From an uncultured Acidobacteriota bacterium (GTDB taxonomy: Bacteria > Acidobacteriota > Blastocatellia > RBC074): a DNA stretch of 64,000 nucleotides. The position numbers and the translations under genes are program-made. The notes beneath the pieces are model-generated. The model searched no databases and had not been told where the DNA came from. It saw nothing but the letters and a program-made list of their open reading frames with translations. This document shows, in pieces, positions 1 to 64,000 of this stretch. Where the stretch lies: positions 128,001 to 192,000 of the forward strand of contig CAWCKY010000004.1 in NCBI GenBank assembly GCA_963796275.1. The letters are read 5' to 3'. The first letter of the stretch is position 1. Every line of letters starts with the position of its first letter.

Positions 1-36717
<36,717 letters not shown>

Positions 36718-36880
36718 ACCGGATATTGGGAATTAAATATAATTGATGAAAGTGGAGGGGCAGCTGAAGCGGGCACACAAGGGTGAAGACAAATGTTCCT
36801 GAGGAGCAAAAGTCATACCTGACACTCAATAGATTTGCGCGGGTCAGAATTTTCTGCTCAATCAGATACCTATCTCCTCG

Positions 36881-36925
36881 AAAAAGAGCAGGGGAGAAAT
36901 CGGTTGATTTCTCCCCCTGCTCTTT
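36881..36925 (-). terminator. Rho-independent terminator-like hairpin ~165 nt upstream of the NRPS-B start
   Basis: aaagagcaggggagaaatc-ggtt-gatttctccccctgctcttt forms a 19-bp stem with one bulge, with a U5 tract on the minus strand. Confidence 0.75.
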
Positions 36926-36950
36926 GATCTTATTCATAACTCGGCATTAC

Positions 36951-36964
36951 AACTCGCCTGAGTT
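36951..36964. promoter_or_regulatory. Palindrome AACTC-N4-GAGTT (candidate operator or small hairpin), copy 1
   Basis: aactc-gcct-gagtt; the arms are invariant in three copies while the spacer varies. Confidence 0.5.
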
Positions 36965-37171
36965 ATTACTCACTTTTATTGATTGAATGAAAATGTAACT
37001 AAAATATAACTAAATGGAATCAATGGTATTGAGATCTCGTTGACTCTCCGAGTCGTCTTTGCTGTCTGGCTTACAGACAAGCGGTGCCTTAGTTTCGGTC
37101 ATCCGCTTCTTTCTTGTCCGGAACCAAGCCAACATCAGATTTCGTTTGATCCGGCCGCCTAGTCGATTTCC

Positions 37172-37970
37172 TCATTCGTTCGAGCCGATCAAGTTGCGCC
37201 CTTTCCCTCGGATAAACTCCTCAAGTTTGGCCGTAAGCGTCTGTCCAATCTGAGAAGTCGGCTCACGAAATGCGAGCATGTCATGGTGCCGGCCCGCGAC
37301 CGGATGTACCTCAATTTCTCCGCAGACATATCGCCTCCAGGCTTCTGGAATGGCCGCAGCATTTCCTTCAGAATCAGTAGCAGTAAAGAGTAAAAGATCG
37401 CCATCGTATCGTTGTGGGATGAAGGCGTTCATAGCAGAGATGCTGCTTTGAATGTCTTCGACAAGGGTATCAAGCGGGAAGTCTCCCAGGTGACGGGAGA
37501 GTTCATTGAAGAACGAGGTATCTAAAGGTTTGTCTTCCGTATCATAGCCCAGATATCGACATACCCCGGAAAGTATCTGATCTTGAGTCACCTGGACAGG
37601 CGTTTGCTGAATAATCGGCGGATAGGCATCCAGAAGGGCAAGAAGGGCAACTTCATCCCCTTGTTGCTGAAGGAGAGTCGCAATCGCATGCGCGATAAGT
37701 CCGCCCAATGACCAACCGATTAAATAATAGGGTCCGGCAGGTTGGATCTTGCGGATACTGATCAATGTAATCGGCGGCCATCTCTTCAACTGTTTGTGGG
37801 ATGAATTCTGGATCGCTAAAGTGACGAGATTGCAGTCCATAGATTGGGCAGTCTGCACCGATGTAGTGCATCAGCCTGGTGTAGCACCAGCTAAGCCCCC
37901 CGCCAGGATGAATGCAAAACAGTGGAGGAAGGTTGCCTTTAGATCTGAGCGGCAGCATGACCTCAAATGC
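37172..37970 (-). other. NRPS-A thioesterase domain
   Basis: [16 protein letters not shown] (37700-37717), LLDAYPP and GRHHDML. One extra base at ~37757 shifts the frame. Confidence 0.9.
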
Positions 37971-40900
37971 ATTTCGATCAGTAGGATGGGATAATTTTAG
38001 CGCAAGTTCAGCCACGGTCGGCGCTGTGAACAGGCTGTGGATCGGGAGCTCAACTCCCAGCGTTGTCCGCACTCGGCCCATCAGTCTCGCCGCCAGCAGC
38101 GAATGGCCTCCCAGCTCGAAGAAGTTATCGTTGATGCCGACCCGTTCCAGCTTCAATGCCTCGGCGAACAATGCGCAGAGAATCTCTTCTTTGGGATTGC
38201 GCGGCGCCCACCACAACGCCGTTGGGATCATCTCCGGCTCCGGCAGCGCCCTCCGATCCAGTTTCCCGTTCGGCGTCAGCGGCAGCGCATCCAACTCGAC
38301 GATCGCCGCCGGCACCATGTAATTCGGCAGCCGTTGGGCTATCCGCTGCCGCACCGCGCCCGCATCAATGCTCCCGCCGGCTGCCGGCACGACATATCCC
38401 ACCAGGCGCCTCTCTCCCGCACTATCTTCGCGCGCCACCACCGCTGCCTGCGCCACTTCGGGAATCTCGCGCAGTGCTTCCTCGATCTCCCCAGGCTCTA
38501 CTCGGAAGCCCCGTATCTTCACCTGCTCATCGCTTCGGCCCACAAACTCCAACTTCCCATCCGCTCGCCATCTCGCCAGGTCTCCCGTCCGGTACATCCG
38601 CCTTCCTGGCCCTCCATAAAGATCGGCCACAAACCTCTCACCTGTCAGGGCAGGTCGCTTCAGATATCCGCGCGCCAGTCCCACTCCTGCTATGTAGAGC
38701 TCTCCCGTCACCCCCATCGGCACAGGTCTCAAACCTCCATCCAAAACATACACTCGAATATTCCAGATGGGAGCGCCAATTGCCGCTGAAACCGGCCATT
38801 GAGATGTGTCCGGAGGAAGGCTATACGCAGTCGCTACATGAGTTTCGGTAGGACCATAATGGTTGTACAGCCGCCTATTCCCATGACGATAGAACTCACG
38901 CATTTGCTCACTCAGGGTTAGCGCTTCTCCCGCCTGTGCCACCTCGACCAAACTTTTAAGATCGCTGCCCAACTGGCTGGCAGTTTCGCATAGAACCTCG
39001 ATCACTAGAGTGGGTGCAAACAATTCGTTCACTTTATACTGCTCAATCCAACGAACGAGTTCTGCAGGAGTATGGCGGGTCTCATTCGAAGGAATGATCA
39101 ATGTCTTGCCAGACGTCAGCGCAGATAGAATTTCCTGTGCCGAAACATCGAAGCTAAGCGCTGTGAATTGCGCCACCTTCGTTCCTGAACCGCCAGAGAT
39201 TAACCCCCTTTGCCAACTCAGAAGATTGGTCAATCCCCCCGCGCTCATCATCACCCCTTTGGGAACACCGGTGGAACCGGAGGTGTAGATGACATAGATA
39301 GGGTTCTCTGGCCTGAGCGGGCTTCGACGATCTCCATCTCCTGGATTTCCATCCACACTCTGCGCCAATCTCACAATTATCTCCGGGTGGTCCAGGATCA
39401 GACAGCGCGAGATATCTGGTGTATTGAGTGCCGCCTCGCCAGTCGTCAGCATATATGCCGGCTCGGCATCTGCCAGCATAAAGGCTATTCGCTGAGCCGG
39501 ATAATCCAGGTCGATCGGCAGATAGGCCGCCCCGGCCTTCAATATCCCCAGCAGCGCGACGATCATCTCCAACGACCGCGGCACGGCCAATCCCACCACA
39601 TCCTCCGGCCCGATCCCCTCCCCGATCAGCAGGTGCGCTAGCTGATTGGCTCGCTCGTTCAACTCTCGGTAGTTGAGCTCTTGCTCCCCGAAGACCACTG
39701 CCACCGCTTCCGGCGTTCTCTGGACCTGCAGCTCGAACAACTCCACCACTGTAGTCTCCCGTATCTCTCGCGCTGTTCGGTTCCACTCCTCCAGTATCTG
39801 TATGCGTTCCTCTTCTCCCAGCAGCTCGATGCTTCCGATCCTCCCTTGCGCATCCCCTGCCATCGCCTCCACCACTCTCACGTAATGGCGTCCCATCTGC
39901 TCCATCCGCCATCCATCAAACAGCTCCCGATTGTAGAGCCAGTAGAATCCTATCTCTCCCTCTCTCTCCCACGCGTGCACCTCCAGGTCGTACTTCACTC
40001 GCATCTCATCTCCCGACACCGGCTCCAGCTCCAGCCCCTTCATCTGTTCCGGTATCCGGGGCGCATTCTGCAACGCGAAGATCACTTGGAAGATGGGGGT
40101 CGTGTTCAGACTCCTCTCCGGCGACAACTCCTCCACCAATCGCTCGAACGGCATATCCTGATGCTCATAGGCCTCCAGCGCCACTCTCCTCACCTCTGCC
40201 ACCAACTCCTCGATCCTCTTCTCCTCATCCACCTTCACCCGCATCACCAGCGTGTTGACGAAGAACCCGATCATCTCCTCCAACTGCGCCTCCTGCCGGT
40301 TGGCGATCGGCGTTCCCACCACCACGTCTTGCTGTCCGCTGTAGCGCTCCAGCAGCACCCCGAAGCCCGCCAGCAACGTCATATAGAGCGTCGCCTGTTG
40401 GCTCTGGCTGAGGCGCTTCAGACGTTCGACCAGATCAACGCTCAAAATCGTCTGCGCCAGCTCGGCATCGAAACTCTGCACCGGCGGTCTGACTCTATCG
40501 GTCGGCAACTCCAGCCGCTCTGCCATTCCATCCAATTGCTGCCTCCAGTACTTCAGCCCCTCGTCCAGCGCTCCCCCTTCCAGCTTATTTCTCTGCCATA
40601 AGGTGAAATCGGCATACTGCACTGTCAGCGGCTTGAGCGGATTCTCTCTCCCCTCACAGAACGCCTGGTAGAGCTCAGCCAGCTCCCGATTGAAGACTCC
40701 CTCCGACCACCCGTCCGAGACGATGTGGTGCATGGTGCGCAAGAGAATATGATCCCGTTCACCCAACTTGAACAGCTTCATCCGCAGCAGCGGCCCGCGC
40801 GCCAGGTCAAACGATTGGCTTGCTTCTTCACGCAGTCCAGCCAGAACTCGTACTTGTCGCTCTTCTTCATCCAACGCTGTCAAATCTTCCACCCGCAGCT

Positions 40901-43900
40901 CGATCCGCAGCTCCGGCTCGATGACCTGCACCGGCTCTCCCTCTATCTCCGCAAAGTGGGTGCGCAGGCTCTCGTGGCGGGTCACGATCGTATTGATCGT
41001 CTTCTCCAGCGCCTGCCGGTCCAGCTCTCCTCTCAACCGGAGCGCGACCGGCATGTTGTACTCGATGCTGCCCCCTGCCAGCCGGTCCAGAAACCAGAGT
41101 CGCTGCTGCGCATACGAGAGCGGCAGCCGCTCGGGCCGCTGCTGGCGCACCAGCGCAGCTCGTCCTATGGTGCTCTCACTCAGCCGCCGGCCCAGCTGCG
41201 CCACACTCGGCGATTCAAACAGCGTCCGAATCGCCAATTCCACTCCCAGCATCGCCCGCACTCGGCTCACCAGACGCGTCGCCAGCAGAGAGTGTCCTCC
41301 GAGCTGGAAGAAGTTATCGTCGATCCCTACTCGCTCTACTCCCAGCACTTCGGCGAACAATGAACAGAGAATCTCCTCGTGCGGGCTGCGCGGCGCTCTA
41401 TACACATCTGAGGAGATCAACTGGGGCTGTGGCAGCGCCTTACGATCCACCTTGCCGTTGGGCGTCAGCGGCAATGCCTCCAACTCTACGATCGCCGCCG
41501 GCACCAGATAATCGGGCAGGTGTTGCGCCAGGCGCTGGCGAACGACGCTCGGATTGATGTTATGACCTGGGGCCGGCACTAGATAGCCGACTAGCAGTTT
41601 CTCGTCGTGCTTATGCTCGCGCGCCACCACCGCTGCCTGCGCCACCTCCGGCAGCTCCCGCAACGCAGCCTCGATCTCCCCCGGCTCGACGCGGAAACCG
41701 CGTATCTTGACCTGTTGATCACTTCGTCCCATGAACTCCAGATTCCCGTCTGCCCGCCAGCGCGCCAGGTCACCGGTGCGGTATATCCTTGTTCCCGGCG
41801 CTCCGTATGGATCAGCAACAAACCGTTCGGCAGTCAGCGCCGGTCGCTTGAGATATCCGCGTGCCAGTCCCGCTCCTGCAATAAAGAGCTCTCCTGCTAC
41901 TCCCACCGGTACTGGCTGCAGTCCCTGATCAAGTACGTACATCTGTGCATTCGTAATCGGCTTCCCGATAGGCACTGCTATTCTGGATAGTTTAGAGCAA
42001 TCGCCATAAACGGAACTCCATACAGTGCCTTCCGTTGGGCCGTATTCATTGAAGAGCTCTGCATCAGCAAATAGATCGGAATGCCGTTCGGGCAGTTCTG
42101 ACGGGCAAGCCTCGCCTGCGACGATTACGCACTTCAAGGAATTTATTTGCCCGGGCTTGGTCTCCTCTAGCAACATCGAATAAAGCGTGGGAAGACACAG
42201 CAAATGGGAAATACTGCTTTCTGCCATCAATCTTGCAAGTTGTGCGGGATCACGTTCGAGTCTCTCATACGGGAGTAAAAGTGTCCCGCCTTGGCATAGT
42301 GTCCAGTAGATGCCGGCGACCGAACTATCAAAGATAAAAGGTGAGGCCAGGAGAAATCTAGATACAGGATCTCTGTAGTAATGAAAACGCGCACGTGTCG
42401 AATTGGCCAAGCTGTAATGCCCGATCAAGACTCCTTTCGGGTTTCCGGTAGAGCCGGAGGTGTAGATGACATAGGCTGGATTGTTCAGCCTCAGCGGCCG
42501 CACGCGCTCCCACTCTTGCGGATTGCTGATCGGGCTCTGCTCCAGTGCCTCAACCATCTCTACCTGGTCGAGCATCAAGCGGCGCACTCTCTCCGGCAAC
42601 CGCTGCGCCGTCTCACAGGTCGTGATCACGCAACACGGCTCCGCATCCTCCAGCATAAAGGCCACTCGCTCGGCTGGATAATCCGGGTCGATCGGCAGAT
42701 AGGCCGCCCCCGCCTTCAATATCCCCAGCAGCGCGACGATCATTTCCAGCGAGCGCGGCAGAGCCAGCGCCACTACATCCTCCGGCCCGATCCCTTCGCC
42801 GATCAGCACGTGCGCCAGGCCGTTGGCTCGCTCGTTCAACTCTCCGTAGGTGAGCTCTTGTTCCCCAAAGACCGCTGCCATCGCCTCCGGCGTTCTCTGG
42901 ACCTGCTGCTCGAACAACTCCACCACTGTAGTCTCCGGTATCTCTCGCGCTGTTCGGTTCCACTCCTCCAGTATCTGCCTGCGCTCCTCCTCTCCCAGCA
43001 GCTCGAGGCTTCCGATCTTCCGTTGCGCATCTGCTGACATTGCCTCCAGCACCCGCACATAATGGCGTCCCATCTGCTCCATCCGCCACCTATCAAACAG
43101 CTCCCGGTTGTAGAGCCACGACAGCACGATCTCGCCCTCCTGCTCCCACGCGTGCACCTCCAGGTCGTACTTCACTCGCATCTCATCTCCCGGCACCGGC
43201 TCCAGCTCCAGTCCCTTCATCCGCTCCGGCATCCACGGCGCATTCTGCAGCGCGAAGACCACCTGGAAGATGGGCGTCGTATTGAGACTCCTCTCCGGCG
43301 ACAACTCCTCCACCAACCGCTCAAACGGCACATCCTGATGCTCATACGCCTCCAGCGCCACGCGCCTCACCTCGCTCACCAACTCTCCTACGCTCTTCTC
43401 CGCATCCACCCCAACCTTCATCACCAGCGTGTTGACGAAGAACCCGATCATCTCCTCCAACTGCGCCTCCTGCCGGTTGGCGATCGGTGATCCCACCAAC
43501 ACCTCTTCCTGTCCGCTGTAGCGCTCCAGCAGCACCCCGAACCCTGTCAGCAATACCATATAGAGCGTCGCCTGCTGGCTCTGGCTCAACTGTTTCAAAG
43601 CGCTCGTCTGCTCACGGCTGAAGCTCACCTGACACAGTTCCGCCGCGAAGCTCTGCACCGGCGGTCTGACTCTATCGGTCGGCAGCTCCAGCCGTTCCGG
43701 TATCCCCGCCAGCTGCTCTTTCCAGTAGCCCAGTCCTCCTGCCAGGACCTCCTGCTCCAGCCACTGTCTCTGCCACAAGGCGAAGTCGGCGTACTGGACT
43801 GACAGAGGTTTGAGCGGATTCTCTCTTCCTTCACAGTAAGCCTCGTAGAGCAGCGACAACTCCCGGTTGAAGACTCCTTCCGACCAGCCGTCCGAGACGA

Positions 43901-46900
43901 TGTGGTGCATCGTCCGCAGCAAGAGATGATCGCCCTCGCCCAGCTTGAGCAGCCTCATCCGCAGCAGCGGCCCGCACGCCAGGTCGAAAGGGAAGCTCGC
44001 TTCCTCCCGCAGTGCAGCCATGACATGTGCTTGTTGCTTCTCCTCATCGGGCCCACTTAAATCTTCCAAAAGCAGCTTGATCTGCAGCTCCGGCTCGATG
44101 ACCTGGAGAGGCTCTCCGTCGATCTCAGCAAAGTGCGTCCTCAGGCTCTCGTGACGGGAGATGATCGTATTGATCGTCTTCTCCAGAGCTTGGCAGTCGA
44201 GCTTTCCACACAACCGCAGGGCGCAGGGCATGTTGTACTCGGTGCTGGCTTCTCCCAGCCGGTCCAGAAACCACAGCCGATGTTGCGCATACGAGAGCGG
44301 CAGCCGCTCGGGCCGCTGCTGGCGCACCAGTGGAGGCGCTTTGTCGAAATTCCGCAGACGCGGGGCGAGGAGGGCAACAGTAGGCGACTCAAATAGCATC
44401 CGAATAGCCACTTCCACTCCCAGTGCCGCCCGCACTCGACTGACCAGGCGGGTCGCCAGCAGCGAGTGCCCCCCTAGTTCGAAGAAATTGTCGTCGATTC
44501 CAACTCTATGCTGACCCAACATTTCCCCAAACAATGAGCAAAGAATCTCCTCTTTTGGGCTGCGCGGCGCTCTATACACATCTGAGGAGATCAGCTCGGG
44601 CTCCGGCAGCCCTTTGCGATCCAGCTTGCCGTTGGGAGTCAGTGGCAGTGCTTCCATCTCGACGATCGCCGACGGCACCATGTACTCCGGCAGGCGTTGC
44701 GCTATCCACTGCCGCACAGCCCTGACATCAATGCTTCCGCCGGCTGTGGGCACCACATAACCCACCAGTCGCTTCTCTCCCGCACGATCTGCGCGCACCA
44801 CCACCGCCGCCTGCGCCACCTCCGGCAGTTCGCGCTGCGCCGCCTCGATCTCTCCCAACTCCACCCGGAAGCCCCGTATCTTCACCTGCTCATCGGCACG
44901 TCCCAGGAACTCCAGATTCCCATCTCTCCGCCAGCGCGCAAGATCTCCCGTCCGGTACATCCTCCTTCCAGCCTCTCCGTATGGGTCGGCCACGAATCGT
45001 TCCCCCGTCAGACCCGCCCTCTTCAGATATCCACGCGCCAGTTGCACTCCCCCAAGGTAGAGCTCTCCTCCCACTCCTACTGGCATCGGCTGCAGTTGCT
45101 CATTGAGCACATACAGCTGCGTGTTCCATACCGCGGCGCCGATCGGCACCGGAACCGATTCATCATCGGGCCGTGCTCTCCAGTAGCTGACATCCACCGC
45201 TGCTTCTGTCGGTCCATACAAGTTGTGCAGCTCGGCTTCCATCACCGCGTGGAATCGATCTCGCAATTGCCCCGGCAGTTCCTCCCCGCTACAAAATACT
45301 CGGCACAGTCTGATACCCCTTGCTGCCGGCTCGGCTAAAAACTGCTCCAGCATCGAGGGCACGAAATGTATGGTCGTGATTCCTTGCTCGCGAATGATCG
45401 AGGCCAGCCAGGCCGGATCTTTGTGACTATCTGGTGGCGCCACCACCAGCGTCGCCCCGGCAATCGGCGCCAGGAAGAACTCCCACACCGACACGTCGAA
45501 ACTTGCTGGTGTTTTCTGCAGTATCCGATCACCAGCCCCAATACCGTAGTGCTCACGCATCCACTCCAGCCGGTTGACGATCGCCTTGTGCTCGATCGCC
45601 GCCCCTTTGGGCCTCCCCGTAGAGCCGGATGTGTAGATGACATAAGCGGTATTGTCTGGTCTCAGAGCCCGCACTCGTTCCCGGTCTGTCGGGTTGATCT
45701 GTGAGCTCTGCTCCAGAGCCCGGGCCAGATCGGCCAGATCAGGTTGATCGAGTAATAAGCGACGTGGAGTCTCGGGCAGCCGTTCCGCCATCCGACTGAT
45801 TGGAGATCAGGCAAGCCGGCTCGGCATCCTCCAGCATAAAGGCCAGCTCGCTCGGCCGGATAATGCAGGATCGATCGGCAGATAGGCCGCCCCCGCCTTC
45901 AATATCCCCAGCAGCGCGACGATCATCTCCAAAGAACGCGGCAGGGCGAGGGCAACCACATCCTCCGGTCCAATCCCTTCATCCATCAGCACGTGTGCCA
46001 GGCGATTCGCCCGTTCATTCAACTCTCTGTAACTCAGCTCTTGCTCCCCAAAGACCACCGCCACGGCCTGTGGGCTCTTCTTCACCTGCTGCTCGAACAG
46101 CTCTACCAGCGTCGCCTGCGCTATCTCCCTCTCCGTCCGGTTCCACTCCTCCAGTATCTGCCTCCGCTCACCTCCATCCAGCAGCTCGATCCGCTTGATC
46201 GCCTGTCGCACATCGGCCGTCATCGACTCCATCATTCGCAGATAGTGGCGCCCCATCTGCTCCATCCGCCACCCATCGAACAAGTCCCGGTTATAGATCC
46301 AGTACAATCTCAGCTCTTCCTCTACCTCCCACGCGTGCACCTCCAGGTCATAGCGCACTCGCAGCTCATCTCCCGTCACCGGCTCCACCTCCAGCCCCTT
46401 CATCTGCTCCGGCATCCACGGCGCATTCTGCAACGCGAAGACTACCTGGAAGATCGGCGTCGTGTTCAGACTTCTTTCCGGCGACAACTCCTCCACCAGC
46501 CGCTCAAACGGCACATCCTGATGCTCATAGGCCTCCAACGCCACGCGCCTCACCTCTGCCACCAACTCCTCGATCCTCTTCTCCTCATCCACCCTCACCT
46601 TCATCACCAGCGTATTGACGAAGAATCCGATCATCTCCTCCAACTGCGTCTCCTGCCGGTTCGCGATCGGTGATCCCACCACCACCTCTTCCTGTCCGCT
46701 GTAGCGCTCCAGCAGCACCCCGAACCCCGCCAGCAATACCATATAGAGCGTCGCCTGCTGGCTCTGGCTGAGGCGCTTCAAGCCATCGACCTGCTCCCGG
46801 CTCAAACTCACCTGACACAGTTCCGCCGCGAAGCTCTGCACCGGTGGTCTGACTCTATCGGTCGGCAGCTCCAGCCGCTCCGGTATCCCCGCCAGCTGCT

Positions 46901-49900
46901 TACTCCAGTAGGCCAGCCCTCCTCGCAGCCCCTCCTGCTCCAGCCACTCTCTCTGCCACAAGGCGAAGTCGGCATACTGGACTGACAGAGGTCTGAGCGG
47001 ATTCTCTCTCCCCTCACAGTAAGCCTGGTAGAGCTCCGCCAGCTCCCGATTGAAGACTCCCTCCGACCACCCGTCCGAGACGATGTGGTGCATCGTTCGC
47101 AGCAGGATATAATCGCGTTCACCCAGCTTGAGCAGCTTCATCCGCAGCAGCGGCCCGCACCCCAGGTCGAAAGGGAGGCTCGCTTCTTCACGCAGTCCAG
47201 CCAGAACTCGTACTTGTCGCTCTTCTTCATCCAGCGCTGTCAAATCTTCCACCCGCAGCTCGATCCGCAGCTCCGGCTCGATGACCTGCACCGGCTCTCC
47301 CTCTATCTCCGCAAAGTGGGTGCGCAGGCTCTCGTGGCGGGTCACGATCGTATTGATCGTCTTCTCCAGCGCCTGCCGGTCCAGCTCTCCTCTCAACCGG
47401 AGCGCGACCGGCATGTTGTACTCGATGCTGCCCCCTGCCAGCCGGTCCAGAAACCAGAGTCGCTGCTGCGCATACGAAAGCGGCAGCCGCTCGGGCCGCT
47501 GCCGGCGCACCAGCGCAGCTCGTCCTATGGTGCTCTCACTCAGCCGCCGGCCCAGCTGCGCCACACTCGGCGATTCAAACAGCGTCCGAATCGCCAATTC
47601 CACTCCCAGCATCGCCCGCACTCGGCTCACCAGCCGCGTCGCCAGCAGAGAGTGTCCTCCGAGCTGGAAGAAGTTGTCGTCGATCCCTACTCGCTCTACT
47701 CCCAGCACCTCGGCGAACAATGAACAGAGAATCTCCTCGTGCGGGCTGCGCGGCGCTCTATACACATCTGTGGAGATCAACTCGGGCTCTGGCAGCGCCT
47801 TACGATCGAGCTTGCCATTTGGCGTCAGCGGCAGCTCTTCCATCTCGACGATCGCTGCCGGCACCATATAGTCTGGCAGACGTTGCGCCAACTGTTGTCG
47901 TAACGTGCCGGCATCAATGCTCTCCCCGGCTGCGGGCACCACATAGCCGGCCAGCAGTCTCTCGCCCGCACGATCCGCGCGCGCCATCACCGCTGCCTGC
48001 GCGACCTCCGGCAGCTCCCGCAGCGCCGCCTCGATCTCCCCCGGCTCGATCCGGAATCCTCGTATCTTCACCTGCTCATCGCTCCGCCCCACAAACTCCA
48101 GGTTCCCATCCGCTCGCCAGCGCGCCAGGTCTCCCGTCCGGTACATCCGCTCTCCCGCCTCTCCATTCGGATCCGCCACAAATCGTTCGCCTGTCAGCTC
48201 CGGGCGCTTCAGATATCCGCGCGCCAACCCAGCTCCCGCTATATACAGCTCTCCCACCACTCCCACCGGCGCCGGCTGCAGACTCCCGTCCAACACATAG
48301 ACTCGGGTGTTTGCTATCCCTCTGCCTATCGGAATGCGCTCCTCTTCTTTCTCTACTTTTTTGACTCTATACCATGTCGAAAATGTCGTTGTTTCGGTTG
48401 GTCCATAGACGTGTATTAACTGGTTCGGCGCTCCTTCTCTGAGGACAAGCTCCGGCCATTGGGGATCGACCGCCTCTCCTCCGAATAGCAAATATCGTAT
48501 CCCGCTAAATGCCTCTTTTGCTCCCCGCGCTACCTGGTTGAAAAGCGCCGTGGTCAAGAACATGACCGTAACCTTTTCATCCCTCAGTTTCCTGCTCAGA
48601 TCTGCCGGACTTAAGACTGTCGCTTTGTCGATCAATACCACCGATGCCCCATTCAACAGCGCTCCCCACACCTCGAAGGTCACTGCATCGAATGATGCGT
48701 TGGCTGCTTGTGCGATCCGATCCGTCTCGCGCAGCTCTACGTAATCGGTATTGATCACCAGCCGGGTAATCGCCTGGTGCGTTACCATTGTCCCCTTCGG
48801 CTTCCCGGTAGAACCCGAGGTATACATCACATAGGCCAGGTTTCGTGCATCAAAGCGGCCTTCAATATTTTCTCCACTCTCCTCAGCGATCCGCTCCCTC
48901 TCAACATCGAGCTCGATTTTTTTGCCCGTATAAGCGGGCAATTGCGGCTTCCATCTCTGTTGGACGAGCAAAACTGCGACTTGCGCATCCTCCAGCATAA
49001 AGGCGATCCGCTCGGCCGGATAGTCCGGGTCGATCGGCAGATAAGCCGCTCCCGCCTTCAATATCCCCAGCAGCGCGACGATCATCTCCAAAGAACGCGG
49101 CAGGGCGAGGGCAACCACGTCCTCCGGTCCAATCCCTTCATCCATCAGCACGTGTGCCAGCCGATTGGCCCGTTCATTCAACTCTCTGTAGTTCAGCTCT
49201 TGCTCCCCAAAGACCACCGCCACGGCCTGTGGGCTCTTCTTCACCTGCTGCTCGAACAGCTCTACCAGCGTCGCCTGCGCTATCTCCCTCTCCGTCCGGT
49301 TCCACTCCTCCAGTATCTGCCTCCGCTCACCTCCATCCAGCAGCTCGATCCGCTTGATCGCCTGTCGCACATCGGCCGTCATCGACTCCACCACTCGCAG
49401 ATAGTGGCGCCCCATCTGCTCCATCCGCCACCCATCGAACAAGTCCCGGTTATATATCCAGTACAATCTCAGCTCTTCCTCTACCTCCCACGCGTGCACC
49501 TCCAGGTCATAGCGCACTCGCAGCTCATCTCCCGTCACCGGCTCCACCTCCAGCCCCTTCATCTGCTCCGGCATCCACGGCGCATTCTGCAACGCGAAGA
49601 CTACCTGGAAGATCGGCGTCGTGTTCAGACTTCTTTCCGGCGACAACTCCTCCACCAGCCGCTCGAACGGCACATCCTGATGCTCATAGGCCTCCAACGC
49701 CACGCGCCTCGCCTCTGCCACCAACTCCTCGATCCTCTTCTCCTCATCCACCCTCACCTTCATCACCAGCGTATTGACGAAGAATCCGATCATCTCCTCC
49801 AACTGCGTCTCCTGCCGGTTCGCGATCGGTGATCCCACCACCACCTCTTCCTGTCCGCTGTAGCGCTCCAGCAGCACCCCGAACCCCGCCAGCAATACCA

Positions 49901-52900
49901 TATAGAGCGTCGCCTGCTGGCTCTGGCTGAGGCGCTTCAAGCCATCGACCTGCTCCCGGCTCAAACTCACCTGACACAGTTCCGCCGCGAAGCTCTGCAC
50001 CGGTGGTCTGACTCTATCGGTCGGCAACTCCAGCCGCTCCGGTATCCCCGCCAGCTGCTTACTCCAGTAGGCCAGCCCTCCTCGCAGCCCCTCCTGCTCC
50101 AGCCACTCTCTCTGCCACAAGGCGAAGTCGGCATACTGGACTGACAGAGGTCTGAGCGGATTCTCTCTCCCCTCACAGAACGCCTGGTAGAGCTCAGCCA
50201 GCTCCCGATTGAAGACTCCCTCCGACCACCCGTCCGAGACGATGTGGTGCATCGTTCGCAGCAGGATATAATCGCGCTCACCCAGCTTGAGCAGCTTCAT
50301 CCGCAGCAGCGGCCCGCACCCCAGGTCGAAAGGGAGGCTCGCTTCTTCACGCAGTCCAGCCAGAACTCGTACTTGTCGCTCTTCTTCATCCAACGCTGTC
50401 AAATCTTCCGCCCGCAGCTCGATCCGCAGCTCCGGCTCGATGACCTGCACCGGCTCTCCCTCTATCTCCGTAAAGTGGGTGCGCAGGCTCTCGTGGCGGG
50501 TCACGATCGTATTGATCGTCTTCTCCAGCGCCTGCCGGTCCAGCTCTCCTCTCAACCGGAGCGCGACCGGCATGTTGTACTCGATGCTGCCCCCTGCCAG
50601 CCGGTCCAGAAACCAGAGTCGCTGCTGCGCATACGAAAGCGGCAGCCGCTCGGGCCGCTGCCGGCGCACCAGCGCAGCTCGTCCTATGGTGCTCTCACTC
50701 AGCCGCCGGCCCAGCTGCGCCACACTCGGCGATTCAAACAGCGTCCGAATCGCCAATTCCACTCCCAGCATCGCCCGCACTCGGCTCACCAGCCGCGTCG
50801 CCAGCAGAGAGTGTCCTCCGAGCTGGAAGAAGTTGTCGTCGATCCCTACTCGCTCTACTCCCAGCACCTCGGCGAACAATGAACAGAGAATCTCCTCGTG
50901 CGGGCTGCGCGGCGCTCTATACACATCTGTGGAGATCAACTCGGGCTCTGGCAGCGCCTTACGATCGAGCTTGCCATTTGGCGTCATTGGCAGCTCTTCC
51001 ATCTCGACGATCGCTGCCGGCACCATATACTCCGGCAAGCGGTGTGCTATGCGCTGCCGCACCGCCTTGGCATCAATGCTCTCCCCGGCTGCGGGCACCA
51101 TATAGCCGGCCAGCCGTCTCTCGCCCGCACGATCCTCGCGCGCCACCACAGCTGCCTGCGCGACCTCCGGCAACTCTCGCAGCGCCGCCTCGATCTCCCC
51201 CGGCTCGATCCGGTAGCCCCGTACCTTCACTTGTTCATCGGCTCGTCCCAGAAACTCCAGGCTGCCGTCGATCCGCCAGCGCGCAAGGTCTCCGGTGCGA
51301 TAGATTCGGTTTCCCGGCTCGCCGTTGGGATCGGCCACGAATCGCTCAGCCGTCAAGGCTGCTCGCTTCAGATATCCGCGCGCCAGCCCTGCTCCCGCCA
51401 GGTAGAGTTCTCCCGCCACTCCCACTGGCGCTGCTCGCAGGCTCCCGTCCAACACGTACAAGCGCGTGTTGCTGATCGGCTCTCCTATCGGAACCGGCTC
51501 CAGTCCCCCACCTTCGTTACATTCCCAGTAGCTCGCGTCAATCGTCGCTTCTGTCGGCCCATAAAGATTGATTATTCTCGCACCGCTCACCGCCTGAAAC
51601 TTCTCTATCAAATCCCACGCAAGTGCTTCTCCACCGCAGAACATCCGCTTCAGCCTCCGACACTTCTCCCATCCTTCTTCCTCCACCATTGCCTGTAGCA
51701 GCTTCGGTACCACCTGCACGATGCTGATCTCCCGTTCTGCTATCTCAGCCATCAAATAAGCACTGTCGCGATGACCGCCAGGTCTGGCTATGACAAGCTG
51801 CGCCCCCACCAGCAGCGGCGCGTAAAACTCCCACACCGAGGCATCAAAACTGAATGGAGTTTTTTGGAGAACGCGGTCATCCTCACTCAAAGCAAAACGT
51901 TCCTGCATCCAGAGCATATGGTTAAGAAGAGCGCCGTGTGAGATCATCGTTCCCTTGGGGTCTCCCGTCGAGCCAGAGGTATAGATGACATAGGCGATAT
52001 TCTCAGAGGTTATTTTGGTCAACGGTGACGACTCAGTCTCAGAACCGAAAGCTGTCGGATCGGCATCAATAAATATCAAATTACGCCGAGAACCGCTCAA
52101 TCGATCGCGCAAATATCGCTGAGTCGAGGATGATTGGCACATGTGCGGTTTCAAGCATGAATGACAGCCGCTCCAGCGGATAATCTGTATCCAGCGGCAG
52201 ATAGGCCGCTCCTGCTTTGAGAATCCCCAGCATCCCCACTACCATCTCAATGCTGCGCTCCAAACATAGGCCCACGCATATCTCTGGTCCGATCCCCTCA
52301 CCGATCAACAGGTGCGCCAGCCGGTTGACTCGCTCGTTCAACTCTCGGTAATTAAGCACTTGTTCGCCGGAGACAACTGCCACCGCCTCCGGCGTTCTTC
52401 GGACCTGCTGCTCGAACAGCTCTACCACTGTCGTCTCTGGTATCTCTCGCGTTCGTTCGGTTCCACCCCTGGAGTATCTGCCTTCGCTCACCCTCCTCCA
52501 GCAGCTCGATGCTTTTGATCGCCTTGCGGCCATCAGCCGTCATCGCCTCCACCACTCGCAGATAGTGGCGCCCCATCTGCTCCATCCGCCAACCATCGAA
52601 CAAGTCCCGGTTATAGACCCAGGACAGCCGATATCGCCCTCCCACTCCCAGGCGTGCACTTCCAGGTCGTATTTCACTCGCAGCTCATCTCCCATCACCG
52701 GCCCCACCTCCAAGCCCTTCATCTGCTCCGGCATCCACGGCGCATTCTGCAGCGCGAAGACCACCTGGAAGATCGGCGTCGTATTGAGACTCCGCTCCGG
52801 CGAGAACCCCTCCACTAACCGCTCAAACGGCACATCCTGGTGCTCATACCCCTCCAACGCCACTCGCCTCACCTCGCCAGCAACTGCTCGATCCTCTTCT

Positions 52901-55900
52901 CTTCATCTACCCTTATCCTCATCGCCAACGAGTTGACGAAGAATCCGATCATCTCCTCCAACTCCGCCTCCTGCCGGTTCGCGATCGGTGATCCCACCAC
53001 GATCTCTTCCTGTCCGCTGTATCGCTCCAGCAGCACCCCGAACCCTGCCAGCAATACCATATAGAGCGTCGCCTGCTGGCTCTGGCTGAGCGTTTGAGAC
53101 GCTCGACTGATCAGCGCTCAAGCTTCATCTGGCACAGCTCTGCATCGATAGGTCTGCACCGTCGGTCGCACCTATCGGTCGGCAACTCCAGCCGTTCCGG
53201 TATCCCGGCCAGCTGCTCTTTCCAGTAGCCCAGTCCCCCTGCCAGGACCTCCTGCTCCAGCCACTCTCTCTGCCACAAGGCGAAGTCGGCATACTGCACT
53301 GACAGAGGCTTGAGCGGATTCTCTCTCCCTTCACAGTAAGCCTCGTAGAGCAGCGCACAACTCCCGGTTGAAGACCCCTTCCGACCAGCCGTCCGAGACG
53401 ATGTGGTGCATCGTCCTCAGCAGGAGATGATCGCCTTCGCCCAGCTTGAGCAGCCTCATCCGCAGCAGCGGACCGCAGGCCAGGTCAAAAGGAAGGCTCG
53501 CTTCCTCCCGCAGTTCTGCCATGACACGCGCCAGCTCGTTCCAGTTCGCTCAGCTTGCTCAGGTCTTCTATGGGAATTTCGACGATCAGCTCCGGTTCGA
53601 TGACTTGCACCGGCTTTCCTTCGATCTCGGCAAAGCGGGTGCGCAGGCTTTCGTGGCGGGCCACGATGGTGTTGATGCTCTTCTCCAGCGCCTGCCGGTC
53701 GAGCTCTCCCCGCAGTCGGAGAGCGATGCGCATGTTGTATTCGATGCTGGTTCCTCCCAACCGATCGAGAAACCAGAGCCGCTGCTGCGCATACGAGAGC
53801 GGCAGCCGCTCGGGGCGCTGCTGGCGCACAAGCGGAGGCGCTTTGTCGGAATTACGCAGGCGCGGGGCGAGGAGCGCGACAGTGGGTGACTCAAACAGCG
53901 TCCGTATCGCCAGTTCCACTCCCAGCATCGCCCGCACCCGGCTCACCAGGCGCGTCGCCATCAGCGAGTGGCCTCCGAGCTCAAAGAAGTTGTCCTCGAT
54001 CCCTACCCGTGGCAGGCCCAGCACCTCCGCAAAGAGTAAGCAGAGAATCTCCTCTTTCGGACTGCGCGGCCCTCTCCAGACAGCTGTCGAGACCAGCTCC
54101 GGTTCCGGCAGTCCCTTGCGATCCAGCTTACCGTTCGGCGTCAACGGCAGTGCTTCCATCTCGACGATCGCCGACGGCACCATATAGTCGGGCAAACGTT
54201 GCGCCAGCCGTTGTCGCAATGTGCCGGTATCGATGCTCCGCTCCGGCGCAGGCACGACATAGCCGACCAGCAGCTTCTCGCCCGCACGATCCTCGCGCAC
54301 CACCACCGCCGCCTGTGTCACCTCCGGCAGTTCGCGCAGCGCCGCCTCGATCTCTCCCGGCTCGATCCGGAAGCCCCGTATCTTCACCTGCTGATCCGCT
54401 CTCCCCAGAAACTCCAGATTCCCATCTCTCCGCCATCTCGCCAGGTCTCCCGTCCGGTACATCCTCGTTCCCGTCTCTCCGTATGGATCCGCCACAAATC
54501 GCTCGGCCGTCATCCCCGCTCGCTTCTGATATCCGCGCGCCAATCCCGGCCCAGCGATATAGAGCTCCCCTCCCACTCCCACTGGCGCCGGCTGCATACT
54601 TCCATCCAAGACGTACACCCGCGTGTTGCTGATCGGTTGCCCTATCGCTATCGTCTCCTCTTCTTTGATCTCCTCTCGACTAACTTCTCTCCATGTCGCA
54701 AAAGTCGTCGTCTCTGTTGGCCCGTAGACGTGCAGCAGCCGCTCTGGCCCCTCTTGTTTGAGCACCTCCGCCACCCATACGGATCTACTTTCTCTCCGCC
54801 AAATAAGATCTCCCGGCAACCCTTGAACGCCCTCGGTTCGGATCGTGCCACCTGGTTAAATAACGCCGTGGTCAGAAAGATTGTGCTAACCTCTTCCGCT
54901 ATCAATTCCTCGGCGAGCAACCCAGGTTGCAACAATAGATCGCGACTGATGCAATGCAATCGCGCTCCATGCACTAATGCCCCCCATATCTCAAAGGTCG
55001 CTGCATCAAATGAGATGGTCGATGCCTGCGCTATTACATCCATCTCTCTGATCTCGACGTAGTCTGTCTGACATACCAGGCGCGCTACTCCCCGATGCGT
55101 AACCTCAATCCCTTTTGGCTCCCCGGTCGATCCCGACGTGTAGATCACATACGCCAGGTTATCTCCGCACACCTCTACCCTCGGATTCTCCCTCACATCC
55201 TCCGCCTCTGCCTCCACTGTTGACAGATTGATTACTTCTGCGTCGCTACCGGCCAGCCGTTCGCCCTGCAACCGGTCACTCACCACTACTCTGGCTCCGC
55301 TATCTCTCACCATATAGAGCAGCCGCGACGGCGGGTACTCGGGATCCAGCGGCAGATAGGCGGCGCCCGCCTTCACGATACCTAGAATACCTATTACCAC
55401 CTCTATCCCACGCTCCAAACAGACTCCCACCACATCATCTCGCTCCACCCCTAGTCTCCGCAGGTAATGCGCTAATCGGTTGGCCCGCTCATTCAATTTT
55501 CCATAGCTGATCTTCTTATCCCCACTCTTTATCGCCACGGCCTCAGGTGTTCTTTGTACTTGCTCCTCAAACAACTCCACCAACGTCGCCTCTGGTATCT
55601 CCCGCTTCGTCCTGTTCCATTCCTCCACTATCTGGCGCCGCTCCACTTCCGGCACTACTTCAATTTCCCTCACCTCTGTCCCAGGCGCTCTCTCCAGCGC
55701 CTCCACTATCTGCTCCAGCGCCATCCGCATATATTCACAGATTCTTCTCGCCTCGATCGGTCTCACCGCTTGCGCCGTCAGCACGAATCCTTCTCCCAGA
55801 TCATCCACTGACAGGGTCAGCGGGTAGTTGGTCCGCTCTTCGGTGTCAATCACCTCGATGCCGGCCCAGCCATCTCCCGCCTCGAGCGATCGCGCCACCT

Positions 55901-58900
55901 CCTGCCGAGTGTGCCGGTAGTTGAGCAACGCACTGAACAGCGGCCTCGGCGCCTCCACCCCACTGCACCTTTGCGCCGACGCCAGCGACGCGTGTTCGTA
56001 CCTCATCAGCTCTCCCAGCTGCTTGTGCGTTTCTCTCACGCTCCGCTCCACACTCGCTTTCCCCACTCGTACCCGGGTCGGCAACGTGTTGATGAACATT
56101 CCCAGCACTCGCTCCGCTCCCTCTCCTCCTCCCATTCGCCCTAACAACACCGTCCCGAACACCACATCTTCCTCTCCTGACACTCGCCCAAGCACTCGCC
56201 CCCACGCCACGTGACACACGCTCGCCGCGCTCACCTCAAGCGCCCGCGCTCTCTCCCTCAACCGCCTCGCCAACCTCTCCTCCACCTCCATCCGCACTTC
56301 CTCTATCTCCCTCCCATCCCCTCGCACTTCCAGTAACCCATACGGCGCCGCCGGCTCTTCCACATCTCCAGCATCTCCCGGAAGAACCTCTCCTCTTCAC
56401 CACGCTCCTCCCTTAGCCGCCCAGCCCACACAAACTTTCGGTATGCCACCGGCTCTCGCAGTCGATCACTCTCTCCCTTCAGGCAGGCGCTCACCTCCTC
56501 GATCATTGCCTCCAGCGTCGTGTGATCCATCGTCAAATGGTGCAACAACCACAGCAGCAGCCACCTCCCACTGGCTCCATCCCGCGCCACCACCAGCCTC
56601 ATCATCGGCGCCTGACTCACATCCACTCTCATCCGCCGCGGATCGTACCGCTCTCGCAGTTGTTCGACCGCCTCCCCATCCCCTTCATCCAACTCCACCT
56701 CCTCCACCTCCAACCGCGCCTCCCGCCAGACTACCTGCACCGGCTCTCGCAATCCCTCCCACACCACCGCCGTCCTCAATATGTCGTGCCGCGCGATCAC
56801 CTCCCTCATCGCCCCCACCACTCTCTCCATTCGTTCTCGCCCATCGATGGCAAAAATCATTCGCAGTAGGTACGTATCCCCTCTCCTATTCATCATGTGA
56901 TGGAACAGTATCCCTTCCTGCAGCGGCGCCAGCGGGTAGATGTCCTGCACGTTGGCCGCCCCTCCTGCCACTCTCCCCACCACTTCATCGATCTCTCCCT
57001 GCGTCATCTCCACCAGCGGCAGCATCTCCGGCGTGATCTTCCGCATCCCTCTGGGATCAGATTGGGCGGCACCTCTAACTCCGCCTCTCTTACTCCTTCT
57101 ATCGCCCGGGCCAACCCCTCCAAAGTCGGCTCCCGGAACAGCGTCCGCACCTCCGTCGCCAGCCCCTCCCTCCTCATCCGCTCGATCATCTTCACCCCAA
57201 GCAGCGAATGGCCCCCCAGTTCAAAGAAATTGTCCCGCCGTCCCACTCTCTCCACCCCAAGCACTTCTTCCCATATCTCCGCCAATTTTCTCTCTATCTC
57301 TCTCTCCGGCGGCTCATACCCACCCCTCGCATTGGCATCCCACTTCGGCGCCGGCAATGCCCGCCGGTCCAGTTTCCCGTTAGGTGTCAGCGGCAGGACC
57401 TCCAGTTCCACGATCGCCGCCGGCACCATATAGTCGGGCAGCCTTTGCCCTAACTGTTGCCGGACCGCGCTCTGATCGATGCTTTGCCCTCGGGCCGCTA
57501 CCACGTATCCCACCAGCCGCTTCTCTCCCGGCACTTCCTCCCGCGCCACCACTGCCGCATCTCAACCTCCTCGCAGCTCTCGCAGCGCCGCCTCGATCCG
57601 CCCGTTTCACCCGGAACCCTCGTATCTTCACCTGCTGATCCACCTTCGCCCCAGGAACCCAGTGTTCCCATCCGTCACGCCATCTCTGCCAGGGTCTCCT
57701 GTCCGGTACATCCTCGTTCCAGGCTCCCTCCCTATTTCGATCGGGTACCGAATCGCTCGGCCGTCAGCGCCTGCTCGCTTCAGATATCCGCGCGCCAGCC
57801 CTGCCCCCGCGATAGAGCTCCCCAGCCACTCCCACAGGGACCGGCTGCATGCTCCCGTTCAAAACGTAGACGCGCGTGTTCCAGTTTGGCCGCCTATCGG
57901 CGGTCCCTCCCCTCCCGATAACGGCCCGCACAGAGTCGAGGAAGCTGTCGTCTCTGTCGGACCATAGGAATTGATTATTCGCCTCCCCTCCGCCCAGCTC
58001 GACACCAGTTCTGCCGAACACGCTTCGCCTCCCACTATCAGCGTCTGTAGATCGGGTATCTCACCGAATCGGGAGACTCGCCAATGTAGCAGGTGGAATC
58101 GGCGCATGACTGATCCTCTCATCGACCAGCATGCCCGTTAATAGATAGCCAGCCATCAATCCCGGACGCGGAAGCACCAAAGTGGCTCCCGCGGCGAACG
58201 CCATCAAAACTTCCATGACCGCCGCATCGAAGCTGGGAGATGACAACTGAAGAACACGCGCAGCGGGTGTCAGAGCGAAACGCTCGATCTGGAGTTCAGC
58301 GAGGCTGGGAAGGCCGACGTGGGAGATGACGGCACCTTTGGGAGTGCCGGTAGAACCGGAAGTATAGATGACATATGCCGGATTCTGTGCCCTCAGAGGC
58401 CTGAGACGCTCCATCTCTCCCGGATTGGTGCTCAGTTTCCGCTCCAGCGCTTCGGCCTGCTCAGGTTGATCAAGCAGCAGGCGGCGTGTCGCACTCCACG
58501 GCAACCGCTCCGCCTCTTCTCTCATGCTCAGCAGCAGCGCAGGCTCGGCATCCGCAATCATAAAGGCGATCCGCTCAGCCGGATACTCCAGGTCGATCGG
58601 CAGATATGCCCCCCCGGCCTTCAATATCCCCAGTTGCGCGATGATCATCTCTAACGATCGCGGCAGCGCCAGCGCCACCACATCCTCCGGCCCAATCCCC
58701 TCAGCGATCAACAGGTGCGCCAGCCTATTGGCTCGCTCGTTCAACTTCGCATAGGTTAGCTCCCGCTCCTGGTAGACCACCGCCACTGCCCCGGGGCTTT
58801 TCCGCACCTGTTCTTCAAACAACTCCACCAGCGTAGTCCGCGGTATTTCCCGCTCCGTCCGGTTCCACTCCTCCAGTATCTGCTCTCGCTCCTCCCTCCC

Positions 58901-61900
58901 AGCAGCTCGATGCTTCCTATCCCCCGTTGCGCATTCCCTGCCATCACCTCCAGCACCCGCACATAATGGCGTCCCATCTGCTCCATCCTCCACCGCATCA
59001 AACAAATCCCGGTTGTAGAGCCACGCGATCTGAATCTCTTCCTCACTCTCCCAGGCGTGCACCTCCAGGTCGAAGCGCACTCGCAGCTCTCCTCCCATCA
59101 CCGGCTCCACCTCCAGCCCCTTCATTCGCTCGGCCACCTGCGGCGCATTCTGCAGGGCGAAGACCACCTGGTAGATGGGCGTCGTGTCCAGACTCCGCTG
59201 CGGAGAGAGCTCCTCCACCAGCCGCTCGAAGGGCACCTCCTGATGCTCATAGGCCTCCAGCGCCACTCGCCTCACCTCGCTCACCAACTCTTCTACCCTC
59301 TTCTCCTCATCCACCCGCACCCTCATCGCCAGCGTGTTGATGAAGAATCCGATCATCTCCTCCAACTGCGCCTCCTGCCGGTTAGCGATCGGCGTTCCCA
59401 CCACCACCTCTTCCTGCCCGCTGTAGCGCTCCAGCAGCACTCCAAAACCCGCCAGCAATACCATATAGAAAGTCGCCTGTTGGCTCTGGCTCAGCTGTTT
59501 CAAGGCGCTCGTCTGCTCCCGGCTCAAGCTCACCTGATACAGTTCTGCCTCATAGCTCTGCACCGCGGTCTTACTCTATCGGTCGGCAACTCCAGCCGCT
59601 CCGGGTATCCCCGCCAGCTGCTCTTTCCAGTAGGCCAGCCCCCCGCCAGAACCTCCCGCTCCAGCCACTCTCTCTGCCACAAGGCGAAGTCGGCGTACTG
59701 CACCGCCAGCGGCCGCAGCGGATTCTCTTTCTCGCAGTAAGCCTCGTAGAGCAGCGCCAACTCTCGGTTGAATACCCCTTCCGACCAGCCGTCGAATGCG
59801 ATGTGGTGCATCGTCCTGATCAGGATGTGATCGCCCTCGCCCAGCTTGAGCAGCCTCATCCTCAGCAGCGGCCCGCAGGCTAGATCGAAAGGGAGGCTCC
59901 CTTCCTCCCGCAGTTCGGCCATGACACGCGACGCTCGTTCCAGTTCGCTCAGCTTGCTCAGGTCTTCTATGGGAATTTCGATGAGCAGCTCCGGTTCAAT
60001 GACTTGCACCGGCTCTCCCTCGATCTCGGCAAAGTGGGTGCGCAGGCTCTCGTGGCGGGTCACGATCGTGTTGATGCTCTTCTCCAGCGCCTCGCGGTCG
60101 AGTTCTCCTCGCAGGCGGAGAGCGATGGGCATGTTGTACTCGCTGCTGCCTCCTCCCAGCCGATCGAGAAACCAGAGCCGCTGCTGCGCATACGAGAGCG
60201 GCAGCTGATCGGGGCGCTGCTGGCGCACAAGCGGAGGCACTTTGTCGGAATTGCGCAGGCGCGGGGCGAGGAGGGCGACAGTGGGTGACTCAAACAGCAT
60301 CCGTATCGCCAGTTCCACTCCCAGCATTGCCCGCACTCGGCTCACCAGCCGCGTCGCCATCAGCGAGTGGCCCCCAAGCTCGAAGAAGTTATCGTTTATC
60401 CCTACTCGCTCCCGGCCCAGCACCTCGGCGAACAATGAGCAGAGTATCTCCTCTTTCGGACTGCGCGGCCCTCTCCATACGGCCGTCGAGATCAGCTCCG
60501 GCTCCGGCAGCCCCTTGCGATCCAGCTTCCCGTTCGGCGTCAGCGGCAGCGCTTCCATCTCGACGATCACTGCCGGCACCATATAGTCAGGCAAACGTTG
60601 CGCTAGCTGTTGTCGCAATGTGCCGGCATCGATGCTCCGCCCCGGCGCGGGCACGACATAGCCGACCAGCCTCTTATCTCCCGCACGATCTGCGCGCACC
60701 ACCACTGCTGCCTGCGCCACCTCCGGCAGTTCGCGCAGCGCCGCCTCGATCTCTCCCAACTCCACCCGGAACCCCCGTATCTTCACCTGCTCATCGGCAC
60801 GTCCCAGGAACTCCAGATTCCCATCTCTCCGCCAGCGCGCAAGGTCTCCCGTCCGATACATCCGCCTTCCTGCCTCTCCGTATGGGTCGGCCACGAATCG
60901 TTCCCCCGTCAGACCCGCCCTCTTCACATATCCACGCCCCAGTTGCACTCCCCCAAGGTAGAGCTCTCCCTCTACTCCTGGCGGCAACAGCTGCAGCTGC
61001 TCATTGAGCACGTACAGCTGCGTGTTCCATACCGCAGTCCCGATCGGCACCGGAACCGATTCATCATCGGGCCGTGCTCTCCAGTAGCTGACATCCACCG
61101 CTGCTTCTGTCGGTCCATACAAGTTGTGCAGCTCGGCTTCCATAACCGCATGGAATCGATCTCGCAATTGCCCCGGCAGTTCCTCCCCGCTACAAAATAC
61201 TCGGCATAGTCTGATACCCCTTGCTGCCGGCTCGGCTAAAAATTGCTCCAGCATCGAGGGCACGAAATGTATGGTCGTGATTCCTTGCTCGCGAATGATC
61301 GAGGCCAGCCAGGCCGGATCTTTGTGACTATCTGGTGGCGCCACCACCAGCGTTGCCCCGGCAATCGGCGCCAGGAAAAACTCCCACACCGACACGTCGA
61401 AACTTGCTGGTGTTTTCTGCAGTATCCGATCACCAGCCCCAATACCGTAGTGCTCACGCATCCACTCCAGCCGGTTGACGATCGCCTTGTGCTCGATTGC
61501 CGCCCCTTTGGGCCTCCCCGTAGAGCCGGATGTGTAGATGACATAAGCGGGATTGTCTGGTCTCAGAGCCCGCACTCGTTCCCGGTCTGTCGGGTTGATC
61601 TGTGAGTTCTGCTCCAGAGCCCGGGCCAGATCGGCCAGATCAGGTTGATCGAGTAATAAGCGACGTGGAGTTGCGGGCAGCCGTTCCGCCATCCGACTGT
61701 TGGAGATCAGGCAAGCCGGCTCGGCATCCTCCAGCATAAAGGCCACTCGCTCGGCCGGATAATCCAAGTCGATCGGCAGATAAGCCGCCCCGGCCTTCAA
61801 TATCCCCAGCAGCGCGACGATCATCTCCAATGAACGCGGCAGGGCGAGGGCAACCACGTCCTCCGGTCCAATCCCTTCAGCCATCAGCACGTGTGCCAGG

Positions 61901-63381
61901 CGATTCGCTCGTTCATTCAACTCTCTGAAGCTCAGCTCTTGCTCCCCAAAGACCACTGCCACCGCCTGTGGGCTCTTCTTCACCTGCTGCTCGAACAGCT
62001 CTACCAACGTCGCCTGCGCTATCTCCCTCTCCGTCCGGTTCCACTCCAGTATCTGCTCTCGCTCCTGCTCGCTCAGCAACTCCACTCGCCATATCTGTCG
62101 TTCCTGATCGTCTACAAGCCTATCCAGATAACTTAAAAATCTTCGTTCATGAGTAACAAGTGCGTCGCTCGAGTAGCGGTTCGATTCTGCATGAAAATCG
62201 ATTCTCAACTCTCCCGCATCAGAATATCGTTCATAGACATTGATCGAGAAATCTTCGGCTGGTCCATTTGTAAGAATGTGTGCCGTGGCGTGATTGCCGG
62301 CAAACCGCAGTTCAGGAAGGAATGGTATGGCATTGACCACTGGGCCATATAGCCTCTGATTCACAGCGCGTAAACCAAGATCCCGTCGTATATGCTCACC
62401 TCGATAGCGATGGTGCCGCAGCGCCAGACGGGTTCTCTGCCCGACCTGTTGTATTAGCTCCGAGAATGCCATGCCTGGCAGCACCTTCAGTAGCAATGGC
62501 ACCACGTTTGCCAGCATGCTCGGGATTGACCGTGAGACAATTCCTGAGCGGGCAGAGACCGCGAGACCGAGGACTATTTCATCCGCGCCCGTCAATCGGC
62601 TCAGATATGCTGCCACCCCCGCCGTTATGATCTGTGACAAACTCGCCCCGGTGCGGCGCATACTCTCCCGCAGCCGCTCCGCGACAACGCGCTGTACCTG
62701 TGTCGTGTGGAGCAATGAGCCGCGTGAAACGATTGATCGCTGATCCGCAAGGCTTACCGGCTCAGGCAAGCCGGCTAGACATTCCAACCAATACTGCCGA
62801 TCTTTCACGAACCGCTCTGACGCGCAATACCTCTCTTCCTCCTCCAAAAGAAGCCGCAGAGAACCGAAAGCGCTGCCCTTATCCGGCAGGCCGCTGACTA
62901 GTGAAGTGTAGACATCCGCTACCCGTCGTTCGACGAGCAAACACCCGACCCCGTCATTGATAATGTGATGAAATCGAAAGTACCAAAGAAACTTCTCAGG
63001 GCCCGCCTTGAACAGGACAAAGGTAAAAAGCGGGCCGTTGGTCAAATCAACTGCGTGGCCTATATCCGCTTTCATCCAATCTTTGGCCGCTTCCAGTGGG
63101 TCCGCTTCCGCACTGATATCAAAAAATGGCAGCGACCATTGCAAGGACCCATTCAGCATTTGCCGCGGACCATCAGAATTCTCCAAGATACGCACACGAA
63201 GCGCCTCGGCTTCCATAAGAACCTGTCGCAACGCAGCCTCGAAGAGACCTAGATCAACCGGTCCATCGATTTCTATGTATTTGGCGATGTTGTAGATGCT
63301 ACTGTCGGTATCGACCTTTTGTGCTAACCAGATTTCGCGCTGAGCAGCCAGGAGAGGGAGATATAAATACTGATTTACCAT
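37172..63381 (-). CDS. Giant NRPS-A: Cstarter, 8 modules, TE; lipopeptide synthetase fragmented into several ORFs by apparent indel errors
   Basis: ORFs 59530..63381, 58061..59563, 57004..57552, 56303..57046, 54648..56363, 53485..54819, 45807..52154, 37653..45791 and 37172..37858 are colinear pieces of one C-A-T series. The breaks fall inside domains, not at module borders. Confidence 0.88.
38000..41170 (-). other. NRPS-A module 8: LCL C - A(Pro-like, DVQFAAHVAK) - T
   Basis: [30 protein letters not shown]. Confidence 0.8.
41190..44350 (-). other. NRPS-A module 7: LCL C - A(His-like, DSALIAEVWK) - T
   Basis: [30 protein letters not shown]. Confidence 0.7.
44370..47530 (-). other. NRPS-A module 6: LCL C - A(Ser, DVWHFSLVDK) - T
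   Basis: The A domain is near-identical to both module-1 A domains; frameshift errors at ~45800-45870. Confidence 0.85.
45900..47880. repeat. Near-identical repeat of ~49060-51040 (T, C, A N-terminus); a third partial copy lies at ~40670-41410
   Basis: Shadow ORFs 47085 vs 50244 (offset 3159) and 40725. Confidence 0.9.
47550..50690 (-). other. NRPS-A module 5: LCL C - A(Ile/Val, DAFFLGVTFK) - T
   Basis: [30 protein letters not shown]. Confidence 0.82.
50710..53850 (-). other. NRPS-A module 4: LCL C - A(Gln, DAWQFGLIDK) - T
   Basis: [30 protein letters not shown]. The C domain is frameshifted several times. Confidence 0.8.
53870..57090 (-). other. NRPS-A module 3: dual E/C - A(Ile/Val, DAFFLGVTFK) - T
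   Basis: HHMMNRRGD plus HHLTMDH; [30 protein letters not shown]. Confidence 0.8.
57110..60250 (-). other. NRPS-A module 2: LCL C - A(unassigned, DAMPIGSASK) - T; predicted D residue
   Basis: HHIAFDGWS; [31 protein letters not shown]. Error-rich region. Confidence 0.6.
60270..63381 (-). other. NRPS-A module 1: starter C - A(Ser, DVWHFSLVDK) - T
   Basis: [28 protein letters not shown] and the Ser code; paralogous to NRPS-B module 1. Confidence 0.88.
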
Positions 63382-63543
63382 ACGGGATATTGGGAATTAA
63401 ATATAATTGATGAAAATGGAGGGGCAGCTGAAGCGGGCACACAAGGGTGAAGATAAACGTTCCTGAGGAGCAAAAGTCATACCTGACACTCAATAGATTT
63501 GCGCGGGTCACAATTTTCTGCTCAATCAGATACCTATCTCCTC

Positions 63544-63589
63544 GAAAAAGAGCACTGGAGAAATTGGTTCGATTTCTCCGATCTTTTTC
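63544..63589. terminator. Terminator-like hairpin in the NRPS-A leader
   Basis: ggagaaat...atttctcc stem (63557-63579) flanked by gaaaaaga/tctttttc, with U-tracts on both strands. Confidence 0.6.
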
Positions 63590-63604
63590 ATAACTCGGCA
63601 TTAC

Positions 63605-63618
63605 AACTCGTCTGAGTT
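63605..63618. promoter_or_regulatory. Palindrome AACTC-N4-GAGTT, copy 2
   Basis: aactc-gtct-gagtt. Confidence 0.5.
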
Positions 63619-63814
63619 ATTACTCACTTTTACTGGTTGAATGAAAAAGTAACTAAATGGATCAGTGGTATTGAGTATCTCGTTGACTCTCCGAGTCGTC
63701 TTTGCTGTCTGGCTTACAGACAAACGGTGCCTTAGATTCGGCCATCCGGCTTCTTTCTTGTCCGGAAACAAGCCAACATCAGATTTCGTTTGATCCGGCC
63801 ACTTCGTCGATTAC

Positions 63815-63850
63815 TCACTCATTCGAGCCGATCAAGTTGCGTTCTTTCAT
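63815..63850 (-). CDS. Candidate 11-aa mini-ORF or leader peptide [11 protein letters not shown]
   Basis: GAGGAGG (63859-63865) lies 8 nt before the ATG at 63850; TGA at 63815-63817. Confidence 0.35.
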   Translation of the reverse strand: MKERNLIGSNE

Positions 63851-63865
63851 TCAGATAACCTCCTC

Positions 63866-63901
63866 AAAAAGCGAGGGGAGAGACCCTTTGATCTCTCCCC
63901 T
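63866..63901 (-). terminator. Terminator-like hairpin, third leader-unit copy
   Basis: The minus strand reads AGGGGAGAGAUC-AAAG-GGUCUCUCCCCU-CGC-UUUUU. Confidence 0.6.
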
Positions 63902-63950
63902 ATATTCGATCTTTGCTATTACGGCTATTACGTTGTTATTACAAGATAAC

Positions 63951-63964
63951 AACTCAGCTGAGTT
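63951..63964. promoter_or_regulatory. Palindrome AACTC-N4-GAGTT, copy 3 (perfect 14-bp palindrome)
   Basis: aactcagctgagtt, followed by attact as in the other two copies. Confidence 0.5.
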
Positions 63965-64000
63965 ATTACTAACTTGTTTTGATTAAGTGAACTTGCAAAT

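Follow-up and report, generated by a model that had tools for sequence, protein, structure and literature searches.

The window analysed here, a stretch of 64,000 nucleotides from an uncultured soil acidobacterium of the class Blastocatellia, carries on its minus strand the genes for two nonribosomal peptide synthetases (NRPSs): NRPS1, which starts at 63381 and closes with a thioesterase (TE) end at 37172..37858 (PF00975, E 4.4e-19; stop codon 37174-37172), and NRPS2, a protein of 9354 aa whose start lies at 36717. Before these starts a non-coding unit recurs. In copy A the palindrome AACTC-AGCT-GAGTT (63964-63951) is followed by a hairpin (63901-63874), a T5 tract (63870-63866), GAGGAG (63865-63860), TTATCTGA (63858-63851) and an 11-residue frame running from ATG to TGA (63850-63815). 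Copy B has its palindrome at 63618-63605, hairpin at 63579-63557, T5 at 63549-63545, GAGGAG at 63543-63538, TATCTGA at 63532-63526 and a TTG..TGA frame (MSRKL) at 63525-63508, and copy C has the palindrome at 36964-36951, hairpin at 36925-36886, T5 at 36885-36881, GAGGAG at 36879-36874 and a TTG..TGA frame (MSRKF) at 36861-36844. A fourth copy, D, precedes a decaying NRPS paralogue on another contig (C5:1005-1117). A sequence-only reading had taken the three copies in the window for a tandemly duplicated regulatory module, made up of an operator, an attenuator and a leader peptide, and the motifs that it named are present on the minus strand, in the same order in all three.

By their alignment scores the copies are true homologues, well beyond chance. 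B and C match with a BLAST E of 6.5e-173, D is matched at 8.6e-18, and a profile made without A, from the other three copies, recovers copy A at E 2.7e-11 and nothing else in the 9.46 Mb assembly. The scatter expected of a REP-like element is absent, as nhmmer finds four copies in the genome, all upstream of the starts of paralogous NRPSs of one family, and a dispersed repeat of the REP or MITE type is ruled out by this distribution. A genuine multi-copy palindromic repeat, inserted in the leader of copy D, provides a contrast to the unit. The genome-wide search for AACTC-N4-GAGTT that had been proposed gives 8 places in 9.46 Mb, and the extended form TAACTC-N4-GAGTTG is found at three, every one a unit locus. 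The 10-mers of the conserved core occur elsewhere in the genome at chance frequency (22 found vs ~18 expected).

Beyond this genome the unit is hard to find. Rfam gave no match for 36000-64000 at E up to 1, BLAST of the unit found it in 0 of 86 other genomes of the family, and BLAST of the leader against 60 relatives returned nothing except a 26-nt match (E 0.003, genome G048) that we take as chance. When up to three mismatches were allowed, the 22-nt core matched in 3 of the 86 family genomes, always in apparent coding sequence with no hairpin nearby, against 1 match for the reversed-pattern control. An exact 20-nt core matched once in metagenome contigs, inside a 937-aa ORF and on the opposite strand, and a search of genome contigs with the NRPS N-terminus found no relative. 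Contigs of three soil metagenome runs were also compared with the locus; two runs give short, near-identical pieces, and in the third a relative's contigs cover the leader, with insertions where the B hairpin arm is missing.

The recurrence of the unit is best considered together with that of the genes it precedes. NRPS1 and NRPS2 are paralogues of mosaic similarity, with identities of 62-99% when compared in 150-nt windows, and the stretch 63866-63350 is co-linear with 37226-36686 at 481 of 557 alignment columns identical, so aligned that copies B and C are one recent duplication of ~500 bp. The duplicated span runs from the last ~17 codons of the TE gene through a spacer, the unit and the leader into NRPS coding sequence. 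Because B and C stem from a single recent event, their agreement is not independent evidence that arms are kept while spacers change. The spacer in copy B (63650..63814, minus strand, with a hairpin TTGTCTGTAAGCCAGACA at 63723-63706) is identical at 152 of 163 nt to its counterpart at 37171-37000; its first part corresponds to the region downstream of the TE gene and its second to the region natively upstream of the unit. In copy C, spacer and unit 5' part together occupy 36936..37171 (minus strand), and similar spacer sequence precedes both unit A (from 64031, just past the end of the window) and copy D. Remnants of the upstream gene X and of a phosphatase have likewise been copied on C5, which shares transposon-like repeats with other contigs and therefore comes from the same organism. 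NRPS1 and the C5 paralogue both carry frameshifts.

We suggest that the unit represents the conserved core of an intergenic region, the one upstream of paralogous NRPS operons with starter condensation domains; it would recur because this upstream region is copied whenever an NRPS operon is copied. The self-standing, tandemly duplicated module proposed earlier thus gives way to a by-product of whole-operon duplication and one recombination scar. As in other cases of segmental duplication and unequal recombination among NRPS paralogues, identity is mosaic along the two genes, the duplicated flank takes in the 3' end of the preceding gene, and the recombination junction falls at a short patch of similarity. 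Nothing in this is unusual, and the sole particular feature is a relic frame that mimics a leader peptide.

That relic lies at copy A. The segment 63815..63865 (minus strand), which holds GAGGAG, TTATCTGA and the 11-residue ATG frame, is identical at 44 of 52 nt (85%) to 37226-37172, the end of the TE gene, and the frame matches the TE tail at 9 of 11 residues. What had been read as a leader peptide therefore reproduces the final codons of the upstream TE gene, and the segment is probably a relic of a TE-gene 3' end. The junction falls within about 63866-63848, at GAGGAG..TATCTGA, which is a patch of shared similarity (TTGAGGAG..TTATC.GA). Judged by these alignments, copy A is an older homologue of the unit's 5' half, fused to sequence 85% identical to the TE 3' end; the fusion may mark where an upstream operon was lost or a conversion event took place. 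Since the TE of NRPS2 ends earlier, at KLEK*, the reverse polarity, in which the TE1 tail derived from leader sequence, was considered as well. It is disfavoured by the tail of a paralogous outgroup TE on contig C1 that aligns to the TE1 tail (29 of 1000 shuffles are as good, p ~0.03), and we infer the polarity from TE tail to leader with this p ~0.03 alignment as the one point against the reverse. The post-terminator stretch of B, C and D was also tried as an old TE relic and rejected, as 185/500 and 351/1000 shuffles did as well.

The 5' part of the unit holds the palindrome and, next to it, a strongly conserved block. The exact pattern AACTC-N4-GAGTT occurs three times in the window, and with up to one mismatch seven times; shuffled sequences average 1.14, and none of 100 attains seven. 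The claim that the arms persist stands for A, B and C, where they are exact (AACTC-AGAC-GAGTT in B, AACTC-AGGC-GAGTT in C), with B and C not independent; it fails at one position of the left arm in D (ACCTC), which is also without the TAATA flank. The core lies at 63611-63590 in B, where it reads ACGAGTTGTAATGCCGAGTTAT, and at 36957-36936 in C, and the block GCGAGTTGTAATGCCGAGTTAT is identical at 22/22 positions in C and D and at 21/22 in B; by our estimate only ~0.07 perfect 22-nt blocks would be expected between C and D at 67% identity over ~500 nt. By inspection, weak promoter-like hexamers are also present, TTCACT-N17-TAATAA in A (63991-63963, overlapping the palindrome, in a 5' part spanning 63951..63991 of the minus strand) and TTCATT-N17-TAATAA in B (5' part 63590..63640, minus strand). 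B and C are identical at 56 of 60 nt in this part, and spacer and 5' part together are 93% conserved between them, above third-position identity, a level for which insulation alone gives no account and which patchy gene conversion could explain as well as selection. A 5-N4-5 geometry is that of operators for dimeric transcription factors of the CRP/FNR type. The palindrome and the adjoining GAGTTGTAATGCCGAGTTAT block may be a binding site or a small hairpin; a scan of 13 flanking ORFs revealed no gene for a DNA-binding regulator within ~8 kb upstream.

The hairpin and T-tract are the clearest element of the unit. In A (63866..63901, minus strand) the stem has 12 pairs, 7 of them G-C, with loop AAAG and a predicted -22.1 kcal/mol (unit fold z-score -6.4). 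C (36881..36925, minus strand) has the strongest terminator-like element, with 19 pairs in the fold (12 in the terminator scan), one bulge, loop AACC and -30.3 kcal/mol (z-score -5.5), and D has 16 pairs at -23.6 kcal/mol followed by TTGTTTT. In B (63545..63579, minus strand) a remnant of 8 pairs (3 G-C, -9.1 kcal/mol) is separated from T5 by 7 unpaired nt, and its 5' arm has lost 10 nt that C retains. Against the earlier statement that the stem is kept while loops change, the hairpin is strong in A, C and D but has decayed in B, and the hairpin segment is the least conserved stretch between B and C (41/50). Terminator scans found 4 and 3 sites, among them those at A, B and C, vs ~0.7 expected. 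Across the four copies 84% of cells in the 11-pair core helix pair, and two pairs change on both sides, with a G-C to A-U double change separating A from the other copies; the covariation score is reached by 38 of 500 shuffles in an alignment in which B is partly misaligned, and the case for real compensation in the stem is thin.

The distribution of the hairpin follows the orientation of the gene upstream, over five related, non-independent loci. It is kept in A, C and D, where that gene is co-directional (gene X, ending at 64134, for A; the TE gene, ending at 37172, for C; a gene-X remnant for D), it is missing at the C1 paralogue, where the neighbouring gene upstream is divergent, and the decayed hairpin of B stands behind the intact one of A. 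The hairpins lie ~235-250 nt past the upstream stop codons, far for a simple gene-end terminator. On C4, the contig that holds the window, and on C2, the density of such hairpins is 2.3 times higher outside long ORFs than within them (79 in ~469 kb vs 143 in ~1956 kb), with 32 after co-directional gene ends and 16 after gene starts. The genome has few strong terminators of the canonical kind (32 after ~1339 gene proxies). Retention of a terminator in NRPS leaders could equally well reflect regulated termination.

Downstream of the T-tract comes the best-conserved part of the region. Leader B (63382..63544, minus strand) contains GAGGAG, TATCTGA, the 5-codon TTG frame, a 27-codon ATG frame, the conserved TTATATTTAA and a candidate -10 element, TATATT, at 63405-63400; leader C (36718..36880, minus strand) contains GAGGAG, the TTG frame and TATATT at 36741-36736. 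The two leaders are identical at 153 of 158 nt after the T-tract, and third codon positions of the genes that follow at 302 of 400 (123/147 over the first 147 codons). Among sigma-70-like -10 elements, TATATT alone keeps its position across B, C and D; the C1 paralogue has TATATC there. The sigma-70 scan yielded no acceptable promoter in either region, TATATT being without a credible -35, and neither a rough, heuristic sigma-70 matrix nor a by-eye check of the unit for sigma-54, sigma-28 and ECF patterns gave anything convincing.

The translational features read in this stretch fare less well. GAGGAG, taken before for a Shine-Dalgarno sequence, reads GAGTAG in D and stands 12 nt from the TTG in B and C, and the 5-codon leader peptides end in different residues (L in B, F in C), with the frame in D extending to 13 codons and running into the transposon-like insert. 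Nor does an attenuator with alternative structures emerge, as duplexes between upstream sequence and the 5' arm of the terminator are no better than those of shuffled sequences (271, 118 and 33 of 300 shuffles do as well) and the Rfam scan returns nothing at E up to 1. Neither the small reading frames nor the apparent Shine-Dalgarno sequence is likely to be functional.

Taken together, these observations are best read, and we do so with moderate confidence, as an insulating terminator upstream of duplicated NRPS operons, each run from its own candidate promoter. The G+C-rich hairpin and T-tract would form a Rho-independent terminator that stops transcription arriving from a co-directional upstream gene, blocking read-through from gene X at A and D or from the previous NRPS at C. 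The promoter of each giant operon would then lie in the best-conserved ~160 nt between T-tract and start codon, with TATATT, 17-22 nt before the ATG, as its predicted -10. The predicted terminator resembles known Rho-independent terminators in its G+C-rich stem of 11-19 pairs, 4-nt loop and T5, and in its place downstream of a co-directional gene in A, C and D. It differs from them in its distance of 235-250 nt from the stop codon, in its setting within conserved sequence that precedes the next operon, and in being co-inherited with the downstream NRPS and not with the upstream gene.

The main rival, unlikely in our judgement but the one that deserves most weight, is a conditional terminator within a transcribed leader, with the promoter at or upstream of the palindrome. 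Here the small hairpin AACUC-N4-GAGUU would recruit a protein to the elongation complex and so allow read-through of the terminator into an operon of 28-80 kb; an alternative recruiting stem, CUC-x-GGC...GCC-GAG with loop GAGUUGUAAU, can be drawn in C and D. The precedent is LoaP, which acts on the dfn and mln leaders of Bacillus velezensis, where a small RNA hairpin with a UNCG-type tetraloop is followed by an intrinsic terminator before a very long secondary-metabolite operon (PMC12691694). The unit matches the dfn leader in its succession of small hairpin, predicted intrinsic terminator and very long operon. A terminator-like hairpin lies 160 nt before the 9354-aa NRPS gene, and on this reading it would be part of the NRPS transcript. 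The TTCAYT-N17-TAATAA spacing kept, by inspection, in A, B and C and the near-identity of the 5' part between B and C also favour this reading. Specialised NusG paralogues do accompany NRPS clusters in this lineage, linking it further to the LoaP case: a 190-aa protein of the UpxY family (NF033644, 103 bits at a cut-off of 100) heads another NRPS cluster on the same contig, and in a genome of the same genus an RfaH-like paralogue lies directly upstream of a 59%-identical NRPS.

Several features nevertheless speak against conditional read-through at this locus. A genome search with PF02357 gave three matches, of which two overlap and represent the housekeeping nusG, split over two frames, and the third is a paralogue at C4:52597-53169 heading a different NRPS cluster; none adjoins the cluster studied here, the sole paralogue lying ~75 kb from the start of the window with a sigma-54-like promoter and a cluster of its own. 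The palindrome loops are AGCU, AGAC, AGGC and CGGC, with no UNCG among them, the promoter-like hexamers fail the criteria of the sigma-70 scan, TTCAYT-N17-TAATAA is missing from copy D, and no hairpin at all stands at the closest paralogue, that on C1. The locus differs from the dfn and mln leaders (PMC12691694) in that no NusG paralogue adjoins it and no UNCG tetraloop is present, and in its phylum, Acidobacteriota. RfaH/UpxY ops-type elements share with the unit a short hairpin-capable element in the leader of a long operon. Their consensus is GGCGGTAGnnTG. No ops-like sequence stands in any of the four leaders: the best match to this consensus in leaders A/B, C and the C1 paralogue departs from it at 3 of the 10 specified positions, and in the copy D region matches with 2 mismatches fall only inside the inserted repeat. 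Ops-like sites are not enriched across the genome (25 found vs ~36 expected). That the small hairpin and leader terminator form an acidobacterial counterpart of LoaP/dfn, recruiting an elongation factor such as the UpxY-family NusG paralogue in trans or some other protein, is a reading to which we give little credence; in that case AACUC-N4-GAGUU and the GAGUUGUAAU block would make up a recognition hairpin distinct from both UNCG and ops.

It is improbable that the units have no present function and are neutral hitch-hikers of operon duplication, alike through recent duplication and gene conversion only. In the unit, B and C share 71-78% identity with D, only slightly more than at third codon positions (63-67%), frameshifts are present in NRPS1 and the C5 paralogue, and the B hairpin has decayed, all as neutrality would have it. 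Against it, three copies retain strong hairpin energies, with one compensatory pair, despite ~30% divergence, the 22-nt block is perfect between C and D, and the leader has changed less than the synonymous sites next to it. Quite improbable is a small-RNA gene in which TTCAYT-N17-TAATAA would act as a weak promoter for a transcript of ~80-100 nt, starting near the palindrome, exposing a single-stranded seed GAGUUGUAAUGCCGAGUUAU and ending at the hairpin and U-tract. As is usual in such genes, promoter-like spacing is followed by a conserved body of short length and then by a strong terminator, and the block identical between C and D contrasts with 63-67% at third codon positions of the adjacent genes; the hexamers, however, are poor and missing in D, Rfam has no match, the block occurs nowhere else, with its 10-mers at chance frequency, and none of the 86 family genomes has a homologue.

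The original proposal, a dedicated operator with a leader-peptide or alternative-structure attenuator, its own Shine-Dalgarno sequence and tiny ORF in a tandem module, is very improbable and its leader-peptide part largely refuted: the order of elements in three copies and a palindrome specific to these loci favour it, but the ATG frame is TE tail sequence, the 5-codon TTG frames differ in their last residue and are not conserved in D, GAGGAG changes there, antiterminator pairing never rises above shuffled controls and Rfam offers no family.

The repeated unit is in these respects ordinary, and the part of it with the clearest predicted role resembles a conventional transcription terminator. 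Two cautions follow for the reading of such loci: repeated 'regulatory modules' beside repetitive biosynthetic genes can be by-products of duplication, and a neat Shine-Dalgarno sequence with an ORF can prove to be what is left of the end of an adjacent gene. For the expression of NRPS clusters from uncultured acidobacteria, the strong predicted terminator ~160 nt upstream of the start codon matters directly, as the native promoter probably lies in the short stretch past it, or else an antitermination factor may be needed. If the antitermination reading were true, control of antibiotic operons by NusG paralogues would extend to the Acidobacteriota.

The repeated unit, a palindrome (AACTC-N4-GAGTT) followed by a G+C-rich hairpin and a T-tract, lies on the minus strand upstream of NRPS genes. 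Every motif element listed for it by the sequence-only reading was found on inspection of the window, in copies A (63985-63866), B (63640-63510) and C (36990-36845). The exact palindrome occurs 3 times in the window and at 8 places across the whole assembly (9.46 Mb in 7 contigs, 94.7% complete, 5.2% contamination); with one mismatch allowed, the window holds 7 matches, a number reached by 0/100 shuffles (mean 1.14), and the longer form TAACTC-N4-GAGTTG is found at 3 places in the assembly, all at these loci. A profile from all four copies, including copy D on contig C5, matches only those four in 9.46 Mb, and one built without copy A still recovers it (E 2.7e-11). The repeat is thus genuine and is no dispersed element of the REP type; the genome-wide search that had been proposed confines the unit to its four copies, with no scattered distribution. 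Homologues outside this genome were found in 0/60 relatives and 0/86 family genomes, and pattern matches were at chance level only.

The organism is treated here as an acidobacterium of the class Blastocatellia, since its phosphoglycerate kinase is most similar (71-76% identity) to that of MAGs assigned to Blastocatellia. All features of interest in the window (C4:128001-192000) are on the minus strand. NRPS1 (start 63381, stop codon 37174-37172) lies in several frame-broken pieces and has a C-terminal thioesterase (TE) domain (PF00975, E 4.4e-19), and NRPS2 (start 36717) is an intact 9354-aa frame followed by a second gene that ends 89 nt past the window start; a condensation domain comes first in both, and pgk and tpi lie downstream. 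The NRPS1 TE end (37226-37172) has a 15-residue C-terminal extension past the NRPS2 TE end point (KLEK*, window -45 to -92, C4:127955-127908), and the TE tail of a paralogue on contig C1 is intermediate (LYQRNE*). Compared with NRPS2, single-base indels, several of which fall in G or C runs, divide NRPS1 into at least 7 frames between 59600 and 52000. The housekeeping nusG (C6:1277972-1278254, adjoining secE and rplK) is likewise split over two frames; the assembly may therefore contain erroneous indels, and NRPS1 is not necessarily a pseudogene. The upstream neighbours are gene X (64134-65090, wholly beyond the window end; 318 aa, ending at 64134, no Pfam match), a dual-specificity phosphatase, a divergent TonB-dependent receptor and a PAS histidine kinase, and a scan of flanking ORFs detected no DNA-binding regulator. 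Gene X begins with a hydrophobic stretch, a candidate signal peptide; on both C4 and C5 it comes before the upstream region of the NRPS gene, in truncated form on C5 (C5:723-845).

The sequence-only reading had proposed a tandemly duplicated regulatory module, comprising operator, attenuator and leader peptide, dedicated to these NRPSs. The stretches 63866-63350 and 37226-36686 align co-linearly without rearrangement (481/557 columns identical), from the last ~17 TE codons into NRPS coding sequence, taking in the TE stop codon, a spacer of 165 nt (S), the unit and a leader of 158 nt, and NRPS1 and NRPS2 are mosaic paralogues with 62-99% identity per 150 nt of coding sequence. Together these indicate that B and C belong to a single long duplication and are not independent instances of a module, and the repetition is better described as upstream sequence copied together with paralogous NRPS operons. 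B and C are identical at 152/163 positions in spacer S, 56/60 in the 5' part of the unit, 41/50 in the hairpin and T-tract, and 153/158 in the leader after it; third codon positions of the two genes agree at 302/400 of the first 400 codons and 123/147 of the first 147.

Copy D (C5:~1000-1120) precedes an NRPS start that is 58% identical, on a small contig where gene X and the phosphatase end are also present in degenerate form. Two palindromic repeat families on C5 recur many times on other contigs, in one case at 98% identity, which indicates that C5 comes from the same organism as the rest of the assembly. These transposon-like repeats (C5:1141-1441 and C5:381-570) give 47 and 66 BLAST segments, the 98%-identical copy being on C1; the former is inserted in the copy D leader, between unit and NRPS start, flanked by duplicated ATTGAGTA. 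Copy D retains the hairpin, a T-rich tail and the block GCGAGTTGTAATGCCGAGTTAT, identical in C and D; its left arm is ACCTC in place of AACTC, GAGTAG replaces GAGGAG, the ~50 nt bearing TTCAYT-N17-TAATAA are missing, and the 5-codon TTG frame once put forward as a leader ORF runs to 13 codons. Upstream of unit A and of copy D there is likewise S-like sequence that includes the hairpin TTGTCTKTAAGNNAGACA, so the entire intergenic region is paralogous. The more distant C1 paralogue (59% identical, upstream gene divergent) lacks the hairpin in its long, A+T-rich upstream region and retains TTATATCTAA before the ATG.

In copy A, the tiny frame starting with ATG (63850-63815, 11 residues) sits inside a stretch that aligns to the TE-gene end with 44/52 nt and 9/11 residues identical. 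On the 5' side of ~63866 this similarity ends and that to the other units (hairpin, T-tract, palindrome) starts, and near the joint a resemblance links the unit (TTTTCGAGGAG..TATCTGA) with the TE end (CTTGAGGAGTTTATCCGA). The post-terminator stretch of copy A aligns significantly with that of copy C (0/500 shuffles), limited to its first part. We read the joint as a recombination scar: deletion may have removed an upstream operon lying between a unit and the TE end of that operon or, alternatively, a conversion tract may have ended at the patch of shared similarity. The NRPS1 TE tail aligns modestly to the C1 TE tail (equalled by 29/1000 shuffles), which modestly supports the direction from TE end to relic; the opposite, that leader sequence gave rise to the TE tail, would fit the earlier end of the NRPS2 TE and is disfavoured by that same alignment. 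In either direction, the frame is no independent leader peptide.

The hairpin and T-tract, found by a terminator scan in A, B and C, form the sole unit element with a clear predicted activity. Hairpin energies are -22.1 kcal/mol for A, -30.3 for C, -23.6 for D and -9.1 for B, in which 10 nt of the 5' arm are lost and the stem is set apart from the T-tract. In a soil metagenome run, contigs from a relative (less than 90-95% alike) span the leader at 63474-63628 and carry insertions exactly at this missing arm; these could represent that relative's hairpin at full length, or else its equivalent of copy C. Across the four sequences, a number giving weak statistics, 84% of cells are paired and the covariation score is reached by 38/500 shuffles, with one pair changed on both sides, from G-C to A-U, between A and the other copies. 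The hairpin is intact in A, C and D, each with a co-directional upstream gene, missing at C1, where that gene is divergent, and decayed in B, which has an intact copy standing upstream. Comparable hairpins on two contigs are 2.3-fold denser outside long ORFs, with 32 after co-directional gene ends and 16 after gene starts. No upstream segment pairs with the terminator 5' arm better than shuffled sequence and no Rfam family matches; an attenuator of riboswitch, T-box or leader-peptide type is thus unsupported.

TATATT, 17-22 nt before the ATG, is the only sigma-70-like -10 conserved in position, with no good -35. Its fuller form, TTATAT(T/C)TAA, is kept at this distance from the start codon in 4/4 paralogous NRPS genes including distant C1 (window 63409-63400 and 36745-36736, C5:1543-1552, C1:~1216912-1216903). 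The start codons of B and C have no Shine-Dalgarno sequence. The hairpin pattern, the B/C segment identities and the conserved TATATT lead us to favour a hairpin and T-tract that would insulate against transcription from upstream, with the NRPS operon's own promoter placed after this terminator. We give this roughly an even chance, because no promoter was identified and gene conversion could mimic constraint.

The main rival, a LoaP-like antitermination leader, is in our judgement unlikely, and its specific form, a NusG paralogue acting in trans, less likely still. The unit has the same order of parts as the LoaP-dependent dfn leader, in which a small hairpin and then an intrinsic terminator precede a very long biosynthetic operon (PMC12691694). 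In this lineage, NRPS clusters do occur together with NusG paralogues: a UpxY-family member heads another such cluster at C4:40-53 kb, and an RfaH-like one precedes a related NRPS in a same-genus genome. Against antitermination, no NusG paralogue adjoins the present cluster, the hairpin loops are not UNCG, and an ops-like element is absent from the leaders. The UpxY-family paralogue (190 aa) heads a co-directional cluster (C4:40001-58000, ~75-88 kb beyond the window start) of M28 peptidase, ABC transporter, amidinotransferase-like protein, A-T-C NRPS and CmlA-like hydroxylase, with an FHA-GAF sigma-54 activator upstream. Its leader has an inverted repeat, CCTGAGT-N11-ACTCAGG, together with a sigma-54-like TGGCAC-N5-TTGC and GGCAGTAGCCTG, one mismatch from the ops consensus. 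Immediately ahead of the same-genus NRPS (59% identical; G001:C747, 2160-3391, minus strand) lie a 198-aa gene with an N-terminus that reads as MbtH-like, a candidate only with no NCBIfam match, and the RfaH-like paralogue (181 aa; TIGR01955, 103 bits, under the family cut-off).

Overall, the finding is a real, lineage-specific but ordinary repeat: upstream DNA duplicated along with paralogous NRPS operons, with a probable terminator, a palindrome and the fossil end of a gene mimicking a leader peptide.
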